Shown piece after piece: positions 1 through 64,000 of a DNA stretch of 64,000 bases. Under the pieces are notes generated by a model. That model had not been told where the DNA came from. It searched no databases and saw only the letters and a list, made by a program, of their open reading frames with translations. Positions within the stretch are counted from its first letter, which is position 1; every line of letters starts with the position of its first letter. The position numbers and the translations under genes were made by a program. This stretch comes from an uncultured Pelagibacteraceae bacterium (GTDB lineage Bacteria > Pseudomonadota > Alphaproteobacteria > Pelagibacterales > Pelagibacteraceae): positions 5,596 to 69,595 of the forward strand of contig CACHIV010000005.1 in assembly GCA_902579985.1 (NCBI GenBank). Reading direction: 5' to 3'.

Positions 1-1338
1 ATTATCTGTTGCCATTTCTCTTTCACCCTGTAAAACTCTGATTGAGACTGCTGGCTGATTATCTTCTGCAGTTGAAAATACTTGGCTTTTTTTTGTAGGT
101 ATTGTTGTGTTTTTATCAATTAATTTTGTTGATACACCTCCAAGTGTTTCAATGCCTAAAGAAAGTGGAGTGACATCAAGTAAAAGAACGTCCTTTACAT
201 CTCCCTGCAAAACTCCTGCTTGAATAGCTGCTCCCATGGCAACTACTTCATCTGGGTTTACACTTTTATTTGGATCTTTTCCAAAGAAATTTTTTACTGT
301 TTCAATAACTTTTGGCATTCTAGTCATTCCACCAACCATTACTACTTCATTAATATCATTCGCAGTAAGACCAGCATCTTTTAAAGCTGTTTTGCATGGA
401 GGAAGTGTTTTAGTAATTAAATCTTCTACAAGAGCTTCTAATTTTGCTCTAGTCATTTTTAAATTAATATGTTTTGGTCCTGTTTTATCCGCAGTAATAA
501 AAGGAAGATTAACATCAGTTTGTTCTGCCGAAGATAATTCAATTTTAGCTTTTTCAGCAGCTTCTTTTAATCTTTGAAGAGCAAGCTTATCTGATTTTAA
601 ATCAATACCGTTATCTTTTTTAAATTCTGCGACTAGATAATCTACTATTGTGTTATCAAAATCTTCACCACCTAAAAAAGTATCTCCATTTGTAGATTTC
701 ACTTCAAATACACCGTCACCTAATTCAAGAATAGAAACATCAAAAGTTCCACCTCCTAAGTCATAGACAGCTATTTTCTTATTTGTTTTTTTATCTAAAC
801 CATATGCCAGTGAAGCTGCAGTTGGTTCGTTTATAATTCTTAATACTTCAAGCCCTGCAATTTTACCTGCATCTTTTGTAGCTTGTCTTTGAGCATCATT
901 GAAATATGCTGGTACAGTAATAACTGCTTTTGATACTTCTTGACCTAAATATTTTTCAGCAGTCTCTTTCATTTTTTGTAAGATGAAAGCAGATATTTGT
1001 GAAGGTGAATATTTTTGACCTTTTGCCTCTATCCAAGCATCTCCTTTTTCTGAATTTACTATTTTGAAAGGTGCGGATTGTATATCTTTTTTAACAGTTG
1101 GATCTTCAAAATTTCTACCAATTAATCTTTTGACAGCAAAAATTGTATTTTCTGGATTAGTTACTGCTTGTCTTTTTGCTGGTTGACCAATTAATTTTTC
1201 ATTTTCTTCTGTAAAAGCAACAACTGAGGGAGTTGTTCTTGCACCTTCAGCATTCTCTAATACTTTCGCTTGTGTTCCCTCCATAATAGCAACACATGAA
1301 TTTGTTGTTCCTAAATCTATACCAATAACTTTGCTCAT
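1..1338 (-). CDS. dnaK: Chaperone DnaK (Hsp70), 3' part runs off the window start
   Basis: Manual translation from ATG at 1338: [42 protein letters not shown], plus [18 protein letters not shown] and [10 protein letters not shown] motifs. Not in the ORF track because it is open at the window edge. Confidence 0.98.
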
Positions 1339-1360
1339 AATTATTTAAATCCTTGATTTC

Positions 1361-1388
1361 ATATAAGTGTTAATTTCTAATCTACAAG
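1361..1388 (-). promoter_or_regulatory. RpoH (sigma32) heat-shock promoter of dnaK
   Basis: Minus strand reads CTTG-tagattagaaattaaca(17 nt)-CTTATAT, matching the alphaproteobacterial RpoH consensus CTTG-N17-CYTATNT, 22 nt upstream of the dnaK ATG. Confidence 0.75.
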
Positions 1389-1400
1389 TTCATTTAAACC

Positions 1401-2042
1401 TTATTTAGACTCTTTTTTTTCCTTATTTTCCTCACTTTTTTGATCTGTATTTTTAGATTTTTTTGAAACGCCAACTAAAGATGGTCTAAGCAGCCTATCA
1501 TTCATCATAAATCCTTTTTGAATTTCCTGAATTATTGTACCAGGTTCTTTGTGATTATCTTCAATTTCCATCATTGCTTGATGTAGATTTGGATCTAGTT
1601 TTTTACCGATTGACTCAATAGGTTTAATACCATTTTTTGATAAAATAGATACCATATCTTTGTTAATAATTTCAAAATGTTCTAAAGTTTTTTTTAATGC
1701 TATTGAGTCTTTTAAAGCAACATCATTTTTTAGTATTTGTTTTGATCTTTCTAAATTATCTATTAAATTTAATGTTTCTTTTGCAAAAGAAAATCCACCA
1801 TAATTAAATGCATCATCTCTTTCTTTTTCAAATCTTCTTCTTTGGTTTTCCATTTCTGCAAGAGTTCTTGTTAACTTATCTTCTAATTCAATTAATTTCT
1901 CTTCAGGAGAGTTATCTTTTTTATTCTCATTTTTTTCTATAGTGCTTTTTTTTGACTCATCGTCATTATTTTTATTTTTAAACTCAAGATCTTTTTCATC
2001 AGAACCTTGATTTTTATTATCGATGTTTTTGTCTTTTTCCAT
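1401..2042 (-). CDS. grpE: Nucleotide exchange factor GrpE
   Basis: AEMENQRRR, LDPNLHQAMM and IQKGFMMNDRLLRPSLVGVSK motifs; directly upstream of dnaK. Confidence 0.97.
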   Translation of the reverse strand: MEKDKNIDNKNQGSDEKDLEFKNKNNDDESKKSTIEKNENKKDNSPEEKLIELEDKLTRTLAEMENQRRRFEKERDDAFNYGGFSFAKETLNLIDNLERSKQILKNDVALKDSIALKKTLEHFEIINKDMVSILSKNGIKPIESIGKKLDPNLHQAMMEIEDNHKEPGTIIQEIQKGFMMNDRLLRPSLVGVSKKSKNTDQKSEENKEKKESK

Positions 2043-2078
2043 TAATACTTATATGGTATGAAATTTAATAATTGCTAG

Positions 2079-2681
2079 ATGTTAAATAAAAAAATCACAG
2101 AATTATTAGTTGGAACAAATAATAACGGTAAACTTAGAGAAATTAAGGATTTATTACCAAAAAAACTCAAAATTTACTCACCTTCTGATTTTAATATCAA
2201 GAGTCCAATTGAAAATGGCAAGACGTTTAAAGAAAACTCTTTGATTAAGGCTAGATATTTTTCTAAAAAATCAAAAATGATTTGTTTATCAGATGACTCT
2301 GGTTTGGAAATTGGTATTTTAAAAGGTAGCCCAGGCATTTACTCTGCTAGGTGGGGAGGAAAAAAAGGAAATTTTAAAAAAGCAATGAAAAAAGTTTTTA
2401 AAGAGTTAGATAGAAAATCTAAAAATTGGAGAGAAAAAAAAATTAAAGCTAGATTTGTTTGTGCTTTAACTATTTATATTCCTGGTAAAAAAGTTATAAC
2501 TTCTATTGGTAAAATTGAGGGTTCAATTTCAAATTCTATGAAAGGAAAAAATGGATTTGGTTATGATCCTATTTTTATACCAAAAGGTAAAAAAATTACT
2601 TTTGGTGAAATGAGGCCATCTGAGAAGTATAGAATAGATCATAGGTTTAGAGCTTTTAAGAAAATTAAAAAATTTTTTTAA
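2079..2681 (+). CDS. rdgB: Non-canonical purine NTP pyrophosphatase (RdgB/HAM1)
   Basis: GTNNNGKLREI, ENGKTFKENSLIKA, SDDSGLEI, GFGYDPIF and HRFRAF motifs. Confidence 0.96.
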   Translation: MLNKKITELLVGTNNNGKLREIKDLLPKKLKIYSPSDFNIKSPIENGKTFKENSLIKARYFSKKSKMICLSDDSGLEIGILKGSPGIYSARWGGKKGNFKKAMKKVFKELDRKSKNWREKKIKARFVCALTIYIPGKKVITSIGKIEGSISNSMKGKNGFGYDPIFIPKGKKITFGEMRPSEKYRIDHRFRAFKKIKKFF

Positions 2682-3816
2682 AAACATTATTTTCAATTTT
2701 ATAAAAATTAAGGATATGATTAATTTTATTGTTTTTTATCTCAAAAATTCCAATTTTTCCTTTAAATAAAGTTTTTTCAGTAAAAATTTTTTCATTAATT
2801 ATTAAATCATTTTGAAGCATTAAATAATAAATGAGCCCAACTAAATCAAAACTTAAAAATGATAATTGATTTGGATATTTATTAAATTTTTCAAAATATT
2901 CTTTTTTAAAATCTTCATAATTATCTCTATTTATAGATGGAAAATAAAGTGGTTGTGAACTAGTTTCCTTCAGTAGAGACTCATCAAACCATTGATTAAG
3001 AGTTATGAAATATTTTTTTTTAGGTGATATATCTGTATATAATAATGATGTTGTAACACTTTTTAAACTTTCATCAAAATCTGCAATTATTATAGAGTCA
3101 AAATTTACACTACCAAGAGTATCCCTTTTTTTTAATTTTTCAATAAGTAGGTCATTTTTAGCCTCATTTAATTTTTCAAGTCTATTTATTTCATCTTCAA
3201 GATTTTGTTTTCTTATTTTATAACGTGTAATCTTTTCAATTTGTTTAGTAAGTTTAGTAGGGTCAGTACTGTAAATATGATTTTTTATTATTTTTATTTT
3301 AGAATTTGAAATTGCTCTAGTAATTTCCTTTTTGTATTCTACATCTGGGGTTAAAAAAATAGTTTTTTTTATTTCATTTAGTTCTATAAATTTTTTGATT
3401 GCCTTTATTTGTGATGTAGAATTTATTCCTGTATTAATGATATTTTTTGAAGCATAAGTACTCTTATTTGTTAATGATAAAAAAAAAATATTATTTAAAT
3501 CATCAAGATAAATTAAATTTTTATTAAAAACTGGACCAATTACAATTTTAACTCCTAAATCTGATAATTCTTTTGCTGCTTTTAAGGTTTTTTCAGGGTT
3601 AGATTCAGTATCTTTAGGTATAATTTCAATAGATAAATTGTTTATTTTGTTTATAGCCAATTGAGTAGATTTAATTATAGATTTGCCAATCTCAGAATTT
3701 TTGCCGGTTATTGGAACTAATAATCCAATCTTAATTTTTTCACTAGCAAATAGTTTTTCTGTATAAATTAAAAATGGTATAGCAAGTAGCAATATAATTT
3801 TGATAATTTTCTTCAT
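2665..3816 (-). CDS. Exported periplasmic-binding-fold protein, LpoA/LppC-like (penicillin-binding protein activator family)
   Basis: Signal peptide, then KIGLLVPITG and VKIVIGPVF (type I PBP fold); divergent from rsmI as with lpoA-like genes. Confidence 0.65.
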   Translation of the reverse strand: MKKIIKIILLLAIPFLIYTEKLFASEKIKIGLLVPITGKNSEIGKSIIKSTQLAINKINNLSIEIIPKDTESNPEKTLKAAKELSDLGVKIVIGPVFNKNLIYLDDLNNIFFLSLTNKSTYASKNIINTGINSTSQIKAIKKFIELNEIKKTIFLTPDVEYKKEITRAISNSKIKIIKNHIYSTDPTKLTKQIEKITRYKIRKQNLEDEINRLEKLNEAKNDLLIEKLKKRDTLGSVNFDSIIIADFDESLKSVTTSLLYTDISPKKKYFITLNQWFDESLLKETSSQPLYFPSINRDNYEDFKKEYFEKFNKYPNQLSFLSFDLVGLIYYLMLQNDLIINEKIFTEKTLFKGKIGIFEIKNNKINHILNFYKIENNVFKKIF

Positions 3817-3845
3817 TTTAATGTTATTATTATAACGATTATATT

Positions 3846-4712
3846 GTGATGATTCTACATTCTGAAAATAAAAATAATAAAGTTAGAAATGGTTTATATA
3901 TCGTTTCTACTCCTATAGGAAATTTAGATGATATTACACTAAGAGCTATAGATGTTCTAAAAAAATCAGACTATATATTGTGTGAAGATACTCGAACTTC
4001 AAAAAAATTACTTAATAGATATAAAATTAATTCAAAGCTAATTTCAAATCATAAGTTTAATGAAAAAAGCAATATATCAAAAATAATTGAAATTATTAAA
4101 TTAGATCAAGTTGTATCTCTGATTTCAGACGCTGGAACACCTGCAATTTCTGATCCTGGTGCTATATTAATAAATGAGTGTGTAAAGAATAATATTAATA
4201 TTTATCCAATATCTGGTGCATCAGCTGTTTCTACAGCTGTATCAATTAGTGGTTTTGATGAAAAATATTTTTTTTATGGTTTTTTTCCTGAAAAAAATAA
4301 TAGATTAAAAAAAGATTTTGAGTATTTGATAAATTTTGATTGTTGTATAGTTTTTTTTATCTCTCCAAAAAAGTTTAATAAGTCTGTTGAAAAAATTAAA
4401 AAATATTTTTCTGGTAGAAAAATTTTGATATGCAGAGAAATGACTAAGTTTTTTGAAGAATATATTAGAACTAATGTTGATGATCTTAAGCCTTTTAAGT
4501 CAGATCCAAAAGGAGAATTAACAATAGTTATTTCCGAAAAATTAAAAGAAAAAAAAAATTCGATAATTTTAAAAGAGTCTGATAAAAAGATAATTCAGAA
4601 AATGATTAAAAAAATGAGTATAAAAGATATCACTGATTTAATCAGTCAGAATACTAATGTTTCTAAAAATGAAATTTATAAATATTGTCTCAAATTAAAA
4701 AATGAAAAATAA
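3846..4712 (+). CDS. rsmI: 16S rRNA (cytidine1402-2'-O)-methyltransferase
   Basis: LYIVSTPIGNLDDITLRA, CEDTRTS and ISDAGTPAISDPG motifs. Confidence 0.97.
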   Translation: MMILHSENKNNKVRNGLYIVSTPIGNLDDITLRAIDVLKKSDYILCEDTRTSKKLLNRYKINSKLISNHKFNEKSNISKIIEIIKLDQVVSLISDAGTPAISDPGAILINECVKNNINIYPISGASAVSTAVSISGFDEKYFFYGFFPEKNNRLKKDFEYLINFDCCIVFFISPKKFNKSVEKIKKYFSGRKILICREMTKFFEEYIRTNVDDLKPFKSDPKGELTIVISEKLKEKKNSIILKESDKKIIQKMIKKMSIKDITDLISQNTNVSKNEIYKYCLKLKNEK

Positions 4713-5295
4713 AATTATTTTAATTTGTATAATTTTTTTGTTATTTTCTTCGTGTGCTGGAATAAGCTCTAAAGGTGTTTTCGGAACAGGAGTTAGTGTT
4801 GCCTTTGACCCAAGGTCTATTGGCACTCAAATAGATGATTCAGTGATGCAAAAAAATGTAACTGGTAGATTAGCATTGAGAGATAAAAAATATATAATTT
4901 CAGTAAAAACAAAAGTTTTGGATGGAAGAATTTTTTTGACTGGATCAGTGGACAATCCAGAAGAAAAACTTCAAATTACTAAGTTGGCATGGGAAACTAA
5001 AGGAGTAAGATCAGTTAGAAATGATTTAAAATTAAAAGAAAATTTTAATTTTAAACAGTCAGCTAAAGATTTATTGATAACTTCTCAACTGCGAACTGCT
5101 TTAATACTTAATAAAGAAATTAAATCATCTAATTACCAAATAGATACATATAAGAAAAAAATATTTATCTATGGTATCTCGCTATCTTCTGAAGAAAGAA
5201 AAAAAGTAATAATTGAAGCAAAAGAAATAGTTGATGTAAAAGATGTTGTTGCTAGTATTTTACTAGTAGAAGATTTAAGAATTCAAAAAGATTAA
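4702..5295 (+). CDS. BON-domain lipoprotein (OsmY/DolP-like)
   Basis: Lipobox-like FSSC; DPRSIGTQIDD followed by two BON repeats; sits after rsmI as dolP/yraP does. Confidence 0.85.
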   Translation: MKNKIILICIIFLLFSSCAGISSKGVFGTGVSVAFDPRSIGTQIDDSVMQKNVTGRLALRDKKYIISVKTKVLDGRIFLTGSVDNPEEKLQITKLAWETKGVRSVRNDLKLKENFNFKQSAKDLLITSQLRTALILNKEIKSSNYQIDTYKKKIFIYGISLSSEERKKVIIEAKEIVDVKDVVASILLVEDLRIQKD

Positions 5296-7577
5296 TTTTT
5301 TTTATAATCAATAACATCCGCTGAATATGCTGCGATTGACGCTAGGTTGATTATTTCGGAGGTAGATGATCTTAAAGGTGCTATCTCTATTGGTTGACCT
5401 AAACCAATTAGTAGTGGACCAATAACTTTTGTTTCACCCAAGGTTTTCATTAATTTATAAGAAATTGCAGCACTATGTTGTCCTGGCATTATCAATATAT
5501 TTGCATTACCTACGATTTCTGAAAAAGGATAAAGTTCTTTATATTCCTCATTAAGCGCTACATCAGGTTGCATGTCTCCATCAAATTTAAAATCTACATT
5601 TTTGTTTCTTAAAATTTCAACAGCTTTTTTAATATGTTTAGTTCTATTAGTAAGAGGTTGTCCAAAAGTCGAATGAGAAACAAAGGCAACTTTAGGAACA
5701 AATCCAAATAGTTTTGCTACTCTAGAAGAAGAAATTGCAATTTCTGCAAGTTGTTCAGAACTTGGGTATTCATGAACACTAGTATCACCAATAAATATAG
5801 TTCTTCCTTTATAAACAACTAAATTTAATCCAAACATTATCTCTCCTGGTCTAGGGTCTACAACTTGTTTGATTTTATCTAAAGATGCACCAAATCTTCT
5901 TGTATTTCCTGTAATAGCTCCATCAGCATCCCCACAAGCTACCATACAAGATGCCCAGATAACACGGTCATTTCTTACGAGTCTATCGCAATCTCTTTCT
6001 AAAAGACCTTGTTCTCTTTGCATTTTTTTAAATAGGTAATCAACGTATTTTTCTCGTTTTTTAGTATCTGTGGAATTTATAATTTCAATGCCAAAATGAT
6101 CACTGAAGCCAATCTTTTTTAATTGATCTTTAATTTTTTGTTTTTTACCAACTAATATAGGAGTTCCTAATTTTGAATTTTTAAATGCTATTGCAGCTTT
6201 TAAAGTATTTTCGTCTTCACCATCTGCAAAAACAATTTTTTTTTGATTTTTTTTAATATAAGAATTGATACCTTGCATTATTGCTAGAGACGGATTGAGT
6301 CTTTGTTTAAGTTGTTCTTTATATATTTCGAAATCATCGATATCTTTTCTTGCAACTCCAGTGTCCATAGCAGCTTTTGCTACAGCTGCTGGAATAATGC
6401 TCATCAATCTTGGATCAAAGGTTGAGGGTATAATATAATCTTTTCCATAATGAGGTCTTTCCCCTCCCATAGCAGCAACCACTTCATCTGGCACGTCTTC
6501 TCTTGTTAGTTTTGCTATAGCTTTAGCTGCAGCTATTTTCATTTCTTCATTAATTGTTTTTGCTCTCACATCCAGAGCACCTCTAAAAACATATGGAAAT
6601 CCAATCAAATTATTCACTTGATTTGGGTAATCTGATCTTCCAGTTGCAATAATTGCATCATCTCTAACTTCATTTACTTCTTCAGGTTTAATTTCAGGAT
6701 CTGGGTTTGCACATGCAAAAATTATAGGATTTTTTGACATTTTTTTTACCATATTTTTTGTAAGAATGCCCTTTGCAGATAAACCTAAAAATACATCAGC
6801 CCCTTTGATTGCATCTTCTAAAGTTCTGAATTTTGTATCTACAGCATGAGTTGATTTCCATTGATTTAATTTTTTTCTTCCTCGATAGATAACACCTGAT
6901 CTATCAACCATAATTATATTTTTCTGTGGTACTCCACTATTTTTAAATAAGTTAGCACAAGACATTGCTGATGCACCTGCACCGTTTATAACAATCTTAA
7001 TTTTTTTTATTGATTTACGAGATATATCTAATGCATTAATTAATGCAGCTGTAGTGATAATTGCAGTCCCATGTTGATCATCATGAAAAACAGGAATATC
7101 CAAAATTTCTTTTAATTTATCTTCAATAATAAAACAATCAGGAGCTGCGATATCTTCTAAATTTATTCCACCAAAGCTACATGCAATACTTTTTATGGTA
7201 TTGATAATTTCATCTGTATCTTTAGAATCTATTTCTAAATCAATAGAATCTATATCAGCAAATCTTTTGAATAGAATTGCTTTTCCTTCCATAACTGGTT
7301 TTGAGGCAAGTGCTCCTAAATTTCCCATTCCAAGGATAGCGGATCCATTACTTACTACAGCAACCAAATTTCCTTTCGAAGTATAATCAAAAGCAGTGTC
7401 TGGATTTACAGAAATAGCTTTAACAGGAGCTGCTACTCCAGGAGAATAAGCTAATGCCAAATCTCTTTTTGTAGTCATTGGTTTTGAAGAATTAATCTCA
7501 ATTTTTCCAGGTTTACCTTTAATATGGAAATCCAAGGCTTCCTTGTCGGTATAATGATCTATTTTAGTTTTTTTCAT
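5292..7577 (-). CDS. maeB: NADP-dependent malic enzyme with C-terminal phosphotransacetylase-like domain
   Basis: LALAYSPGVA, KPVMEGKA, FHDDQHGTAI and TGRSDYPNQVNN motifs; C-terminal FADGED and FDGDMQPD PTA-like region; 761 aa. Confidence 0.96.
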   Translation of the reverse strand: MKKTKIDHYTDKEALDFHIKGKPGKIEINSSKPMTTKRDLALAYSPGVAAPVKAISVNPDTAFDYTSKGNLVAVVSNGSAILGMGNLGALASKPVMEGKAILFKRFADIDSIDLEIDSKDTDEIINTIKSIACSFGGINLEDIAAPDCFIIEDKLKEILDIPVFHDDQHGTAIITTAALINALDISRKSIKKIKIVINGAGASAMSCANLFKNSGVPQKNIIMVDRSGVIYRGRKKLNQWKSTHAVDTKFRTLEDAIKGADVFLGLSAKGILTKNMVKKMSKNPIIFACANPDPEIKPEEVNEVRDDAIIATGRSDYPNQVNNLIGFPYVFRGALDVRAKTINEEMKIAAAKAIAKLTREDVPDEVVAAMGGERPHYGKDYIIPSTFDPRLMSIIPAAVAKAAMDTGVARKDIDDFEIYKEQLKQRLNPSLAIMQGINSYIKKNQKKIVFADGEDENTLKAAIAFKNSKLGTPILVGKKQKIKDQLKKIGFSDHFGIEIINSTDTKKREKYVDYLFKKMQREQGLLERDCDRLVRNDRVIWASCMVACGDADGAITGNTRRFGASLDKIKQVVDPRPGEIMFGLNLVVYKGRTIFIGDTSVHEYPSSEQLAEIAISSSRVAKLFGFVPKVAFVSHSTFGQPLTNRTKHIKKAVEILRNKNVDFKFDGDMQPDVALNEEYKELYPFSEIVGNANILIMPGQHSAAISYKLMKTLGETKVIGPLLIGLGQPIEIAPLRSSTSEIINLASIAAYSADVIDYKKN

Positions 7578-7627
7578 TTATGTTAATTAGATATACAATT
7601 GGAGCAAATTTAAGACTAATATGATTT

Positions 7628-9151
7628 ATGAACATAATTAAGTCAACAGGCACATTTAGTTTTTTTACTATAATAAGTAGATTGCTTGGTTATTTAAGAG
7701 ATATATTAATTGCTATATTTCTTGGCGCAGGTCCTATTGCTGATGCCTTTTTTGTTGCATTTAGAATCCCTAATACGTTTAGAAGATTATTTTCTGAAGG
7801 AACTTTTAATGCTGCTTTTATTCCGAGCTATTCGTCCTTGTTAAATAAAAAAAAATCTGAAAACTTCGCTAATAATATTTTCAGTTTGCTTATTTTAGGA
7901 TTACTTTTTTTAACTATTATAATTGAGATATTTGCACCATTATTCGTATTTTTGATTGCCCCAGGTTTTGAGTCAGATTACGAAAAAATGGAACTAGCAA
8001 TAAAATTAACCAGGATAACGATTCCTTTTTTGTTATTTATAAGTTTAGCATCTTTTTTTTCTGCAATTTTAAATTCGCATAACAAATTTGCAATTGCCTC
8101 AGCAGCTCCAATTATTTTAAATATTTTACTAATTGGAGTATTATTTTTTGGTAAAATTTTAAATGATAAATTAGTCTATTATTTATCTTTTGCAATTACA
8201 TTATCAGGAATATTACAATTTATATTTTTATTTTTTTTCGTCAAAAAATATTACTCACCTCATTTTAAGGTATTCATTAAAATAGATCAAAAAATTAAAA
8301 CATTTTTTAAAAAATTATTACCAAGTATTTTTTCATCAGGTGTTACTCAAATAAATATTTTAGTAGGAACAATTATTGCATCTTTTCAGGCTAGTGCAGT
8401 TTCTTATCTTTATTATGCTGATAGAGTTTATCAAATAAATCTTGCTATAGCTGGTATCGCAATTGGTACAGTAATACTTCCCCAACTTTCGAGACATGTT
8501 CAAAATAAAAAAAAAGATAAAATTGACTTAATACAAAATAAATCTTTAGAATTAAGTTTATTTTTAAGTATACCTGCGGCAATCGCTTTATTGATAGCTT
8601 CCGAACAGATTATTTCTTCCTTATTTGGCTATGGCTCATTTGATGAAGATAGTGTTAAGAATTCAGCTGAAGCATTATTCTATTTTGCATTAGGATTACC
8701 AGCATTTTCTTTAATAAAAGTTTTTTCTACATTTTTTTTTGCAAGACATAATACTAAAACTCCTTTTTATATTTCTTTGGTTTCTGTTTTGTTGAATATT
8801 TTAATCAGTGTTTCACTTTTTAGACAAATTGGTTTTTTAATTATACCTATAGCAACTACGATCTCCTCATGGTTCAACGTGACTTTATTATTTTTAATAC
8901 TAAGAAAAAGAAAATTATTTAGTTTTAATCTAATTTTTATTAATACAATTATTAAGATCTTATTCGCTTCAATTTTAATGGGAATATTATTCTATTACTT
9001 AATTAACTTTTTTGATAATAAATTTTTATACGAGGAAGTTCTAAAATCAATATATCTTATTGGTTCAATGATATTAGGAATTATGTTTTATTTTTTTCTA
9101 TCAATTTTTATCAAAGCTTTTAAAATTAGTGATATAAGTTTAAAGTACTAA
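7628..9151 (+). CDS. murJ: Lipid II flippase MurJ (MviN)
   Basis: SRLLGYLRD, ADAFFVAFRIPNTFRRLFSEG and LYYADRVYQ motifs; polytopic membrane protein. Confidence 0.96.
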   Translation: MNIIKSTGTFSFFTIISRLLGYLRDILIAIFLGAGPIADAFFVAFRIPNTFRRLFSEGTFNAAFIPSYSSLLNKKKSENFANNIFSLLILGLLFLTIIIEIFAPLFVFLIAPGFESDYEKMELAIKLTRITIPFLLFISLASFFSAILNSHNKFAIASAAPIILNILLIGVLFFGKILNDKLVYYLSFAITLSGILQFIFLFFFVKKYYSPHFKVFIKIDQKIKTFFKKLLPSIFSSGVTQINILVGTIIASFQASAVSYLYYADRVYQINLAIAGIAIGTVILPQLSRHVQNKKKDKIDLIQNKSLELSLFLSIPAAIALLIASEQIISSLFGYGSFDEDSVKNSAEALFYFALGLPAFSLIKVFSTFFFARHNTKTPFYISLVSVLLNILISVSLFRQIGFLIIPIATTISSWFNVTLLFLILRKRKLFSFNLIFINTIIKILFASILMGILFYYLINFFDNKFLYEEVLKSIYLIGSMILGIMFYFFLSIFIKAFKISDISLKY

Positions 9152-9153
9152 TT

Positions 9154-10155
9154 ATGAGTAAAAAAATTTTTTCAGGAGTTCAACCTACAGGAAATCTTCA
9201 TCTAGGAAACTATTTGGGAGCTATTAAAAATTTTGTTGAACTAAGTAGTGGGAAAGATAATCAATGTATTTTCTGTGTTGTAGATTTACATGCTATAACA
9301 GTTAAACAAAATCCAAAAGAACTGAAAAAAAATATTAGAGAAACTGCAGCCACTTTTATTGCAAGTGGGATAGATCCAAATCAAAGCATTATTTTTAATC
9401 AATCAATGGTTTCTGCTCATGCGGAGGCGGCTTGGATTTTAAGTTGTGTTTCAAAAATTGGATGGCTTAATAGAATGACACAATTTAAAGAGAAAGCTGG
9501 AAAGGACAAAGAAAAAGCTAGTATTGGTCTTTATTCTTATCCTGTTTTAATGGCAGCTGATATACTTTTGTATGATGCAACTCATGTTCCTGTAGGTGAT
9601 GATCAAAAACAACATTTAGAGCTTTGCAGAGATATAGCTCAAAAATTTAATAATGATTATAATGTCACTGACTTTTTACAAGTACCAGAACCGTTAATAC
9701 ATAAAAAATTTTCAAGAATAATGAGTCTTAAGGATGGAAAAAAAAAAATGAGTAAATCAGATCCTTCAGATTTGAGTAGAATAAATCTTACAGATCAAAA
9801 AGATGAAATAGTAAACAAAATAAAGAAAGCAAAAACAGATAACTCATTAATGCCAGAAAATTCTAAAAATCTAAACAAAAGACCAGAGGTAGAAAATCTA
9901 TTAGGTATTTATTCAAGTTTAAAAAACCAAAATTTAGAAGAGTCTATTAATGAATTTCAAAGAAAAAATTTTTCTGAATTCAAAGAAAAATTATCAGATG
10001 TACTTGTTGAAAAAATTGATCCAATTTCAAAAGAAATAAAAAAGTTATTAGATGATGTAAAATATTTAGATAAAATTTTATTAGAAGGCTCGAATAAAGC
10101 TAATGAAATTGCCTCAAAAAAGATTAAAGAAATAAGAAAATTAGTAGGTTTTTAA
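9154..10155 (+). CDS. trpS: Tryptophan--tRNA ligase
   Basis: FSGVQPTGNLHLGNY (HIGH-like), VPVGDDQKQHLE and KMSKS motifs. Confidence 0.98.
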   Translation: MSKKIFSGVQPTGNLHLGNYLGAIKNFVELSSGKDNQCIFCVVDLHAITVKQNPKELKKNIRETAATFIASGIDPNQSIIFNQSMVSAHAEAAWILSCVSKIGWLNRMTQFKEKAGKDKEKASIGLYSYPVLMAADILLYDATHVPVGDDQKQHLELCRDIAQKFNNDYNVTDFLQVPEPLIHKKFSRIMSLKDGKKKMSKSDPSDLSRINLTDQKDEIVNKIKKAKTDNSLMPENSKNLNKRPEVENLLGIYSSLKNQNLEESINEFQRKNFSEFKEKLSDVLVEKIDPISKEIKKLLDDVKYLDKILLEGSNKANEIASKKIKEIRKLVGF

Positions 10156-10209
10156 AAAAATATATTAATATTGGTTTAAATTTTTTTATTTATTACTATA
10201 TATAGAGTA

Positions 10210-10752
10210 ATGTTCATTCAAACTGAAATTACCCCAAATCCTAATTCACTCAAGTTTTTGCCTGGAAAAGTTGTTTCAAATAATGGTTCGTTTGAAGTAA
10301 CAAAAAAAGAGGATACAAATAACGAACTATTAAAAAGCATTTTATCAATTAATGGAGTAGAGGGTATATTTTTAGGAGAAGACTTTTTATCTATTAACAA
10401 GAAACAAGAGACGAATTGGGATGATATAAAGCATATAATTATTTCATTAATCAATGACCATTATTCAATGGGAAAAGAATTTATAGTTGTAAATGAGTTA
10501 AAAGAAGAAAAAAAAGCTAATCATAATGAAATAGAAAAAAAAATCATAAATATTTTAGAAACAAAAATTAGACCTGCTGTTGCCAAAGATGGTGGAGATA
10601 TAAAATTTAAAGAATTTAAAAAAGGTATTGTTAAAGTAGAATTACAAGGAAGCTGTTCAGGTTGTCCAAGTTCAACTATGACTCTTAAGCAAGGAGTAAA
10701 AAATCTATTGTGTCATTATTTACCTGAAGTGAAAGAAGTAGAAGCAGTATAA
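10210..10752 (+). CDS. nfuA: NifU/NfuA family Fe-S cluster carrier
   Basis: MFIQTEITPNPNSLKF N-terminal scaffold domain; IRPAVAKDGGD and GSCSGCPSS (CxxC) motifs. Confidence 0.9.
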   Translation: MFIQTEITPNPNSLKFLPGKVVSNNGSFEVTKKEDTNNELLKSILSINGVEGIFLGEDFLSINKKQETNWDDIKHIIISLINDHYSMGKEFIVVNELKEEKKANHNEIEKKIINILETKIRPAVAKDGGDIKFKEFKKGIVKVELQGSCSGCPSSTMTLKQGVKNLLCHYLPEVKEVEAV

Positions 10753-10754
10753 AT

Positions 10755-11912
10755 ATGATAAAAAATAAAATTTCTCTTTCAAAAATTAATAGATCTTTTT
10801 TAAAAAATAAAATTACCATTAAAGAAATTCAAAACTTTTTAAAAACGAGAGGTTTCTCAATCAAAAAAAATAAAAGAAAAATAAATCATCATAATTTAAA
10901 TAGTTTTTCAAAAACTTTTTTAGTAAGCTTAATAGTAATTTCATTATTTACTGTTTCTCCAATACTTATTACTTTTACTAAACAAAAAATGATTTATTCA
11001 AAAGATTACGAAAATAATTCTAAAAATAATTTAACAAAAGTTTTAGAAAATCAGGATTCTAAATTAGATAGTGATTTAAATGAAAAGTATTTATTTGATG
11101 ATATAATTGAATTTGATGAATTGCCCTCAGATACAGTAAGGCTAAGTGCGATGACAATTCAAGAATTATTTGAATCAACGAATTATAATTTAGAAGATAT
11201 AAGAAAAAATAAATTAGTTAAACCAATTTCATTAACATTATTACCTAATGAAATAACCAAAATAGAAAATTCACAAAAAAGAAAAGAATTATTTATTCAA
11301 ATAATTCTTCCATTGATAATTAAAGAAAATAATTACATAAAATCGGATCGAATAAAACTTTTTAGTATTTTAAATAAAAGTAAAAATACTAAATTGGAAA
11401 AAAAATGGTTAGCCTCTAAATTTAAGCAGTATGGTGTAGTTAATAATGATTTATCTACATTAAAAATTAGAATGGATGAAGTGCCAATTTCTATGACAAT
11501 CGCACAAGCAGCAAAAGAAACTGGCTGGGGAACATCAAGATTTGCTCAAGAGGGAAATGCTTTGTTTGGTCAATGGACTTGGAGTGGTAAAGGACTTAGG
11601 CCAAAAGGAGCTGATAGTGATAGTACGCATAAAGTTATGAAATTTAGAGTGCTACAAGCTTCGGTTAAGGCATATCAAAGAAACTTAAATACGCATTCTT
11701 CTTATAAAGCTTTTAGAAGTGCAAGAGCTGAATTGAGAGATGAAGGGAAAAAGTTAGATAGTTTAATTCTTTCTAACTATTTAGATAAATATGCAGAAAC
11801 AGGTAAAGAATACGTAAAAATATTACAAAAAATAATTAAACAAAATGATTTAACAGATTTTGATGATGCTAAGTTATTACCTTCTAGTATTGCTTTAGAG
11901 AGTTTAATCTAA
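10755..11912 (+). CDS. Bax-like glucosaminidase-domain (GH73) membrane-anchored protein
   Basis: One N-terminal TM segment; AQAAKETGWGTSRFAQEGNALFGQWTW and YQRNLNTHSSY motifs. Confidence 0.85.
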   Translation: MIKNKISLSKINRSFLKNKITIKEIQNFLKTRGFSIKKNKRKINHHNLNSFSKTFLVSLIVISLFTVSPILITFTKQKMIYSKDYENNSKNNLTKVLENQDSKLDSDLNEKYLFDDIIEFDELPSDTVRLSAMTIQELFESTNYNLEDIRKNKLVKPISLTLLPNEITKIENSQKRKELFIQIILPLIIKENNYIKSDRIKLFSILNKSKNTKLEKKWLASKFKQYGVVNNDLSTLKIRMDEVPISMTIAQAAKETGWGTSRFAQEGNALFGQWTWSGKGLRPKGADSDSTHKVMKFRVLQASVKAYQRNLNTHSSYKAFRSARAELRDEGKKLDSLILSNYLDKYAETGKEYVKILQKIIKQNDLTDFDDAKLLPSSIALESLI

Positions 11913-12970
11913 TTTTTTTTAATTATAAACTGTGTTCCGAACCAACGCCATTTTCCATTATCGTTTAGAGAACAATTCACTCTACCTCGTCTTGGTAAAA
12001 AAGGTCCCCTAAAATTAATAGTTAAAATTTTGTTTTTAATTTCTACTTTAGATTTTTCCCAGTTGCCACCTTCATTGGAATAACAACTTATATTATTTAT
12101 ATCATCTTGATTATTAAAAAACTCAACTTTAAATTTTGGTGGATTATTATCTTTTTTTAAATTTTTTTCTATTGGAACTAATCTTTTGTATTCAAGAGGA
12201 GAATAATAAACGATTGATTTAAATCTTTTCATTTTTCCATAGTTTTCATTCATAGGAAATCTTGGGAGTTCAAATTTTTCTTTATTTACATCAATAACGC
12301 CTGAATGTTGTCCAAAAGCTAAGTCAAAATTTTTAGAAATATAATTTTTCATATCTTTTGAATATTCACCAAATGGATAGGAATATATAGTTGGCACATA
12401 TCCAATTTTTTTCAAAAAAATACTACTAGCTTTTTCAGTATCATTTATAAATTTTTCTATTGTTTCATCTATTAAATATTCATGGGAGTGAGAATGATGT
12501 CCGATTAATGCAAAATCTTGTTTTTCAATCTCTTTGATTTGATCCCATGTCATATATCCATTCTTTCCAACTGGTTCAGTAGATACAAATAAAATAAAAG
12601 GAATTTTATTTTTTTTTAAATAAGGCCATGCTTCTTCATAAAAAGACTTAAACCCATCGTCAATAGTTATTAAAATTTTTTTTTGTTTTTTAGGCATACT
12701 AAAATTTTTTTCAATATTTTTTGGATTATAGAAATCAAACTCAGAGTCTCTTATAAAGCTTATGTGTTCTTTAAAAATATCCATTTGAATGTTTGTGGAT
12801 GGATATTTTGATTCATTGAAACGATGATACATTATTGATAAAATACCTTCATCTTTTGTATAACGTTTGATATTATTAGTTTCAGAATAAGAGATAGCTG
12901 TGAAAAAAGAAATTAAAATGAATAAGCTAGTTATTGATGCTGCAAATAAAAATATTTTTTTAACGATCAT
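11909..12970 (-). CDS. Exported polysaccharide deacetylase (CE4/NodB family)
   Basis: MYHRF, ITIDDGFKS, GHHSHSH, YSYPFGEY and LPRFPM motifs; hydrophobic N-terminus. Start overlaps tsaB head-to-head. Confidence 0.88.
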   Translation of the reverse strand: MIVKKIFLFAASITSLFILISFFTAISYSETNNIKRYTKDEGILSIMYHRFNESKYPSTNIQMDIFKEHISFIRDSEFDFYNPKNIEKNFSMPKKQKKILITIDDGFKSFYEEAWPYLKKNKIPFILFVSTEPVGKNGYMTWDQIKEIEKQDFALIGHHSHSHEYLIDETIEKFINDTEKASSIFLKKIGYVPTIYSYPFGEYSKDMKNYISKNFDLAFGQHSGVIDVNKEKFELPRFPMNENYGKMKRFKSIVYYSPLEYKRLVPIEKNLKKDNNPPKFKVEFFNNQDDINNISCYSNEGGNWEKSKVEIKNKILTINFRGPFLPRRGRVNCSLNDNGKWRWFGTQFIIKKN

Positions 12971-13304
12971 TAGTAGTAATGATATTTATAATGTTAGTCA
13001 TGAAAATAGTAAAACTAATTATGAAAAATTGATAATTTTGATTGATAATTTTTTAAAATCAAAAAATCTTAAAATAAATGATATTTCTTCGATCTACGTT
13101 AATAGAGGACCAGGTAGTTTTGCTGGTATTAGGAATTCACTTTCTATTGTTAAAGCAATACATTTATCAAAGAAAATTGATTATTATTGCTATAGTTTTC
13201 AAGATTTTATCAATCAAAATAGCATAAAATATGAAAATATTCCCAATCTATGTGACAAATTTAAAGTTAAAAAAAATTTGATTAAACCCATTTATATAAG
13301 TTAA
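12918..13304 (+). CDS. tsaB: Shortened tRNA threonylcarbamoyladenosine biosynthesis protein TsaB
   Basis: KLVIDAA first strand and YVNRGPGSFAGIR motif; ATG at 12918 gives 128 aa; upstream of fur-miaB as in other alphaproteobacteria. Confidence 0.8.
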   Translation: MNKLVIDAANKNIFLTIISSNDIYNVSHENSKTNYEKLIILIDNFLKSKNLKINDISSIYVNRGPGSFAGIRNSLSIVKAIHLSKKIDYYCYSFQDFINQNSIKYENIPNLCDKFKVKKNLIKPIYIS

Positions 13305-13312
13305 AATTAGAT

Positions 13313-13726
13313 ATGTCAGATACTATTGAACAAAAATGTTTATCAAAAGGAGTGAAGCTTACTGATCAAAGAAGAATAATTGCCAAAGTTATGTCGGAGT
13401 CTTCGGATCATCCTAATGTGGATGAGCTATATAATAGAGTTTCAAAACTAGATTCTAAAATTAGTATTGCTACCGTTTATAGAACAGTTAAACTTTTTGA
13501 AGAGACAGGTATTCTTACTAAGCATGAATTCAAAGGTAGCAAGGCAAGATATGAAGAATTAAATGAAGGACATCATGATCATTTGATTGATGTTAAGACA
13601 GGAGAAATTGTAGAATTTGTAGACGAAGAAATTGAAAAACTTCAAAAAAAAGTAGCTGAAAAATATGGCTATACTTTAGTAGATCATAAATTAGAGTTAT
13701 ATGGGGTTAAAAAAAAACCTCAGTAA
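13313..13726 (+). CDS. fur: Fur/Mur family metal-uptake regulator
   Basis: KLTDQRRII, SIATVYRTVKLFEE and HHDHLID motifs; usual fur-miaB position. Confidence 0.93.
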   Translation: MSDTIEQKCLSKGVKLTDQRRIIAKVMSESSDHPNVDELYNRVSKLDSKISIATVYRTVKLFEETGILTKHEFKGSKARYEELNEGHHDHLIDVKTGEIVEFVDEEIEKLQKKVAEKYGYTLVDHKLELYGVKKKPQ

Positions 13727-15055
13727 ATGAATCAAAAAATTTTTATCAAAACCTTTGGATGTCAAATGAATGAATATGATTCAAATCGTATTTACGATAC
13801 AGTGAAGAAAATTGGTTATTTTAAAACAGACAATTATGAAGATGCTAATTGTTTTCTTTTAAACACTTGTCATATAAGAGATAAAGCTAAAGAAAAAGTT
13901 TACCATGAAATTGGAAGAGTAAAAAAAAGTTTTAGATTAAAAAAAAAACCATTAATTATTGTTGCAGGTTGTGTGGCTCAAGCTGAAAATCAAGAGATGC
14001 TTAAAAGGGAACCTTTTATAGATTTAGTGATTGGACCTCAATCGTATCATAAAATTAATGATACTATTTTAGATTATATAAAAAAAAATAAAAAAATTGA
14101 AGAAACAGAATTTGATGTAGTTTCTAAGTTTGATTATCTAAGTAAAATTAAAAATGATTCGGGAAAGGTATCTTCATTTTTAACCATTCAAGAAGGTTGT
14201 GATAAATTTTGTCATTTTTGTGTAGTTCCATATACGAGAGGCCCTGAGTATTCAAGACCATTTAAACAGATTTTAAGTGAAGCAAAATATTTAATTGATA
14301 ATGGCACAAAAGAAATAATATTGTTAGGTCAAAATGTGAATGCTTATAATTATCAAGGTTTAAAATTATCAAATTTAATTTTAGAAATTGAAAAGTTTTC
14401 AAAAATTAAGAGAATTAGATATACAACTTCTCACCCTAAAGACATGACGGATGATTTGATAGAAGTTTATAAAACTTCAAAAAAATTAATGCCATTAATT
14501 CATCTTCCAGTTCAAAGTGGATCTAATAAAATTTTAAATCTTATGAATAGAAAACATAATATTGAGGAATATTTAAAAATATTTGATAATTTAAAAAAAA
14601 TTAACTTTAATATAGAATTTTCTAGTGATTTTATTATTGGTTATCCTGGTGAGGAAGATCAAGATTTTGAAAATACTCTAGAGCTTATTAGAAAAGTTAA
14701 GTTTATAAATTCATATTCTTTTATTTTTAGCCCAAGACCGGGAACAGTTGCTGCTGATTTAAAATTAATAGATAAAAAAATTTCTATGAAAAGATTAGAA
14801 AAAATTCAAAATTTGTTATTTGAAAATCAAATAAGTAAGAATAAGTATTTAAAAAATAAGATCATTAATGTATTAGTGGAAAACTTAACTGAAGACAAAA
14901 CAAAAGTTTTTGGTCGATCAGAATATATGACATCAGTTATTTTTAATGGAAAAAAAGAGGATATTGGAAAAATTGTGCCTGTAGAAATAAGAGAAATTAA
15001 TAGAAGTACTTTATTTGGTATATCAACTATAAATTCAAATCAAAGGGTGGCATAG
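13727..15055 (+). CDS. miaB: tRNA-2-methylthio-N6-dimethylallyladenosine synthase
   Basis: KTFGCQMNEYDS, NTCHIRDKA, radical-SAM QEGCDKFCHFCVVP and C-terminal TRAM domain. Confidence 0.97.
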   Translation: MNQKIFIKTFGCQMNEYDSNRIYDTVKKIGYFKTDNYEDANCFLLNTCHIRDKAKEKVYHEIGRVKKSFRLKKKPLIIVAGCVAQAENQEMLKREPFIDLVIGPQSYHKINDTILDYIKKNKKIEETEFDVVSKFDYLSKIKNDSGKVSSFLTIQEGCDKFCHFCVVPYTRGPEYSRPFKQILSEAKYLIDNGTKEIILLGQNVNAYNYQGLKLSNLILEIEKFSKIKRIRYTTSHPKDMTDDLIEVYKTSKKLMPLIHLPVQSGSNKILNLMNRKHNIEEYLKIFDNLKKINFNIEFSSDFIIGYPGEEDQDFENTLELIRKVKFINSYSFIFSPRPGTVAADLKLIDKKISMKRLEKIQNLLFENQISKNKYLKNKIINVLVENLTEDKTKVFGRSEYMTSVIFNGKKEDIGKIVPVEIREINRSTLFGISTINSNQRVA

Positions 15056-15058
15056 AAA

Positions 15059-16060
15059 TTGAGTGGTTTAATTAAAAAAAACTTAGACTCATCATTAAAA
15101 TTTGTTTATTCAGATAATAATTCATTAAGTGTTATATTTCATAATAATGATTTATTAATGGGTATTGTAGGTGAGTTTAACGAAAATTTAAAAGAGTTAG
15201 AAAAGCTCACTAATACAAACTTATATTCACGTGGAAATTCTATTTTAATAAAATCAACTTCAGAAAAAAATGAAATAACAAAAAATGCTATTCAATTTTT
15301 AGTAAATCAATTTATTAATAATGGTAGTATTGAAAAAAAAGATATAATCTCTTCAGTAGATAAATTTATGATTAATGAAAAAGTTAAAAATAATAATATT
15401 ACAGATATTATTAAAACTCCTAAAAAATCTATAATACCAAGGTCTGAAAGACAAAAAAAATATGTTAGAGCATTAAGACAAAATGATATTGTTATATCGG
15501 CTGGCCCAGCAGGAACAGGAAAAACTTTTTTGGCGGTAGCTGTAGGACTTACAATGTTATTAGAAAAAAAAATTGAAAGAATAATTTTATCTAGGCCAGC
15601 TGTTGAAGCTGGAGAACGTTTAGGTTTTTTACCTGGAGATATGAAAGAAAAAGTTGATCCTTATCTAAGACCTTTATACGATTCTTTATATGACTTATTT
15701 GATTTTGGAAAGATACAAAGAATGATTGAAATTGGAGATATTGAAATTGCACCCTTAGCATTTATGCGAGGAAGAACACTAAAAAATTCTTTTGCTATTT
15801 TGGATGAAGCTCAAAACGCAACCGATACACAAATTAAAATGTTTCTAACTCGTATTGGAGAAAATTCTAAAATTGTTGTTAATGGCGATCCAACACAAAT
15901 TGATTTACCTAACAAAAATATGTCTGGTTTGGTTAGATCTAAAAAATTATTAGGACATTTAAATGAAATATCAGTTATTGATTTTGATCATTCAGATGTT
16001 GTTAGACATCCTCTCGTTACAAAAATTGTAAAAGCTTATTCAGATCAAAAAACTGAATAA
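15059..16060 (+). CDS. phoH: PhoH-family ATPase
   Basis: GPAGTGKT, RPAVEAGERLGFLPGD, APLAFMRGRTL and DEAQN motifs; TTG start. Confidence 0.95.
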   Translation: MSGLIKKNLDSSLKFVYSDNNSLSVIFHNNDLLMGIVGEFNENLKELEKLTNTNLYSRGNSILIKSTSEKNEITKNAIQFLVNQFINNGSIEKKDIISSVDKFMINEKVKNNNITDIIKTPKKSIIPRSERQKKYVRALRQNDIVISAGPAGTGKTFLAVAVGLTMLLEKKIERIILSRPAVEAGERLGFLPGDMKEKVDPYLRPLYDSLYDLFDFGKIQRMIEIGDIEIAPLAFMRGRTLKNSFAILDEAQNATDTQIKMFLTRIGENSKIVVNGDPTQIDLPNKNMSGLVRSKKLLGHLNEISVIDFDHSDVVRHPLVTKIVKAYSDQKTE

Positions 16061-16494
16061 TGATTAAGGCAAATGTTATTGTAGGTTATTCAAAATGGAA
16101 AAATAAAATTAAAAATCCTAATACTTATTTCAAAAAAAAATTTAATAAATTATCTAAAATTACTTATTTCAAAAAAAAAAAACAAGAATTTTCTATACTT
16201 TTAACTAATAATAAAAAAATGAAAGATTTAAATTATAAGTTTATAAAAAAAAAAAAAATAACAGATATACTTTCATTTAGATCAAAAGAGAGAACTTATA
16301 TCGGCGATATAGCTATAAGTTATGAAATGATTAATAAGAGATCAAAATCATCAAATTTTTTTTTAGAATTTGATAAAATTTGGATACATGGTTATTTTCA
16401 TTTAATTGGATATGATCACAAAAAATTAAAAGATTTTAAAAAAATGACTAAAAAAGAAAACTTAGTTTTAAATTATTTTCATAAAATAAATTGA
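16060..16494 (+). CDS. ybeY: rRNA maturation endoribonuclease YbeY
   Basis: TDILSF, IGDIAIS and HGYFHLIGYDH (H3xH5xH metal site) motifs. Confidence 0.92.
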   Translation: MIKANVIVGYSKWKNKIKNPNTYFKKKFNKLSKITYFKKKKQEFSILLTNNKKMKDLNYKFIKKKKITDILSFRSKERTYIGDIAISYEMINKRSKSSNFFLEFDKIWIHGYFHLIGYDHKKLKDFKKMTKKENLVLNYFHKIN

Positions 16495-18020
16495 CACTAT
16501 TACTACAAAATAAAATATTAGTTTATTTAATTCCCTTTCTTCTAGGTTTGGTTAGTTCTTTTAGTCTTCCACCATACAGCTTTTTTTTTATAAACTTCAT
16601 ATCTTTCCCTCTTTTATTAATTTACCTAATCTTAAATTACAAAAAAGGTAAGTGGATATCTTTTAAAATTGGTTGGATTTTTGGTTTTAGTTATTTTATT
16701 TCCAATCTGTATTGGATAACAATGGCACTTACATTAGAGGAAGATTTTAAAATTTTAATACCAATTTCTTTAATTTTAATTCCTTTATTTTTAGGAGCGT
16801 TTTACGGAATAGCAACTTTACTTTGCTCTTTTTTTTCTTTAAAAAAAAAATTTTCTTCAATATTAATTTTTTCATTTTTTTTTTCTTTAATAGAGTTTAT
16901 TAGAGGTTTTATTTTTGGAGGTTTCCCGTGGAATTTAGCTGCTTTTGCTTGGACAGATTATATAAATTTTTTGCAAATTCTAAAATTTACAGGAACTTAC
17001 TCATTTAATTTGTTATCTATAACTTTTTTTTTAATACCTAGTGTTATCTTCTTTAATTATAAAAAATTTACTAAATTATTTTTTATAAGTTTTGCTTCAA
17101 TAATATTGATGATAAATTTTTTTTATGGGTCATTATTAATTAAAAGTAATGAAAAGATAAGAAATAATAATTTAAATTTTTTAATTAAAATTGTTTCACC
17201 AAATATTGATATATCTAGATATTTTGAAAACGAAAGTACAGAAAAAATGATTTTAGAATTAATTAATTTAAGCAAACCTCAGGTTTCAGAGCAAACTGTT
17301 TTTATTTTTCCGGAAGGAGTTCTTTCAAATATCTATTTAGAAGATTTAAAAAATTATAAATATATATTTGAAAAAAATTATTCAGAAAAACATATAATTA
17401 TTTTGGGAATAAGCAGTATGGAAGAGGAACAAATATATAATTCAATGGTAATTTTAGATAGAAATTTAAATATTTTATCAAAGTATAATAAAAATAAGTT
17501 AGTTCCTTTTGGTGAATTTTTACCTTTTGAAGATTTATTTAAAAAATTTGGTTTAAAAAAAATTACTCAAGGCTATAGCTCTTTTTCAAGTGATAATGAA
17601 AGAAGCATACTAAATATAAATGATATAAATTTTATCCCATTAATCTGTTATGAAATAATCTATTCTGGAAATATTAATAAAAATAATAATGACTTTGATG
17701 TAATATTAAATATTTCTGAGGATGGGTGGTTTGGAAATTCAATTGGAATTTCTCAACATTTTTCACATTCAGTATTTAGATCTATTGAAGAAGGAAAAAA
17801 CTTAATTCGTTCAGCCAACAATGGTATTTCGGCATTTATTAACCCATATGGGAAAGTAATTACTGATATAAAATCAACTGAGAAGGGAGTTATTGAGATA
17901 AAAGAAATTAAAAAAACAAAAAAAACTCTTTTTAGTTCTTTTGGCAACAAGATCTTCTTTTATTTTTTACTATTTTATATTACTTTAATTTTTTTTTTAA
18001 AAAGAAAAGAAATTAAATGA
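16491..18020 (+). CDS. lnt: Apolipoprotein N-acyltransferase
   Basis: [38 protein letters not shown] and RSANNGIS motifs. Confidence 0.95.
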
Positions 18021-19180
18021 AAAAAAATTTTTTATTCACTAGCGAGTCTGTTTCCGAAGGACATCCAGATAAAGTTTGTGACAGAATATCAGATATGGTT
18101 GTAGACACTTTTTTAAGTGGAGAACCTCATTCGAGGGTAGCTTGCGAAACACTAACAACAACAAACAAAGTTGTTTTAGCTGGAGAAGTAAGAGGACCTG
18201 AAATTAAAAAAGAGGATTTAATTCAAAAAGTTAGAGAATGTATTAAAGATATTGGTTACGACCAAGAGGGTTTTAGTTGGAAAGATACTACTAAAGTTGA
18301 AACTCATTTACATGCTCAATCAGCAGACATAGCTATCGGTGTAGACTCATCTGGAAATAAAGATGAAGGTGCTGGGGACCAAGGAATTATGTTTGGATAC
18401 GCATGTAATGAAACTGATGTTCTAATGCCAGCTCCTATTCATTATTCTCATAGAATTTTAAGATTAATGGCTGAAGATAGAAAATCTGGTAAGCTAAAAG
18501 GAATAGAGCCAGACTCAAAAAGTCAAATAACGATTGAGTATAAAGATGGAGTACCTAATGCGGTAAAATCAGTGGTGATTTCTACGCAACATTCTAAAGA
18601 TGTAGATTTAGCAAAAGTTAAAGAGCTTTGTACACCGTACATTGAGAGATCTATTCCAAAAAATTTATTAGGAAATCTTGATGAAAAAGAAATTTATATA
18701 AATCCTACGGGAAACTTTGTAATTGGTGGTCCTGATGGAGATAGTGGATTAACAGGAAGAAAAATAATTGTAGATACATATGGAGGAGCAGCACCACATG
18801 GAGGAGGAGCTTTTTCAGGTAAAGATCCTACAAAAGTTGATAGATCAGCAGCATACGCTTCAAGATATCTAGCAAAAAATGTTGTAGCCTCAAAAATAGC
18901 AGACAAATGTTTAATTCAACTTGCATATGCAATTGGTGTATCTAAACCTTTATCTATTTATGTTGACCTATTCGATAACAATGAAGAAAAAAATAGACAT
19001 GTAGAAAAATTGATTAATGAGAATTTTGATTTAAGTCCAAGAGGAATAAGAGAAATGTTAGGCTTAAATAAACCTATTTATGAAAAAACTGCTGCGTATG
19101 GACACTTTGGAAGAGATCCAGGCGGTGATGGCTCATTTTCTTGGGAAAAAACGGATAAAGCAGATGTTTTTAATAAGTAA
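18017..19180 (+). CDS. metK: S-adenosylmethionine synthetase
   Basis: [26 protein letters not shown] and [16 protein letters not shown] motifs. Confidence 0.99.
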
Positions 19181-19236
19181 TTAAAGTTGAAAATATAAAA
19201 AAAATACATATATTCACGATACATTATTGAAATTTC

Positions 19237-19263
19237 AAAATGGGCCTCGGCCCATTTTTTTTT
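19237..19263 (+). terminator. Intrinsic terminator/attenuator immediately upstream of nusA
   Basis: aaaatgggc-ctcg-gcccatttt: perfect 9-bp stem with 4-nt loop, running into a T9 tract (19255-19263). Confidence 0.85.
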
Positions 19264-19276
19264 GGATAGTATAAAA

Positions 19277-20830
19277 ATGTTAAATAGAAGATCTGATAAA
19301 CTAGAATTGTTAAGAATAGCTGAAGCAGTTGCTTTAGAAAAATCTATTGATAAAGAATTAATTATAGAGTCGATGGAAACTGGTATTGCAAAAGCAGCAA
19401 AATCTAAATTTGGTCAAGATAATGAAATTAAAGTATTAATTAATAGAGAAAATGGTGATATTGGAATATTTAGAAAACTAATTGTTGTAGAAAAACCAGA
19501 AAATACAAATACTGAAATTACTCTTAAAGATGCAATAATTTTGAATGAGGAAAATAATAATAAAAAAATTGGAGATGAAATTTTACAACCCTTACCCTCG
19601 TTTGATTTTGGAAGAATAGCTGCTCAGACTGCAAAACAAGTGATTAGTTTTAATGTAAGAGAAGCAGAGCGTGAAAGACAATATAATGATTTTATAGATA
19701 AAAAAGATACTATTTTGAGTGGTATTGTTAAGCGTTTAGAGTTTGGAAATGTCATAGTAGATTTAGGAAGAACAGAGGCTATTATTCAAAAAAATGAGAT
19801 GATCCCTAGAGAAAATATTAAAGCTGGAGATAGAGTTAAAGCATACTGCTATGATGTAAAAAGAGAGACTAGAGGTCAGCAGATATTCTTATCAAGAGCA
19901 CATCCAAAATTCATGGAAGGACTATTTATTCAAGAAGTTCCTGAAATTTATGATGGTCTAATTGAAATTAAATCATCAGCTAGAGATCCAGGAAGTAGAG
20001 CAAAAATTTGTGTTAAAGCTGTAGACACCTCATTAGATCCTGTTGGAGCATGTGTAGGAATGAGAGGATCAAGGGTTCAAGCTGTAGTTAATGAATTACA
20101 AGGTGAAAAAATTGATATTGTTAATTGGTCTGAAGATCCAGCAATAGTTGTTGCAAATGCTTTATCACCTGCAGAAGTTCAAAGAGTAAATGTTGATAGT
20201 GCTACAAAAAAACTAGATGTAATTTTAACAGAAGAAAATCTTAGTAAGGCTATTGGTCGTAGAGGGCAAAACGTTAGGCTTGCTACAAAGTTATTAAATT
20301 ACGAAATAAATATTATGACTGATGCTGAAGACTCTGAGAGAAGACAATTAGAGTTTAAAGAAAAGACAGAGAATTTTGTTAAAAATTTAGAATTAGATGA
20401 AACTTTAGGTCAATTACTTGTAGCTGAAGGATTTTCTTCAATTTCAGATATTAAAGACAGTTCTCCCGAAAGTTTAATTAAGATAGAAGGTATTGAAGAA
20501 GAAACAGCTATAGCATTGATAGAGAGAGCTAAAGAATTTTATTTAAAAGATCAAGAAGATATCACTAAAAGAATTAAAGATTTAGGACTTCAAGATGATC
20601 TTATAAATCACAAAGGTTTGACACCAGGAATGTTAGTAACTTTAGGAGAACAAAAAATATTAAAATTAGAAGATTTTGCTGATCTTGCATCCGATGAATT
20701 AACAGGCGACTATGATATTGTAAAAGGAGAAAGAGTTAAAATTCAGGGTTATCTTGAAGATTTTGCATTATCAAAGGCTGAGGCAGATGAATTGATTATG
20801 TCTGCAAGAAAAATAATTTATAAAGATTGA
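19277..20830 (+). CDS. nusA: Transcription termination/antitermination factor NusA
   Basis: ELLRIAEAVA, FGRIAAQTAKQVI, ARDPGSRAK and AIGRRGQNVRLA motifs. ATG at 19277 preferred over the track's TTG at 19262, which lies in the terminator T-tract. Confidence 0.97.
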   Translation: MLNRRSDKLELLRIAEAVALEKSIDKELIIESMETGIAKAAKSKFGQDNEIKVLINRENGDIGIFRKLIVVEKPENTNTEITLKDAIILNEENNNKKIGDEILQPLPSFDFGRIAAQTAKQVISFNVREAERERQYNDFIDKKDTILSGIVKRLEFGNVIVDLGRTEAIIQKNEMIPRENIKAGDRVKAYCYDVKRETRGQQIFLSRAHPKFMEGLFIQEVPEIYDGLIEIKSSARDPGSRAKICVKAVDTSLDPVGACVGMRGSRVQAVVNELQGEKIDIVNWSEDPAIVVANALSPAEVQRVNVDSATKKLDVILTEENLSKAIGRRGQNVRLATKLLNYEINIMTDAEDSERRQLEFKEKTENFVKNLELDETLGQLLVAEGFSSISDIKDSSPESLIKIEGIEEETAIALIERAKEFYLKDQEDITKRIKDLGLQDDLINHKGLTPGMLVTLGEQKILKLEDFADLASDELTGDYDIVKGERVKIQGYLEDFALSKAEADELIMSARKIIYKD

Positions 20831-20840
20831 GTAATGAAAT

Positions 20841-23054
20841 ATGGACAAAAAAAAAACAAAATTAACACTTTCAGGCATTGCCAAGAAATCAATAAAAAAT
20901 ATAGAGTTAGCAAAAACTAAAAGTAAAAATTCAGTTGTAATTGAAAAAAAAATTAACAAATTTTCTTCTAGAGCTAGTATAAATAAACCATCAAATATTA
21001 AGTCTAAATCAACAGCTTATACTAAAGGAACTTATACACCAAGATCAGGCTCACCTTTTAAACCATCTTTTCCAATAACTAATGATTATGAAAAACGTAA
21101 ATTAGCTGAACAAAGAGCAACAAGAAGACTTAAGGGTGATTCTTTAGAAAAAAGCAAATCTGATATAAAAAAAAGAGAGAGAAAACTAACAGTTTCAAGA
21201 GCCTTAAGCGATGAGATTGAAGCAAGATCAAGAAGTATGGCTTCACTTAAGAGAGCTAAGTTAAAAGAAAATAAAGAACTCTCTAAAAGAGAAATTCAAG
21301 AAAACTTAAAACCTGTAAAAAGGGAAGTAAATATCCCTGAAGCTATTACAGTTAGAGAATTAGCTAATAGAATGGCTGAACAATCTAGTAATGTTATTAA
21401 ACATTTATTTGGAATGGGAGTAACAGTTACGATTAATCAAACTCTTGCGGCAGATACTGCGGAATATTTAGTAAAAGAATTTGGGCATAATCCAATAAGA
21501 GAGGAAAAAGCAGAAGAAATTATTAAAAAGATTAAGGAAACCAGATCTGAAAATTTAAAAAATAGACCACCGATAGTAACTGTGATGGGACATGTAGATC
21601 ATGGAAAAACTTCAGTTTTAGATGTTTTAAGAAGTGCAAATGTCGTTTCTGGAGAGTTTGGTGGTATAACGCAGCATATTGGTGCTTATCAAATAGAACA
21701 TGAATCAAATAAGATTACGTTTATAGATACACCAGGCCACGCCGCATTTACCGAAATGAGAGCTAGAGGATCAAAATTAACTGATGTTGTAGTATTAGTT
21801 GTTGCAGCTGATGATGGTGTTAAACCACAAACAATAGAATCAATTAAGCACGCTAAAGCTGCAAATGTACCAATTGTAGTAGCAATAAACAAATGTGATT
21901 TACCAGATGCAGATCCACAAAAAATTAAAAATCAACTTTTAGAATATGAGTTAATAGCAGAAGAATTATCTGGTGATACTTTAATGGTTGAAATTTCAGC
22001 AAAAACAAAAAAAAATTTAGATAAGCTTATTGAGTCAATTTTATTACAATCTGAAATTTTAGATCTTAAAACAGATTTTGATTCAAAAGCAACTGGAATA
22101 GTTTTAGAATCAAAAATTGATGTAGGTAGAGGCGCAGTTGCAACTATAATTGTTACATCAGGAACAATAAAAAGAGGAGATTTTTTTGTAAGTGGTTTAA
22201 AGTGGGGAAAAATAAGAGCTTTGATTAATGATAGAGGACAAAATATCAGCGAAGCTCCACCATCATCACCTGTAGAAATTTTAGGTATTAATGGTCCGGC
22301 AAAATCTGGAGATGATTTTATTGTTTTAAACTCAGAAAAAGAGGCAAAAAATTTAAGTGAAAATAGAGCTGAGGAAAATAAGATTAATGTCAATCCTTTA
22401 ACTTTTGTAACTCAAGACTCCGCTTTTACTGATAAGTCTATTGATGAATTGAATATAATTGTAAAATCTGATGTACACGGCTCGTCTGAAGCAATTAAAA
22501 ATGCAATAAATCAAATTACTCATGAAGAGGTAAAGCCTAAAATTATATTATCAGATATTGGTATGGTAACTGAAACTGATGTCACATTAGCAAAAGCTTC
22601 TAATGCAGTATTAATTGCCTTTAATGTAAAACCAAGCAAGGAAGCTAAAAAGCTCGCAGAAAATGAAAAAATAAATATTGCTTCATACAATATAATTTAT
22701 GAAGTTTTAGATTATATTAAAAAGAAGATGTCTGGACTACTTGCTCCAGATGTTCAAGAAAATATTACTGGAACTGCTCAAATTTTAGAGATATTTAAAG
22801 TTTCTGGAACTGGAAAAGTTGCAGGATCAAAAGTTTTAGAAGGGGAAATAGTTAGTGGTTCAAACGTTAGAGTTATACGTGATGGAGCAATTATTTATAC
22901 TGGAAAAATTAGTACTATTTTTAGAGAAAAAAATCAGGCTAAACAGGTTAGTAATGGACAAGAGTGTGGAATAACACTTAAAGACTTTATAGACTTTCAA
23001 AAAAACGATACTATAGAAGCTTTTATGATAACTTCTACGGAGAGAATGGTATAA
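20841..23054 (+). CDS. infB: Translation initiation factor IF-2
   Basis: [34 protein letters not shown] and NKCD motifs. Confidence 0.99.
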
Positions 23055-23422
23055 TGGCTTATAGAATAGGAAAACCAGTTTCGCAAAGGCAATTACGCGT
23101 TGGAGAGATGATTAAGCAATCTTTAGGCATGATTTTTTCTAGAAATGAAGCTAAGGTTCCAAATTTAGAAACCAACACAATTACAGTAACAGAAGTAAAA
23201 ATGAGTCAAGATCTTAAAGTTGCAAAAGCTTATGTGCTGCCTTTAGGTGGAAAAGATACAGAAGAAGTTATTAAAAGATTAAAAGAATATTCTTTTTTAA
23301 TTAGAAAAGTTTTGTCTAAAAAAATAATTACAAAATATTTACCAAAAATTATTTTTGCTAAAGATGAATCTTTTGAATACGCAGAAAAAATTGAAAATTT
23401 AATAAAACAATCAAATAAATAG
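23054..23422 (+). CDS. rbfA: Ribosome-binding factor A
   Basis: SQRQLRVGEMI, VTEVKMSQDLKVAKAYV motifs; follows infB with a TAATG overlap. Confidence 0.95.
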   Translation: MAYRIGKPVSQRQLRVGEMIKQSLGMIFSRNEAKVPNLETNTITVTEVKMSQDLKVAKAYVLPLGGKDTEEVIKRLKEYSFLIRKVLSKKIITKYLPKIIFAKDESFEYAEKIENLIKQSNK

Positions 23423-23436
23423 GAAAAAAAAATATT

Positions 23437-23685
23437 ATGATAAAAAAAACAGAAGAATTAAAAATGCATGATAAAGACACTGGTTCTTCAGAAGTACAAA
23501 TTGCATTACTAACTGATAAGATTGAGACTCTTTCAAAACACATAGATAAGTTTAAAAAAGATAAACATTCTTCAGTGGGACTCTTAAGAGCTGTAAATAG
23601 AAGAAAGAAATTGTTAGAATACCTTAAAAAAAATAAAATGGATTCTTACAAAAATGTACTGTCGAAATTGAATATAAGAAAATAG
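23437..23685 (+). CDS. rpsO: 30S ribosomal protein uS15
   Basis: HDKDTGSSEVQIALLT, KKDKHS and GLLRAVNRRKKLLEYL motifs; position before pnp. Confidence 0.95.
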   Translation: MIKKTEELKMHDKDTGSSEVQIALLTDKIETLSKHIDKFKKDKHSSVGLLRAVNRRKKLLEYLKKNKMDSYKNVLSKLNIRK

Positions 23686-23742
23686 AAATCAAGGTAGATA
23701 GAACGGAATGGAACAAAAAGAACGAAAAGAAATGGAAATGAA

Positions 23743-25815
23743 ATGTTTAAAGTATATAAAAAGGAAATCGAAGTAGCAGGAAAGAAGATAAGTTTAGAAA
23801 CAGGTAAAGTAGCGAGACAGGCAGATGGAGCAATTATAGCCACGTGCGGTGAAACAGTTATTTTAGCAACAGTAGTAGGAGCAAAAAAAGTAAATCCCGA
23901 TATGGATTACTTTCCTCTATCAGTAAACTATCAAGAAAAATATTATGCAGGTGGAAAAATACCAGGTGGATATTTTAAAAGAGAAGCAAGACCAACTGAG
24001 AGCGAAACGTTAATCTCTAGATTAATTGATAGACCAATTAGACCTTTGTTCCCAGATGAATTTAAAAATGAAGTACAGTTATTACCAACAGTAATTTCAT
24101 ATGACAAAGAAAATCAACCAGATATTTTATCAATTACTGCTTCATCAGCAGCTCTAGCTATTTCAGGAATGCCATTTATGGGACCTGTAGGAGCATCAAG
24201 GGTAGGTTTTGTTAATGGTAAATATATTCTTAACCCATCAAAAACTGAATTAGAAAACTCAAGTTTAGATTTAGTTGTAGCAGGCACTAAAGATGCTGTG
24301 CTTATGGTTGAGTCAGAAGCTAACGGTTTAACAGAGGAAGAAATGTTAAATGCAGTTAAATTTGGCCATGAAGGTTTTGTTCCAGTAATCAATATGATAG
24401 AAGAACTTGCAAAAGAATGTAGAAAAGCTGAATGGATTGTTGAGAAAAAAGATTTATCAGAGGTTAAGAAAAAACTTGAAGAAACATTTACAGATGATCT
24501 CAAAAAAGCTTTTGGTACAAGAGATAAACAAGATAGATCAAATCAAATTTCAGAGATAACAGATAAAGCTAAGAAGCTCTATGAAGAACACGAAGATTTC
24601 ACTGATCTTGACGTAAATAGCCAATTAAAAAATTTGGAAAAATCTATTGTAAGAACAGAAATTCTTAAAAATAAAAATAGAATTGATGGCAGAGGTTTAT
24701 CAGATGTAAGACCTATTTCATGTGAAGTAGGTATTTTACCGAGAACTCATGGGTCGGCACTGTTCACTAGAGGAGAAACACAAGCAATTGTAGTTGCTAC
24801 TCTTGGTACTTCTGATGATGAGCAAAGGTTAGAAAGTTTAGATGGTCAACAAAGAGAACGATTTATGCTTCATTATAACTTCCCTCCTTTTTCAGTTGGT
24901 GAAACCGGAAGAATTGGAACCGGAAGAAGAGAAATAGGTCATGGAAAACTAGCTTGGAGAGCAATAAATTCTTCTCTTCCTTCAAAAGAAGCTTTTCCAT
25001 ACACTTTTAGAATAGTGTCAGAGATTACAGAATCTAATGGTTCGTCTTCTATGGCTACGGTTTGTGGAACATCACTTGCATTAATGGATGCTGGAGTACC
25101 AATTAAAGAACCAGTTGCTGGTATTGCAATGGGTTTAATTAAAGAGGATGATGATTTTAGTGTTCTATCAGACATTTTAGGTGATGAAGATCATTTAGGG
25201 GATATGGATTTTAAAGTTGCAGGAACTAAAAATGGAATTACTTCACTTCAAATGGATATTAAAATTACTGGTATTACGTTTGAAATCATGGAGCAGGCAT
25301 TAAGCCAAGCTAAGGAAGGAAGAATTCATATTTTAGGTGAAATGAATAAAGCATTAGATAAATCAAGATCTGATGTTGGAAAGCACACTCCAAAAATGGA
25401 AAAGATTACTGTTGATAAGAAAGATATTGCAGCAGTTATTGGAAAAGGTGGTGCAACGATAAGAGAGATTGTTGAAAAATCTGGTGCTAAGGTTGATGTT
25501 AATGATGCAGGAGTCGTTACTGTTGCTGCTCCAGACGAGGAGTCTAGAAATATTGCTTTGCAAATAATTAAAGACATTACAGCAAAAGCAGAATTAAATA
25601 AAATTTATAGTGGTAAAGTTATGAAAATTATGGAGTTCGGAGCTTTTGTAAATTTTTTAGGAAAACAAGATGGGCTTGTTCATATTTCTGAGCTAGCTCC
25701 CAAAAGAGTAGAAAAAGTTACTGATGTCGTTAAAGAAGGTGACGAGGTAAAAGTTAAGGTAATTGGTTTTGATAGAGGTAAAGTTAAACTTTCTATGAAA
25801 CAAGCTACTGAATAA
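23743..25815 (+). CDS. pnp: Polyribonucleotide nucleotidyltransferase (PNPase)
   Basis: [34 protein letters not shown] and [13 protein letters not shown] motifs; KH and S1 domains. Confidence 0.99.
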
Positions 25816-25835
25816 ATTTATTTGGTAGCTATTTT
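25803..25835 (+). terminator. Possible (bidirectional) terminator hairpin at the pnp stop
   Basis: agctac-tg-aata ... tatt-tg-gtagct stem (25803-25830) followed by atttt; lies where pnp meets the convergent small ORF. Confidence 0.4.
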
Positions 25836-25983
25836 ACTTAATTTTATATTTAATTTTACTAATTAGAAATAATGCAATAGCACTTAAAAGAGCAAATAAT
25901 TCAAGAGCATGTCCAGAATCACCTAAAATTAGTTGCACAAATGCAAATATTATACAAACAATAAACCAAACTAAAATCAACAT
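25834..25983 (-). CDS. Unannotated 49-aa two-TM small membrane protein at the end of the fabA-fabB-fabI operon
   Basis: Manual translation MLILVWFIVCIIFAFVQLILGDSGHALELFALLSAIALFLISKIKYKIK; starts 7 nt after the fabI stop on the same strand and fills the gap. Confidence 0.7.
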   Translation of the reverse strand: MLILVWFIVCIIFAFVQLILGDSGHALELFALLSAIALFLISKIKYKIK

Positions 25984-25990
25984 CTTAATT

Positions 25991-26776
25991 TTAAGTTATA
26001 TTTTTTGGATCTGGCATTCCAACTTTATTATATCCTGCATCTACGTAGTGAATTTCACCCGTAACACCTTTTGCAAGATCACTTAATAAATACAGTGCTG
26101 AATTTCCAACATCGTGTATATCTACATTTCTCTTTAGAAAAGAATGATCTTCATTCCATTTATACAAGAATTTTGCATCTCCAATAGCTGAAGCTGCTAA
26201 TGTTTTAATTGGTCCAGCACTTATTGCATTCACTCTCACACCTACACTTCCCAAATCTCTTGCAAGGTACTTAACACTCGCCTCTAATGCTGACTTACAA
26301 ACACCCATTACGTTATAATTTGGAATAGCTTTAGTGGATTCGTAAGTTAAGGTTAATAAACTTCCATCTTTCTTTAATACTTTAGATGCTTCTTTTGCAA
26401 CTTCTGTAAAAGAAAAACATGAAATTAACATACTTCTCAAGAAATTTTCTCTAGTTGTATTTAAATATTCACCTGATAGTTCTGATTTATCAGAGAAAGC
26501 TATTGCATGTACTACAAAATCAATTTCTCCCCATTGAGATTTAACATTTTCAAATAATTTCACTATATCTTCTTTTTTCTCAACATCGCAACTAAATGTT
26601 TTTTTTGAATTTAATTTTTCAGCTAAAGGAATAACTCTTTTTTTCAAAGCATCTCCAAGATAAGTAAATGCAAGTTCAGCCCCTGCTTCTACAAGTTTTT
26701 GTGAAATTCCCCAAGCAATAGATCTTTCATTGGCAACACCCATGATCAATCCTTTTTTACCCTTCATTAAATCCAC
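25991..26776 (-). CDS. fabI: Enoyl-ACP reductase (NADH)
   Basis: GKKGLIMGVANERSIAWGI, YNVMGVCKSALE and RVNAISAGPIKTLA motifs. Confidence 0.97.
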   Translation of the reverse strand: MDLMKGKKGLIMGVANERSIAWGISQKLVEAGAELAFTYLGDALKKRVIPLAEKLNSKKTFSCDVEKKEDIVKLFENVKSQWGEIDFVVHAIAFSDKSELSGEYLNTTRENFLRSMLISCFSFTEVAKEASKVLKKDGSLLTLTYESTKAIPNYNVMGVCKSALEASVKYLARDLGSVGVRVNAISAGPIKTLAASAIGDAKFLYKWNEDHSFLKRNVDIHDVGNSALYLLSDLAKGVTGEIHYVDAGYNKVGMPDPKNIT

Positions 26777-26778
26777 AG

Positions 26779-27990
26779 CTAAACCTTTTCAAAAATTAAA
26801 GTTGCATTTGTTCCACCAAATCCAAAACTGTTAGACATAATAGAATTTAAAGTTATATTCTTTTCAACCTTTGTAACTATAGGATATTTTTTTGCTTCAT
26901 CATCTATATCAGTTATGTTTATAGATGCTGAAATAAAATTATTTTTCATCATAATTAAACTATAAACTGCCTCATGTACTGAGGTTGCTCCTAAAGAATG
27001 ACCTGAAAGAGATTTTGTAGAGCTTATTTTAGGGATACTTTCTTTAAAAACCTCTCCAACAGCTTTTAGTTCAGTTATGTCTCCTACAGGCGTTGAAGTT
27101 CCATGCGTATTTATATAATCAATTTTATTTTTACATGTGCTTAAAGCCATTTTCATACATCTTATCGCTCCTTCTCCCGAAGGTGCTACCATGTCGTATC
27201 CATCTGATGTTGCGCCATACCCAGTTAGTTCAGCATAAATTTTTGCACCTCTAGCTTTAGCATGTTCATATTCTTCTAAAACCAAAACTCCACCTCCACC
27301 AGATATTACAAATCCATCTCTGGTTTTGTCATATGGCCTTGAGGCTTTTTCAGGGGTATCGTTGTATTTTGAAGAGAGAGCAGTCATAGCATCAAACATT
27401 GCTGTCATAGCATAGTGAACTTCATCACTTCCACCTGCAAATATAATTTTTTGTTTTCCAAGTTGAATCAATTCCATAGCATTTCCAATACAATGTCCGC
27501 TAGTTGCACAAGCAGAACTAATTGTATAGTTAACACCTTTAATTTTAAAAGGTACAGCTAAAGTAGCTGAAGCTGTACTCGACATAGTTCTGGGAACTAC
27601 AAATGGCCCCATTTTTTTTGGATTTTTTTCTCTAGTTTTGTCAGCAGCCAATATAACATTTTGAATTGATGGTCCACCAGACCCCATAATCATTCCAGTT
27701 GAAGTATTACTTACATCCTTTTCTTCTAATCCAGAGTCTTTAACCGCTTCAGTCATAGAAATATAATTATAAGCAGAGCCAGGTCCCATAAATCTTATAA
27801 ATTTTCTATCTACATGGTCTTCAAGTTTTATATTTGGCTTACCATGTACATTACTTTTTAGATTATATTCTTTATATTCTTCAGAAAAAGTAATACCAGA
27901 TTTTGAATTTAATAAAGATTTATAAACTTCTTCTTGGTTATTACCTAAACAAGACACAACTCCAATACCAGTAATAACCACTCTTTTCAT
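26779..27990 (-). CDS. fabB: 3-oxoacyl-ACP synthase I
   Basis: [28 protein letters not shown] and NSFGFGGTN motifs; between fabA and fabI. Confidence 0.95.
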
Positions 27991-28490
27991 TATTTAAATA
28001 ATCCTACTTTAAGATTTTCTGCTGAATATATTTCTTTGTCGTCTGCAAGTAATAAGCCATTAGCTAAACCAACCGAAGTTTCTCCAGGCGACATAATTTT
28101 TTTCATATCAATTATATAAGTTGCTTTTTTTATATTTTTTAAAACTTCACCAGTAAATTTTACTGCACCAACTCCTAAAGCTCTACCCTTTCCAGGATTG
28201 CCTAACCATCCTAAGTAAAAGCCAACTAGTTGCCACATAGCATCTAAACCTAGACATCCTGGCATTACCGGATCTTCTTTAAAATGACATTTAAAAAACC
28301 AAAGATCTTCTTTAATATCTAGTTCAGCTTTTATTAATCCTTTTTTAAAAGCTCCGCTATTATCATTTATTTCGGTTATTCTATCAAACATGAGCATTGG
28401 TGGAAGGGGTAATTTAGCGTTCCCAGGCCCAAAAAGTTCCCCGTTTCCACAACTTATTAGCTCCTCATAAGTGAATGAGTTTTTTTTCAT
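27990..28490 (-). CDS. fabA: 3-hydroxydecanoyl-ACP dehydratase/isomerase
   Basis: [12 protein letters not shown] and [20 protein letters not shown] motifs. ATG at 28490 preferred; the track's extension runs through the irr promoter. Confidence 0.96.
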
Positions 28491-28542
28491 AAATTTAAGC
28501 ACCTTTATTACTTGATTTATTAAGATTATAATATACAAATAG

Positions 28543-28559
28543 TTTAGAATTATTATAAA
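28543..28559. promoter_or_regulatory. Iron control element (ICE, Irr box) upstream of irr
   Basis: TTTAGAA-tta-TTATAAA versus consensus TTTAGAA-N3-TTCTAAA (1 mismatch), 5 nt before the irr ATG. Confidence 0.75.
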
Positions 28560-28564
28560 GAATA

Positions 28565-28993
28565 ATGAATAATTTGAATATATATACAAAAAAATTAAGA
28601 GAATCTGGTCTAAGACCTACTAGACAGAGGCTAAAGATTTGTGAAGTGCTATTTTCTCCTGAAAAAACTTTCCATTTCACAATAAAAGATTTAACTAAAA
28701 TAATTGAGCAAAAACTAAGTGAAAAAATTTCTTTAGCTACAGTTTATAATACTGTTCATGCTTTTAAGAAAAAAGGCTATTTAAAAGAAATTTCTATTAA
28801 CAGTGATAAAAGTTATTTTGACACCAATGTTACAGAACATCATCATTTTTTTGATGAAGATACAAATGAGTTAATAGACTGTGGAAAAAATGAAATTGAT
28901 TCTGTAAATATTAAACAAAATATTACTGGGAAAAAAATAAAATCAGTTGAAGTATTGGTTAAAGTTGCAACTGATAATCAAAATCAAAATTAA
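28565..28993 (+). CDS. irr: Iron response regulator Irr (Fur family)
   Basis: [19 protein letters not shown] and HHHF heme-binding motif; divergent from fabA as usual for irr. Confidence 0.9.
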
Positions 28994-29022
28994 ATTAATA
29001 ATTTCAATTACTTAACACTTAT

Positions 29023-29039
29023 ATTAAAATAATTCTAAA
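29023..29039. promoter_or_regulatory. ICE (Irr box) 1 upstream of rubrerythrin
   Basis: ATTAAAA-taa-TTCTAAA (2 mismatches to consensus), abutting the -35 element. Confidence 0.55.
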
Positions 29040-29042
29040 CTG

Positions 29043-29071
29043 TTGACAACTACTTTAGAATCATTATATAT
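29043..29071 (+). promoter_or_regulatory. Sigma70 promoter of the rubrerythrin operon with an overlapping ICE (29054-29070)
   Basis: TTGACA(29043-48)-N17-TATATT(29066-71). TTTAGAA-tca-TTATATA covers the spacer and -10. Confidence 0.75.
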
Positions 29072-29096
29072 TTTAACAATCATTAAGGAGAAAAAT

Positions 29097-29513
29097 ATGT
29101 CATTAAAAGGAAGTAAAACGGAAGAAAATTTAAAAGAAGCTTTTGCTGGTGAAAGTCAGGCTAATAGACGTTATCTATATTTCGCTCAAAAAGCAGATAT
29201 TGAAGGCTACAATGATGTAGCTACAGTTTTTAGATCTACTGCAGAAGGTGAAACTGGGCATGCCCATGGTCATTTAGAATATCTTGAGGAAGTAGGAGAT
29301 CCAGCAACTGGAAAACCGATCGGTGAAACTAAAGCAAATTTAGCTTCAGCTGTAGCAGGTGAAACGCATGAGTATACTGATATGTATCCAGGAATGGCAA
29401 AAACAGCTAGAGAAGAGGGATTTGATGAAATTGCTGATTGGTTCGAAACTTTAGCAAAAGCTGAAAAATCTCACGCAGGAAAATTCCAAAAGACTTTAGA
29501 TTCTATTGCGTAA
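29097..29513 (+). CDS. rbr: Rubrerythrin (short type, no rubredoxin domain)
   Basis: SD AAGGAG at 29085-90; MSLKGSKTEENLKEAFAGESQANRRYLYFA, EGETGHAHGH and AEKSH di-iron motifs; 138 aa. Confidence 0.93.
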   Translation: MSLKGSKTEENLKEAFAGESQANRRYLYFAQKADIEGYNDVATVFRSTAEGETGHAHGHLEYLEEVGDPATGKPIGETKANLASAVAGETHEYTDMYPGMAKTAREEGFDEIADWFETLAKAEKSHAGKFQKTLDSIA

Positions 29514-29527
29514 ATAAAATTAATTTA

Positions 29528-29547
29528 TGGTGGAGATATCTCCACCA
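29528..29547. repeat. Perfect 20-bp palindrome/hairpin between rbr and the Fe-S oxidoreductase gene
   Basis: tggtggagatatctccacca; no U-tract follows on the + strand. Confidence 0.85.
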
Positions 29548-29570
29548 AAAATTCCAAAAGTAATAATTGT

Positions 29571-30902
29571 ATGAGTAAAGAAGGAAGCACTGAAGCACCT
29601 ACAAGGCATCCGATAGATTTTAAACATCCAGATTTTTTAAATCCAGAAAAATTAGATGCTGAGATGAGAAGGGTATTTGACATTTGTCACGGCTGTAGAA
29701 GGTGTTTTAATCTATGTGATTCATTTCCAAAATTATTCGATATGATAGATGACTCAGAAAAAGAAGACGTTGAGAGTTTATCAAGTAAACAATTTGAGCC
29801 AGTAGTAGACGCTTGTACTTTATGTGATATGTGTTTTATGACTAAGTGTCCTTATGTACCACCTCATGATTTTAACTTAGATTTTCCTCATTTAATGTTA
29901 AGATACAGAACAGCTCAAAGAAAATTAAATAAATTACCATTCATACCTTCACAATTAGCTCAGATTGATAGAAACGCTAAAATTGGCGTAGTATTATCTT
30001 CATTGATAAATTGGGCTTCAAATATTAAAAATAAAATTTTTAGAAAAATATTAGAACTAGTGGCTGGTATTGATATGAAGGTTAAGCTTCCAGTTTATAA
30101 TTCAGAAACATTTACAAAATATTTTAAAAAAAATTCTCATAAATTGAATGTTTATCAGCCAAAAAAAAATAGGAAAGTTGTAATTTACTCTACTTGTTTT
30201 GTTAATTTTAATAAAAAAGATACGGGAGTAGCAGCTGTAAAAGTTTTAAAAAAAAATGGTGTTAACGTCCAAGAAGCTTACCCAGGTTGTTGTGGAATGC
30301 CTTTTCTAGAACAAGCTGATTTACCAAAAGTTGTTGAACAAGCTAAAAAAGTTTCTAAAGATTTATTAGATTGGGTAGATAAAGGATATAAAATAGTTAC
30401 ACTTACAGCTAGTTGTGGCTTAATGTTGAAGTTTGAATGGCCTTTACTCTTACCTAATGATGAAGATATTAAAAGACTTTCAAAAAATGTAAGCGATATA
30501 GACGAATACATAGTTGATATAGCTCAAAATGAGGGTTTAGCAGAGGGTTTACGAGAAATAGACGGTGGAATTACAGTTCATAATGCTTGTCATGCTAGAG
30601 CTCAAAATATGGGAATAAAGGCTAGAGATATGTTGAAGCTTATTCCAAATGTAAAAATAGATGTTGTCGAAAGATGTGCTGGACATGGTGGAACTTTTGG
30701 AGTGATGAAAGATACTTTTAAACTTGCAGTAAAAGTTGGAAGACCTACAGCAAGACAAATCAAAAACAAAAAAAATAAATATATGGCTTCTGATTGTCCT
30801 TTAGCAGGAAAACATTTGAAGCAATTAGAGGCAGATACAAATATTGCAAATGATGAGGCACTACATCCTATCGAATTAATGGCAAAAAGCTATAGGTTAT
30901 AA
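29571..30902 (+). CDS. Fe-S oxidoreductase (GlpC/HdrD-like; two ferredoxin motifs plus CCG domains)
   Basis: CHGCRRCFNLC, CTLCDMCFMTKCP, GCCG, HNACH, CAGHGG and SDCP motifs. Confidence 0.88.
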   Translation: MSKEGSTEAPTRHPIDFKHPDFLNPEKLDAEMRRVFDICHGCRRCFNLCDSFPKLFDMIDDSEKEDVESLSSKQFEPVVDACTLCDMCFMTKCPYVPPHDFNLDFPHLMLRYRTAQRKLNKLPFIPSQLAQIDRNAKIGVVLSSLINWASNIKNKIFRKILELVAGIDMKVKLPVYNSETFTKYFKKNSHKLNVYQPKKNRKVVIYSTCFVNFNKKDTGVAAVKVLKKNGVNVQEAYPGCCGMPFLEQADLPKVVEQAKKVSKDLLDWVDKGYKIVTLTASCGLMLKFEWPLLLPNDEDIKRLSKNVSDIDEYIVDIAQNEGLAEGLREIDGGITVHNACHARAQNMGIKARDMLKLIPNVKIDVVERCAGHGGTFGVMKDTFKLAVKVGRPTARQIKNKKNKYMASDCPLAGKHLKQLEADTNIANDEALHPIELMAKSYRL

Positions 30903-30907
30903 TTATA

Positions 30908-31501
30908 ATGAGCAAAGAAAAAAGACAAATTGAAAAATCAGATTTAATTTCTTCAGATCTTTATAACAAGAATAGAAATCAAATTAGAAAAGATCTTGTC
31001 GAATTTAAAAAAAATAGAAGAATAGCACTGGGACCCTATGCAACTTTTTATTTTGAAAGTTTTGAAACTATGCTTGCTCAAGTTCAAGAAATGCTTCATA
31101 TTGAAAAGGGTGGAGATGAGCAATTAAAAGATGAATTAAGTGCATATAATCCTTTAGTTCCTAATGGAAAAGAACTAACTGCAACCTTAATGTTTGAGAT
31201 TGATAATCCTGTCTCTCGAGCATCTTTTTTAGGAAAAGTTGGAGGAATAGAAGAAAGAGTATTTATGAAAATTGAAAATGAGAATGTCAAAGCATTTCCC
31301 GAACAGGATGTCGACAGAACATCTGAGGAAGGAAAAGCTTCTTCAGTACAATTTATTCATTTTAAATTTAATGACAATCAGATTACAAAGTTTAAATCAG
31401 GAAATGTAAGTATTGAAATCGGTATTAATCATGAATATTATTCACATACTACTAAATTATCAGTAGATAATATTAAAGCTTTATCAGCTGATTTTATTTA
31501 G
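30908..31501 (+). CDS. DUF3501 family protein
   Basis: KKNRRIALGP, QVQEMLHIEK, ELSAYNPLVP and GKASSVQFIHF motifs; third gene of the known rbr-FeS-DUF3501 cluster. Confidence 0.85.
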   Translation: MSKEKRQIEKSDLISSDLYNKNRNQIRKDLVEFKKNRRIALGPYATFYFESFETMLAQVQEMLHIEKGGDEQLKDELSAYNPLVPNGKELTATLMFEIDNPVSRASFLGKVGGIEERVFMKIENENVKAFPEQDVDRTSEEGKASSVQFIHFKFNDNQITKFKSGNVSIEIGINHEYYSHTTKLSVDNIKALSADFI

Positions 31502-31943
31502 TAAATCCCCAAACGTTTTCATTCTTAATCCAACCTTTATAATTACCTGTTGATATATTACACCAAGATTTTTCACATTTTTTAATCACAAGTAATCTTC
31601 CTTTCTTTAGTCTTGCAATAGGTTTTGAAAAGTTAGTGGCCTTTTTAAACAAAATTTTATCATTGAGAATAATAATTGAATTGACTTTTTTAAGCTGTGA
31701 AACATGAATCCATCCGCTATTATTATTTAAATCTATAATTCTTCTAAAATTTTCTTTTTGATCTATTTGTTTTACTGGTAAATTTATTTTTTTGTAAATA
31801 TATTTAATTTCTGAATTCAAACTAGGGTTATATCTCACGTTTACTTTATTTTTTTTTAAAGATAAAAATATTTCTTCAGCTTTTAAAAATTGGTTAATTA
31901 AAATTATTGAAAATAAAAGATAAGTAATTATTTTTTTAATCAT
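31494..31943 (-). CDS. Exported bacterial SH3-domain protein
   Basis: Signal peptide; SLKKNKVNVRYNPS, SGWIHVSQL and GWIKNENVWG (tandem SH3b). Confidence 0.85.
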   Translation of the reverse strand: MIKKIITYLLFSIILINQFLKAEEIFLSLKKNKVNVRYNPSLNSEIKYIYKKINLPVKQIDQKENFRRIIDLNNNSGWIHVSQLKKVNSIIILNDKILFKKATNFSKPIARLKKGRLLVIKKCEKSWCNISTGNYKGWIKNENVWGFTK

Positions 31944-32695
31944 TTACAAAAACAATTTTTTCTTTTTTTTAGCTTAACAATTCTAAAGTTTAAATTAAGA
32001 AGATCTAAAATAAAAATGTTATTATTTAAACTTTTTCCTATATTTAATATCTTTTTTAATACTTCGTTAGCCTGAATTGTACCTACTACTCCAGCAACTG
32101 TTCCTAGAATACCTTCGGACTCACAGTTAATAAAATTTTCTGAAATACGAGTTTCTTGAAAAAAACATCTTAAACAAGGAGTTTTTTTATTTCTAAAATC
32201 AAAAGTAAATACTTGACCATTAAATTTACTTATTGCGCCAGTTATTAGAACTTTTTTAAACTTAACACTAAAATCATTTATCAATAATTTAGTTTTAAAA
32301 TTATCAGAACCATCAACAATAAAATTATAATTATTTATAATCTTTTTAAAATTTATTTGATTTAACCTTATCTTATAAATTTTTATTTTAGTATTTGGAT
32401 TTATTTTTTTTATTTTATTTTTTGTAGTTTTAACTTTAAGTTTTCCAACATCAGAAGTATCATAAAGACTTTGTCTATGTAAATTAGAAAGACTTATTAT
32501 GTCGTCATCAACTATTCCTAATGATCCTATTCCTGCTCTAGCAAGATATTCTGCAACTGGTGAACCAAGACCACCAGCACCGACAATTAAAACTTTGGAC
32601 GATAAAATTTTTTTTTGACCTGTAATACTAATATCTTTGAGTATTATTTGTCTTGAAAATCTTTCAATTATTTTTTTATTTAGTTGGCTTTTCAT
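31940..32695 (-). CDS. HesA/MoeB/ThiF family adenylyltransferase
   Basis: ERFSRQIIL, GAGGLGSP, SNLHRQ, DGSDNF, CLRC and CESEGILG motifs. Confidence 0.92.
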   Translation of the reverse strand: MKSQLNKKIIERFSRQIILKDISITGQKKILSSKVLIVGAGGLGSPVAEYLARAGIGSLGIVDDDIISLSNLHRQSLYDTSDVGKLKVKTTKNKIKKINPNTKIKIYKIRLNQINFKKIINNYNFIVDGSDNFKTKLLINDFSVKFKKVLITGAISKFNGQVFTFDFRNKKTPCLRCFFQETRISENFINCESEGILGTVAGVVGTIQANEVLKKILNIGKSLNNNIFILDLLNLNFRIVKLKKRKNCFCK

Positions 32696-33129
32696 TTACC
32701 AGTTGAGCCAAATCCACCATCACCCCTCAAAGTTTCAGGCAAATTATCAGTTTCTTCTAATTTCATTTTAGCAACTGGTGCTAAAATCATTTGTGCAATT
32801 CTATCCTTATTATTGATGATAAAATCATCTTTACCATGATTAAAAAGAATAATTTTTATTTCACCTCGATAATCACTATCTATTGTTCCTGGTGTGTTTA
32901 AAACAGTTATTTTATGCTTAGCAGCCAAACCAGAGCGAGGGCGAATTTGTATTTCATAATTGTTAGAAAAAGCCACAGACAATCCTGTAGGGACCAAATA
33001 TGAGCTATTAGGAGCTATTTTAATTGGCTTATCTAAAAAAGCCATCAAATCAACACCAGATGCTCCATCCGTTTTATAATTGGGAAGTTCAACATTTTGA
33101 TTTAACTTTTTAATTAATACTTTTACCAT
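32692..33129 (-). CDS. dut: dUTP diphosphatase
   Basis: ASGVDL, RPRSGLA, PGTIDSDYRGEI and RGDGGFGSTG motifs. Confidence 0.98.
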   Translation of the reverse strand: MVKVLIKKLNQNVELPNYKTDGASGVDLMAFLDKPIKIAPNSSYLVPTGLSVAFSNNYEIQIRPRSGLAAKHKITVLNTPGTIDSDYRGEIKIILFNHGKDDFIINNKDRIAQMILAPVAKMKLEETDNLPETLRGDGGFGSTGK

Positions 33130-33134
33130 TAAAT

Positions 33135-34340
33135 TTAATTTAACTGTTCAATGACTCTATCTACTATTTCCTCTGAGATTTCAGATTTTTTTTTTATTGT
33201 AAGTTTTTCGTCTTTAATTTTTTTATTTTTATAAAAAATTGAAACTTCGTTAAAATTAGAATCAAATCCTATAGATTCATTAGATACATCATTAGCTATT
33301 ATCCAATCACAATTTTTTTCAATTAGTTTTTTTTTTGCATTTTCTAAAATATTATTTGTTTCTGCTGCAAATCCAATTACTAATTTTGGCCTTAGAGAGT
33401 TATGATTAGATACATAATTTAAAATATCAACATTCTTTTCGAGTTTTAAATTTAAATTATCATTTTTTTTTATTTTTATACTATTTTTTTCTTTAATTTT
33501 ATAATCAGCTACAGCTGCAGAAAATATTGCAACATCAACTGGTAAACTTTTCTGTGTAGCTTTAAGCATCTCATCAGCAGTTTTAACTTTTATTAAATCT
33601 ATATTGTTATTGATTTTAATATTGGTTGGACCAGAAATTAATGTTGTTTGAAAGCCTCTTTTTACAAGAGATTGCGCTATTGCATAACCTTGTTTTCCTG
33701 AAGATTTATTTGTTATAAACCTAACAGGATCAATATATTCATTAGTAGGTCCTGCAGTTACTAAAGCTTTTAATTTTTTATTTTTATTTAATTGATCAAA
33801 ATAAACTTTAGTTTCAAATAAAATTTCTTGAGGTTCACTCATCTTTCCTTCTCCAAATTCTCCACATGCCATATCTCCAATATCTGGACCAATTATTCTA
33901 TATCCATAAGACTTTAATATTTTTATATTTTTTTTAGTCGATTCGTGTTCCCACATTCTAACATTCATAGCGGGAGCTAAAAAAATCTCTTTGTTTGAAG
34001 CAAGGATTACAGTAGAGGCCAAATCATCTGAAGATCCTGAACTTAATTTTGCAATAGTATTTGCTGTAGCTGGAGCAATAAGAATTAAATCTGCCCACCT
34101 AGATAAAGATATATGATCCATTTCTGCTTCATTATCGCTATTAAATAAATCATCATAAACTTTTTCTTGAGATAGGGAAGCTACAGATAATGGAGTTACA
34201 AATTTTTTAGCATTTTTAGTAAGAATAGTTTTAATTTGTACATCTTGTTTTTTTAATAATCTAATAAGCTCTAAACTTTTATAAGCAGATATACCTCCAC
34301 ATATTATTAAAAGTATTTTTTTTTGAAATAAAATATTCAT
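33135..34340 (-). CDS. coaBC: Phosphopantothenoylcysteine decarboxylase/synthase
   Basis: GGISAYKS, APATAN, APAMNVRMW, TAGPTNEYIDPVRFITNKSSGKQG and GFAAET motifs. Confidence 0.97.
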   Translation of the reverse strand: MNILFQKKILLIICGGISAYKSLELIRLLKKQDVQIKTILTKNAKKFVTPLSVASLSQEKVYDDLFNSDNEAEMDHISLSRWADLILIAPATANTIAKLSSGSSDDLASTVILASNKEIFLAPAMNVRMWEHESTKKNIKILKSYGYRIIGPDIGDMACGEFGEGKMSEPQEILFETKVYFDQLNKNKKLKALVTAGPTNEYIDPVRFITNKSSGKQGYAIAQSLVKRGFQTTLISGPTNIKINNNIDLIKVKTADEMLKATQKSLPVDVAIFSAAVADYKIKEKNSIKIKKNDNLNLKLEKNVDILNYVSNHNSLRPKLVIGFAAETNNILENAKKKLIEKNCDWIIANDVSNESIGFDSNFNEVSIFYKNKKIKDEKLTIKKKSEISEEIVDRVIEQLN

Positions 34341-34348
34341 GTTGCGAA

Positions 34349-35917
34349 TTAAAATACTAATAGGCCAAAAATTACAAGCAATAATAAACCAACAATAGAT
34401 TGATTTCTAAACGCAATCATTTCAGACTTCTTTTCGTTTAGAGCTGTATAGGAGGTAGAATTTTGAGGTATTTGTCCACTTGCCAAATATGTAAGTGCTT
34501 GATTAGCTTTATCCATAATTTCAGGAAAATCTGGTAATCTTTTAATCACCTCAGTAGTACTTTTGAGACTTTCATTGAATATATTTTTGGGATCTTTTGT
34601 TTCTTTTAGCCAATTTTCTAAAATTGGTTTTGAGGTTTCCCATATATTAGTATTGGGATTTAGTTTTCTAGCAACTCCCTCAACAACAACCATAGTTTTT
34701 TGAAGCATTAATAATTGAGGTTGAGTTTGCATGTTAAATTTTTCAGTAACATCAAAAAGCTGTTTTAATAATTTTCCACCTGAAATATCTTTAACTGATT
34801 GTCCAAAAATTGGCTCCCCAATGGATCTCAAAGCCTGAGCAAGATCGTCAACAGGTACATTCTTCGGAACAAGTCCAGCAACTAAGTGAACTTCTGCTAC
34901 TTTTTTATAATCTCTTTTAATAAAACCAAATAAAATTTCTGCTAAAAATCTTCTACTAAGATTGTCTAATCTGCCCATAATTCCAAAATCGATCGGTACA
35001 ATTTGCCCATTATCATCAATAAATATATTTCCTTGATGCATATCAGCATGAAAAAATCCATCTCTTACCGCATGCCGTAAAAAATTTTGAATAATATCTT
35101 TTGCAATCTTTTTAGTATCAATATTTCTTTTTTGTAAATTTTCAGTTTCACGAATAGAAACACCTTCAACCCAATCAAGAGTCATTACATTTTCACTTGT
35201 AAAATTCCAATATATCTTGGGAACTTTAAAATCAATATCATTTTTTGTATTTTCAGCATATTCATTTGCTGCCGCTGCTTCAAATCTCAAGTCCATCTCT
35301 AAATTAGTTATTTCTTTTAGTAAAAAAACTACATCAACTAATTTTAATCTTTGTGTTTTTTTAATAAATGATTCTATTAAGAAAGCAAACAGCATCAGAG
35401 CATCTATTTCTTCATTGAATATTTTTTTAATATCAGGTCTCAAAATTTTAATAGCAACATCTTTTATTGTGCCATTATCATTTATTTTAGCTTTGTGTAC
35501 TTGTGCGATTGAAGCAGCAGCAACAGGTTCATCAAAATCTATAATTGAGTTAAATGTTTCTTCTCCTAAATCTTTTTTAATAATTTTTTTTGCTTCTGAT
35601 AAAGGAAAAGCTGGCAGTTTATCTTGTAAATTTTCTAGTTGTTTGGATAATTCCTCTCCAATTATATCTGGTCTAGTTGCTAAAAACTGTCCTAATTTTA
35701 TAAAAGTAGTTCCCATAGATTGTATTGACTTAGAAAGTCTTTCACCTTCTGTATCATTTAAATTTACTTTTTGAGTATTTGAAAAAGAAAAAGAAAGTAT
35801 TTGAAAAAAAATCCTAATAACCAAAGGAGGTTTTTTAAATTTAGAAATAATTTTTAAAATATCAGATTTTGCAATCATTCTACCTAATTTAAAAAGTATA
35901 AATAATTTTTTAATCAT
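34349..35917 (-). CDS. ubiB: Ubiquinone biosynthesis protein kinase-like UbiB
   Basis: GTTFIKLGQFLATRPD, AAASIAQVHKA, GFFHADMHQGN and DFGIMG motifs; ATG overlaps the ubiE stop (TAATG). Confidence 0.96.
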   Translation of the reverse strand: MIKKLFILFKLGRMIAKSDILKIISKFKKPPLVIRIFFQILSFSFSNTQKVNLNDTEGERLSKSIQSMGTTFIKLGQFLATRPDIIGEELSKQLENLQDKLPAFPLSEAKKIIKKDLGEETFNSIIDFDEPVAAASIAQVHKAKINDNGTIKDVAIKILRPDIKKIFNEEIDALMLFAFLIESFIKKTQRLKLVDVVFLLKEITNLEMDLRFEAAAANEYAENTKNDIDFKVPKIYWNFTSENVMTLDWVEGVSIRETENLQKRNIDTKKIAKDIIQNFLRHAVRDGFFHADMHQGNIFIDDNGQIVPIDFGIMGRLDNLSRRFLAEILFGFIKRDYKKVAEVHLVAGLVPKNVPVDDLAQALRSIGEPIFGQSVKDISGGKLLKQLFDVTEKFNMQTQPQLLMLQKTMVVVEGVARKLNPNTNIWETSKPILENWLKETKDPKNIFNESLKSTTEVIKRLPDFPEIMDKANQALTYLASGQIPQNSTSYTALNEKKSEMIAFRNQSIVGLLLLVIFGLLVF

Positions 35918-36621
35918 TATATTTTCCAACCTGAATGAATAGCCACAATACCACCAGATAAATTTCTATAGTTGCAATTTATGAATTTATTTTTTTTCAT
36001 TAATTCAACTAAATCTTCTTGATTGATAAATTCATCAATACTCTTTATTAGATATTCATAAGGATTTTTTTGACCTACTACTTTTTTACCGATTAAAGGA
36101 ATGAGTTTTGAGTAATTTTTATAAATGAAATCTAGACTTGGGTTTTGTATTTTTGAAAATTCCAAACATAAATAACGACCACCTGGTTTAAGAACGCGAT
36201 AAGCTTCTGATAATGCTTTATTGAGATTTTTAGTATTACGTAAACCAAAGCTAATTGAGTAATAATCACAAGAATTATCTTTTAAGGGTAATTTTTCTGC
36301 TGGAGCAACTAACCAATTAATATTTTTATTTTCTTTTAATTTAATTTTACCTTTACTAATCATTCTTTTATTTGGATCTACACAATAAACTCTATTATTA
36401 TTATTTGTTAAATTTAAAAAAAGCTTAGCAATATCGCCAGTACCACAAGCAACATCAATTAAAACCTTATTTTTTGATGGATTCATTAAATTCATTAAAT
36501 CTTTTTTCCAAATTCTATGAATGCCTAAAGACATAAAATCATTCATTAAATCATATTTATCATACACATCATCAAAGACCCCCTGTACAAGTCCTTTTTT
36601 ATTTTGGAGATATTGTTGCAT
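35917..36621 (-). CDS. ubiE: Ubiquinone/menaquinone C-methyltransferase
   Basis: YDLMNDFMSLGIHRIWK, DVACGTGD and SFGLRN motifs. Confidence 0.96.
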   Translation of the reverse strand: MQQYLQNKKGLVQGVFDDVYDKYDLMNDFMSLGIHRIWKKDLMNLMNPSKNKVLIDVACGTGDIAKLFLNLTNNNNRVYCVDPNKRMISKGKIKLKENKNINWLVAPAEKLPLKDNSCDYYSISFGLRNTKNLNKALSEAYRVLKPGGRYLCLEFSKIQNPSLDFIYKNYSKLIPLIGKKVVGQKNPYEYLIKSIDEFINQEDLVELMKKNKFINCNYRNLSGGIVAIHSGWKI

Positions 36622-36656
36622 ATAAAATTTATTATTTGTTGATAATATAGTGTTTA

Positions 36657-37520
36657 ATGCCAGAATTACCAGAAGTAGAAATAATTAAACAAAATCTATC
36701 TAAAAAAATAAAATATAAAAAGATTCAAGAAGTCATAATAACAAATAGAAACTTGCGGTTTAAAATCCCTCCAAAATTTGATTTATTATTAAAAAATAAA
36801 GTCATTGGAAAAGTTACTAGATTTTCAAAGTATTTAATTTTGAATTTTTCAGATAAATCTTTTTGTTTAATTCATTTAGGTATGTCAGGCACTATTCATT
36901 TAATAAAAAAAAATAATTTAAATCAATTTACCAATACTAGTTTTTATAATTCTCCAATTCTTCCAATAAAACATAATCATGTAGAAATAAAATTCAAAGA
37001 TTTAAAAATTATATATAATGATCCTAGAAGATTTGGTTTTTTTAAATATATAAAAAATGAAAAAGAACTTTTAAGTAAGTTTAGTCATTTAGGACCAGAG
37101 CCATTATCTAAAAAATTTAATTTAAAATATTTATTAAAATATTTTTTGAGTAAAAAAAAAAATATAAAAAGTTTTTTAATAGATCAAAAATTTGTATCTG
37201 GTATTGGAAATATTTATGCAAATGAAATTTTGTTTTTAAGCAAAATTAATCCTAATAAATATGCAATGAAATTGTCAAAAAAAGATTGTAGAAGGATTAT
37301 TTTTTTTTCAAAAGTAGTTCTTTTGAATGCAATCAAAAAAGGAGGCTCAAGTATTCGAGATTTTAAAAGTATATCTGGAAAAAGAGGAAGTTATCAAAAA
37401 GAATTTAATGTATACTTAAGACAAGATCTTAATTGTATAAAAAAAAAATGTCCAGGTATCATAAAAAAAATATTTATATCAAATAGATCAACTTTTTTTT
37501 GTAATGTCTGCCAAAAATAA
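36657..37520 (+). CDS. mutM: Formamidopyrimidine-DNA glycosylase
   Basis: MPELPEVE, HLGMSG, DPRRFG, SGIGNIYANE motifs and a C-terminal Zn finger. Confidence 0.97.
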   Translation: MPELPEVEIIKQNLSKKIKYKKIQEVIITNRNLRFKIPPKFDLLLKNKVIGKVTRFSKYLILNFSDKSFCLIHLGMSGTIHLIKKNNLNQFTNTSFYNSPILPIKHNHVEIKFKDLKIIYNDPRRFGFFKYIKNEKELLSKFSHLGPEPLSKKFNLKYLLKYFLSKKKNIKSFLIDQKFVSGIGNIYANEILFLSKINPNKYAMKLSKKDCRRIIFFSKVVLLNAIKKGGSSIRDFKSISGKRGSYQKEFNVYLRQDLNCIKKKCPGIIKKIFISNRSTFFCNVCQK

Positions 37521-37532
37521 AAAATTATTTTA

Positions 37533-37561
37533 TTGACCAGTATAAATTCTCAAGCTATATA
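37533..37561 (+). promoter_or_regulatory. Sigma70 promoter of rpsT (near-leaderless transcript)
   Basis: TTGACC-N17-TATATA; the -10 ends 9 nt before the ATG and no SD is visible. Confidence 0.65.
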
Positions 37562-37570
37562 ACTGCGTTT

Positions 37571-37831
37571 ATGGCAAATACTAAATCAGCAATTAAAAGA
37601 ATAAGAAGAATTGCTAAACAAACGAAAGTAAACAAAGCTCGTAAGAGTAAATATAGAAATGCCATAAAAAAAATGAACCTTCTAATTGAAAAAAAGAAAA
37701 AAAAAGATGCTTTAAAATTCTTACCTAAGTTGAATTCTGAACTTATGAAAGTTACAAAAACTGGCGTAATTAAAAAAGCAAATGCTTCGAGAAATGTATC
37801 AAGGATTACAAAAAAAATCTCAGCTCTATAA
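37571..37831 (+). CDS. rpsT: 30S ribosomal protein bS20
   Basis: MANTKSAIKRIR and KKANASRNVSRI motifs; rpsT-dnaA linkage. Confidence 0.96.
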   Translation: MANTKSAIKRIRRIAKQTKVNKARKSKYRNAIKKMNLLIEKKKKKDALKFLPKLNSELMKVTKTGVIKKANASRNVSRITKKISAL

Positions 37832-38141
37832 ATGACTACCTTGAGTTGTTTAAAGATTTTATTAAAAGTATTGACACAAAATAAGAAAACTTTTTAATAG
37901 TTCATAACTATATATAGATAAAGTAAAAAAAAAATTTATAAATTTTAAAAATATATTTTTATAAAATATTTTTTTTAATAAATAATTTTTAATAATTCAA
38001 TCAGTGAGATTAAAATAATTTAAAAAAAATTATTCGCGTAAAAAACGATTCGCTTAGAAGGTTTATATTTTTTATTTTTTATATAATTATTCATTGCAAA
38101 TTATTTGTTTTTCTTCTAACTGGGTTTATTCCAAAAAATTT

Positions 38142-39554
38142 ATGTCAAAAAATTATACCACTCAAAATTTGAAGAATATTTCTGCTCAAACTTTGGATTG
38201 GACAATTATTCAAAAAGATATGAGGAGTAAAATGGGTACTGATATATATGATAGTTGGCTTAGAAAAATTGATTTTGTTGAAGAATTGAATAATTATATT
38301 TTACTTTCTGTTTCAACTAGATTTATTAGAGATTGGATTACATCGAGATATTTAGATCAAATTTTACAAATTATTAAAGTATATAAAAAAGACCTTACTA
38401 GAATTGAATTTAAAATTGTTGAAAATATTCAAGGCAATGAAATTAAAAATAATATTCAATTAAATAAAAAGAATGAAAATATATCCTTTATTAAAAATAC
38501 ATATCTACAATATAATAGAATTGACCCTAATAAAAAATTCAATAACTTTATAACTGGTTCAAGTAATAAATTAGCATATGAAGCATCGTTAAAAGTCTCT
38601 GAAAATATATCTCATTATAATCCACTATATATCTATGGAGGTGTAGGGATGGGTAAAACACATTTATTAAATTCAATTGGACTTTCATTAAAGGAAAAAA
38701 ATAAAGTCATGTTCATCTCAGCAGAGCGGTTTATGTATCAATTTGTAAAATCTATTAAGTCTAATGATATGGTAAAATTTAAGGAGTATTTTAGGAATAC
38801 AGATATTTTATTAATTGACGATATTCAGTTTATGAATGGAAAAGAAGCTATGCAAGAGGAATTTTTCCACACTTTTAATGCTCTACTTGATAAAGGTTCT
38901 CAAATCATTATTTCTGCAGATAGAGCTCCAAATAAGCTGTCTAGAATTCAAGATAGAATTAAATCAAGATTTGCTGGTGGCTTGGTTGTAGACATTCAAA
39001 AACCAGATCTTGAGCTTAGAAGTAAAATTGTAGAAAAAAAAATAGAAGAACTTAATATTTTCTATTCTAATCAAATAAATGTTTCTGATGAAATACAAAA
39101 ATTTATAAGCACTGAAATAAAAACAAGTATTAGAGAATTAGTTGGCGCTATTAATAGAATTATATCTTTTTCAAGAATATATAATAAAGTTCCAAACATA
39201 TCTGAGACAAAAGTTGTCTTAAAAGATTTATTAAATATAGGTGAAAATAAAGTAACAATCGATCAAATACAATCAACTGTTTGTAAATTTTTTAAAATAA
39301 GCAAAAATGAAATGCTTTCCTCAAGAAGATCAAGGTATCTTGTAAGACCAAGACAGACTGCTATATATTTAACTAAAATACTTACTTCTAAATCTTTACC
39401 AGAAATAGGTAGAGAATTTTCTAACAGAGATCACACAACAATAATTCATTCAGTTAAAACAATTGAAAAATTAAAGGAAAAAGATCTAGATATGAATAAT
39501 AATATTAATAAATTAAAAAACCAGATTTTATATAATAAAGAAAATGAAGTTTAA
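38142..39554 (+). CDS. dnaA: Chromosomal replication initiator DnaA
   Basis: YNPLYIYGGVGMGKTHLL, LLIDDIQF, QEEFFHTFN, SLPEIGREF and RDHTTIIH motifs; ATG at 38142 preferred. Confidence 0.98.
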   Translation: MSKNYTTQNLKNISAQTLDWTIIQKDMRSKMGTDIYDSWLRKIDFVEELNNYILLSVSTRFIRDWITSRYLDQILQIIKVYKKDLTRIEFKIVENIQGNEIKNNIQLNKKNENISFIKNTYLQYNRIDPNKKFNNFITGSSNKLAYEASLKVSENISHYNPLYIYGGVGMGKTHLLNSIGLSLKEKNKVMFISAERFMYQFVKSIKSNDMVKFKEYFRNTDILLIDDIQFMNGKEAMQEEFFHTFNALLDKGSQIIISADRAPNKLSRIQDRIKSRFAGGLVVDIQKPDLELRSKIVEKKIEELNIFYSNQINVSDEIQKFISTEIKTSIRELVGAINRIISFSRIYNKVPNISETKVVLKDLLNIGENKVTIDQIQSTVCKFFKISKNEMLSSRRSRYLVRPRQTAIYLTKILTSKSLPEIGREFSNRDHTTIIHSVKTIEKLKEKDLDMNNNINKLKNQILYNKENEV

Positions 39555-40656
39555 TTTAAATCAACAAGACTTGCAGCAAGCATTAAATTACTGCCAGGGA
39601 GTAATTGAAAAAAGAAACACCCTTCCTATTTTATCTAATGTTCTATTAAATGTTAGTAATTCAAATTTAACAATTACAGCAACAGACTTAGACTTAATAT
39701 TTATTCATCAAATTGATAATATAGAAGTGATTGAAGAAGGAAATACAACAACAACTTCTTCAACAATGTATGATATAATAAGAAAGCTTTCCTCAGGAAA
39801 AAAAATTAATCTTTCTTTAACAGATATTAATAAGCTTAAAGTAGAATCAGAAAAATCTATTTTTAATCTGAATTGTATGAGTGCTTCAGAATTCCCTGTG
39901 ACTGATGAAAATTTTAATCAAAATGAATTTTCTATTAAATCAAAACAATTGTTGAAATTATTAAATAAATGCAAATTTTCAGTTTCAAATGATGAGACAA
40001 GACATTATTTAAGTGGAATTTTTTTTCATCAAACTGAAATAGAAGGAAAAAATTTTTTAACTGCAGCAGCCACAGATAGTCACAGGATGTCTATATCAAA
40101 AATACGATTAGATAATAAAGTCGATTTTGAACCAATTATACTTCCTAAAAAAACAATTTTTCAACTATGTTCTTTACTTGAAAATTACGAGGGTAGTGTG
40201 AAAATTTCAAATATAAAATCTAAAATTAAATTTGAATTAAATAATAGCATTTTAATTTCTAAGTTAATTGATGGAAAATTTCCTAATTATATCCAAGTGA
40301 TTCCTAAAAATAATCAAAAAAGATTAGAAATAGACCTTAAATTATTTTTAGACTCTGTAGATAGAGTTGCCTCAGTTTCATTAGATAAAAAAGATGGTGT
40401 TAAGTTCAATTTGTCTAAAGATATTTTAAACTTATCAGTTAACAATACTAATAGTGGAGATGGTAAAGAAAGCTTGAACGTAAAATTTGATCATGATTTA
40501 GAGATTAGTTTCAACTCAAGATATCTAATTGATGTTGCTTCACAACTTGATGGAGATAAAATTGAAATTTTTTTTAATGATACTGGTTCTCCTGCTTTAA
40601 TTAAAGATCCTGGTGACTTTGATAGTATTTTTGTTGTAATGCCAATGAAAGGCTAA
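39544..40656 (+). CDS. dnaN: DNA polymerase III beta clamp
   Basis: IEKRNTLPILSNV, SNDETRHYLSG, ATDSHR, LIDGKFPNY and VVMPMK motifs. Confidence 0.98.
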   Translation: MKFNLNQQDLQQALNYCQGVIEKRNTLPILSNVLLNVSNSNLTITATDLDLIFIHQIDNIEVIEEGNTTTTSSTMYDIIRKLSSGKKINLSLTDINKLKVESEKSIFNLNCMSASEFPVTDENFNQNEFSIKSKQLLKLLNKCKFSVSNDETRHYLSGIFFHQTEIEGKNFLTAAATDSHRMSISKIRLDNKVDFEPIILPKKTIFQLCSLLENYEGSVKISNIKSKIKFELNNSILISKLIDGKFPNYIQVIPKNNQKRLEIDLKLFLDSVDRVASVSLDKKDGVKFNLSKDILNLSVNNTNSGDGKESLNVKFDHDLEISFNSRYLIDVASQLDGDKIEIFFNDTGSPALIKDPGDFDSIFVVMPMKG

Positions 40657-41354
40657 CCTATAATATCTAGCTCAGAATAAATAGTATTTTCTAGTTTTTC
40701 TAAAAAAGTTTCTTTTTCAAGTCCAGGTTCGATAGTTTCTAAAATTGAAATAGTTATAGTTTTATTAATTTTTTTAGTTCCATTTTTGGGCCAAGTATTT
40801 CCAGAATTAATTGCTACTGGTTGACAAGAAATGTTTAGTTTTTCATAAATTCTACCTGAACCTTTTTTGAATGGTATTCTTTCATGAGGAAGCAATCTAG
40901 TTCCTTGTGGAAAAATTATTAAAGGTCTATCAGAGGAATGAACTTGTTTAAAAATATCATCAAAAAAATTAAGATTTTCTTTTGATACTATATTTCTCTT
41001 GATTGAAATAGAACCAATCTTTTTAAGATACCAACCAAATATTGGTATAAATAAAAGCTCCTTTTTTAAAATAAAAATAGGAAAATTAAAAATAGTTTGT
41101 AAATAAAATGTTTCAAACATTGATTGGTGAGAAGATGCTATAAAAAATTTTTTATTTTTTATTATATTTTCTTTACCTTTAATAACAATTTTAGTTGATA
41201 AAAAAAATTGTAAACAAAAAGAAGCCCAGTATCCCATAATTTTTCCTCCAAACAAAACTACTTTTTTTGGCAAAATAAGAGATGGAAGAAATATAAATGA
41301 AATAATGATAATTCCTATGAAAAAAAATACAGAGAATAAAAAATTTCTTATCAT
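40653..41354 (-). CDS. plsC: 1-acyl-sn-glycerol-3-phosphate acyltransferase
   Basis: SSHQSMFET (HX4D-like, with E), IFPQGTR and PVAINSG motifs. Confidence 0.85.
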   Translation of the reverse strand: MIRNFLFSVFFFIGIIIISFIFLPSLILPKKVVLFGGKIMGYWASFCLQFFLSTKIVIKGKENIIKNKKFFIASSHQSMFETFYLQTIFNFPIFILKKELLFIPIFGWYLKKIGSISIKRNIVSKENLNFFDDIFKQVHSSDRPLIIFPQGTRLLPHERIPFKKGSGRIYEKLNISCQPVAINSGNTWPKNGTKKINKTITISILETIEPGLEKETFLEKLENTIYSELDIIG

Positions 41355-41365
41355 TTTATCAAAAA

Positions 41366-42580
41366 CTAAATCAGATCAGTTAGTTTTTGTCTTTTTTTAA
41401 TAGCCTTAATTTTAGATCCTTTAATCAATATTTCTGCTGGCTTAGGTCTCATATTATAATTTGAACTTAAAGATATTCCATAAGCTCCAACATCACATAT
41501 TACTAATAAATCTTTTTCATCCAATTTTTGGAATTTTTTCAAAGTCGTAAATTTATCTGTACTTTCACAAATGGGACCAACAAATTCATAAATATTTTTA
41601 GATAAAATATTTTTTTTTATTACCGGTAGGATTTTATGATTTGAACCATATAAAGCTGGTCTCATAAAATCATTCATTGCAGCATCTAATATAATGAAAT
41701 GTTTTTTATTATTTTTTTTGATGTAAATAACTTTTGAAATAAGATAACCAATATTACCTACTATTGATCTACCCGGTTCAAATATAACATTAGATTTATG
41801 TTTTTTTAAAAATCTTTTAATAGCGTTATTATATTTTGAGTAATTAAATTTTTTATTATTTTTTTCATAAGATATTCCCATTCCCCCACCAAGGTCTATA
41901 AATTCAAAATTATGATTACTTTTTCTAATAGTTTTATCTAACACTTTAAGCATTTTTTCATAAGGTTTATGGTCTAAAATTTGGCTTCCTAGATGAACAC
42001 TTAAGCACTTTAAATTTATATTTTTTGATAACGATGCATAATTTACAATATTAAGAAAAGTTTTTTCATCCACACCAAACTTATCTTCTTTTTTGCCTGT
42101 CGAAATCTGTTTTAATGTTTTTGCATCTATATTAGGGTTTAATCTAATACCTACATTTACAATTTTTTTTTTAGATTTTGCGATTTTTTCAATTTCAATA
42201 ATTTCACTTTTTGACTCTGCATTTATTAATAAAATTTTTTTATCTATAGCATTCTTTATTTCTTCTGATGTCTTACCAACACCAGAAAAAACAATTTTTT
42301 TTGGATCTATACCTGCTTTAAGGGAAATCATTAATTCACCTATTGAAACAACATCTGCTCCAAATCCAAATTTCTTAATTTCTTTTATAAGATTTAAATT
42401 ATTATTTGATTTAATAGAAAAGCAGACTAAGGGTGAAAATGAATTAAAACTTTTTTTAAAATTATTTATATTTTCCTTTAGTTTTTTATAGGAATAACAA
42501 TAAGTAGGAGTGCTAAACTTTTTTACAATATTTTTTACTTTGACTTTTTCAATTAAGAGATTTCTATTAAAATATTTCAT
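41366..42580 (-). CDS. lysA: Diaminopimelate decarboxylase
   Basis: FSIKSN, GADVVSIGE, FSGVGK, HLGSQ, DLGGG, EPGRS and GPICESTD motifs. Confidence 0.97.
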   Translation of the reverse strand: MKYFNRNLLIEKVKVKNIVKKFSTPTYCYSYKKLKENINNFKKSFNSFSPLVCFSIKSNNNLNLIKEIKKFGFGADVVSIGELMISLKAGIDPKKIVFSGVGKTSEEIKNAIDKKILLINAESKSEIIEIEKIAKSKKKIVNVGIRLNPNIDAKTLKQISTGKKEDKFGVDEKTFLNIVNYASLSKNINLKCLSVHLGSQILDHKPYEKMLKVLDKTIRKSNHNFEFIDLGGGMGISYEKNNKKFNYSKYNNAIKRFLKKHKSNVIFEPGRSIVGNIGYLISKVIYIKKNNKKHFIILDAAMNDFMRPALYGSNHKILPVIKKNILSKNIYEFVGPICESTDKFTTLKKFQKLDEKDLLVICDVGAYGISLSSNYNMRPKPAEILIKGSKIKAIKKRQKLTDLI

Positions 42581-42696
42581 TAAACCTTAAATATAAGGAT
42601 GTTATTTTTTATTGCTTTGTATTCAGGGTCTCCTTTTTTTCCACAAGAAAACATCAATGTACATAAAATGGAAATAAAGATTATTTTTTTAATCAT
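42580..42696 (-). CDS. 38-aa lipoprotein, LptM/YifL/LppL-like
   Basis: Manual translation MIKKIIFISILCTLMFSCGKKGDPEYKAIKNNILIFKV. Lipobox plus CGKKGDP resembles CGxKGPL. ATGA overlap with the argH stop and TAATG overlap with the lysA start. Confidence 0.85.
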   Translation of the reverse strand: MIKKIIFISILCTLMFSCGKKGDPEYKAIKNNILIFKV

Positions 42697-44087
42697 TTTA
42701 TACTTTTTTTATATTTCATTATCATTTTTTTAATATTATCAAAAGATGTTCCACCATAAGATTTTTTAGAGTTTACTGAGTTTTTTACATCAAATACCTT
42801 TAATGCCTCAATTGTAAGTTTGGGTTCGATCTTCTTTAGTTCCTCAATACTTAGTTCACTTAATTTTTTATTTTTCTTCTCTGCAAAATTTACAATTGAA
42901 GCAGTAATGTTGTATGCCTTTCTAAATGACATAGAATGATTTCTAACAATATAATCAGCCAAGTCAGTTGCAGTAATATATCCATTATTAGCAAGATCTA
43001 ACATTTTATTTTTATTAGGTTTTAAGTTTTTAAAAATTTCGTTGAGTATTGAAATACTATTTTTAAGTATCTCATTGGATCTAAATAATATTTCTTTATC
43101 ATCTTGTAGGTCTTTAAAATAAGATATTGGTAGTCCTTTAAGTATTGTAAGCATTGAAAAAAAATTTCCATAAATTGATCCAGTTTTTCCTCTTAAGTAT
43201 TCCAACAAATCAGGATTTTTTTTTTGAGGCATTATGGATGAGCCTGTCACAACTTTATCTGAAAGAGTAATTAGATTAAAACTATCAGAGTTCCATATAA
43301 TCAATTCTTCAGCAATTCTAGAAATATGCATAGAACAAGTAGATGTACTATATAAAAAATCTAAAACAAAATCTCTATCTGCAACAGTGTCTATAGAATT
43401 ATTAGTTGGTTTTTTAAATCCTAATTTCTTAGATGTAAAATGTCTATCAATATTAAATGAGGTACCTGTTAATGCTGCAACACCGAGAGGACATTCAGAT
43501 AAATTTTCTAAATTATTAGAAAATCTTTTTTTATCTCTAGTAAACATTTCTACATAGGCCATCAAATAATGTGCAAATGATACTGCTTGAGCATTTTTTA
43601 AGTGAGTAAAGCCTGGCATTACTGTTTTAATATTTTTTTCAGAAATCCTAAGGATTGTTTTAATAATATCATCTAATCTTTGATTAATCTCTTTAGTTGC
43701 AGACGTAATCCACATTTTAAAATCAGTGATCACTTGGTCATTTCTTGATCTAGCTGTATGAATATATCCTGCCTCCTCTCCTATTATTTGAAATAATCTT
43801 TTTTCAATATTCATATGAATATCCTCGTATTCATTTTTAAATTCAAATTTATTTTTTAAAATTTCGTTCTCAATTTTTTTAAGTCCATAAATTATTTTAT
43901 TCTTAATTTGGAAAGATATAATTTTTTGTTTAAATAACATTTCAACATGGGCAACTGATCCGGAAATATCTTCTTTAAAAAGTTTTTTATCAATATTTAT
44001 TGAATTACCAACTTTTTTAAATAATGCGGATGAGTCTTTTTTTATTCTTGACCCCCATATTGTCGTATTGTTTTTATTTTTTACCAT
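42693..44087 (-). CDS. argH: Argininosuccinate lyase
   Basis: IWGSR, EDIHMNIE, HTARSRNDQV, MPGFTHL and GSSIMPQKKNPD motifs. Confidence 0.98.
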   Translation of the reverse strand: MVKNKNNTTIWGSRIKKDSSALFKKVGNSINIDKKLFKEDISGSVAHVEMLFKQKIISFQIKNKIIYGLKKIENEILKNKFEFKNEYEDIHMNIEKRLFQIIGEEAGYIHTARSRNDQVITDFKMWITSATKEINQRLDDIIKTILRISEKNIKTVMPGFTHLKNAQAVSFAHYLMAYVEMFTRDKKRFSNNLENLSECPLGVAALTGTSFNIDRHFTSKKLGFKKPTNNSIDTVADRDFVLDFLYSTSTCSMHISRIAEELIIWNSDSFNLITLSDKVVTGSSIMPQKKNPDLLEYLRGKTGSIYGNFFSMLTILKGLPISYFKDLQDDKEILFRSNEILKNSISILNEIFKNLKPNKNKMLDLANNGYITATDLADYIVRNHSMSFRKAYNITASIVNFAEKKNKKLSELSIEELKKIEPKLTIEALKVFDVKNSVNSKKSYGGTSFDNIKKMIMKYKKSIK

Positions 44088-44111
44088 GATAATTAATTAT
44101 ACATATTTAGT

Positions 44112-44627
44112 ATGAAAATATTAATAATATTTGTTTATTTATTAACTACTAGCTTTAGTTATGCTTTAGAAAAACCTGACATAAAAAATTTAGTTTTATT
44201 AAAAGAACCGAAGAACTATAAAGGGGTAATCTTTAAAGATGAAAATCAAAAAAACCTTGATTTAAGTGATTATAAAGGGAAATTAATAATTTTCAATTTT
44301 TGGGCTACTTGGTGTACTCCTTGTAGGGAAGAAATTCCTTCATTAGATATGTTACAATCTGATAAAAGACTGGATAATTTGAAAATATTTCCAATAAATA
44401 TAGGACAAGAAGATTTATCTAAATCAAAGGCTTTCTTTAAAAAATATAATATTCAAAATTTAAATATTTACTTTGACTCAACAATTATTTTGGCAAAAAA
44501 GTTTAGGTTAAGAGGAGTACCTACATCGATAATATTTAATAAAAAAGGAGAAGAATTCGCTAGAGTTGTAGGATTAATTGATTTTAATGATGAAGAATTT
44601 ATTAAATGGCTCAAAAATTTTAATTAA
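44112..44627 (+). CDS. TlpA/ResA-like thiol:disulfide oxidoreductase
   Basis: Signal peptide; FNFWATWCTPCREEIP and GVPTS motifs. Confidence 0.9.
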   Translation: MKILIIFVYLLTTSFSYALEKPDIKNLVLLKEPKNYKGVIFKDENQKNLDLSDYKGKLIIFNFWATWCTPCREEIPSLDMLQSDKRLDNLKIFPINIGQEDLSKSKAFFKKYNIQNLNIYFDSTIILAKKFRLRGVPTSIIFNKKGEEFARVVGLIDFNDEEFIKWLKNFN

Positions 44628-44649
44628 ATTTATAGATGATTAAATATAA

Positions 44650-45309
44650 ATGACATTTTCTTTAAAAACAATTATAACGGAACCTAAAACAGGTATACAA
44701 ATAAACAACGCAGTTGTCTTGCTGCATGGCTATGGTGGTGATGGCCAAGACATAAGTATGTTAACATTAAGTTGGAAAAGATTTTTACCGAATACAGTTT
44801 TTTTATCTCCAAACGGACATGAAAAATGCGAGATTAATCCCTCAGGATTTCAATGGTTTGATTTAACAAATGATGACTCTAAATATATTTTAGACCAATC
44901 AAAAAAAGCTGAGTTGAAACTTAAAAAATTTATTGATGAAGTAAAAATTGAATATAACTTAAAAAATTCTCAAATTTGTTTGGTTGGTTTTAGTCAAGGC
45001 TGTATGATGGCTATCAATCTAGGTTTAATAGATGATGAAAAATTTAATTGTATAGTTGGTTTCTCTGGTAAGATAATTAATGAAAAAGATTTAAAAAAAA
45101 GAAAAAAATCATCTACTAAAATACTTCTTATTCACGGAGAAATAGACGAAGTTGTATCGCCAACTTTTTTATTAGAAGCAAAAGATTTTTTTATCAGAAA
45201 TAATGTAGAAGTTGAAACAAAAATTATAAAAAAATGTGGACATCAAATACCAGTTGAAGCATCAAGCTATGCACTAAATTATATAAAAAATAATTTAAAT
45301 TTTAAATAA
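44650..45309 (+). CDS. Phospholipase/carboxylesterase (alpha/beta hydrolase)
   Basis: LLHGYGGDG, GFSQG, HGEIDEVV and GHQI motifs. Confidence 0.9.
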   Translation: MTFSLKTIITEPKTGIQINNAVVLLHGYGGDGQDISMLTLSWKRFLPNTVFLSPNGHEKCEINPSGFQWFDLTNDDSKYILDQSKKAELKLKKFIDEVKIEYNLKNSQICLVGFSQGCMMAINLGLIDDEKFNCIVGFSGKIINEKDLKKRKKSSTKILLIHGEIDEVVSPTFLLEAKDFFIRNNVEVETKIIKKCGHQIPVEASSYALNYIKNNLNFK

Positions 45310-45374
45310 ATTTTTAATAAAATGATAATTTATGCATATTGCTAAAATAATTTTTTTAAGTTAAGATTTTAATT

Positions 45375-45941
45375 ATGAATTTTGCTGAACAGAATATATC
45401 ATTAGAAAAATGTCCTGCTTTAGTTTTAAATGCTGATTACAGGCCATTGAGCTATTACCCTTTGTCTTTATGGAGCTGGCAAGACTCTGTAAAATCAGTT
45501 TTTTTAGATAGAGTAAGTATTGTAAGTAATTATGATAGAACAATAAGAAGTCCATCATTTAAAATGAAATTACCTAGTGTTATTGCTTTAAAGCATTTTA
45601 TTAAACCTCAATCTAATCCAAGTTTCACAAGATTTAATGTTTTTTTAAGAGACAAATTTATGTGCCAATATTGTGGGAGTGGTGATGAGCTAACTTTTGA
45701 CCATTTATTACCAAGGTCTAAAGGTGGTCAAACTAACTGGGATAATGTTGTAACTGCTTGTTCGGCTTGTAATGTAAAAAAAGGAGGAAGACTATTAAAA
45801 AATGCAGGTATGGCGCTTACCCAAGAACCTTTTAGACCTTCTACTGAAGATTTACATAAAAATGGTAAAAATTTTCCACCAAATTTTCTTCATAAAAGTT
45901 GGATGGACTATCTATATTGGGATGTAGAGCTAGAAACTTAA
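45375..45941 (+). CDS. HNH endonuclease family protein
   Basis: PALVLNADYRPLS, CQYCG and DHLLPRSKGGQTNWDNVVTACSACNVKKG motifs. Confidence 0.9.
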   Translation: MNFAEQNISLEKCPALVLNADYRPLSYYPLSLWSWQDSVKSVFLDRVSIVSNYDRTIRSPSFKMKLPSVIALKHFIKPQSNPSFTRFNVFLRDKFMCQYCGSGDELTFDHLLPRSKGGQTNWDNVVTACSACNVKKGGRLLKNAGMALTQEPFRPSTEDLHKNGKNFPPNFLHKSWMDYLYWDVELET

Positions 45942-46475
45942 TTATACTTTTTCAGATATGTTGATAGCAATTTTAGAACCCGTCTTAATAATTTTATCAA
46001 AAATCGAGTAAACACCATTTTTAGAGGCACCTTCTTCATAGGCAATATCTCGGTGGTGAAGTTCATCTTCTCTAAACTTTATAATTTTATCTCTAAGCTT
46101 TTTTTCATCAGATTCAAGACACCTAATTTGATTTGCATAATGCTCGTCAATAACTTCTTCAACTGAAGCTGTACATAACATAGCTGCTTTTTTTCCTAGA
46201 ATTGTAGATCCAAAACCTAAAGTTACTCCAAGTAAATCCCATAATGGTAAAAATTTAGTAGGTTTTATATTTCTTTTTTTAATTTGTTCTTCAAAATAAT
46301 CACAGTGTTCTTTCTCATGAATTTTCATTTCTTCAATTTTTTTTTTTAAATTATCATTTTTAATAATTGTATTTAGAGCCAATAATTGGCCTTCATAAAT
46401 TTTGATTGCACCTCTTTCTCCAGCATGATCAACTCTAATGAACTCTTCTATTTTTTTTTTATTTGTTTTTTTCAT
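45942..46475 (-). CDS. coq7: Demethoxyubiquinone hydroxylase (Coq7 di-iron family)
   Basis: IRVDHAGERGAIKIYEGQ, EKEH, VEEVIDEHY and DELHH motifs. Confidence 0.93.
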   Translation of the reverse strand: MKKTNKKKIEEFIRVDHAGERGAIKIYEGQLLALNTIIKNDNLKKKIEEMKIHEKEHCDYFEEQIKKRNIKPTKFLPLWDLLGVTLGFGSTILGKKAAMLCTASVEEVIDEHYANQIRCLESDEKKLRDKIIKFREDELHHRDIAYEEGASKNGVYSIFDKIIKTGSKIAINISEKV

Positions 46476-46941
46476 TTTTTATTACTTTTATTATTAATAT
46501 AATTATTATAAATGATAACAAAAAGTTTATTGTCGCAAGAGATAACCCAAAAATTTTAAACTCAACATTTTTACAGCTTTTTACATTTAAATTTAATGAT
46601 TTTAGTAATTCATCCTTGTCGATAATATTTATTGAATTTGTTGTACATCCTGAAAATTCTTTAAATATTTCTTGTTCAATTCCTAAATGATATCCTGAAA
46701 TTAAAAAACTTGAGAAAAATACTAATAACAAGGCGTATAGCCAAACTAAATTCTTTGAATAACTTATTCCTAAGAAAGTTAAAAAAATTGCAATTAAATA
46801 AGGTATTCTTTGATAAATACATAATTTGCATGGCTGAAAACCTAAAAAAAATTCAATATATAGAGCTATAGATAATGATAATAAAGAAACAATAAAAATA
46901 AATGTATATAATTTCTTTATCTTAAAAATTTTTATCATCAA
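46459..46941 (-). CDS. dsbB: Disulfide bond formation protein B family
   Basis: QPCKLCIYQRIPY, YHLGIE, a second Cys pair and FGLSLA; TM segments. Confidence 0.88.
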   Translation of the reverse strand: MMIKIFKIKKLYTFIFIVSLLSLSIALYIEFFLGFQPCKLCIYQRIPYLIAIFLTFLGISYSKNLVWLYALLLVFFSSFLISGYHLGIEQEIFKEFSGCTTNSINIIDKDELLKSLNLNVKSCKNVEFKIFGLSLATINFLLSFIIIILIIKVIKNEKNK

Positions 46942-46942
46942 T

Positions 46943-47548
46943 TTATGTTATAAAATTATTTAAAAATTTATAAATTAAATATACAAAAATTATAAGGGTT
47001 ATAGAAAAAATTAAGGAAACTTTTAATAATTTCTTTTCAATTAACAATTTCATAGTTTGACCAAAATTTCCTATTAAAAATGAAATTAAAAAAAATCTTG
47101 AACCTCTAGTTAATAAAGAAATAACAATAAAGTACAAAAAATTAAAATGAACAAATCCACTTGTAATTGTTAGTAGTTTAAAAGGTATGGGAGAAAACCC
47201 TGCTATTGCTAGTAACGTCATCCACGCAATTACTCCACCATCAGAAGAAACTTTATTTTTCCAAAATAATGGATCTACACCATAAAATTCAAATATTTTA
47301 ACGCCTATCTCATTAAAAAAAACATAACCAATAAAATAACCAAAACATGCACCTAAAACTGAACCTAAGGTAGCAATTAAAGCAATTTTAAACCATTCGT
47401 TTCTTTTTGCTATAGTCATAGGAATTATTATTACATCAGGTGGTATAGGAAATATAAAACTTTCTATAAATGAAAAAAAACCTAAAAAAGATTTAGAATT
47501 TTTATGGCCAGCCAATTTAATAGATTTTAAATAAAGTTCTTTGAACAT
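46943..47548 (-). CDS. YqaA/DedA family membrane protein
   Basis: SFIESFIFPIPPD, GSVLGA and GFSPIPFKLLTITSG motifs. Confidence 0.9.
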   Translation of the reverse strand: MFKELYLKSIKLAGHKNSKSFLGFFSFIESFIFPIPPDVIIIPMTIAKRNEWFKIALIATLGSVLGACFGYFIGYVFFNEIGVKIFEFYGVDPLFWKNKVSSDGGVIAWMTLLAIAGFSPIPFKLLTITSGFVHFNFLYFIVISLLTRGSRFFLISFLIGNFGQTMKLLIEKKLLKVSLIFSITLIIFVYLIYKFLNNFIT

Positions 47549-47616
47549 ATTTTCTTTTAATACAATAATTCTTCTTATACTATTATTTTATAAAGAAAAT
47601 AATGACAACTAAATTA

Positions 47617-47701
47617 GGGCGAATGGCGGAACTGGTAGACGCGCACGACTCAAAATCGTGTTTTGCAAGAAGTGAGAGTTCGATTCTCTCTTCGCCCACC
47701 A
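47617..47701 (+). tRNA. tRNA-Leu (CAA)
   Basis: GGGCGAA/TTCGCCC acceptor stem, CACGA-CTCAAAA-TCGTG anticodon arm, long variable arm, GAGAG-TTCGATT-CTCTC T arm, encoded ACCA; 85 nt. Confidence 0.97.
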
Positions 47702-47707
47702 ATTATT

Positions 47708-49411
47708 ATGCAAGTAGATAAAATTAATAATTTATTAGAATTGTTTTATGAACAATACAAAAAACAAAATTCAGAAAATTTTTTTTTAGAATCTTTAAAA
47801 GATCCTAGAAAAAAATATACATGGAGAGAAGTTTATAAAAATACTATTAAATTATCTGAAGAAATATCTAAATATATTGAGAAAGGAGACAGATGTTTAT
47901 TGATCTCTGAAAATAGACCAGAATGGATGATATCAGACCTTTCGATTATGTTGTCAAAAGGAATAACCGTTCCAGCTTACACAACATATACTGAAAGAGA
48001 TTATGAGTATATTATTAACGATTGTACTCCAACAATTATTATAGTCTCAGATAAAGTTCAGTATGACAAGATAAAAGAAATAATTCCTAAAAAAGACTTT
48101 ATAAAAAAAATTATCTCCTTTGAAAATTTAAATGACAACGAGGACAAATCTATTTTAAAAATAGATGACATTTTTATAAAACAAAATTATTCAGAGGAGT
48201 TATTTGATAAATTAGAAATAAAAAGAAAAGATGTTGCATGTATTATTTATACCTCCGGTACTGAAGGAAATCCAAAAGGAGTAATGTTAAGTCACGGAGG
48301 AATACTTAATAATTGTGAAGGCGCTCAAAATTTATTAAAAACATTTATATCGGAAAGACCTAAATTTTTAACATGGTTACCACTTTCACATTCGTACGAG
48401 CACACAGTTCAATTTGTCCAAATAATTGTAGCCGCCAGAGTTTATTATGCAGAGAGTATAGATAAATTGATTAAGAATATGAACGATTGTTCCCCTGAAA
48501 TTATGACAGCTGTACCACGATTTTATCAAAATTTATATCAAAAAATTAATTCAACATTTAGTAAGGCAATAGGATTAAAAAAAATATTATTAAATCAAAC
48601 AGTTAATTTAGGAAAAAAAAAATTAAATAAAAACAATTTTTCTTTTTTGGAAAATATTATCAATATAATTTGTGATAAATTAGTAAGAAAAAAAATCAAA
48701 CAACAATTTGGTGGATCATTAAAGGCATTTGTCTCAGGTGGAGGTGCTTTAGATAAAGAAGTAGGTTCTTTCTTAAATGCAATTGGTTTACCTACCCTTC
48801 AAGGATATGGGTTAACAGAAACTTCTCCAGTAGTAAGTTGTAATTTTATAGAGAATATTAGAGTAGAAACAGTTGGTAAACCTTTTGAAGGTAATCTTGT
48901 AAAAATTGCTGATGACGGAGAAATATTAGTTAAAGGTGAAAATGTCATGCTAGGATATTGGAAAAATCAAGAAGAAACAAATAAAGTTTTAAAAGATGGC
49001 TGGCTTTATACTGGTGATATAGGAGAATTTGATGAAGGTTATTTGAAGATAACAGACAGAAAAAAAGATATTATAATAACACCTGGAGGAGATAATATTT
49101 CACCAATTAAAATTGAAAATGATTTAAATAAAATAAATTTTGTTGAACAAAGTTTAGTTTATGGTGATAATAAACAATACTTAATTTGTTTAATAGTATT
49201 AAGTTCAGAATATAAAAATTCTTCTAAAGACGAAATTCAAAAAGAAATAGAAAAAATAAATAAAAATTTATCTAAGATAGAAAAAATAAAAAAATTTATC
49301 GTAATTAAAGATCAATTTACAATTGAAAATGGTTTGATGACACCAACTTTAAAATTAAAAAGGTATAAAATAATAAATAAATATAAATTAGAAATTGAAA
49401 AACTTTATTAA
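47708..49411 (+). CDS. Long-chain-fatty-acid--CoA ligase (AMP-dependent)
   Basis: IIYTSGTEGNPKGVMLSH, QGYGLTETSP, GWLYTGDIG and ITDRKKD motifs. ATG at 47708; the track's start overlaps the tRNA. Confidence 0.93.
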   Translation: MQVDKINNLLELFYEQYKKQNSENFFLESLKDPRKKYTWREVYKNTIKLSEEISKYIEKGDRCLLISENRPEWMISDLSIMLSKGITVPAYTTYTERDYEYIINDCTPTIIIVSDKVQYDKIKEIIPKKDFIKKIISFENLNDNEDKSILKIDDIFIKQNYSEELFDKLEIKRKDVACIIYTSGTEGNPKGVMLSHGGILNNCEGAQNLLKTFISERPKFLTWLPLSHSYEHTVQFVQIIVAARVYYAESIDKLIKNMNDCSPEIMTAVPRFYQNLYQKINSTFSKAIGLKKILLNQTVNLGKKKLNKNNFSFLENIINIICDKLVRKKIKQQFGGSLKAFVSGGGALDKEVGSFLNAIGLPTLQGYGLTETSPVVSCNFIENIRVETVGKPFEGNLVKIADDGEILVKGENVMLGYWKNQEETNKVLKDGWLYTGDIGEFDEGYLKITDRKKDIIITPGGDNISPIKIENDLNKINFVEQSLVYGDNKQYLICLIVLSSEYKNSSKDEIQKEIEKINKNLSKIEKIKKFIVIKDQFTIENGLMTPTLKLKRYKIINKYKLEIEKLY

Positions 49412-49531
49412 CTTTAATTATTAAAAATAGATTATTATGCCCGTAAACTCTAACTTTTTTTACTTATAAAAAAAAATTTACTAATTTTTTTTTTAAAAGA
49501 AAAACAAAAAAAAAGTTGTTTAATTAAATAT

Positions 49532-49560
49532 TTGACATCACCTACATAAAAAAATAAAAA
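49532..49560 (+). promoter_or_regulatory. Putative sigma70 promoter of the basic mini-gene
   Basis: TTGACA(49532-37)-N17-TAAAAA; the -10 lacks the -7 T, which is common in alphaproteobacterial promoters. Confidence 0.6.
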
Positions 49561-49569
49561 TAAGTTAAT

Positions 49570-49590
49570 AACGAATCATTTTGATTCGTT
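49570..49590. repeat. Inverted repeat carrying two GANTC sites
   Basis: aacgaatca-ttt-tgattcgtt (perfect 9-bp arms), extendable by aagtta/taactt across a 2-nt bulge. Confidence 0.85.
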
Positions 49591-49612
49591 TAACTTAAAC
49601 AGGGAGCTAAAG

Positions 49613-49681
49613 ATGGCTAAAAGAAGAAAAAAAGCTAAAAAGAAAGCTAAGAAAAAAGCTAAAAAAAGAAGAAGAAGATAA
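49613..49681 (+). CDS. Unannotated 22-aa ultra-basic protamine/histone-H1-like peptide MAKRRKKAKKKAKKKAKKRRRR
   Basis: SD AGGGAG at 49601-06, ATG at 49613, TAA at 49679-81; has its own promoter and a polar terminator. Confidence 0.8.
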   Translation: MAKRRKKAKKKAKKKAKKRRRR

Positions 49682-49700
49682 TTTTTTAACATTCTTCATT

Positions 49701-49743
49701 AAAAACGCTTCTCATAACTTTAGTGTGAGAGGCGTTTTTTTTT
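49701..49743 (+). terminator. Intrinsic terminator ending the mini-gene transcript (may also serve the convergent carD)
   Basis: aaaaacgcttctcata-actttag-tgtgagaggcgttttt: 16-bp stem with two G.U pairs, T9 tail at 49735-43. Confidence 0.85.
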
Positions 49744-49748
49744 AATTT

Positions 49749-50630
49749 TTAATCTTCTGGATTAGTAATCTGTTCAGGCTCTGATATTTCTGGTTGTATA
49801 TTTTTAGCAGGAGTTACAACGTTTTTTTCTTGGGTAACTTGTTGATTTCTTTTTAAAGCTTTATCCAATTTTTTTTGAGTATTCTCTGATGAGATTCCTA
49901 ATATTATTTGAAATTCTGATAATATCCTCTCATAGGCTTTTTCAAAAAGTTGTCTTTCGCTGTAAGATTGATCTACCATTAGATCATCTCCTTTGTTTAG
50001 ATCTCTTACCACTTCTGCAAGTTCATAAATTTTACCTGAAGAAATTTTTGCTTCATATTCTTGTGCTCTTCTACTCCACATCGATCTTTTGATTTTTGGT
50101 TTGCTTTTTAAAATAGATATACACTTAGTTACCTGATTAATTGTTGCCAGCGGTCTAAGATGGGATTGTTTATTTACTGGAACCATTCCACTAGCTTTAT
50201 CTTTTTCAAATTTAAGAACGTAGGTTTCTACATCAATTCCACCAATATTTATTTTCTTAAATTCAGTAATTTGACCAACTCCATGTTTTGGATAAACTAC
50301 ATAGTCTTTTATTTTATATATTTTCTTTTCTGTTTCTTGTTTTTTTACTTTTTTAATTTCAGGCTTAATTTCATTATTTTTTGAAATTCTTAAGTTATTA
50401 TTTTTTGTATCTATTTTTTGTGTAACAGAATTCTTATTAGCATTTTTTGAATTTTTTTTAGTAATAGATAATTTAGATTTAGACTTAAGAAGTTTTTTTT
50501 TGACTGCTTTAATTTTCGTTTTTTTTCTAGAATTCGAATTAGTCTTTTTTTTTACTGTTTTCTTTTTCTTTTTAAAGATTTTCGTTAAAATATTTTTCGT
50601 ACTTATTTTCTTCATTTTTATGTTCTTCAT
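49749..50630 (-). CDS. carD: CarD family RNA-polymerase-binding regulator with a ~100-aa Lys-rich N-terminal extension
   Basis: [28 protein letters not shown] and [12 protein letters not shown] motifs; follows fdxA. Start is 50630 or 50615. Confidence 0.93.
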
Positions 50631-50898
50631 GATCCACTGGAGGATCTTTTTTTTCAGTTATATTTGGCCAAATCTCAGAATACTTTCTGTTTAATTCTAA
50701 CCACTTTTCACTTCCAGACTCAGTTTCAGCGACAATAGCATCAACTGGACATTCTGGTTCACAAACGCCACAATCTATACACTCCTCCGGTTTAATTACA
50801 AGCATATTTTTTCCTTCATAAAAGCAATCAACAGGGCAAACTTCTACACAGTCCATTAATTTACATTTTATACATTTCTCATTTACTACATAAGTCAT
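50572..50898 (-). CDS. fdxA: 7Fe/8Fe ferredoxin FdxA
   Basis: [29 protein letters not shown] and [12 protein letters not shown] motifs. Confidence 0.95.
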
Positions 50899-51320
50899 TT
50901 TTTTAATTTTTCTTTTATTTTTTCTTTTATGTCTCCCATGATTTTAGAGTCTATATATAATAAACCTGCCAGTCTCCTCATTAAATTTGTCTCATATATA
51001 TCGGCATCATTATCAGAATAAATAATTTTCCATAAAGACTCAATAATTCTAATTTTGTCAGAATTAGAAATGTTTTTAACTTCTCTTGTAAATTCTAATA
51101 TTTGATTTGAATTTTCCTCAATAATAACCGCTTCTTTCATTAATATATCTAAATTTGAGCTATCAGCTCCTAATTCAATTAAAGTTTTTTTGATAATATC
51201 TTTTTCTTTTTTTTCATAAACTTGATCAATTTTTGCTGCATGTATTAAAAGAGCTGCAATTTTAGAATATCTACTCATATTAGATTTATCTTTTTCTTTA
51301 TTTTGAAAAAAATTAATCAT
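50895..51320 (-). CDS. TerB-family (tellurite resistance B-like) protein
   Basis: [23 protein letters not shown] and [13 protein letters not shown] motifs. Confidence 0.82.
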
Positions 51321-53800
51321 TAACTTAAATTTAAATTTTTTAATACTTTAAAAGGACTATTTGAGGAGTCTATTTTTTTAAAAGTTTTTTTGATTTGTTT
51401 TTTTGGACTATATTTAAAGTAGATGTCATTATTTTTTTCTAATATTTTGTAATTCATTTTTTTTATCAATTTTTTAAAGCTTTCCTTACTACATCCCAGT
51501 AAGTTAAGCATTTCAGGAATTAATTTTATCTCTCTATTTTTATCGGGATTAGAGTTTATAATTTGCACAAATAATCTTTCTAAAATATCTATTCTCACAA
51601 AATAGTTATCAAAATTTTCAAAACCACATAAAAGCATAAATTTTTTATTTCTTTTATCTTTATCATCTAAAAAATTTAAACCAAAAGTTGGAGGTGTTAA
51701 TTCAAAGTTTTTTTGATTAAAATTTTTCCATAATAAAGTTCTTAAAGATACAGCCTCAGGTTTTAATAATTTAAATAAAAAAATATGATACCGTCCAAAT
51801 TTTACTCCTAAATCTCTTAAAATTTTTCTCTCGTCTTGATTAAGTTTTTTTAAATATTGATTAACTATTTCTCTCTTAATAACTCCATTATTTTCGTATA
51901 ATTGATAAGCTAAAGCATTTATAGAAGAGTTACTTTCTTTTAAATTTTTTAAATCAATTAAACTTTTTAATATTAGATCGATTTTTTCTTTGATCCATCT
52001 TTCAATAAATTCTGATAATTTTTGTTTATCTTTATTTTCTAAAATATCGTCAACTATTAGTGATATCTCAGGATTCAAATAATCTTTTCCTTGTATTAGT
52101 TTGGCTATAGGAAATTTTTTCCAATAAATTTTAAAATCATCTTTTAATTCGATTAATCTTGTATCTATTATTGATTGAATTCTTTTTTGTAGTTCTGGAC
52201 CTACAGTTTGTCTTGCTGCTTTTTTTAATGACTTAATATCAGTTTCCAAAGCACCAACTTTTAAATCCATTTCGAATTTTAAACCTTTTAGATTACCAAT
52301 AAATTGCTTATCAATTACTACTTTATCATCTTTCATTATTTCTGTTTTAAAATCCATATCCTGTTTTAATCCTCTTGCAAGTACGCTAGCTCTTTTATCA
52401 ATAAATGTTTTCGTAAGTTCTTCATGTAATCTATCTGAAAGTCTATCTTCTAATAATTTTGTTTTTTCTATCCAATAATCTTGGTTTTCAACCCAATTAA
52501 TTTTATTAGAAACATATGACCAAGTTCTAACATTTGCAATTCTATTTGATAGAGAATCTACATTTCCATCTAATTTATCTAATTTCATTAGCTGTAATCT
52601 CATAAAATCATTAGTAATTTTACCTTTTGCTCCGCTTAGAAAGCCAAATACTTTACCTACTACCTCTACATGATTTCCATAGGTTTTTTTAACAAAATCA
52701 GGGATTTGGCAACACTCCCATAGTAATTTAAGAGTTTCTCTAACATTTTTAATGTTATGTAGGTCTAAATTTTTTATAAAATATTTTAAGACTTTTTCAT
52801 CTTCGCATTCATTTATTTTTCTTAACCAATCTTTGTTGGGGTTTTCATCAAGTGACATAATTAAACTTGAGGTATTATTAAAATTTAAATTAGAATTTCT
52901 CCAAAATAATGTTTTAATTTCTTCAAATTTATGATTTTCGAGTAAATCTAATTCTTCAACGGCAATTTCCTTACAATCACCCGTAATTCCAAAATTACCA
53001 TCATTTAAATATCTGCCTGCTCTTCCAGCTATTTGGCCAATTTCTGACATATTAAGTCTTCGCAATTTTTTTCCATCAAATTTTTTTAAATTTGAAAAAT
53101 AAACATTTTCTAAATCCATATTAATTCCCATACCAATTGCGTCAGTAGCAACAAGAAAGTCGACATCTCCAGATTGATACAATTCAACTTGTGCATTTCT
53201 TGTTTTAGGACTCAAAGATCCCATAACAATAGCTGCTCCACCTTTTTGTCTACGTACAAGTTCAGCTATTGCATAAACTTCCTCGGTTGAAAAAGCAATG
53301 ATGGCTGTTTTTCTATCTATTCTTGAAATTTTTTTATATCCAACATATGAAAGTTTAGAAAATCTCTCTCTATTTATAAACTCTGTATCTTCGTTCAATT
53401 TTTTAATTATATTTTTGATTGTATTTGAGCCCATGAACATAGTGAGTTTTTCTCCACGTAGATTTAATAATCTATCAGTAAAAATATGACCTCTTTCATG
53501 GTCAGCACACATTTGTATTTCGTCAATTCCAACAAAATCTAAATGTTTATTTATTGGCATAGATTCTACAGTACAAAGAAAATATTTTGCATTAGCAGGA
53601 ATTATCTTTTCCTCACCAGTTATTAAGGCTACTTTATCTATGCTAATTTTCTTTATTATTTTGTCATACACTTCACGTGCTAATAACCTAAGTGGAAAAC
53701 CAATCATTCCAGTATCAAAAGAAAGCATGGTTTCAATAGCAAGGTAAGTTTTCCCTGTGTTAGTAGGACCAAGTACAGCAGTAATTTTATTTTTCGACAT
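51320..53800 (-). CDS. SUV3/MgpS-like superfamily 2 helicase
   Basis: LGPTNTGKT, PLRLLARE, IDEIQ, ATDAIGMGIN and QIAGRAGR motifs; usual position upstream of fdxA-carD. Confidence 0.92.
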   Translation of the reverse strand: MSKNKITAVLGPTNTGKTYLAIETMLSFDTGMIGFPLRLLAREVYDKIIKKISIDKVALITGEEKIIPANAKYFLCTVESMPINKHLDFVGIDEIQMCADHERGHIFTDRLLNLRGEKLTMFMGSNTIKNIIKKLNEDTEFINRERFSKLSYVGYKKISRIDRKTAIIAFSTEEVYAIAELVRRQKGGAAIVMGSLSPKTRNAQVELYQSGDVDFLVATDAIGMGINMDLENVYFSNLKKFDGKKLRRLNMSEIGQIAGRAGRYLNDGNFGITGDCKEIAVEELDLLENHKFEEIKTLFWRNSNLNFNNTSSLIMSLDENPNKDWLRKINECEDEKVLKYFIKNLDLHNIKNVRETLKLLWECCQIPDFVKKTYGNHVEVVGKVFGFLSGAKGKITNDFMRLQLMKLDKLDGNVDSLSNRIANVRTWSYVSNKINWVENQDYWIEKTKLLEDRLSDRLHEELTKTFIDKRASVLARGLKQDMDFKTEIMKDDKVVIDKQFIGNLKGLKFEMDLKVGALETDIKSLKKAARQTVGPELQKRIQSIIDTRLIELKDDFKIYWKKFPIAKLIQGKDYLNPEISLIVDDILENKDKQKLSEFIERWIKEKIDLILKSLIDLKNLKESNSSINALAYQLYENNGVIKREIVNQYLKKLNQDERKILRDLGVKFGRYHIFLFKLLKPEAVSLRTLLWKNFNQKNFELTPPTFGLNFLDDKDKRNKKFMLLCGFENFDNYFVRIDILERLFVQIINSNPDKNREIKLIPEMLNLLGCSKESFKKLIKKMNYKILEKNNDIYFKYSPKKQIKKTFKKIDSSNSPFKVLKNLNLS

Positions 53801-54030
53801 TTCTATTAATGGTACTTTTAGTTTTTACCCCACCAGATGTAGTTGTCTGAAAAGAACAAAAATAGACTAAAACATGACCGAATCGTAAGGGAAAAAGTTC
53901 TCATTTAACGTTTATATATAAACTAGACTAACACAAATTAAATTATTTCTACAATAATAATTATTAATAACTTAGTAATTTTATTTTTGATATTATTTAG
54001 AAATTAAAATTATATAATGAAATAATACTT

Positions 54031-54132
54031 ATGAAAATAAGCAAAGAAATAATAATTTTGATAATAATTGTCTTGGCTATTGAGTTATCTGGTTATGGAA
54101 TCTTATCTTCTCTATCTAGATTATTAAGTTAA
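54031..54132 (+). CDS. Candidate 33-aa single-TM small protein
   Basis: MKISKEIIILIIIVLAIELSGYGILSSLSRLLS; stop overlaps the PaaI stop by 4 nt (TTAA), as in several other convergent pairs here. Confidence 0.5.
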   Translation: MKISKEIIILIIIVLAIELSGYGILSSLSRLLS

Positions 54133-54533
54133 GATTTAATTTTAATAATTTTCCAAACACCAGATGCTGTGGTAATAATTTTATTATTACATTGTAATTC
54201 ACAAAATAAAAATACTAACGTTTTTGTTTTTTTTAAAATTCTTGTATAACCAATAATTTCATCTCCTATTTTAGAGGCTCCAATAAATTTTAGATCTAAT
54301 GAGATAGTTACACATGGTTCATTACCGGCTGCTCTATGAGCAGCGGTCCCTGCTCCTGCATCGATAAGAGCAGACAAATAGCCTCCATGAGTTATACCAG
54401 CAGCATTTAAATGGTTTTTATTAATATTTGCTTTAAATTCATATTCTGTCTCAGATATTGCTCTAAATAAAACTCCACCGTTGTGTTTCATGAAACCAGG
54501 TTTAACACTTATTTGTTCAAATTTATTACTCAT
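54129..54533 (-). CDS. PaaI family acyl-CoA thioesterase
   Basis: HLNAAGITHGGYLSALIDAGAG and VTISLDLKFI motifs. Confidence 0.92.
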   Translation of the reverse strand: MSNKFEQISVKPGFMKHNGGVLFRAISETEYEFKANINKNHLNAAGITHGGYLSALIDAGAGTAAHRAAGNEPCVTISLDLKFIGASKIGDEIIGYTRILKKTKTLVFLFCELQCNNKIITTASGVWKIIKIKS

Positions 54534-54539
54534 AATTTT

Positions 54540-54638
54540 TTATAATATAAAAGTAAGGATAAATAAAATTATAAAGATAATTATAAAAAAATATATTATA
54601 GACCTTTCTAAAGATAACTTTATTAGCCATTTAAACAT
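54540..54638 (-). CDS. Candidate 32-aa hydrophobic small protein between tRNA-Arg and paaI
   Basis: MFKWLIKLSLERSIIYFFIIIFIILFILTFIL; fills the gap and ends 6 nt before the paaI ATG. Confidence 0.4.
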   Translation of the reverse strand: MFKWLIKLSLERSIIYFFIIIFIILFILTFIL

Positions 54639-54653
54639 ATTTTTCTCTTTTCT

Positions 54654-54730
54654 TGGTGGACCGCCCAGAACTCGAATCTGGAATCTCCCGGTTCGTAGCC
54701 GAGCGCCTTATCCAGTTTGGCCAGCGGTCC
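54654..54730 (-). tRNA. tRNA-Arg (ACG)
   Basis: GGACCGC/GCGGTCC acceptor stem, CTCGG-CTACGAA-CCGGG anticodon arm, CCAGA-TTCGAGT-TCTGG T arm, A20, encoded ACCA; 77 nt. Confidence 0.95.
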
Positions 54731-54802
54731 CTAATTAGACAATTTTTAATATATCAAAACTTTTGATTTAAATTAAGTTATAAAATATTATGTTGTTTAG
54801 CA

Positions 54803-55990
54803 ATGAGTAAAAAAATTAATGATGTCGTTATAACAGCCGCCTTAAGAACACCTATAGGAACTTATAGGGGATCATTGAAAGGTTTGGATGCTTACAAATT
54901 GGGTGCTATTGCAATTAAAGAAGTTCTTTTAAATTCAAAATTAAAGGGTGAGGATATTGATGAAGTAATAATGGGTCACGTTTTAACCTCTGGATTAGGT
55001 CAGAATCCAGCCAGACAAGCCTCTATTAATGCAGGTATTCCAGTTTCAAAACCAGCTTATATTATCAATCAAGTTTGTGGATCAGGATTAAGATCTATAG
55101 TTTCAGCATATCAATCAATTAGTTTAAATGAAAATAAAATTATAGTAGCTGGAGGTCAAGAAAATATGTCCAGAGCTCCACATTCTATATTTTATAGAGA
55201 AGAAAAAAAATTATCTGAAATTAAATTAATTGATACAATGATTAAAGATGGATTAACCGACTCGTTTAATGATTATCATATGGGAATAACAGCAGAAAAT
55301 GTAGCTGAGAAGTATAAGATTTCTAGAGATGTTCAAGATAAATTTGCCATGAGATCTCAAGAAAAAACCCAAAAAGCAATAAAAGAAAATAGATTTGAAA
55401 AGGAATTAATTAAATTAAATATTAATATTAAAAAAAAAAAAATTTTATTTGATAAAGATGAACATCCAAGAAGTAATTTAAAATTAGAAGATTTTAAAAA
55501 ACTTAAAACTGTTTTTAAAGAAAATGGAACAGTTACTGCAGGAAATTCATCAGGAATTAATGATGGAGCTGCAGCAACAGTATTAATGTCTAGAAAAGAA
55601 GCTGAACTTAGATCTATAAAACCATTAGCTAAAATAGTTTCGTGGGCTACTTGTGGCGTTGAGCCATCTTTGATGGGGCTTGGTCCAATACCTGCAGTTA
55701 AGATGGCACTAAATAATGCGGGGTGGAAGATTGAGGATATTGATCTATTTGAAATTAATGAGGCTTTTGCTTCGCAAAGTATAGCTGTAATTAAGGAACT
55801 AAATATTCGAAATGAAATTGTAAATGTTAATGGGGGAGCTATATCATTAGGTCATCCCATAGGAGCATCTGGATCTAGGATTTTAGTAACGTTAATACAC
55901 GAAATGATTAGGCAAAATAAAGCCAAAGGTTGTGCCACATTATGTATTGGAGGTGGTATGGGTATAGCTATCTGTATTGAAAAAAATTAA
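54803..55990 (+). CDS. Acetyl-CoA C-acetyltransferase (thiolase II, PhaA/AtoB type)
   Basis: GQNPARQ, INQVCGSGL, TAGNSSGINDGAA, EINEAFA, GHPIGASG and LCIGGG motifs. Confidence 0.96.
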   Translation: MSKKINDVVITAALRTPIGTYRGSLKGLDAYKLGAIAIKEVLLNSKLKGEDIDEVIMGHVLTSGLGQNPARQASINAGIPVSKPAYIINQVCGSGLRSIVSAYQSISLNENKIIVAGGQENMSRAPHSIFYREEKKLSEIKLIDTMIKDGLTDSFNDYHMGITAENVAEKYKISRDVQDKFAMRSQEKTQKAIKENRFEKELIKLNINIKKKKILFDKDEHPRSNLKLEDFKKLKTVFKENGTVTAGNSSGINDGAAATVLMSRKEAELRSIKPLAKIVSWATCGVEPSLMGLGPIPAVKMALNNAGWKIEDIDLFEINEAFASQSIAVIKELNIRNEIVNVNGGAISLGHPIGASGSRILVTLIHEMIRQNKAKGCATLCIGGGMGIAICIEKN

Positions 55991-56103
55991 AAAGGATTTC
56001 TTCTAAATTTTTTTATGAGTATAGCTCTTTGAATCCAAAGTTTAGCATCTAAACTTTGTTGATTTTTTAAATTGATTATTCTTTTTAATATAAATTTAAA
56101 CAT
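55987..56103 (-). CDS. Candidate 38-aa basic small protein
   Basis: MFKFILKRIINLKNQQSLDAKLWIQRAILIKKFRRNPF; 4-nt TTAA convergent overlap with the thiolase stop. Confidence 0.5.
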   Translation of the reverse strand: MFKFILKRIINLKNQQSLDAKLWIQRAILIKKFRRNPF

Positions 56104-56203
56104 TCTGTATAAGTGACAAATAAGGATGTCCAAAAAGAGCTTTAAATGTGGTAAAAATATATAAAATATATCTTTTTTTAGGTATATAAAGCTACTTAAT
56201 ATA

Positions 56204-59200
56204 ATGACTACAAAATTAGTTGTCCCAGATATTGGAGAATTTGAAAATGTTGAAGTTATTGAACTTTTAGTAAAAACTGGAGATCAAATTAAGATAAATG
56301 ATCCAGTTGTTACAATTGAAAGTGACAAATCAAGTGTCGAAATTCCTTCAACAATTTCTGGAAAAATTGAATTAATAAACGTTAAGCTTGGCGATAAAGT
56401 TTCTAAAGGAGATTTATTATTAACTATTGAGTCATCAAAAGAAACTACCACAGAAAAAGAAATTCCTAAGGATACTGATAATATTATAAAACAAGCTGAA
56501 GCAGTTTTAAAAGTTGAAGAAAAGAAAAAGATCTTTCATAAAGAAAAATTACCTAAAAAAGAAACATCAAAAATTCAATTAATAAATAGCAATGATATTG
56601 ATCCACTTGAAACTCAGGAGTGGTTAGAATCTTTATCTGCTGTTGTTGAAAATGATGGTAAGGAAAGAGCTCATTTTTTAATAAAAGAATTAATTAATAA
56701 AGCTTATCGAGAGGGAGCGAATATTCCTTATACTCAAACTACACCTTATATAAATACAATTCCACCTGAAGCAGAGGTTAAATCAAATGGAGATCAGAAT
56801 ATAGAAAGAAGAATCAGATCTTTAATTAGATGGAACGCAGCTGCCATGGTTGTCAGAGCAAATAAAAAATTTCCAGAATTAGGAGGTCACATAGGTACTT
56901 TTGCATCAGCAGCAACACTTTATGATGTAGGAATGAATCATTTTTGGAGAGCAAAAAATAATCAATTTGGAGGTGATTTAATTTATTTTCAAGGTCATAG
57001 TGCACCAGGAATGTATGCTAGAGCATTTCTTGAAGGTAGACTAAGTGAGAAACAATTAGATAGTTTTAGACAGGAAGTAAATCCTGGTGGTTTATCTTCC
57101 TATCCACATCCTTGGCTAATGCCAAATTTTTGGCAGTTCCCAACAGTATCAATGGGACTTGGACCAATGTTAGCAATCTATCAAGCTAGATATATGAAAT
57201 ATCTTATTAATAGAGGATTAATAAAAGATGAAGGAAGAAAAGTTTGGGCATTTTTAGGAGATGGTGAAATGGATGAACCAGAGTCTTTAGGCGCAATTGG
57301 ATTAGCATCAAGAGAAAAATTAGATAATTTAATTTTTATAATTAATTGTAATTTACAAAGATTGGATGGACCGGTTAGAGGAAATGGAAAAATTATTCAG
57401 GAATTAGAAGGTATTTTTAGAGGAGCTGGATGGAATGTAATTAAAGTTATATGGGGATCTTATTGGGATTCGTTGCTTGCAAATGATAAGACGGGTCATT
57501 TGGTAAAAACAATGAATGAAACGGTTGATGGGGAGTATCAAGCAATGAAAGCAAGAGATGGTGCATATGTGAGAGAAAAGTTTTTTGGAAAGTACCTAGA
57601 AACAAAGGAATTAGTTTCAAATTTATCTGATAAAGATATATGGAGATTAAATAGAGGTGGACATGATCCTCATAAAGTTTTTGCTGCTTATGACAAAGCT
57701 TCAAAAAACATTGGCAGTCCAACAGTAGTGATTGCAAAAACTATAAAAGGTTATGGGATGGGTAAAAGTGGAGAAAGCGTAAATACAACTCATCAAACTA
57801 AAAAATTAGATATAGACGATCTAATGTATTATAGAGATAGATTTGATGTTCCATTAACAGATAACCAAGTAAAAAATATTGAGTATTATAAACCTGATCA
57901 AAAATCAAAAGAAATAAAATATATCAAAGAAAGAAGATTAAAACTTGGTGGTTTTATCCCTGAGAGAACCACATATTCAAAACCTATAAAAGTACCTTCA
58001 AAAGATATTTTTGATAATATGAAAGTGTCAACGGGAAAGAAAGAAATGTCTACAACTATGGCTTTAGTAAGAATGTTGACCAATCTTCTTAGAGATAAAA
58101 ATTTTTCATCGAGGTTAGTACCGATTATTCCAGATGAGGCTAGAACATTCGGTATGGAAGGTTTTTTTCAAAAAGTAGGAATATATGCTCATGAAGGTCA
58201 AAAATATGAACCAGAAGATGCAGCTCAATTAAGTTCTTACAGAGAAGAAAAAAGCGGACAAGTTTTAGAGGAAGGAATTACAGAGGCAGGAGCAATGTCT
58301 TCTTGGATAGCTGCTGGAACTTCGTACACTAATCACGATATAGAAATGATACCTATTTATTTATTTTACTCAATGTTTGGCTTTCAAAGAATAGGTGATT
58401 TGGCTTGGGCAGGTGCTGATAGTCAATCTAGAGGTTTTTTGATTGGAGCTACCGCAGGAAGAACGACTTTAGCTGGAGAGGGACTACAACATCAAGATGG
58501 ACATAGTCACTTAATAGCATCAACTATTCCGAATTGTATTTCATATGACCCAACATTTCATTATGAATTAGCTGTAATTTTTAGGGAAGGCTTGAGAAGA
58601 ATGCACGAAAAAAAAGAAAACATTTTTTATTACATAACTACTATGAATGAAAACTATACACATCCTGATATACCAAAAGAAAAAAATTGTGAGGAAGGAA
58701 TTTTAAAAGGAATGTATAAAATTAAGGAATTTAGCAAAAATAAAAAAACAAAAATTCAGTTTCTTGGATCTGGCACGATATTAAGAGAGATGATTGCTGG
58801 CGCTGAGATATTACAAAATGAGTACCAAATTGATAGTGAAGTATGGAGTGTAACAAGCTTTAATGAACTTAGAAGAGATGGTTTAGAGACAGAGAGATAT
58901 AACCTTCTTAATCCTGATAAAAAAGCAAAAATATCATATGTTGAGAAGTGCTTAGGTAAATCAGAAGGACCTATATTGGCCGCGTCAGATTATATGAGAA
59001 TGAATTCCGATCAAATAAGACCCTATGTAAATAATAAAAGTTTTTATTCATTGGGTACTGATGGTTTTGGTAGAAGTGATACTCGAAAAAATCTTAGAAA
59101 ATTTTTTGAAGTAGATAAAGAACATATTGTTACTTATGGATTAAGTATTCTTGCTAAAGAGCAATTAATAACATCAAAATATGCATCTGAAGCAATTAAA

Positions 59201-59245
59201 AAATATAAAATAGATACGGAAAAACCTATACCTACAAAACTATAA
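56204..59245 (+). CDS. aceE: Pyruvate dehydrogenase E1, homodimeric type, with an N-terminal lipoyl domain
   Basis: Lipoyl domain (ESDKSSVEIPS) at aa 1-76; NDIDPLETQEWL, GGHIGTFAS, GDGEMDE, NCNLQRLDG and GEGLQHQDG motifs; 1013 aa. Confidence 0.97.
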   Translation: MTTKLVVPDIGEFENVEVIELLVKTGDQIKINDPVVTIESDKSSVEIPSTISGKIELINVKLGDKVSKGDLLLTIESSKETTTEKEIPKDTDNIIKQAEAVLKVEEKKKIFHKEKLPKKETSKIQLINSNDIDPLETQEWLESLSAVVENDGKERAHFLIKELINKAYREGANIPYTQTTPYINTIPPEAEVKSNGDQNIERRIRSLIRWNAAAMVVRANKKFPELGGHIGTFASAATLYDVGMNHFWRAKNNQFGGDLIYFQGHSAPGMYARAFLEGRLSEKQLDSFRQEVNPGGLSSYPHPWLMPNFWQFPTVSMGLGPMLAIYQARYMKYLINRGLIKDEGRKVWAFLGDGEMDEPESLGAIGLASREKLDNLIFIINCNLQRLDGPVRGNGKIIQELEGIFRGAGWNVIKVIWGSYWDSLLANDKTGHLVKTMNETVDGEYQAMKARDGAYVREKFFGKYLETKELVSNLSDKDIWRLNRGGHDPHKVFAAYDKASKNIGSPTVVIAKTIKGYGMGKSGESVNTTHQTKKLDIDDLMYYRDRFDVPLTDNQVKNIEYYKPDQKSKEIKYIKERRLKLGGFIPERTTYSKPIKVPSKDIFDNMKVSTGKKEMSTTMALVRMLTNLLRDKNFSSRLVPIIPDEARTFGMEGFFQKVGIYAHEGQKYEPEDAAQLSSYREEKSGQVLEEGITEAGAMSSWIAAGTSYTNHDIEMIPIYLFYSMFGFQRIGDLAWAGADSQSRGFLIGATAGRTTLAGEGLQHQDGHSHLIASTIPNCISYDPTFHYELAVIFREGLRRMHEKKENIFYYITTMNENYTHPDIPKEKNCEEGILKGMYKIKEFSKNKKTKIQFLGSGTILREMIAGAEILQNEYQIDSEVWSVTSFNELRRDGLETERYNLLNPDKKAKISYVEKCLGKSEGPILAASDYMRMNSDQIRPYVNNKSFYSLGTDGFGRSDTRKNLRKFFEVDKEHIVTYGLSILAKEQLITSKYASEAIKKYKIDTEKPIPTKL

Positions 59246-59246
59246 A

Positions 59247-60518
59247 ATGACAAAAGAGGATATTAAAGTTCCAAATATTGGTGAGTTTAAACATGTCGAG
59301 GTAATAGAAGTATTAATTAAAAAAGATCAATTAGTTAAAAAAAATGATCCATTAATTACAATTGAAAGTGATAAATCAAGCGTTGAAATTCCATCTACTC
59401 ATGATGGTAAAGTTTTATCTCTTAATGTTAAATTAGGTGATAAAGTTTCTGAAGGTGACAAAATATTAGATTTAGAAATAATTGATACAATTAAAACTGA
59501 AAGAGGAATTTCAAAGTTTAAAGATGAAAGAGAACAAAAAATTAAAGCAAAAACTCAATCACTAGAAAATAATTATAAAAGATCAAATCTAATTGTCAAA
59601 GATTTTACATCTAAAACACTTGCATCTCCAAAAGCAAGAAAATTTGCGAGGGAGCTTGGAGTAGATGTAAATAAAGTTTTAGGCAGCGAGAGAGAAGGAA
59701 GAGTTACAGAAAAAGATATAAAATTATTTGTTTCAAATAAATCTATTCAAAACATAAATACTAAAATTGCAAAAAAAGATCCTATTCAATTAAATTATTC
59801 TCATTCAGAATTTGGAGAAATAGAAACTAAAGATATTCCAAGAATTAAGAAACTTTCTTCAAAATATCTTATGAATTCTTGGACAAATATTCCACATGTT
59901 ACAAATCATGATGAAGCTGACATTACTGAGATGGAAGAATTTAGAAATTCCCTTACAGATATTTACACTGGAGAAAAGAAGAAAATATCTCCATTAGCTT
60001 TTATTGTGAAAGCATTAACTGCATCTTTAAAGAAATTTCCAAATTTTAATTCTTCAATTGATGAAATTGAAAGTGGCAAAATGACAATTAAAAAATATTA
60101 TCATATTGGTATTGCAGTAGATACATCTCATGGTTTAATGGTTCCAAAACTTCGGAATGCAGAAAATAAGAATATTTCTTTAATAAGTGAGGAATTAAAA
60201 AAATTAAGTGAACAATGTAGAAATCTTAAAATTGATAAAAAAGAATTATTTGGAGGATCGATGACTATAACTAGCTTAGGAGGAATTGGAGGTTCATTTT
60301 TTACTCCTATAATAAATTATCCTGAGGTTGCAATTTTAGGTATTGGTAAATCAGAAAAAAAACAAGTTTTTATAGATGGTAAATTTAAAACAAGAACCAT
60401 ACTACCTCTTTCTTTATCTTATGATCATAGAATTATTGATGGTGCAGAGGCAGCAAGATTTAACAATGATTTAAAAGAAAATCTTGGTAGTAATTTTGCA
60501 TATAAATTAGCAATATAA
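59247..60518 (+). CDS. aceF: Pyruvate dehydrogenase E2 (one lipoyl domain)
   Basis: ESDK lipoyl motif, ASPKARKFARE subunit-binding domain, SLSYDHRIIDGA motif. Confidence 0.96.
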   Translation: MTKEDIKVPNIGEFKHVEVIEVLIKKDQLVKKNDPLITIESDKSSVEIPSTHDGKVLSLNVKLGDKVSEGDKILDLEIIDTIKTERGISKFKDEREQKIKAKTQSLENNYKRSNLIVKDFTSKTLASPKARKFARELGVDVNKVLGSEREGRVTEKDIKLFVSNKSIQNINTKIAKKDPIQLNYSHSEFGEIETKDIPRIKKLSSKYLMNSWTNIPHVTNHDEADITEMEEFRNSLTDIYTGEKKKISPLAFIVKALTASLKKFPNFNSSIDEIESGKMTIKKYYHIGIAVDTSHGLMVPKLRNAENKNISLISEELKKLSEQCRNLKIDKKELFGGSMTITSLGGIGGSFFTPIINYPEVAILGIGKSEKKQVFIDGKFKTRTILPLSLSYDHRIIDGAEAARFNNDLKENLGSNFAYKLAI

Positions 60519-60548
60519 TTTTATAATAAAATATTTTAAATTTAATAA

Positions 60549-61646
60549 ATGATAAAAAGCATTAAAATTTTACCGACTAGCCTTCAGGTGAGGTTTAAAA
60601 ATGAAATAGATGATAATTTTCCTAATATATGGTTAAGAGACCACGCAAAAGATAAAGAAAATTGGGATTATAGAAGTAATCAAAGAAAAACATATACAGC
60701 ATCATTAAGTTTTAAATTATTTATAAAAGAAGCTTCTGTAATTGATGATGGTAAATATATTGAAATTTTATGGTCAGATTCAAAAAAGGCTATTAAATAT
60801 TCTGCTAAATTTCTATTAAATAATTTGTTAAAAAAAAGTGTCAAAAATAGAAAAATTATATTGTGGAAAAAAAAAGGGATAAGTAAAAAAATATTTTTTA
60901 AATATAACAATATATTATCTAAATATGGTTTTAAGGAATTTTTAAAAAATTTATATAAATTTGGTTTTTGTGTAATAACTGATTGTAAAACTGAAATTGA
61001 AACAGTTAAAAATATTGCAAATAAAATTGGATATGTAAGACAGTCTATTTTTGGTGGATTATGGGAATTTGAGTCTAACGAGGATATGGCTGACAGTGCT
61101 TATACTCAAGAAGAGTTAAGACCGCATACAGATTCAACATATAGTAATGATGCTCCAGGTCTTCAATTGTTATTATGTTGTGATTATAAAGCTAGTGGTG
61201 GAGAGTCTATAATGGTTGATGGTTTTAAAATAGCAAATATGATCAAGGATCAGGATAAAAAAATATTTGATATTCTATCAAACATTGAAGTTCCAGGAAA
61301 ATATGTTGGGGACGGAGTTATATTAGAAGCTAAAAGACCTATTTTTAAATTAAATTCTAATAAAGAATTAGTTCAAGTAAGTTTTAACAATTATGATCGC
61401 GCAGAATTTAGATTAGAAAATGAAACAATGATTAATTTTTATAAGGCTATTAAGAAATTTGATAACTTAGTTAATAAATCGGAATTTCAATGGAGGCATA
61501 TTTTAAAACCAGGTGAGTTATTAATTTTCAATAATTGGAGAGTTTTACATGGAAGAGGTTCATTTAAGGGTAAAAGAAAAATGGCAGGTTGTTATATTAA
61601 TATGGAAGATTTTGTGAGTATCTGTAAAATTAATGATCTAAATTAA
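60549..61646 (+). CDS. Gamma-butyrobetaine/trimethyllysine dioxygenase-like Fe(II)/2-oxoglutarate dioxygenase (TauD family)
   Basis: IWLRDH N-terminal domain; PHTD (HxD), GGESIMVDGF and NNWRVLHGR motifs. Confidence 0.85.
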   Translation: MIKSIKILPTSLQVRFKNEIDDNFPNIWLRDHAKDKENWDYRSNQRKTYTASLSFKLFIKEASVIDDGKYIEILWSDSKKAIKYSAKFLLNNLLKKSVKNRKIILWKKKGISKKIFFKYNNILSKYGFKEFLKNLYKFGFCVITDCKTEIETVKNIANKIGYVRQSIFGGLWEFESNEDMADSAYTQEELRPHTDSTYSNDAPGLQLLLCCDYKASGGESIMVDGFKIANMIKDQDKKIFDILSNIEVPGKYVGDGVILEAKRPIFKLNSNKELVQVSFNNYDRAEFRLENETMINFYKAIKKFDNLVNKSEFQWRHILKPGELLIFNNWRVLHGRGSFKGKRKMAGCYINMEDFVSICKINDLN

Positions 61647-61671
61647 ATTATCTTAAATTTTAAAATCAATT

Positions 61672-62559
61672 ATGACTAAATCTTTTTCTATAGTTTGTGC
61701 TTTAATTACTACCTTTATTTGGGGAACTGCATTTATTGCTCAAGATACAGGCATGGATAATATAGGACCTTTAACATTTAATGCTGCACGATTTTTTGTT
61801 GGATTTATTACAGTATTACCTATTGCATTAATTTTTGAGAGAAAAAAAATTTATCAACAAATTAATTTAAATAAGAATAAATTTTTTAAATATCTTGTGA
61901 TTATGGGATTTTCTTTATTTTTAGGAACAGCTCTTCAACAAGCCTCACTTCAATTTACTAATGTTGCTAATGCGGCTTTTTTTACAGTATTTTATGTACC
62001 ATTAGTACCTATTCTATTGTTTTTTATTTATTCTCAAAAAGTTCACTGGAGTATTTGGCCATCTATAGTTTTATGTATATATGGAGTATATCTTTTAAGT
62101 AATTTTTCAGACTCAAATATCATGAAGGGTGATGCACTTGTAATTCTCTGTTCTTTGTTTTGGGCTCTTCATATAATTTTCGCTGGTAAATTTATGGAAA
62201 TATTCGATATACCGATATTTTATGCAGCGCTGCAGGGATTATTAGTTGCTTTATTATCAATTACTTTTGCCTACACTTTTGAAGATATTGTATTTTCAAA
62301 TATTTTACTAGAAAGTACTTCTATAATTTATGCTGGAGTTTTGTCAGGGGGAGTTGCATTTACACTTCAGATGTTTGCTCAAAAAAATATAGAAGAAGCA
62401 CCAGCAGCAATTATTTATTCCCTTGAAGGTGTTTTTGCAGTAATTGCAGCATGGATAATTTTAGATCAAATTCTAAATATAAACAATGTTATAGGATGTA
62501 TTTTAATATTAGTAGCAGTTATTTTTTCACAGTTAGCTCCTGGCTTAAAGAAAAATTAA
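61672..62559 (+). CDS. DMT (EamA) family transporter
   Basis: TFIWGTAFIAQ, GPLTFNAARF, GDALV and IYSLEGVFA motifs; about 10 TM segments. Confidence 0.9.
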   Translation: MTKSFSIVCALITTFIWGTAFIAQDTGMDNIGPLTFNAARFFVGFITVLPIALIFERKKIYQQINLNKNKFFKYLVIMGFSLFLGTALQQASLQFTNVANAAFFTVFYVPLVPILLFFIYSQKVHWSIWPSIVLCIYGVYLLSNFSDSNIMKGDALVILCSLFWALHIIFAGKFMEIFDIPIFYAALQGLLVALLSITFAYTFEDIVFSNILLESTSIIYAGVLSGGVAFTLQMFAQKNIEEAPAAIIYSLEGVFAVIAAWIILDQILNINNVIGCILILVAVIFSQLAPGLKKN

Positions 62560-63323
62560 GAGTAGATTATAAAAAATAAAATCAGTGCAATAATAATTCT
62601 ATAAATTACAAATGCATTCATCGAAAACTTATTAATAAAAATTAAAAAAAATTTAATAGTAAAGTAGGAAAATAAAAAAGAAGAGATTATTGCTAAATAA
62701 ACAAGATAATTAAACTCAAAGTTTTGTTCCAGAATATCTTTCAAACCTAATGTACTCGCACCTACTAGCGCAGGTATAGATAGCAAGAAAGAGATTTTAC
62801 TTGCATCAACTCTATTAAATTTAAAAATTCTTGCAGCAGTTATTGTGATTCCAGCTCTACTTACACCTGGTACTAGGGCAAGGACTTGAAATAAGCCTAT
62901 ATAAAAAATTGTTTTTAAATTTAAATCTGTTGAAATATTTTTATATAATTTTCTTTTATCAGCCAAGTATAAAAGAATTCCAAATATTAAAGTTGTCCAA
63001 GCAATTATTCTAATATCTCTAAATAAATAAATAGCATTTGTTTTATATAGAAGATAACCAATCGTAATTAATGGAATAGAACCAATAATAATTAAAAATA
63101 ATAATTTTTTATTATTTTTTAAATCAAATAATTCTTTTTTAAAAAAAAATAAAATTGCTAATAAAGATCCAAAATGCAAACTAACATCTATTAATAACGA
63201 GCTGGATTTAAATTCATACAATGTAGATACGACGATTAAATGTGCAGATGAGCTAATAGGTAGAAATTCAGAAACACCTTGTATAAGAGACAAAATTATA
63301 ATTTCTATAATATTTGTAAGCAT
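62556..63323 (-). CDS. uppP: Undecaprenyl-diphosphatase
   Basis: QGVSEFLPISSSAHL, LHFGS and PGVSRAGIT motifs. Confidence 0.96.
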   Translation of the reverse strand: MLTNIIEIIILSLIQGVSEFLPISSSAHLIVVSTLYEFKSSSLLIDVSLHFGSLLAILFFFKKELFDLKNNKKLLFLIIIGSIPLITIGYLLYKTNAIYLFRDIRIIAWTTLIFGILLYLADKRKLYKNISTDLNLKTIFYIGLFQVLALVPGVSRAGITITAARIFKFNRVDASKISFLLSIPALVGASTLGLKDILEQNFEFNYLVYLAIISSFLFSYFTIKFFLIFINKFSMNAFVIYRIIIALILFFIIYS

Positions 63324-63503
63324 TTTCTTTCGTAGCTTAAATAAAGCTTAAATTAAACAATTCGATGGTAGCACTACAGGTATGCAGAAAAGTAAAAATC
63401 ATTGAAAATTGTAATTTTTTTAAAAATAAAGGTCATAAATACTGACTTAGTTTTACTTTTATTACTTAAAAACCTGATATATTATCAAAAAAAAAGGGTA
63501 AAA

Positions 63504-64000
63504 ATGTCAAATAAAATGCTTAAATTTGTTAAAATAGGTCAACAGAACCCACCTAAAAGGGAAGTTCCTAATAGAAAAAATAATTTTAACGAAATTTATG
63601 ATGAGTTTATTAAGGAAAAAGCTGGAGAACAAGCTAGTAGATGTTCTCAGTGTGGGGTCCCATTTTGCCAAGTACATTGTCCGTTAAGCAATAATATTCC
63701 TGATTGGTTAAAATTGACAGCTGAAGGAAGAATAAAAGAAGCATATGATTTAGCTCAAAGCACAAACAATATGCCGGAAGTTTGTGGAAGAATTTGTCCT
63801 CAAGACAGATTGTGTGAAGGTAATTGTGTCATTGAACAATCTGGGCATGGAACGGTTACTATAGGAGCAGTCGAAAAATATATAACTGATACTGCATGGA
63901 AGGAAGGATGGGTTAAACCCATTCAAGTTAATAATGAAAGAGATCAAAGTGTGGGTATTATAGGTGCAGGACCTGCAGGTTTAGCTGCGGGTGAACAATT
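63504..64000 (+). CDS. gltD: Glutamate synthase small subunit, partial (runs off the window end)
   Basis: Manual translation MSNKMLKFV...QASRCSQCGVPFCQVHCPLSNNIPDWL...VCGRICPQDRLCEGNC...IIGAGPAGLAA. Confidence 0.95.
   Translation, partial: MSNKMLKFVKIGQQNPPKREVPNRKNNFNEIYDEFIKEKAGEQASRCSQCGVPFCQVHCPLSNNIPDWLKLTAEGRIKEAYDLAQSTNNMPEVCGRICPQDRLCEGNCVIEQSGHGTVTIGAVEKYITDTAWKEGWVKPIQVNNERDQSVGIIGAGPAGLAAGEQ

Follow-up and report, generated by a model that had tools for sequence, protein, structure and literature searches.

A never-annotated gene for a lysine/arginine-rich mini-protein beside carD in SAR11 bacteria, with a translation initiation region that mirrors the loop of the rhtB RNA motif

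The 64,000-nt stretch of Pelagibacteraceae DNA analysed here (the window) carries, in this order, a tRNA-Leu gene (47617-47701), an acyl-CoA ligase ORF that ends at position 49411 and a 337-bp gap (49412-49748), which is bounded on the right by carD, encoded on the minus strand (49749-50630). A first-pass annotation, made from the letters of the window, had read the gap as a complete stand-alone transcription unit on the plus strand, and we found the gap itself, the promoter, the inverted repeat, the Shine-Dalgarno (SD) sequence, the ORF and the hairpin with its T9 tail all to be present where it had placed them. The sigma-70-type promoter (49532-49561, plus strand), recognised by a consensus scan and by its conservation, consists of a -35 element TTGACA (49532-49537), a 17-nt spacer and a -10 element TAAAAA(T) (49555-49561), from which transcription would start near 49567. 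The predicted mRNA has a 5'-terminal stem-loop (49570-49590; AACGAATCA ttt TGATTCGTT) with 9 bp, a 3-nt loop and a folding energy of -8.5 kcal/mol, inside which lie GAATC/GATTC (GANTC) sites. The SD sequence AGGGAG (49601-49606) is located 6 nt 5' of the ATG at 49613, and SD, 6-nt spacer, AUG and the first base of codon 2 make up the translation initiation region GGGAGCTAAAGATGG (49602-49616). The 22-codon ORF (49613-49681, TAA at 49679-49681) encodes MAKRRKKAKKKAKKKAKKRRRR, i.e. a peptide with 11 Lys, 6 Arg and 4 Ala and a net charge of about +17. As had been pointed out, every Ala codon is GCT (4/4) and every Arg codon is AGA (6/6). The unit ends in an intrinsic terminator (49701-49748) composed of a 16-pair hairpin (49701-49739) followed by T9.

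Taken by itself, the promoter-like match is not above the shuffle count. In an alignment of 49 orthologous sequences from the genus of the window (g1), the -35 element TTGACAT and the -10 block AAAAAAATAAAAAT are conserved at 90% or more, and the -35 and -10 elements, the 5' stem-loop, the segment AGGGAGCTAAAGATG (100%) and the terminator all stand out from a variable background. The initiation region GGGAGCTAAAGATGG is 100% invariant in these 49 orthologues. The 5' stem-loop is near-invariant within genus g1, and in genus g8 its arms read CGAATC/GATTTG, which allows a G.U pair to form only in RNA of the plus strand, marking the stem-loop as an RNA-level feature; it may act as an mRNA stabiliser or as a protein site. 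The terminator hairpin folds with -20.0 kcal/mol on the plus strand compared to -13.8 kcal/mol on the minus strand, where the weaker hairpin is also placed 3' of the carD stop codon. The plus-strand fold is the more stable one in 75 of the 84 distinct orthologous loci, a run of at least six T follows the hairpin in 82 of the 84, and in the stems G.U pairs are exchanged for A-U pairs, which preserves pairing on plus-strand RNA only. These data bear out the view of the terminator as polarised for a plus-strand transcript and, together with the conserved promoter and 5' stem-loop, support a complete stand-alone unit. Positions 49567-49748 are best explained as a monocistronic gene in which a strong consensus -35 element and a 5' stem-loop precede the 22-codon ORF with its strong SD, and an intrinsic terminator closes the unit.

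When the segment 49520-49750 was used as a blastn query against 60 relatives, the whole unit was recovered at 76-89% identity in 28 genomes of the same genus, and in this first sample the ORF is intact in 28 of 28, encodes 21-30 aa and lies behind an invariant GGGAGCTAAAG-ATG. Weak blastn matches in the sister SAR11 family (query positions 116-164) turned out to be lysine-rich coding stretches and were discarded as orthologues. More distant orthologues were located by anchoring on CarD. Each of the six remaining genera of the family has the mini-ORF in convergent orientation to carD, with 21-58 aa encoded (31 of 31 copies are intact in genus g8), and CarD anchoring in the sister family uncovered a 76-100 aa form (MEELKVIFAKARKKAKKKAAPKK...RRKKRR). 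Repeat units of the types AKKK, AKK, TKKK and AAPKKKK underlie a repeat-number polymorphism that spans 20 to about 100 aa, with the longer forms of genus g7 and of the sister family carrying AAPKKKK/PAKKK units. Note that units of 9 and 12 nt would yield in-frame indels even without selection. No such ORF was found beside carD in 29 other alphaproteobacterial families, which makes the mini-ORF at this position specific to the SAR11 order.

Since the G+C content of the genome is only 27.6%, lysine-rich frames might be expected to arise by chance. When all six frames of the 1.16-Mb genome were searched for ATG-started ORFs of 15-100 codons in which Lys and Arg make up at least 70%, the mini-ORF was the only one, and the same criterion returned none in five genomes simulated with a 3rd-order Markov model. 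Pooling of the orthologues gave 92 intact loci next to carD, representing 64 distinct sequences from the seven genera of the family (20-58 aa). SD, start and stop are fixed in this set despite at least 17 different ORF lengths, all length changes are in frame, and the stop codon always directly follows the Arg run. The 64 distinct ORFs are composed of Lys (54%), Arg (23%), Ala (18%), Thr (3%) and Pro (2%), with no acidic, aromatic or large hydrophobic residue among them, and the head of the peptide (M-A/P-K-R/K-R-K-K) and its Arg-rich tail are fixed across orthologues. A check on the conservation of SD, frame and Lys/Arg/Ala substitutions across relatives had been proposed along with the annotation: 92 of 93 loci are intact, and substitutions stay within Lys, Arg, Ala, Thr and Pro. 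Scattered frameshifts, which would have spoken for an RNA gene, were looked for as well, and the only frameshifted orthologue among the 93 loci (G123) has lost 1 nt in an A7 run. The +1 frame is also kept open by the A-rich DNA, and openness alone proves little.

Codon usage points in the same direction as the reading frame. The Arg at codon 4 is retained through AGA, CGA and CGT, i.e. through synonymous changes, and Ala is encoded by GCT, GCA and GCG across orthologues. AAG makes up 26% of the Lys codons in the mini-ORFs compared to 11% genome-wide, and GCT makes up 77% of the Ala codons compared to 44%. The longest A-run of the mini-ORFs has a mean length of 7.2 (maximum 9), as opposed to 9.0 when Lys codons are permuted and 9.7 under genome usage, and none of the 200 permutations reached a value as low as that observed. 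The placement of AAG and GCT codons thus caps poly-A runs, and this capping explains why every Ala in the ORF of the window is encoded by GCT. The comparative evidence shows a protein-coding frame that is under selection throughout the SAR11 order (Pelagibacterales), with selection acting on composition and not on exact sequence or length.

The claim that standard gene callers miss this ORF was borne out: exact look-up of 18 variants (22-89 aa) in a collection of about 15 billion predicted proteins found none of them. A homology search with an 85-aa form returned three matches, all of which we rejected as low-complexity junk. Neither the 22-aa form nor its 31-85 aa relatives matched Pfam or NCBIfam at E-values of up to 10, and the same holds for the Hc1 (PF07432) and Hc2 (PF07382) profiles; phmmer searches against PDB chains yielded no match at E-values of up to 10. 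Hence the search for an existing family assignment came back empty in Pfam, NCBIfam and PDB. In the literature, we found no paper on a polybasic small protein of SAR11, and a paper on iron limitation is without intergenic data. A published list of empty intergenic regions of strain HTCC1062 includes a 356-nt gap of 23.6% G+C at 410316-410671 (Meyer et al. 2009, PMC2704228). This gap comes after the next gene past the tRNA-Leu gap, matching the tRNA-Leu, ligase, gap order of the window, and is probably the orthologue of the gap studied here; it was left unexamined in the 2009 list probably because of its low G+C content. As judged from conservation across the order, the gap holds a real gene that has never been annotated.

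What might the product do? Composition suggests a target and a role: the peptide would be a polycation, either intrinsically disordered or helical on binding, that binds polyanions, most likely DNA and/or RNA, in a non-specific manner. It could serve as a nucleoid counter-ion or as an RNA chaperone, i.e. as a free-standing tail of the Hc2/AlgP/H1 type and not as a fixed ribosomal protein. Tails built from Lys/Ala/Pro repeats are found in Hc2/HctB, AlgP, Bordetella BpH1/BpH2, the C-terminus of mycobacterial HupB and the C-terminal domain of eukaryotic H1. Like these, the SAR11 family has AKKK, AKKA and AAPKK repeats, slippage-type length polymorphism and an extreme positive charge. The SAR11 proteins differ in that the tail is the whole protein, there being no folded domain, and in that the short forms lack Pro; DNA binding is here suggested by composition.

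The first-pass annotation had offered two readings of the peptide, a nucleic-acid-condensing microprotein or an unrecognised small ribosomal protein. The second of these, under which the peptide would be an ultra-short ribosomal or ribosome-associated protein that sits in an rRNA groove and is made in proportion to ribosomes, appears unlikely to us. Several points are in its favour: eL41, bTHX, bS22/mS38 and bL37 are easily missed by gene callers, and the 20-30 aa forms resemble eL41, bTHX, bS22 and bL37 in size and charge (22-33 aa, > 60% Lys+Arg). The strong SD and promoter, the persistence of the gene in a streamlined genome and the conservation of the head (MAKRRKK) and the Arg tail would all suit a ribosomal component, and tblastn did not find uL30 and bL28 in this genome, which is 95% complete. 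However, ribosomal peptides that are built into the particle keep their length, and eL41, bTHX, bS22/mS38 and bL37 are of fixed length and sequence within a lineage. Gain and loss of repeats, some of them with Pro, have by contrast given the SAR11 peptide lengths of 20 to 58 aa in the family and of up to about 100 aa in its sister family, and such a 5-fold range in length is a poor match for a peptide fitted into a fixed rRNA pocket. Moreover, there is no match to a ribosomal family or chain in Pfam, NCBIfam or PDB, the mini-ORF lies outside any ribosomal operon, and bL36, bL34, bL35, bL33, bL32, bL31 and bS21 are all present in the genome. Because of the repeat-driven length variation and the Pro units, a non-specific polyanion binder of the H1-tail/Hc2/AlgP type fits better than a fixed ribosomal peptide. 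The earlier reading thus holds in part: the stand-alone unit and the constraint at the protein level (in-frame indels; synonymous Arg, Ala and Lys changes) are supported, whereas its ribosomal alternative is weakened by the length range.

The best Rfam match in the gap led from the peptide to an RNA. This match is to RF01814, the rhtB RNA motif, on the minus strand, and scores 30.2 bits compared to a gathering score of 55. It rests entirely on the loop of the family, and the outer stem (GAUAGUCC/GGACUAUC) is deleted in the alignment. With a score below the threshold and without the bulged outer stem, the locus was rejected as a member of RF01814; it is instead predicted to be a target of the rhtB element. 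Further Rfam hits within the gap (ctRNA_pT181, rliE, PyrR, L20 leader and others) score far below threshold; they coincide with the terminator hairpin or with the A-rich ORF and reflect a generic likeness to terminators. The rhtB motif was described as a bulged hairpin with about 1,250 metagenomic copies, for which no function or target was proposed (Meyer et al. 2009, PMC2704228). Within the order, RF01814 exceeds the cut-off only in genus g1, and the true member of this genome is located on another contig (C1:146368-146450, 78.6 bits).

To compare stem, loop and orientation we collected 39 rhtB elements. Their loop is invariant and their stem covaries (CCTT/AAGG, CCA/TGG, CCTA/TAGG). The Rfam strand of the hairpin is the more stable one in 39 of 39, by a difference that is small (0.6-2 kcal/mol) in most genomes. 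In 37 of the 39 elements, and on this strand only, the stem begins 6-7 nt 3' of an extended -10 element (TGnTAnnnT), which is itself preceded by the palindrome TAATGCAT. Runs of at least five T follow the hairpin in 12 of 39 on the Rfam strand compared to 0 of 39 on the other strand, and G.U pairs of both the inner and the outer stem turn into A.C on the opposite strand. Promoter, T-run and G.U data all favour transcription of rhtB antisense to the SD. On the SD-sense strand of the hairpin there are tiny ORFs (MAK and MAR, each followed by a stop, and MAKKDY...), which are not conserved. In most genomes the hairpin is followed 3', usually after U7-9, by an ORF of the LysE family (MLPLDF..., PF01810). 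This exporter gene is missing from the genome of the window, where the rhtB promoter and hairpin are retained. The hairpin would be transcribed from its own extended -10 element and form either the 5' end of the mRNA for the LysE-family exporter or an orphan small RNA by itself.

Within the genus of the window, the 15-nt initiation region GGGAGCTAAAGATGG is the exact reverse complement of the 13-nt rhtB loop plus two bases of the stem. The 14-mer GGGAGCTAAAGATG, which takes in the SD-AUG spacer, is present in exactly two copies in most genomes of the genus. Of the 301 genomes scanned, 195 preserve it without change; all of these belong to this genus and usually have two copies, and the 14-mer was found neither in the reversed control nor in the other genera of the order. 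Matches to the 15-mer GGGAGCTAAAGATGG in viral contigs (45 in number) include no mini-ORF and no rhtB hairpin, and we judged their number consistent with chance given the size of the collection. The 13-nt loop and GGGAGCUAAAGAU form 13 bp with a predicted energy of -21.6 kcal/mol; the inner stem extends this duplex to 15 uninterrupted bp for the hairpin of this genome and to 19 bp for the genus-consensus hairpin. According to cofolding, the heteroduplex is preferred by 19-22 kcal/mol. Among 93,068 windows scanned across the genome (mean -7.2, s.d. 3.4 kcal/mol), the initiation site of the mini-ORF was the best trans target of the rhtB loop, with -31.7 kcal/mol compared to -26.6 kcal/mol for the next best. 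That second-best target (C9:26526) was dismissed, as it lies within a coding region and is no start site.

We gathered both loci from 50 genomes in order to follow their covariation. The base before the ATG and its counterpart in the hairpin locus are G/G in 46 genomes and A/A in four (G252, G274, G301 and G329), with no discordant case. On the CarD tree, which is weakly resolved, the four A/A genomes stand among G/G genomes within one 10-genome clade, where G252 pairs with G329 as its sister and the positions of G274 and G301 are not resolved. As the A/A genomes share this one clade, the covariation may represent only one to three events. One further genome (G146) has lost one G in both loci. 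Two loop variants, GAGAG in G219 and CCAGGAG in G066, correspond to C-to-U changes of the hairpin RNA and retain G.U pairing with an unchanged SD. Other changes are uncompensated: the G-to-C substitution that turns Ala into Pro at codon 2 in 25 of 50 genomes faces the inner stem and has no counterpart in the hairpin, and three genomes combine a loop that is shorter by one G with an unchanged SD. Pairing outside the loop is not conserved. By comparison of the two loci we show that the rhtB loop is complementary to the SD-AUG segment of the mini-ORF and, at the sequence level, covaries with it.

Genus g8 served as a control. Its SD-AUG spacer has five variants among 31 species, and a search with the genus's own initiation sequence found no second copy or partner hairpin. 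Given that g8, which has no hairpin, varies and that g1 is invariant, the extra constraint on the SD-AUG segment coincides with the presence of the hairpin. The invariance of the spacer probably reflects an RNA-RNA constraint, since the SD-AUG segment mirrors the RF01814 loop and covaries with it.

It can be argued that the likeness between initiation site and loop has nothing to do with RNA-RNA pairing, and that the two are short paralogues which gene conversion has kept from diverging, or else sites that a single protein or the ribosome recognises in the same sense. Initiation site and loop segment share one sequence and are not merely complementary, and because of this identity either strand relation is formally possible. 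Covariation that may amount to one event, the uncompensated change in codon 2 and the narrow energy gap between the hairpin strands in most genomes all suit such an explanation. Against it stand the extended -10 element at a fixed distance on the Rfam strand only, the T-runs with the same strand preference and the G.U pairs of the rhtB stem that would be A.C on the opposite strand. Furthermore, G219 and G066 differ in the loop by precisely those C-to-U changes that preserve wobble pairing with an unchanged SD, and a tract of 15-19 nt is short for recombination. We regard this explanation as improbable. Independently of the strand question, concerted evolution of two short paralogous segments is a process that could mimic covariation.

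The reading that we favour, to which we assign a probability of roughly 60%, is that the gene encodes a translated, nucleic-acid-binding polycation resembling a histone H1 tail, the translation of which is repressed by the rhtB RNA. Pairing of the loop with the SD and AUG (13-19 bp, about -20 kcal/mol) would block binding of the 30S subunit and so repress synthesis of the peptide. The acting rhtB RNA could be a short terminated transcript or the leader of the exporter mRNA; the reverse direction, with an abundant mini-mRNA acting on the exporter leader, is conceivable as well. We did not detect Hfq in the genome by tblastn and motif search, which is compatible with a long pairing exposed in a loop and leaves room for an RNA-chaperone role of the peptide. 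Judging by its distribution, the mini-ORF gene predates the rhtB hairpin and survives without one: as the gene is found in all other SAR11 genera, which lack the hairpin, the RNA control would be an add-on at the genus level and not the gene's raison d'être.

The exporter takes centre stage in two further proposals. According to the first, the peptide is incidental to a regulatory RNA, and the Lys/Arg ORF is a translation-speed sensor of Lys/Arg supply that controls the LysE-family exporter in trans. This would make sense of an rhtB hairpin that in most genomes serves a LysE-type translocator gene as 5' leader, with U7-9 and the AUG directly behind it, and of an ORF that is 77% Lys+Arg, and pairing at the initiation site could compete with the terminator-like hairpin. 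We nevertheless consider it very unlikely, as the SAR11 genera without the hairpin all conserve the ORF, both partners are retained here in a genome from which the exporter gene is missing, and pairing shows no conservation past the loop; growth of the peptide to about 100 aa with its composition kept argues for a functional product. A more speculative scheme, to which we give similarly little credence, is a split attenuation system: clearance of the Lys/Arg codons by the ribosome would set the pairing of the ribosome binding site with the LysE exporter leader and thereby change termination or translation of the exporter, the two parts residing on two unlinked transcripts and the peptide doubling as a nitrogen-rich polycation sink. 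Finally, a chance ORF in an A-rich spacer or an untranslated non-coding small RNA is hardly credible: AAA/AGA-rich DNA of a 27.6% G+C genome does translate into Lys and Arg, but the ORF is unique in the genome and unmatched in the simulations, its 92 intact orthologues keep SD, start and stop across at least 17 lengths, and it displays synonymous Arg and Ala changes along with the capping of A-runs.

Returning to the favoured reading of an RNA-repressed polycation, the closest precedent is found in chlamydiae, where the genes of two basic proteins, HctA (Hc1) and DdbA, are linked by one small RNA, IhtA, and where repression by IhtA has been demonstrated experimentally (PMC3469542, PMC4355289, PMC8343073). 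As in that system, a small, very basic, lysine-rich protein of the DNA-binding type is combined with a small RNA that pairs, here by prediction, at the start of the mRNA. The two systems differ in several respects. HctA has about 125 aa with a folded N-terminal part, while the SAR11 peptide consists of 20-30 aa of pure Lys/Arg/Ala and has no sequence homology to it. The IhtA-hctA interaction was shown by experiment, whereas the SAR11 pairing is predicted from complementarity and covariation. Lastly, unlike IhtA, the SAR11 partner RNA also serves as leader in the mRNA for a LysE-family exporter.

In this study we describe a mini-gene beside carD and, as the new element, an rhtB loop that mirrors the SD-AUG segment of this gene and covaries with it, which points to control at the RNA level. 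The SAR11 lineage, the most abundant among the bacteria of the ocean, has some of the most streamlined genomes known. As the gene is kept in every SAR11 genus examined, and in genomes as streamlined as these, its absence from annotation is a real gap in the parts list. If our reading is correct, a free-standing Lys/Arg/Ala peptide of 20-30 residues would be smaller than any bacterial protein so far described as resembling a histone H1 tail or a protamine, and it would escape tryptic proteomics. The link to RF01814 supplies a testable target and mechanism for a motif that has been without a known function since 2009, and it would add a predicted trans-acting RNA control circuit to a lineage in which little regulation is known and no Hfq was detected.

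The true rhtB element of the genome (the Rfam RF01814 hairpin, whose loop is complementary to the mini-ORF initiation site from the SD to codon 2) lies outside the window, at G000:C1:146368-146450 of the source assembly, where it is flanked by a DUF2805/TIGR03643-like gene and by an msrB-like gene, whose 3' end faces the element. It has an extended -10 promoter of its own, as well as a palindrome of the TAATGCATTA type. In most relatives the next gene after the element belongs to the LysE family; this gene is absent from the G000 assembly. The mini-ORF initiation site itself is identical across 18 nt to a gene start, ATAATAGGGAGCTAAAGATGGCAATT (MAILRGGRRIGPFD...), common to five IMG/VR viral contigs with 33-35% G+C (L240, L241, L265, L271 and L272). 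Since the overall match count was judged consistent with chance, this identity is probably a coincidence.

The mini-ORF orthologue of one relative (locus L115, G123:C1:11641-11954) is frameshifted (MPKKRKKLLKKL...) by having A6 in place of A7 following codon 5; a homopolymer assembly error, a pseudogene or slippage could account for it. The long form of the sister SAR11 family (76-100 aa, located beside carD in L073-L079) begins MEELKVIFAKA. An overlapping +1 frame on its strand is also open for ~80 aa and rich in L, K, R and Q, which may explain why gene callers miss the long form or choose the wrong frame.

As to the neighbouring genes, CarD (49749-50630, minus strand) has a lysine-rich N-terminal extension of ~100 aa; K-rich N-terminal extensions are also present on CarD homologues of at least two unrelated alphaproteobacterial families (L140, L141). 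The TTG start (47663) listed for the 582-aa acyl-CoA ligase ORF falls within a tRNA-Leu(CAA) gene (47617-47701, plus strand), so the true ligase start has to be further downstream, past 47701 and near MQVDKINNLLE.

Genome-wide, Hfq was not found in the 95%-complete G000 assembly by either tblastn or a YKHAIS motif search, nor were uL30 and bL28 by tblastn. G000 does encode bL36, bL34, bL35, bL33, bL32, bL31 and bS21, together with three HU/IHF-type genes.

Finally, both arms of the 5' stem-loop of the mini-ORF mRNA (49570-49590) carry a GANTC site (GAATC and GATTC), the sequence that CcrM methylates in alphaproteobacteria. Within the genus the arms are invariant in sequence and show no covariation; given this invariance, 49570-49590 may possibly play a DNA-level or protein-binding role in addition to forming an RNA hairpin.

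Follow-up and report, generated by a model that had tools for sequence, protein, structure and literature searches.

A polycationic, predicted disordered N-terminal tail, putatively a non-specific DNA-binding arm, on the CdnL/CarD factor of Candidatus Pelagibacter

The cdnL locus and its product

We analysed the cdnL/carD gene of a Pelagibacteraceae genome of 1.16 Mb and 27.6% GC. The gene lies at 49749..50630 on the minus strand of the window (the whole 64,000-nucleotide stretch of DNA that was analysed) and was delimited by the list of open reading frames, Pfam (PF02559 and PF21095) and a start-codon census as 293 codons plus a stop. Both CarD/CdnL domains are confined to the C-terminal two thirds of the 293-aa protein. 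The RNAP-interacting (Tudor-like) domain (RID; CarD_TRCF_RID, PF02559) spans aa 105-161 (50148..50318, minus strand), with an E-value of 1.6e-13, a score of 51 bits against a cut-off of 23 and predicted beta-strands with a pLDDT of 81-90. The CarD C-terminal helical domain (CarD_C, PF21095, E 8e-20) spans aa 170-256 (49863..50123, minus strand) and carries W185 and the basic patch R187/R188/R226. The remaining residues, aa 257-293, form with the stop a C-terminal tail (49749..49862, minus strand), predicted to be disordered from its pLDDT. The cdnL product is the only PF02559 protein of the genome.

In CarD/CdnL proteins, the RID binds the beta1 lobe of RNAP and the helical domain uses a Trp to contact the bubble at its upstream edge, which stabilises the open promoter complex. 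The first-pass annotation, made from the letters alone, had placed the start of the CarD core near aa 103 and pointed to the conserved Trp. Both observations hold: the Pfam core starts at aa 105 and the Trp is W185 within MWSRR (codon 50076-50078). W185 is invariant in a 65-sequence alignment and so are R187, R188 and R226 of the basic patch and P151 of the RNAP-contact loop. The alignment indicates that the residues for the Trp/upstream-bubble contact are all conserved in SAR11 CdnL. The RNAP beta contacts V39, R52 and P54 of Caulobacter align with T136, M149 and P151. Arg is kept at the R52-equivalent position in 125 of 133 other alphaproteobacteria and is Met (M149) in the Pelagibacter genus; in Caulobacter CdnL, the R52A change did not weaken binding (PMC5324124).

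Among solved structures, M. xanthus CdnL (2LWJ, E 1.7e-17) matches best, and the Streptomyces, Mycobacterium and Thermus CarD proteins are also close. Because the alignments begin at residues 2-8 of the solved CarD/CdnL proteins, which fall on residues 103-105 here, the closest solved structures have no N-terminal extension. The two-domain core, the Trp and the basic patch are thus those of the stand-alone CdnL/CarD proteins of Caulobacter crescentus (PMC5324124, PMC6994171), Rhodobacter sphaeroides, Myxococcus, Mycobacterium and Thermus (2LWJ, 4KBM/6EDT, 4XLR), but the SAR11 form has ~100 extra N-terminal residues with a net charge of +35. Among named database entries, the top matches are 280-310 aa long, come from 'Candidatus Pelagibacter sp.' and bear the annotation CarD family or transcriptional regulator.

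Upstream of cdnL lies a ferredoxin gene (fdxA-like, Fer4 + DUF3470; 50572..50898, minus strand). This is the usual place of cdnL in the class: a ferredoxin-motif ORF precedes cdnL in the same orientation at 157 of 169 alphaproteobacterial loci. The helicase, TerB, ferredoxin and CarD genes abut or overlap on the minus strand, and the carD ORF overlaps the 3' end of fdxA by 59 nt when counted from codon 1 and by 44 nt from the second ATG. The best minus-strand promoter site precedes the helicase gene and so points to a helicase-terB-fdxA-carD operon. An internal carD promoter was considered and discarded, promoter-like sites being rarer than in shuffled sequences (20 versus 29).

Downstream, a 16-bp hairpin flanked by T-runs on both sides (49701..49739, terminator scan) is a likely bidirectional terminator between carD and a convergent mini-gene. 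As reported in the first-pass annotation, this mini-gene encodes a polycationic peptide of 22 aa (MAKRRKKAKKKAKKKAKKRRRR; 49613..49681, plus strand, from the ORF list). The peptide has no NCBIfam match. The annotation went on to suggest that the tail of CarD and the mini-gene could make up a locus of basic factors, and that their co-occurrence be checked. This proposal fared poorly. The mini-gene adjoins carD in 12 of the 20 genus genomes, 7 of which were recovered by a peptide search of the loci and 5 by a DNA pattern. In a second Pelagibacterales family it was found neither by the peptide search nor by the DNA pattern (0/16 genomes by pattern), yet 15 of 16 genomes of that family encode a tailed CdnL. 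Since the second family is tailed and the mini-gene was not found there, the tail appears to be older and broader than its pairing with the mini-gene.

Translation and anatomy of the tails

We searched for start codons 5' of the core. In the census, ATG, GTG or TTG occurs only at codon 1 (50630) and codon 6 (50615), and an in-frame TAA stands at ~50660; between codons 7 and 104, rare ATT, ATA and ATC are the sole start-like codons. The equivalent of codon 6 is the first codon in most relatives (MKKISLKNILKK...), so 50615 is the likelier start and the product would have 288 aa. The census agrees with the original reading that no ATG, GTG or TTG separates 50615 from the core and that the tail must therefore be translated. 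Across 28 Pelagibacterales genomes, the frame from the first ATG to the core contained no stop in 2862 codons, and species differ by many mid-tail indels, all of them in frame.

Could a non-canonical start beside the core leave the upstream frame without a protein product, and the tail be an artefact of annotation? ATA codons do stand at positions 104 and 107, and the start of the ORF overlaps fdxA. However, the same DNA read in its two remaining sense frames holds 305 and 375 stops, motifs are conserved at the protein level inside the tail, and most relatives have Glu (GAA), which is no start codon, at the ATA position. We therefore rejected a core-adjacent start, and an artefact is in our judgement extremely improbable. 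Taken together, the absence of any canonical start beyond codon 6 and before the core, the open frame, the in-frame indels and the lack of conservation of the core-adjacent ATA argue that the tail is made: judged by its sequence, it is translated. An open frame proves translation and not usefulness; because the sole start lies upstream of the tail, any stop within the tail would destroy CdnL.

The long lysine-rich N-terminal tail that was initially described is borne out by the counts: aa 1-104 contain 38 K, 2 R, 1 D and 4 E, for a net charge of +35. The tail is rich in K, N, I, S and T with only 2 Ala and 1 Pro, and provides the second most basic 60-aa window among the 1164 ORFs of the genome. 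It consists of three parts. A conserved N-terminal cap (aa 6-22; 50565..50615, minus strand) is followed by a variable polycationic K/S/N/T spacer (aa 23-76; 50403..50564, minus strand) and by a conserved juxta-core motif (aa 77-104; 50319..50402, minus strand). Mean pairwise identity in the genus is 65% in the cap, 29% in the spacer and 73% in the juxta-core motif, and then rises to 85% in the RID and 90% in the helical domain.

The check for disorder that had been suggested gave a clear contrast. AlphaFold2 (65-sequence input) assigned a pLDDT of 42-60 to residues 1-104 versus 81-93 to the core. The spacer, with a pLDDT of 42-48, has no predicted secondary structure, and the sole helix predicted in the tail is a five-residue, low-confidence one at residues 14-18, in the cap. 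The tail is thus predicted to be disordered.

We then compared tails between relatives, as had likewise been suggested. Over two Pelagibacterales families, tails are 91-121 aa long, carry net charges of +29 to +47 and consist of K+R to 37-46%. Proteins of the second family share only ~45% identity with the window protein over the matched region; their tails (101-121 aa, net +38 to +47) have a different juxta-core motif. Length and charge are therefore conserved across the two families. By these comparisons, what is conserved in the tail across Pelagibacterales is its bulk length and charge and not its sequence.

The first-pass annotation had called the tail H1-like. In the strict sense, this description did not stand. 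The tail is polycationic, and a motif check found no AT-hook, RGRP/GRP, S/TPKK or S/TPxK motif in it; among CdnL proteins, the H1-looking ones are the GC-rich relatives. On its composition, poor in Ala and Pro, the resemblance of the tail to H1 or HMGA is one of charge only. At the DNA level, we discarded tandem repeats as a source of the tail, only weak low-complexity arrays of 6-11 nt being present, and likewise an RNA element, as no Rfam match falls in the tail-coding DNA even at E up to 1. The sub-threshold Rfam matches all lie in the mini-gene/terminator region.

The protein was also said to have an acidic C-terminal tail. This is true of its last 14 aa (net -5) but hardly of the whole 37 aa (net -1). 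The C-terminal tails of genus relatives have net charges of 0 to -9, whereas those of the second family measure 17 aa, with a net charge of +2, next to an equivalent N-terminal tail. In the window protein, the pLDDT is 41-52 from residue 270 on (the last 24 residues). The protein terminates in NPED, and most genus members end in EE, ED or DD. An AA, VA or IA ending is found in none of 32 Pelagibacterales sequences versus 120 of 137 other alphaproteobacteria. On this comparison, the loss of the AA/VA/IA ending is a more telling C-terminal feature than acidity. SAR11 CdnL thus differs from the Caulobacter type by its ending, by Met in place of R52 and by coding sequence where the 5' leader would be.

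[quoted passage not shown] A C-terminal tail without AA or VA may therefore mean less turnover by ClpXP. One may go further and regard the tail as part of a stability or regulatory module, in which loss of the AA degron and the N-cap motif together alter CdnL proteolysis, with the tail providing an adaptor or degron site. The loss of the ending in Pelagibacterales and the Caulobacter results are in line with such a module. It would account for the C-terminus, however, and not for a 100-aa tail of +35, and most long-form CdnL proteins of other orders keep the AA ending. We consider this explanation very unlikely.

Spread and origin of long-form CdnL

We wondered how far tailed CdnL proteins extend beyond Pelagibacterales. 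We use long-form CdnL as an informal name for proteins with at least 60 residues before the RID, a net charge of at least +15 in this stretch, at least as many Lys as Arg, and predicted disorder. The window CdnL belongs here, with 104 aa, net +35 and a predicted pLDDT of 42-60. A class-wide sample combined 400 evenly drawn alphaproteobacterial genomes with the genome of the window, and 358 of these 401 genomes gave a CdnL match. Among the 150 best-listed matches, we inspected the tails of the 60 with the longest open frames (>=220 aa). Tails of at least 60 aa with a net charge of at least +15 were present in 35 of the best 150 matches, in 18 families, including two further AT-rich lineages with genomes of 1.4 Mb.

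A core-only phmmer search of 1.84 billion representative proteins retrieved many homologues at 41-53% identity in which the core begins at residue 100-360. The N-terminal parts of these long forms are rich in Lys, Ala, Pro and Thr (for example KKPAAKKPATKKPTPKK), and most of the proteins end in AA. N-terminal tails of 65-310 aa rich in K, A and P occur in Parvibaculum (182-211 aa), Hyphomicrobium and Hyphomicrobiaceae (163-249 aa), Bradyrhizobium (65-74 aa, net +11 to +15), Rhodobiaceae (194 aa and net +60 in one MAG) and others; Tepidicaulis marinus also has a tailed CdnL. Rhodobacterales, Methyloceanibacter and Caulobacter have just 7-13 residues before the core. KKPAAKK-type repeats are seen in GC-rich homologues (such as P0197 and L032), and in such genomes base composition cannot account for the abundance of lysine. 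In SAR11, the choice of K/N/S/T/I rather than K/A/P follows from a genome of 27.6% GC.

Lengths of 143-456 aa have been tabulated for alphaproteobacterial proteins without comment (PMC2919716, Table 1), and our full-text literature searches found no publication that describes or tests these N-terminal tails. Judging from these sequence comparisons, the SAR11 tail is one case of a widespread and apparently undescribed long-form CdnL. The first-pass annotation had proposed an independent acquisition at the end opposite to that of the basic appendage of myxobacterial CarD. The position stands: the tail is N-terminal and has no AT-hook, which argues that it does not derive from myxobacterial CarD. 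The acquisition is not special to Pelagibacter, since basic N-terminal tails are widespread.

The spacing to the ferredoxin gene bears on where the tail came from. In short-form genomes, the distance from the ferredoxin stop to the core has a median of 324 nt and is non-coding (n=52), which agrees with a published median of 312 bp for the intergenic region 5' of cdnL (PMC5324124). In Pelagibacterales, this distance is 229-359 nt and all coding; here it is 253 nt, entirely coding. The ATG lies 32-59 nt inside fdxA in the Pelagibacter genus and within 9 nt of the fdxA stop in the second family (4-9 nt downstream, and 4 nt inside in one genome). In GC-rich long forms, the ferredoxin-to-core distance is longer and mostly comprises a leader of 250-690 nt before the ATG plus the tail. 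These distances are compatible with two scenarios: an ancestral long form lost its leader, or the leader turned into coding sequence.

The second scenario allows the tail to be a tolerated by-product. The ~320-nt fdxA-cdnL leader would have become translated after the start moved upstream, its A-rich RNA reading as poly-lysine, and the result would be functionless, a case of constructive neutral evolution. Consistent with this, the tail takes up precisely the spacer and runs on into fdxA, over 229-359 nt in Pelagibacterales against the short-form median of 324 nt and the published one of 312 bp. The tail DNA is 54-64% A, and short K-rich runs open some other ORFs of the genome as well (in longest-ORF calls). 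Yet 300 nt have been kept order-wide in the most streamlined free-living genomes known, where a single ATA-to-ATG change beside the core, or a deletion, would remove the tail. Charge and length are conserved, and so are two motifs at 65-73% identity. Moreover, GC-rich relatives have retained a leader besides their tails, and tails are thus not merely translated leaders. We regard a by-product as unlikely.

A core tree (166 cores) was used to follow the tail. Pelagibacterales and one AT-rich family form a supported clade (99) of which every member is long-form, so a single origin of the tail suffices for Pelagibacterales. Outside this clade, long and short forms interleave, and parsimony requires at least 16 changes versus ~45 when labels are shuffled. 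Well-supported branches force only 2 long/short changes, in a tree on which the AT-rich long branches may attract each other. A profile built on the juxta-core motif of Pelagibacterales finds Pelagibacterales tails only and scores tails of other orders no higher than shuffled or reversed controls. A motif picked out by eye in a few sequences, 'IRPK..N..QKP.I', is not claimed here, the profile scores being no better than those of the controls.

A more specific history can be imagined for the AT-rich streamlined lineages, that is Pelagibacterales and at least two small-genome families. Here the tail would have been born de novo from the translated ~320-nt leader and would then have become established as a polycationic arm, giving CdnL a second role as a nucleoid-associated protein. 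If this were true, nucleoid binding would be coupled to open-complex stabilisation in cells that have very few other regulators and apparently lack an Mfd competing for the same RNAP site. We think this history doubtful.

A putative DNA-binding arm on an initiation factor

What might the tail do? We propose that it is a non-sequence-specific DNA-binding arm. Such an arm would bind the backbone or the minor groove of AT-rich DNA and would thereby concentrate CdnL on the nucleoid and on promoter-flanking DNA. This would raise its effective affinity for RNAP-promoter complexes, in the manner of the HMGA or H1-like domains that myxobacterial CarD employs (PMC2919716). The C-terminal tail may electrostatically damp the basic N-terminal one. 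The proposal is drawn from the conservation of charge and length rather than sequence, from the predicted disorder, from the occurrence of tails in GC-rich genomes and from the precedents of myxobacterial CarD and Streptomyces DdbA. On these grounds of sequence, structure prediction and analogy, the tail is most likely a non-specific DNA tether for an open-complex stabiliser. The two conserved tail motifs hint at additional specific contacts or partners, and a purely polyelectrolyte tail would leave them unexplained.

Work in Caulobacter provides some background for a DNA-binding arm: CdnL relies on basic residues for non-specific DNA binding, and tagging its N-terminus with FLAG makes it less functional (PMC5324124). 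The protein is needed for normal growth of Caulobacter and is essential in mycobacteria and myxobacteria (PMC5324124).

A tail of this kind could equally hold on to a polyanion other than DNA, such as nascent rRNA and ribosomes or polyphosphate, or promote RNAP clusters or phase separation, so that CdnL organises transcription condensates. A long disordered polycationic region of conserved charge would suit this, rRNA promoters are a site of CdnL action in other bacteria (PMC5324124), and the acidic C-terminal tail of the genus could allow charge pairing within or between molecules. However, this C-terminal tail is barely charged overall in the window protein and positive in the second family, where the N-terminal tail is equivalent, and DNA is the most abundant polyanion beside an RNAP-bound factor. 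A partner other than DNA, or a condensate, is in our view improbable.

The proposed DNA-binding arm has parallels in other systems. Myxobacterial CarD (HMGA-type in M. xanthus, H1-like in Anaeromyxobacter) likewise joins a CdnL-type module to a basic disordered, presumably DNA-binding region (PMC2919716, which cites Garcia-Heras et al. 2009). In that protein, the basic region is C-terminal and comes with RGRP AT-hooks and an acidic linker, whereas the SAR11 tail is N-terminal and has neither. The SAR11 core groups with alphaproteobacterial CdnL, which points to a separate origin of its tail. In Streptomyces DdbA, an N-terminal H1-like domain is combined with a DksA-like RNAP-binding domain (PMC3643593). 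The RNAP-binding part of DdbA is of the secondary-channel type, whereas that of SAR11 CdnL is CarD-like (beta1 lobe, promoter DNA). DdbA is also developmentally regulated, whereas SAR11 cdnL sits in a housekeeping operon. Sequence-independent DNA binding by low-complexity, polycationic, disordered tails is known from the N-terminal extension of Deinococcus HU, the C-terminal tail of mycobacterial HupB, chlamydial Hc1 and Pseudomonas AlgP. These proteins are architectural, whereas the SAR11 tail is borne by an RNAP-bound initiation factor.

We conclude that the protein is the housekeeping CdnL/CarD factor of Candidatus Pelagibacter; its polycationic N-terminal tail of ~100 residues, predicted to be disordered, probably acts as a non-specific DNA arm. 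What the first-pass annotation observed at the locus is confirmed, and its interpretation is partly supported. The role of the tail is directly testable, because long forms occur in genera with cultured isolates (Bradyrhizobium, Hyphomicrobium and Parvibaculum).

SAR11 bacteria are among the most abundant bacteria of the ocean and have very few regulators. Structural and mechanistic work on CdnL/CarD has all been done on short forms that start at the core, and current models ignore the polycationic arm that is present on SAR11 CdnL and on about a quarter of the inspected alphaproteobacterial matches (35 of the best 150). If the arm binds DNA, CdnL would be a second, independent case of an RNAP-bound factor with a histone-like tail, after myxobacterial CarD, and the promoter selectivity, occupancy and dosage of CdnL would need rethinking.

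Upstream region of carD

We found a same-strand ORF carrying a ferredoxin motif directly upstream of cdnL, the carD gene, at 157 of 169 alphaproteobacterial loci (L032-L171); the two genes form a very stable pair. Within the ferredoxin gene of this genome, directly upstream of the first carD ATG, lies a perfect 5-bp inverted repeat (GATCC..GGATC, window 50631-50646). This repeat could influence translational coupling or the choice between the candidate carD starts at 50630 and 50615.

The mini-gene and other lysine-rich N-termini

The mini-gene (window 49613-49681), the 22-aa polycationic ORF convergent to carD, varies in length from 21 to 27 aa across relatives within the genus, and in some of these genomes its N-terminus reads MPKRRKKAKK in place of MAKRRKKAKK.

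The most basic 60-aa stretch of the whole genome is found outside the window (C5:5596-69595), at the N-terminus (MKKIKKKFVKKRSSKNKK) of a 383-aa ORF on the minus strand of contig C1 (C1:287365-288516). Glu, Lys, Arg, and Gln are abundant in the remainder of this ORF, which by eye resembles a coiled coil. Two further ORFs outside the window, both on the plus strand (C8:40078-42129 and C4:37473-39128), open with a lysine-rich stretch of ∼35 aa when each is read as the longest ORF. Their sequences suggest an acetyl-CoA synthetase-like enzyme for the former and an aldehyde dehydrogenase-like enzyme for the latter. Because residue 37 of the C4 ORF is a Met, the start codon of at least one of the two may have been over-extended.

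The RNAP-interacting domain and Mfd

CarD is the sole match to the RNAP-interacting domain (RID, PF02559) in the genome. At the RID position matching Caulobacter R52 (CarD codon 149, window 50184-50186), all 17 genus sequences that could be scored by pattern carry Met; the second Pelagibacterales family compared has Arg there, as do 125 of 133 other alphaproteobacteria. In a metagenomic protein of 259 aa (P0130), the N-terminal part resembles the receiver domain of a response regulator. Joined to it is a Pelagibacter-like CarD of which only the C-terminal two thirds are present, including a truncated RID. P0130 is a real fusion or else a chimera created during assembly.

A TIGR00580 search of the whole genome, which is 95% complete, detected no Mfd/TRCF: one 654-aa and one 725-aa ORF gave weak, partial matches of at most 44 bits, against a cut-off of 800 bits. 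If Mfd is truly absent, the β1-lobe site of RNAP would be left without a competitor to CdnL.

What the first reader, a model, noticed from the sequence alone, without database searches (positions are those of the whole stretch)
56204..56600. Pyruvate dehydrogenase E1 (AceE) fused to its own N-terminal lipoyl domain
Seen in sequence: AceE begins with a full lipoyl domain (VVPDIGEFENVEVIELLV...IESDKSSVEIPS) and a charged ~50-aa linker before the usual NDIDPLETQEWL start. The domain closely resembles the single lipoyl domain of the adjacent AceF (VPNIGEFKHVEVIEV...IESDKSSVEIPS), also at DNA level, suggesting local duplication or shuffling. Established: lipoyl domains normally sit on E2; extra ones are known on E1-beta (Zymomonas and other alphaproteobacteria) and on E3 (Neisseria, Ralstonia). 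Homodimeric AceE itself is atypical for alphaproteobacteria, which mostly use PdhA/PdhB. Inference: a tethered swinging arm on E1 could raise flux through PDH, notable because pyruvate is a key carbon substrate for cultured SAR11. No E3 gene is in this cluster.
Basis: partly seen in the sequence, partly recalled or inferred. Interest (0 to 1): 0.55.

Follow-up and report, generated by a model that had tools for sequence, protein, structure and literature searches.

The report
Lipoyl swinging arm on SAR11 AceE
In this SAR11 (Pelagibacter) genome the first enzyme of the pyruvate dehydrogenase complex carries its own lipoyl "swinging arm", which textbooks place only on the second enzyme; the whole bacterial family keeps this arm, while about a quarter of its members have lost the arm on the second enzyme.

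Summary
ORF 56204-59245 encodes a 1013-aa homodimeric-type E1 (AceE) made of three parts:
- a true lipoyl domain (aa 4-75, lysine K42 in ESDKSS)
- a disordered linker of about 52 aa
- a complete E. coli-like E1p

It is not an artefact. In family-wide samples, every primary AceE gene not cut by a contig end has the extension, apart from one low-quality genome and one unpublished genome I did not inspect. Independent metagenome contigs bridge the junction.

The E1 lipoyl domain is under strong purifying selection (dN/dS 0.01-0.18). It forms one clade with the SAR11 E2 domains, so it arose by duplication within the lineage. In this genome the duplication is old (dS 1.25).

The strongest functional evidence is comparative. 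About 29 of 124 family AceF genes lack a lipoyl domain, and no clean case of loss from E1 was seen. Some genera carry two domains on E1. I conclude that the E1 arm is a working arm, and probably the primary one.

I found no lipoyl domain on E1 in any of the roughly 240 non-SAR11 AceE genes I examined. No paper in the library describes the architecture. It is a new variant of a known theme (lipoyl domains on E1-beta or on E3).

Earlier agents of this scan found the same design on other SAR11 DNA. They also reported it in marine group II archaea, which I did not test.

The parts
56036..56058 (+). Terminator-like hairpin after the upstream thiolase gene. It suggests that aceE-aceF start their own transcription unit in the 213-nt AT-rich spacer.
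   Evidence: Consensus scan only. No Rfam element lies upstream.
56204..59245 (+). aceE: a 1013-aa homodimeric-type pyruvate dehydrogenase E1 with an N-terminal lipoyl domain.
56213..56428 (+). E1-borne lipoyl domain (aa 4-75), predicted to be a beta-sandwich.
   Evidence: Pfam PF00364 63.5 bits. AF2 pLDDT 74-90 with six strands. Nearest solved relatives are E. coli AceF, N. meningitidis 1gjx and N. gonorrhoeae LD-E3 5u25.
56327..56329 (+). AAA codon of K42, the predicted lipoylation site in ESDK42SS.
   Evidence: Read from the sequence. ESDKSS is present in 120 of 120 nearest cluster representatives and in every family locus I read.
56432..56587 (+). Flexible linker (aa 77-128), charged, variable and rich in insertions and deletions.
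   Evidence: 10-39% identity with many gaps across genera. AF2 pLDDT below 50 for 79-91 and 98-127.
56462..56500 (+). Conserved short motif inside the linker (IPKDTDNIIKQAE, aa 87-99); weakly predicted helix, role unknown.
   Evidence: The motif [IVL]P.[DENAST]T[ED].[IL][IL]..AE is present in 120 of 120 close homologues and in genera g3, g4 and g508. AF2 predicts a helix at 90-102 with pLDDT about 50.
56588..56758 (+). N-terminal region of the E1 core (NDIDPLETQEWL...). It is equivalent to the first ~60 residues of E. coli E1p; residues 1-55 there bind the PSBD of E2.
   Evidence: Aligned to E. coli residues 6 onward. 58-75% conserved without gaps. The role in E. coli is taken from PMC6270654.
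56759..59242 (+). Catalytic E1 core (ThDP fold, PDH_E1_M, C-terminal domain), including GDGEMDEPE...NCNLQRLDG and H530, which aligns to an E. coli histidine I count as H407.
59247..60518 (+). aceF: a 423-aa E2 that starts one base after the aceE stop codon.
59259..59471 (+). The single lipoyl domain of E2 (aa 5-75; K43 codon at 59373-59375), paralogue of the E1 domain.
59619..59720 (+). Peripheral-subunit-binding domain of E2 (aa 125-158).
   Evidence: Pfam E3_binding 44.9 bits.
59820..60485 (+). Acetyltransferase catalytic (core-forming) domain of E2 (aa 192-413).
   Evidence: Pfam 2-oxoacid_dh 255 bits.

Best explanation
The N-terminal domain of this AceE is a functional lipoyl 'swinging arm' carried by E1 itself. 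Shown here: the domain, its lysine and its surface loop are conserved, and the genome encodes LipB and LipA. Inferred: LipB and LipA lipoylate K42. The lipoyl-lysine is then reductively acetylated in an E1 active site (its own dimer or a neighbour), carries the acetyl group to the catalytic core of AceF for transfer to CoA, and is re-oxidised by the cell's single E3. The arm hangs on a disordered tether of about 52 residues. The tether is followed directly by the E1 segment that, in E. coli, docks on the PSBD of E2. In the assembled complex the arm would therefore start from almost the same point as a canonical E2 arm (lipoyl domain, linker, PSBD). I infer that this is why moving the arm is tolerated. 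In this genome E1 and E2 each carry one arm. Across the family the E1 arm is the constant one and the E2 arm is optional. The arm arose once, by duplication of the lineage's own AceF-type lipoyl domain, before the Pelagibacteraceae radiated.
For: Domain identity:
- Pfam, PDB and AF2 agree on a lipoyl domain.
- K42 in ESDKSS is invariant in 120 of 120 close homologues and in all family loci read.

Selection:
- dN/dS of the E1 domain is 0.013-0.18, similar to the E1 core.
- It is 58-82% identical with no gaps across genera, against 10-39% for the linker.
- Internal control: a truly degenerate lipoyl-like domain on the E2 of genera g3 and g4 has lost the lysine and the PDIGDF loop, and sits on branches of 3.7-4.7 changes per site leading to and within that group. 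E1 domains have end branches of 0-0.4.

Machinery: lipB and lipA are present.

Comparative evidence:
- LD-AceE is followed by an AceF that begins at the PSBD, with no lipoyl domain, in nine loci from at least six genera.
- In G071 (99% complete) and G156 (95% complete) the only Biotin_lipoyl hits in the whole genome are SucB, BCCP and AceE.
- About 29 of 124 AceF genes in an even family sample have open frames of 304-336 aa.
- The primary AceE keeps a frame of 998 aa or more wherever it is not cut by a contig end. The one exception in the even family sample is a 53%-complete genome whose AceF frame is also broken. In the order-level sample one unpublished genome (G111, 961-aa frame) is a further exception that I did not inspect.
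- 13 of 122 E1 genes carry two lipoyl domains.

Origin:
- All 40 lipoylatable SAR11 domains form one clade (SH-aLRT 97).
- The fused AceE proteins form one clade (100).

The E2-docking N-terminal region is intact (PMC6270654).
Against: Nothing biochemical is known. Lipoylation of K42, reductive acetylation in cis and delivery to the E2 core are all inferred. In genomes with a lipoyl-less AceF, the SucB domain could in principle serve both complexes, as the shared E2 does in the Corynebacterium hybrid complex (PMC7568260). This would weaken the 'only arm' argument, but it would not explain the universal retention of the E1 domain. The lipoyl-domain tree rests on 76 columns and a quick search, and AT-biased composition could help to group the SAR11 domains. 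RNA-library contigs cover the lipoyl-domain and core parts, but none bridges the variable linker, so I show no direct evidence for a transcript or protein.
Confidence: 0.78

Rival explanations
1. The E1 domain is lipoylated or folded but is not a catalytic carrier. Instead it acts in assembly or regulation, for example as a docking handle for E3 or E2, or as a pseudo-substrate that gates the E1 active site. The acetyl traffic runs through the E2 arm, or through the SucB arm where E2 has none.
For: Lipoyl domains have non-catalytic docking roles elsewhere; for example, the kinases of the mammalian complex bind them (PMC6270654). As far as I know (own knowledge, not checked here), the function of the extra domains on E3 or E1-beta in other bacteria is still unsettled. 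A conserved linker motif of unknown role hints at an additional interaction.
Against: The lysine and the E1-recognition loop are strictly conserved, as in catalytic arms. The family shows what a non-lipoylatable domain looks like: the E2 pseudo-domain, which has diverged strongly. About a quarter of the family has no other PDH-type arm.
Confidence: 0.12
2. The E1 arm mainly serves another enzyme. It might accept acyl groups from the unfused AceE paralogue found in some SAR11 genomes, or feed a different acyl-transfer route, rather than the AceE-AceF complex.
For: Some family genomes carry a second AceE of 883-884 aa with no lipoyl domain and no E2 gene, next to a TRAP transporter. That enzyme must borrow an arm from somewhere.
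Against: The window's genome has no such paralogue: it gives one PDH_E1_M match. The paralogue is sporadic, while the E1 arm is universal. The arm is fused to the enzyme encoded with aceF.
Confidence: 0.04
3. The domain is a neutral leftover of a duplication, or an artefact of assembly or gene calling.
For: None beyond the general rarity of the architecture.
Against: The frame is continuous in closed genomes and in 19 genera. Independent metagenome contigs bridge the junction. dN/dS is far below 1. The next methionine is far downstream (near aa 214), so there is no ATG start near the core.
Confidence: 0.02

Closest known systems
Canonical Gram-negative PDH complex (E. coli or Azotobacter AceE homodimer, AceF with 1-3 lipoyl domains, Lpd)
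   Same: The E1 core aligns end to end with E. coli E1p (1128 bits), including the N-terminal E2-docking segment. E2 has the lipoyl domain, PSBD and catalytic domain layout. The lipoyl domains are of the AceF type. The genes are adjacent in the order aceE-aceF.
   Different: A lipoyl domain and linker sit on E1. E2 has only one arm here and none in about a quarter of the family. No lpd gene is in the operon; the single E3 gene lies next to the 2-oxoglutarate dehydrogenase genes sucAB and is presumably shared with that complex.
Lipoyl domain on E1-beta (PdhB) of heterotetrameric PDH in Alphaproteobacteria (Zymomonas type)
   Same: A peripheral E1 subunit carries an N-terminal lipoyl domain. I saw this in alphaproteobacterium G248 as Biotin_lipoyl + Transket_pyr + Transketolase_C, 460 aa.
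   Different: The carrier is a different, non-orthologous E1 (the beta chain of an alpha2beta2 enzyme). The domain type also differs: PdhB, PdhC and SucB domains score 20-45 bits on the SAR11 domain model, against 55-103 bits for the AceF and E3 type. The SAR11 arm therefore did not come from an ancestral PdhB.
Lipoyl domain on E3 (Neisseria P64K; aceE-aceF-LD-lpdA clusters of Beta- and Gammaproteobacteria and some Alphaproteobacteria)
   Same: An extra AceF-type lipoyl domain sits on a peripheral subunit of an AceE/AceF complex. These domains are among the closest relatives of the SAR11 domain (1gjx 64 bits, 5u25 62 bits; 83-100 bits).
   Different: The carrier is E3, not E1, and E2 in those clusters keeps 1-3 arms. 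The SAR11 E3 has no lipoyl domain.
Actinobacterial OdhA (E2o catalytic domain fused to E1o; PMC10415282, PMC7568260)
   Same: An E1 polypeptide has acquired a module that normally belongs to E2, and the complex works with a non-textbook distribution of parts.
   Different: OdhA gained the catalytic domain and borrows lipoyl domains from AceF. SAR11 AceE gained the lipoyl domain and uses the catalytic domain of AceF.

Membership tests
AceE, homodimeric-type pyruvate dehydrogenase E1 (TIGR00759) | Full-length match above the curated equivalog cut-off | tested here: met
   1420.4 bits against a cut-off of 859.9, aa 129-1011. The 'AKGDH_not_PDH' exception model stays below its cut-off (1280.6 < 1408.3).
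AceE, homodimeric-type pyruvate dehydrogenase E1 (TIGR00759) | PDH_E1_M middle domain, ThDP-binding GDG...NCN motif, and end-to-end alignment to a solved E1p | tested here: met
   PF17831 350.8 bits. GDGEMDEPE...NCNLQRLDG is in the sequence. E. coli 1L8A residues 6-883 align.
AceE, homodimeric-type pyruvate dehydrogenase E1 (TIGR00759) | Pyruvate decarboxylation and reductive acetylation activity | not testable with these tools
   Needs an enzyme assay.
Lipoyl domain (Pfam PF00364, lipoyl-attachment type) | Profile match above the gathering score | tested here: met
   63.5 bits against 22.1, aa 4-75.
Lipoyl domain (Pfam PF00364, lipoyl-attachment type) | Target lysine in the DK(A/S) hairpin motif | tested here: met
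   ESDK42SS, identical to the motif of the cell's own AceF. Invariant in 120 of 120 homologues.
Lipoyl domain (Pfam PF00364, lipoyl-attachment type) | Flattened beta-barrel fold | tested here: met
   AF2 model: six strands, pLDDT 74-90. This is a prediction only.
Lipoyl domain (Pfam PF00364, lipoyl-attachment type) | Covalent lipoate on the lysine in vivo | not testable with these tools
   The lipB and lipA genes are present. The modification itself needs mass spectrometry or a blot.
E1-beta with lipoyl domain (alphaproteobacterial PdhB type) | The carrier is the beta chain of a heterotetrameric E1 (Transket_pyr + Transketolase_C) | tested here: not met
   The carrier is homodimeric AceE. The genome has no PdhA-like gene; the only strong E1_dh match is SucA.
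E3 with lipoyl domain (P64K / PdhL type) | Lipoyl domain fused to dihydrolipoamide dehydrogenase | tested here: not met
   The single E3 has a 466-aa frame without a Biotin_lipoyl match.
Textbook AceE/AceF/Lpd complex architecture | All lipoyl domains reside on E2 | tested here: not met
   One domain is on E1 here. In relatives E2 has none.
OdhA-type E2-E1 fusion | 2-oxoacid_dh catalytic domain fused to E1 | tested here: not met
   No PF00198 match in P0001.

The most novel reading that the evidence does not exclude
In SAR11 the E1-borne arm is the primary lipoyl arm of pyruvate dehydrogenase, and in about a quarter of the family the only one. These very abundant marine and freshwater bacteria would then run a PDH complex whose E2 core can be armless and whose substrate carrier travels with E1. 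That would be a third, independently evolved and more radical way of placing arms on peripheral subunits. The window's genome would represent the two-arm intermediate state.
Probability: 0.55. Interest if true: 0.72.

Novelty: new variant of a known kind. Interest (0 to 1): 0.6.

Why it matters
The 2-oxoacid dehydrogenase complexes are the textbook case of substrate channelling by swinging arms anchored on the E2 core. Here the arm sits on a homodimeric E1. The pattern in relatives (the E1 arm always kept, the E2 arm often lost, sometimes two arms on E1) gives a natural experiment on where an arm must be anchored and how many are needed. The organism matters too. SAR11 bacteria dominate ocean surface bacterioplankton, and pyruvate is regarded as an essential central carbon compound for them (PMC6775983). 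Cultured strains carry the fusion, for example Ca. Fonsibacter ubiquis (WP_099340697.1), so the prediction can be tested directly. Public annotation calls the protein plain 'pyruvate dehydrogenase, homodimeric type', so the feature is easy to overlook.

Tried and rejected
- Recent gene conversion or shuffling in this genome: rejected. E1 versus E2 domain DNA identity is 69.5% and dS is 1.25. The long identical runs fall on conserved residues in an AT-biased genome. In genus g2 the second E1 domain is closer to the same genome's E2 domain (78-80% DNA identity in G001 and G021, 72% in G017), so exchange may occur elsewhere.
- Origin from an alphaproteobacterial PdhB lipoyl domain: rejected by domain-model scores and by the tree.
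- Search for lipoyl-AceE outside SAR11:
  - Six long hits picked from the 150 nearest 50%-identity representatives have no lipoyl domain, and my own domain model run over all 150 found an N-terminal domain only in two SAR11-like fragments.
  - In a 401-genome sample of Pseudomonadota, 165 genomes have AceE (G000 included). I inspected the 12 with an open frame of 973 aa or more, plus G263 (990 aa) from the class sample, and found none. The other listed frames are too short, and 45 rows were not shown.
  - None of the 71 named non-SAR11 loci with an AceE frame has one.
  - The survey is not exhaustive and barely reaches other phyla or archaea.
- ESM Atlas returned only SAR11-like fragment clusters named 'Lipoyl-binding domain-containing protein'.
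- Transcript evidence: metatranscriptome contigs cover the lipoyl-domain and core parts, but none bridges the linker, and contigs cannot prove transcription.
- No Rfam element lies upstream of aceE. The promoter scan is no better than shuffled sequence.
- The careful IQ-TREE run of the lipoyl-domain tree did not finish, so I used the quick tree. The AceE trees are FastTree only and do not identify a donor: the fused clade lies outside a clade of 69 gamma, beta and other AceE sequences.
- A proteome paper on Ca. P. ubique does not mention PDH or lipoate.
Full report
**What is in the window**

The ORF at 56204-59245 (+) encodes 1013 residues.
- Pfam finds a Biotin_lipoyl domain at aa 4-75 (63.5 bits), followed by the three domains of a homodimeric E1.
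- NCBIfam's aceE equivalog model scores 1420 bits on aa 129-1011.
- E. coli E1p residues 6-883 align to aa 130-1010.

Residues 1-129 are therefore a pure N-terminal addition: a lipoyl domain (K42 in ESDKSS) and a charged linker of about 52 residues.

AlphaFold2, run with a 43-sequence alignment, gives:
- a confident beta-sandwich for the lipoyl domain (pLDDT 74-90);
- a disordered linker (pLDDT below 50), apart from a weak helix at 90-102;
- a confident E1 core.

One base after the aceE stop codon, aceF (59247-60518) encodes a 423-aa E2 with one lipoyl domain, a PSBD and the catalytic domain. The two lipoyl domains are 59% identical. No E3 gene follows. The genome has a single E3 without a lipoyl domain, next to sucA-sucB on another contig. 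It also has lipB and lipA and no PdhA-type E1.

**Not an artefact, and not a private feature of this genome**

- All 120 best 90%-cluster homologues carry PF00364 plus the E1 domains. All 120 have ESDKSS.
- In an order-level sample, 137 of 140 Pelagibacteraceae genomes have this AceE with open frames of about 1000-1135 aa. The sister family has no AceE (0 of 60) and only a SucB-type E2.
- In a sample drawn evenly over 19 genera, every primary AceE not cut by a contig end has a frame of 998 aa or more. The one exception is a 53%-complete genome whose AceF frame is also broken.
- Closed genomes, including Ca. Fonsibacter ubiquis (WP_099340697.1, 1022 aa), show the same layout.
- Independent metagenome contigs bridge lipoyl domain, linker and core.

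Two unpublished genomes (G111, G1004) are counted only in these tallies. G111's AceE frame of 961 aa is a further apparent exception that I did not inspect.

**Is the arm alive?**

- Between orthologues the E1 lipoyl domain has dN/dS of 0.013-0.18, like the catalytic core.
- It is 58-82% identical without a single gap across genera, while the linker is 10-39% identical and full of insertions and deletions.
- The family provides its own negative control. The E2 of genera g3 (Fonsibacter) and g4 carries a second lipoyl-like domain that has lost the lysine (IEDEENAYEIPSP, IEDDESSIDIPSP) and the PDIGDF loop. It sits on branches of 3.7-4.7 changes per site leading to and within that group, whereas E1 domains have end branches of 0-0.4.

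**The decisive comparative result**

I followed a lead from earlier notes of this scan and tested it here.
- In nine loci from at least six genera, the aceF gene next to LD-aceE begins directly at the PSBD (for example MSQIIHASPKVRKFARQLG...) and has no lipoyl domain.
- In G071 (99% complete) and G156 (95% complete) the only Biotin_lipoyl matches in the whole genome are SucB, the biotin carrier protein and AceE.
- In the even family sample, about 29 of 124 AceF genes have open frames of 304-336 aa, which is too short for a lipoyl domain. They are spread over many genera and are polymorphic within g5 and g6; g1 is also polymorphic once G071 from the order-level sample is counted.
- Conversely, 13 of 122 E1 genes have two lipoyl domains. 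One genome, G994, combines a two-arm-size E1 frame (1121 aa) with an AceF frame (329 aa) too short for a lipoyl domain, judged from frame lengths only.

So the E1 arm is the constant part and the E2 arm is dispensable. This is what one expects if the E1 arm carries the acetyl group.

**Origin**

- A domain model built from SAR11 lipoyl domains scores AceF and E3-borne domains of other Proteobacteria at 55-103 bits, but PdhB, PdhC and SucB domains at only 20-45 bits.
- In a quick maximum-likelihood tree, all 40 lipoylatable SAR11 domains (E1 first, E1 second, E2) form one clade (SH-aLRT 97), apart from all outside domains. The E1 arm therefore came from the lineage's own AceF-type domain, not from an alphaproteobacterial PdhB.
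- In the window the duplication is old (dS 1.25).
- In genus g2 the second E1 domain groups with the same genus's E2 domain (DNA identity 78-80% in G001 and G021, 72% in G017), so later exchange happens.
- The fused AceE core is monophyletic (support 100). It lies outside a well-supported clade of 69 gamma-, beta- and other AceE sequences. The AceE genes of other Alphaproteobacteria (Methylobacterium, Pseudolabrys) nest inside that clade (FastTree only).

AceE is rare in Alphaproteobacteria: 6 of about 397 other genomes sampled. A foreign or very old origin is plausible, but I cannot name a donor.

A simple route to the fusion would be a tandem duplication running from the aceE start to the end of the aceF lipoyl domain and linker, followed by loss of the upstream aceE copy. 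This is my inference and is not shown.

**Mechanism (inferred)**

In E. coli the disordered first 55 residues of E1p bind the PSBD of E2 (PMC6270654). Here that segment is intact and immediately follows the linker. Once E1 is docked, the arm therefore emerges next to the PSBD, close to where a canonical E2 arm is anchored. From there it can visit the E1 funnel, the E2 core and a neighbouring E3. H530 aligns to an E. coli histidine that I count as H407 and that, from memory, is needed for reductive acetylation; it is invariant in the alignment.

Each E1 brings its own acceptor, so the number of arms scales with E1 occupancy.

**How new is it?**

Lipoyl domains on peripheral subunits are known. 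I verified an LD-PdhB and an LD-E3 in one alphaproteobacterium and many aceE-aceF-LD-lpdA clusters. P64K of Neisseria has solved structures (PMC6270654).

I did not find a lipoyl domain on a homodimeric AceE in any of the following:
- the 12 longest AceE frames among the 165 AceE-bearing genomes of a 401-genome Pseudomonadota sample, plus one long-frame AceE from the class sample; the other listed frames are too short to hold one;
- 71 named non-SAR11 loci with an AceE frame;
- the nearest 50%-identity representatives.

Seven full-text searches returned no paper that describes it. One SAR11 paper notes aceEF and extra aceE copies without mentioning the domain (PMC10030771). Databases already hold the architecture under automatic names.

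Earlier agents of this scan reached the same reading on other SAR11 genomes. They also reported an independent fusion in marine group II archaea, which I could not test.

**Verdict**

This is a real, conserved and selected feature, and very probably a working swinging arm on E1. It is a new variant of a known kind and is worth a biochemical test.

Noticed in passing
L011:4341-5879 (+) (Ca. Fonsibacter ubiquis E2, aa ~110-185); L012:4333-5868; L014:4307-5848: The E2 of genera g3 and g4 (511-514 aa) has a second lipoyl-like domain that matches Biotin_lipoyl. It has lost the lysine (IEDEENAYEIPSP or IEDDESSIDIPSP) and is highly diverged. It is a retained, non-lipoylatable pseudo-arm of unknown role.
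   Followed up: partly
L024:2525-5173 (-) with dctP, dctQ and dctM at L024:1-2465 (-); also L025:1663-4314 (+): Some SAR11 genomes have a second, unfused AceE-like E1 (883-884 aa, about 52% identical). It scores just under the 'AKGDH_not_PDH' exception model, has no E2 gene beside it, and sits directly upstream of a TRAP transporter operon. It may be an orphan 2-oxoacid E1 that has to borrow a lipoyl arm.
   Followed up: partly
window 56462-56500 (aa 87-99 of AceE): A short motif, (I/V/L)P.(D/E/N)TE.(I/L)I..AE, is conserved inside the otherwise free-evolving linker. It is present in 120 of 120 close homologues and in genera g3, g4 (after the first lipoyl domain) and g508. It is absent in g2, g5 and g6. 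It is weakly predicted as a helix and no partner is known.
   Followed up: partly
Genomes G002, G006, G008 (sister family f2 of the order): The sister family has no AceE (0 of 60 genomes). In the three genomes checked (G002, G006, G008) the confident lipoyl/biotinyl matches are only a SucB-type E2, the biotin carrier protein and a biotin carboxylase, so they seem to lack a pyruvate dehydrogenase complex altogether.
   Followed up: partly
window 60549-62559; L019, L022, L084: An EamA-family transporter gene follows aceF directly in several genera. In the window a TauD/gamma-butyrobetaine-hydroxylase-like dioxygenase gene (60549-61646) lies between aceF and the EamA gene (61672-62559).
   Followed up: no
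L070 (G263), L123 (Pseudolabrys sp.), L138: Some aceE-aceF-lpdA clusters encode an E3 with two N-terminal lipoyl domains (open frames 717-922 aa), so the number of arms on E3 also varies.
   Followed up: no
window 54657-54730 (-): A tRNA gene (Rfam 55 bits) lies between the thioesterase gene and the thiolase gene, upstream of the aceEF unit.
   Followed up: no
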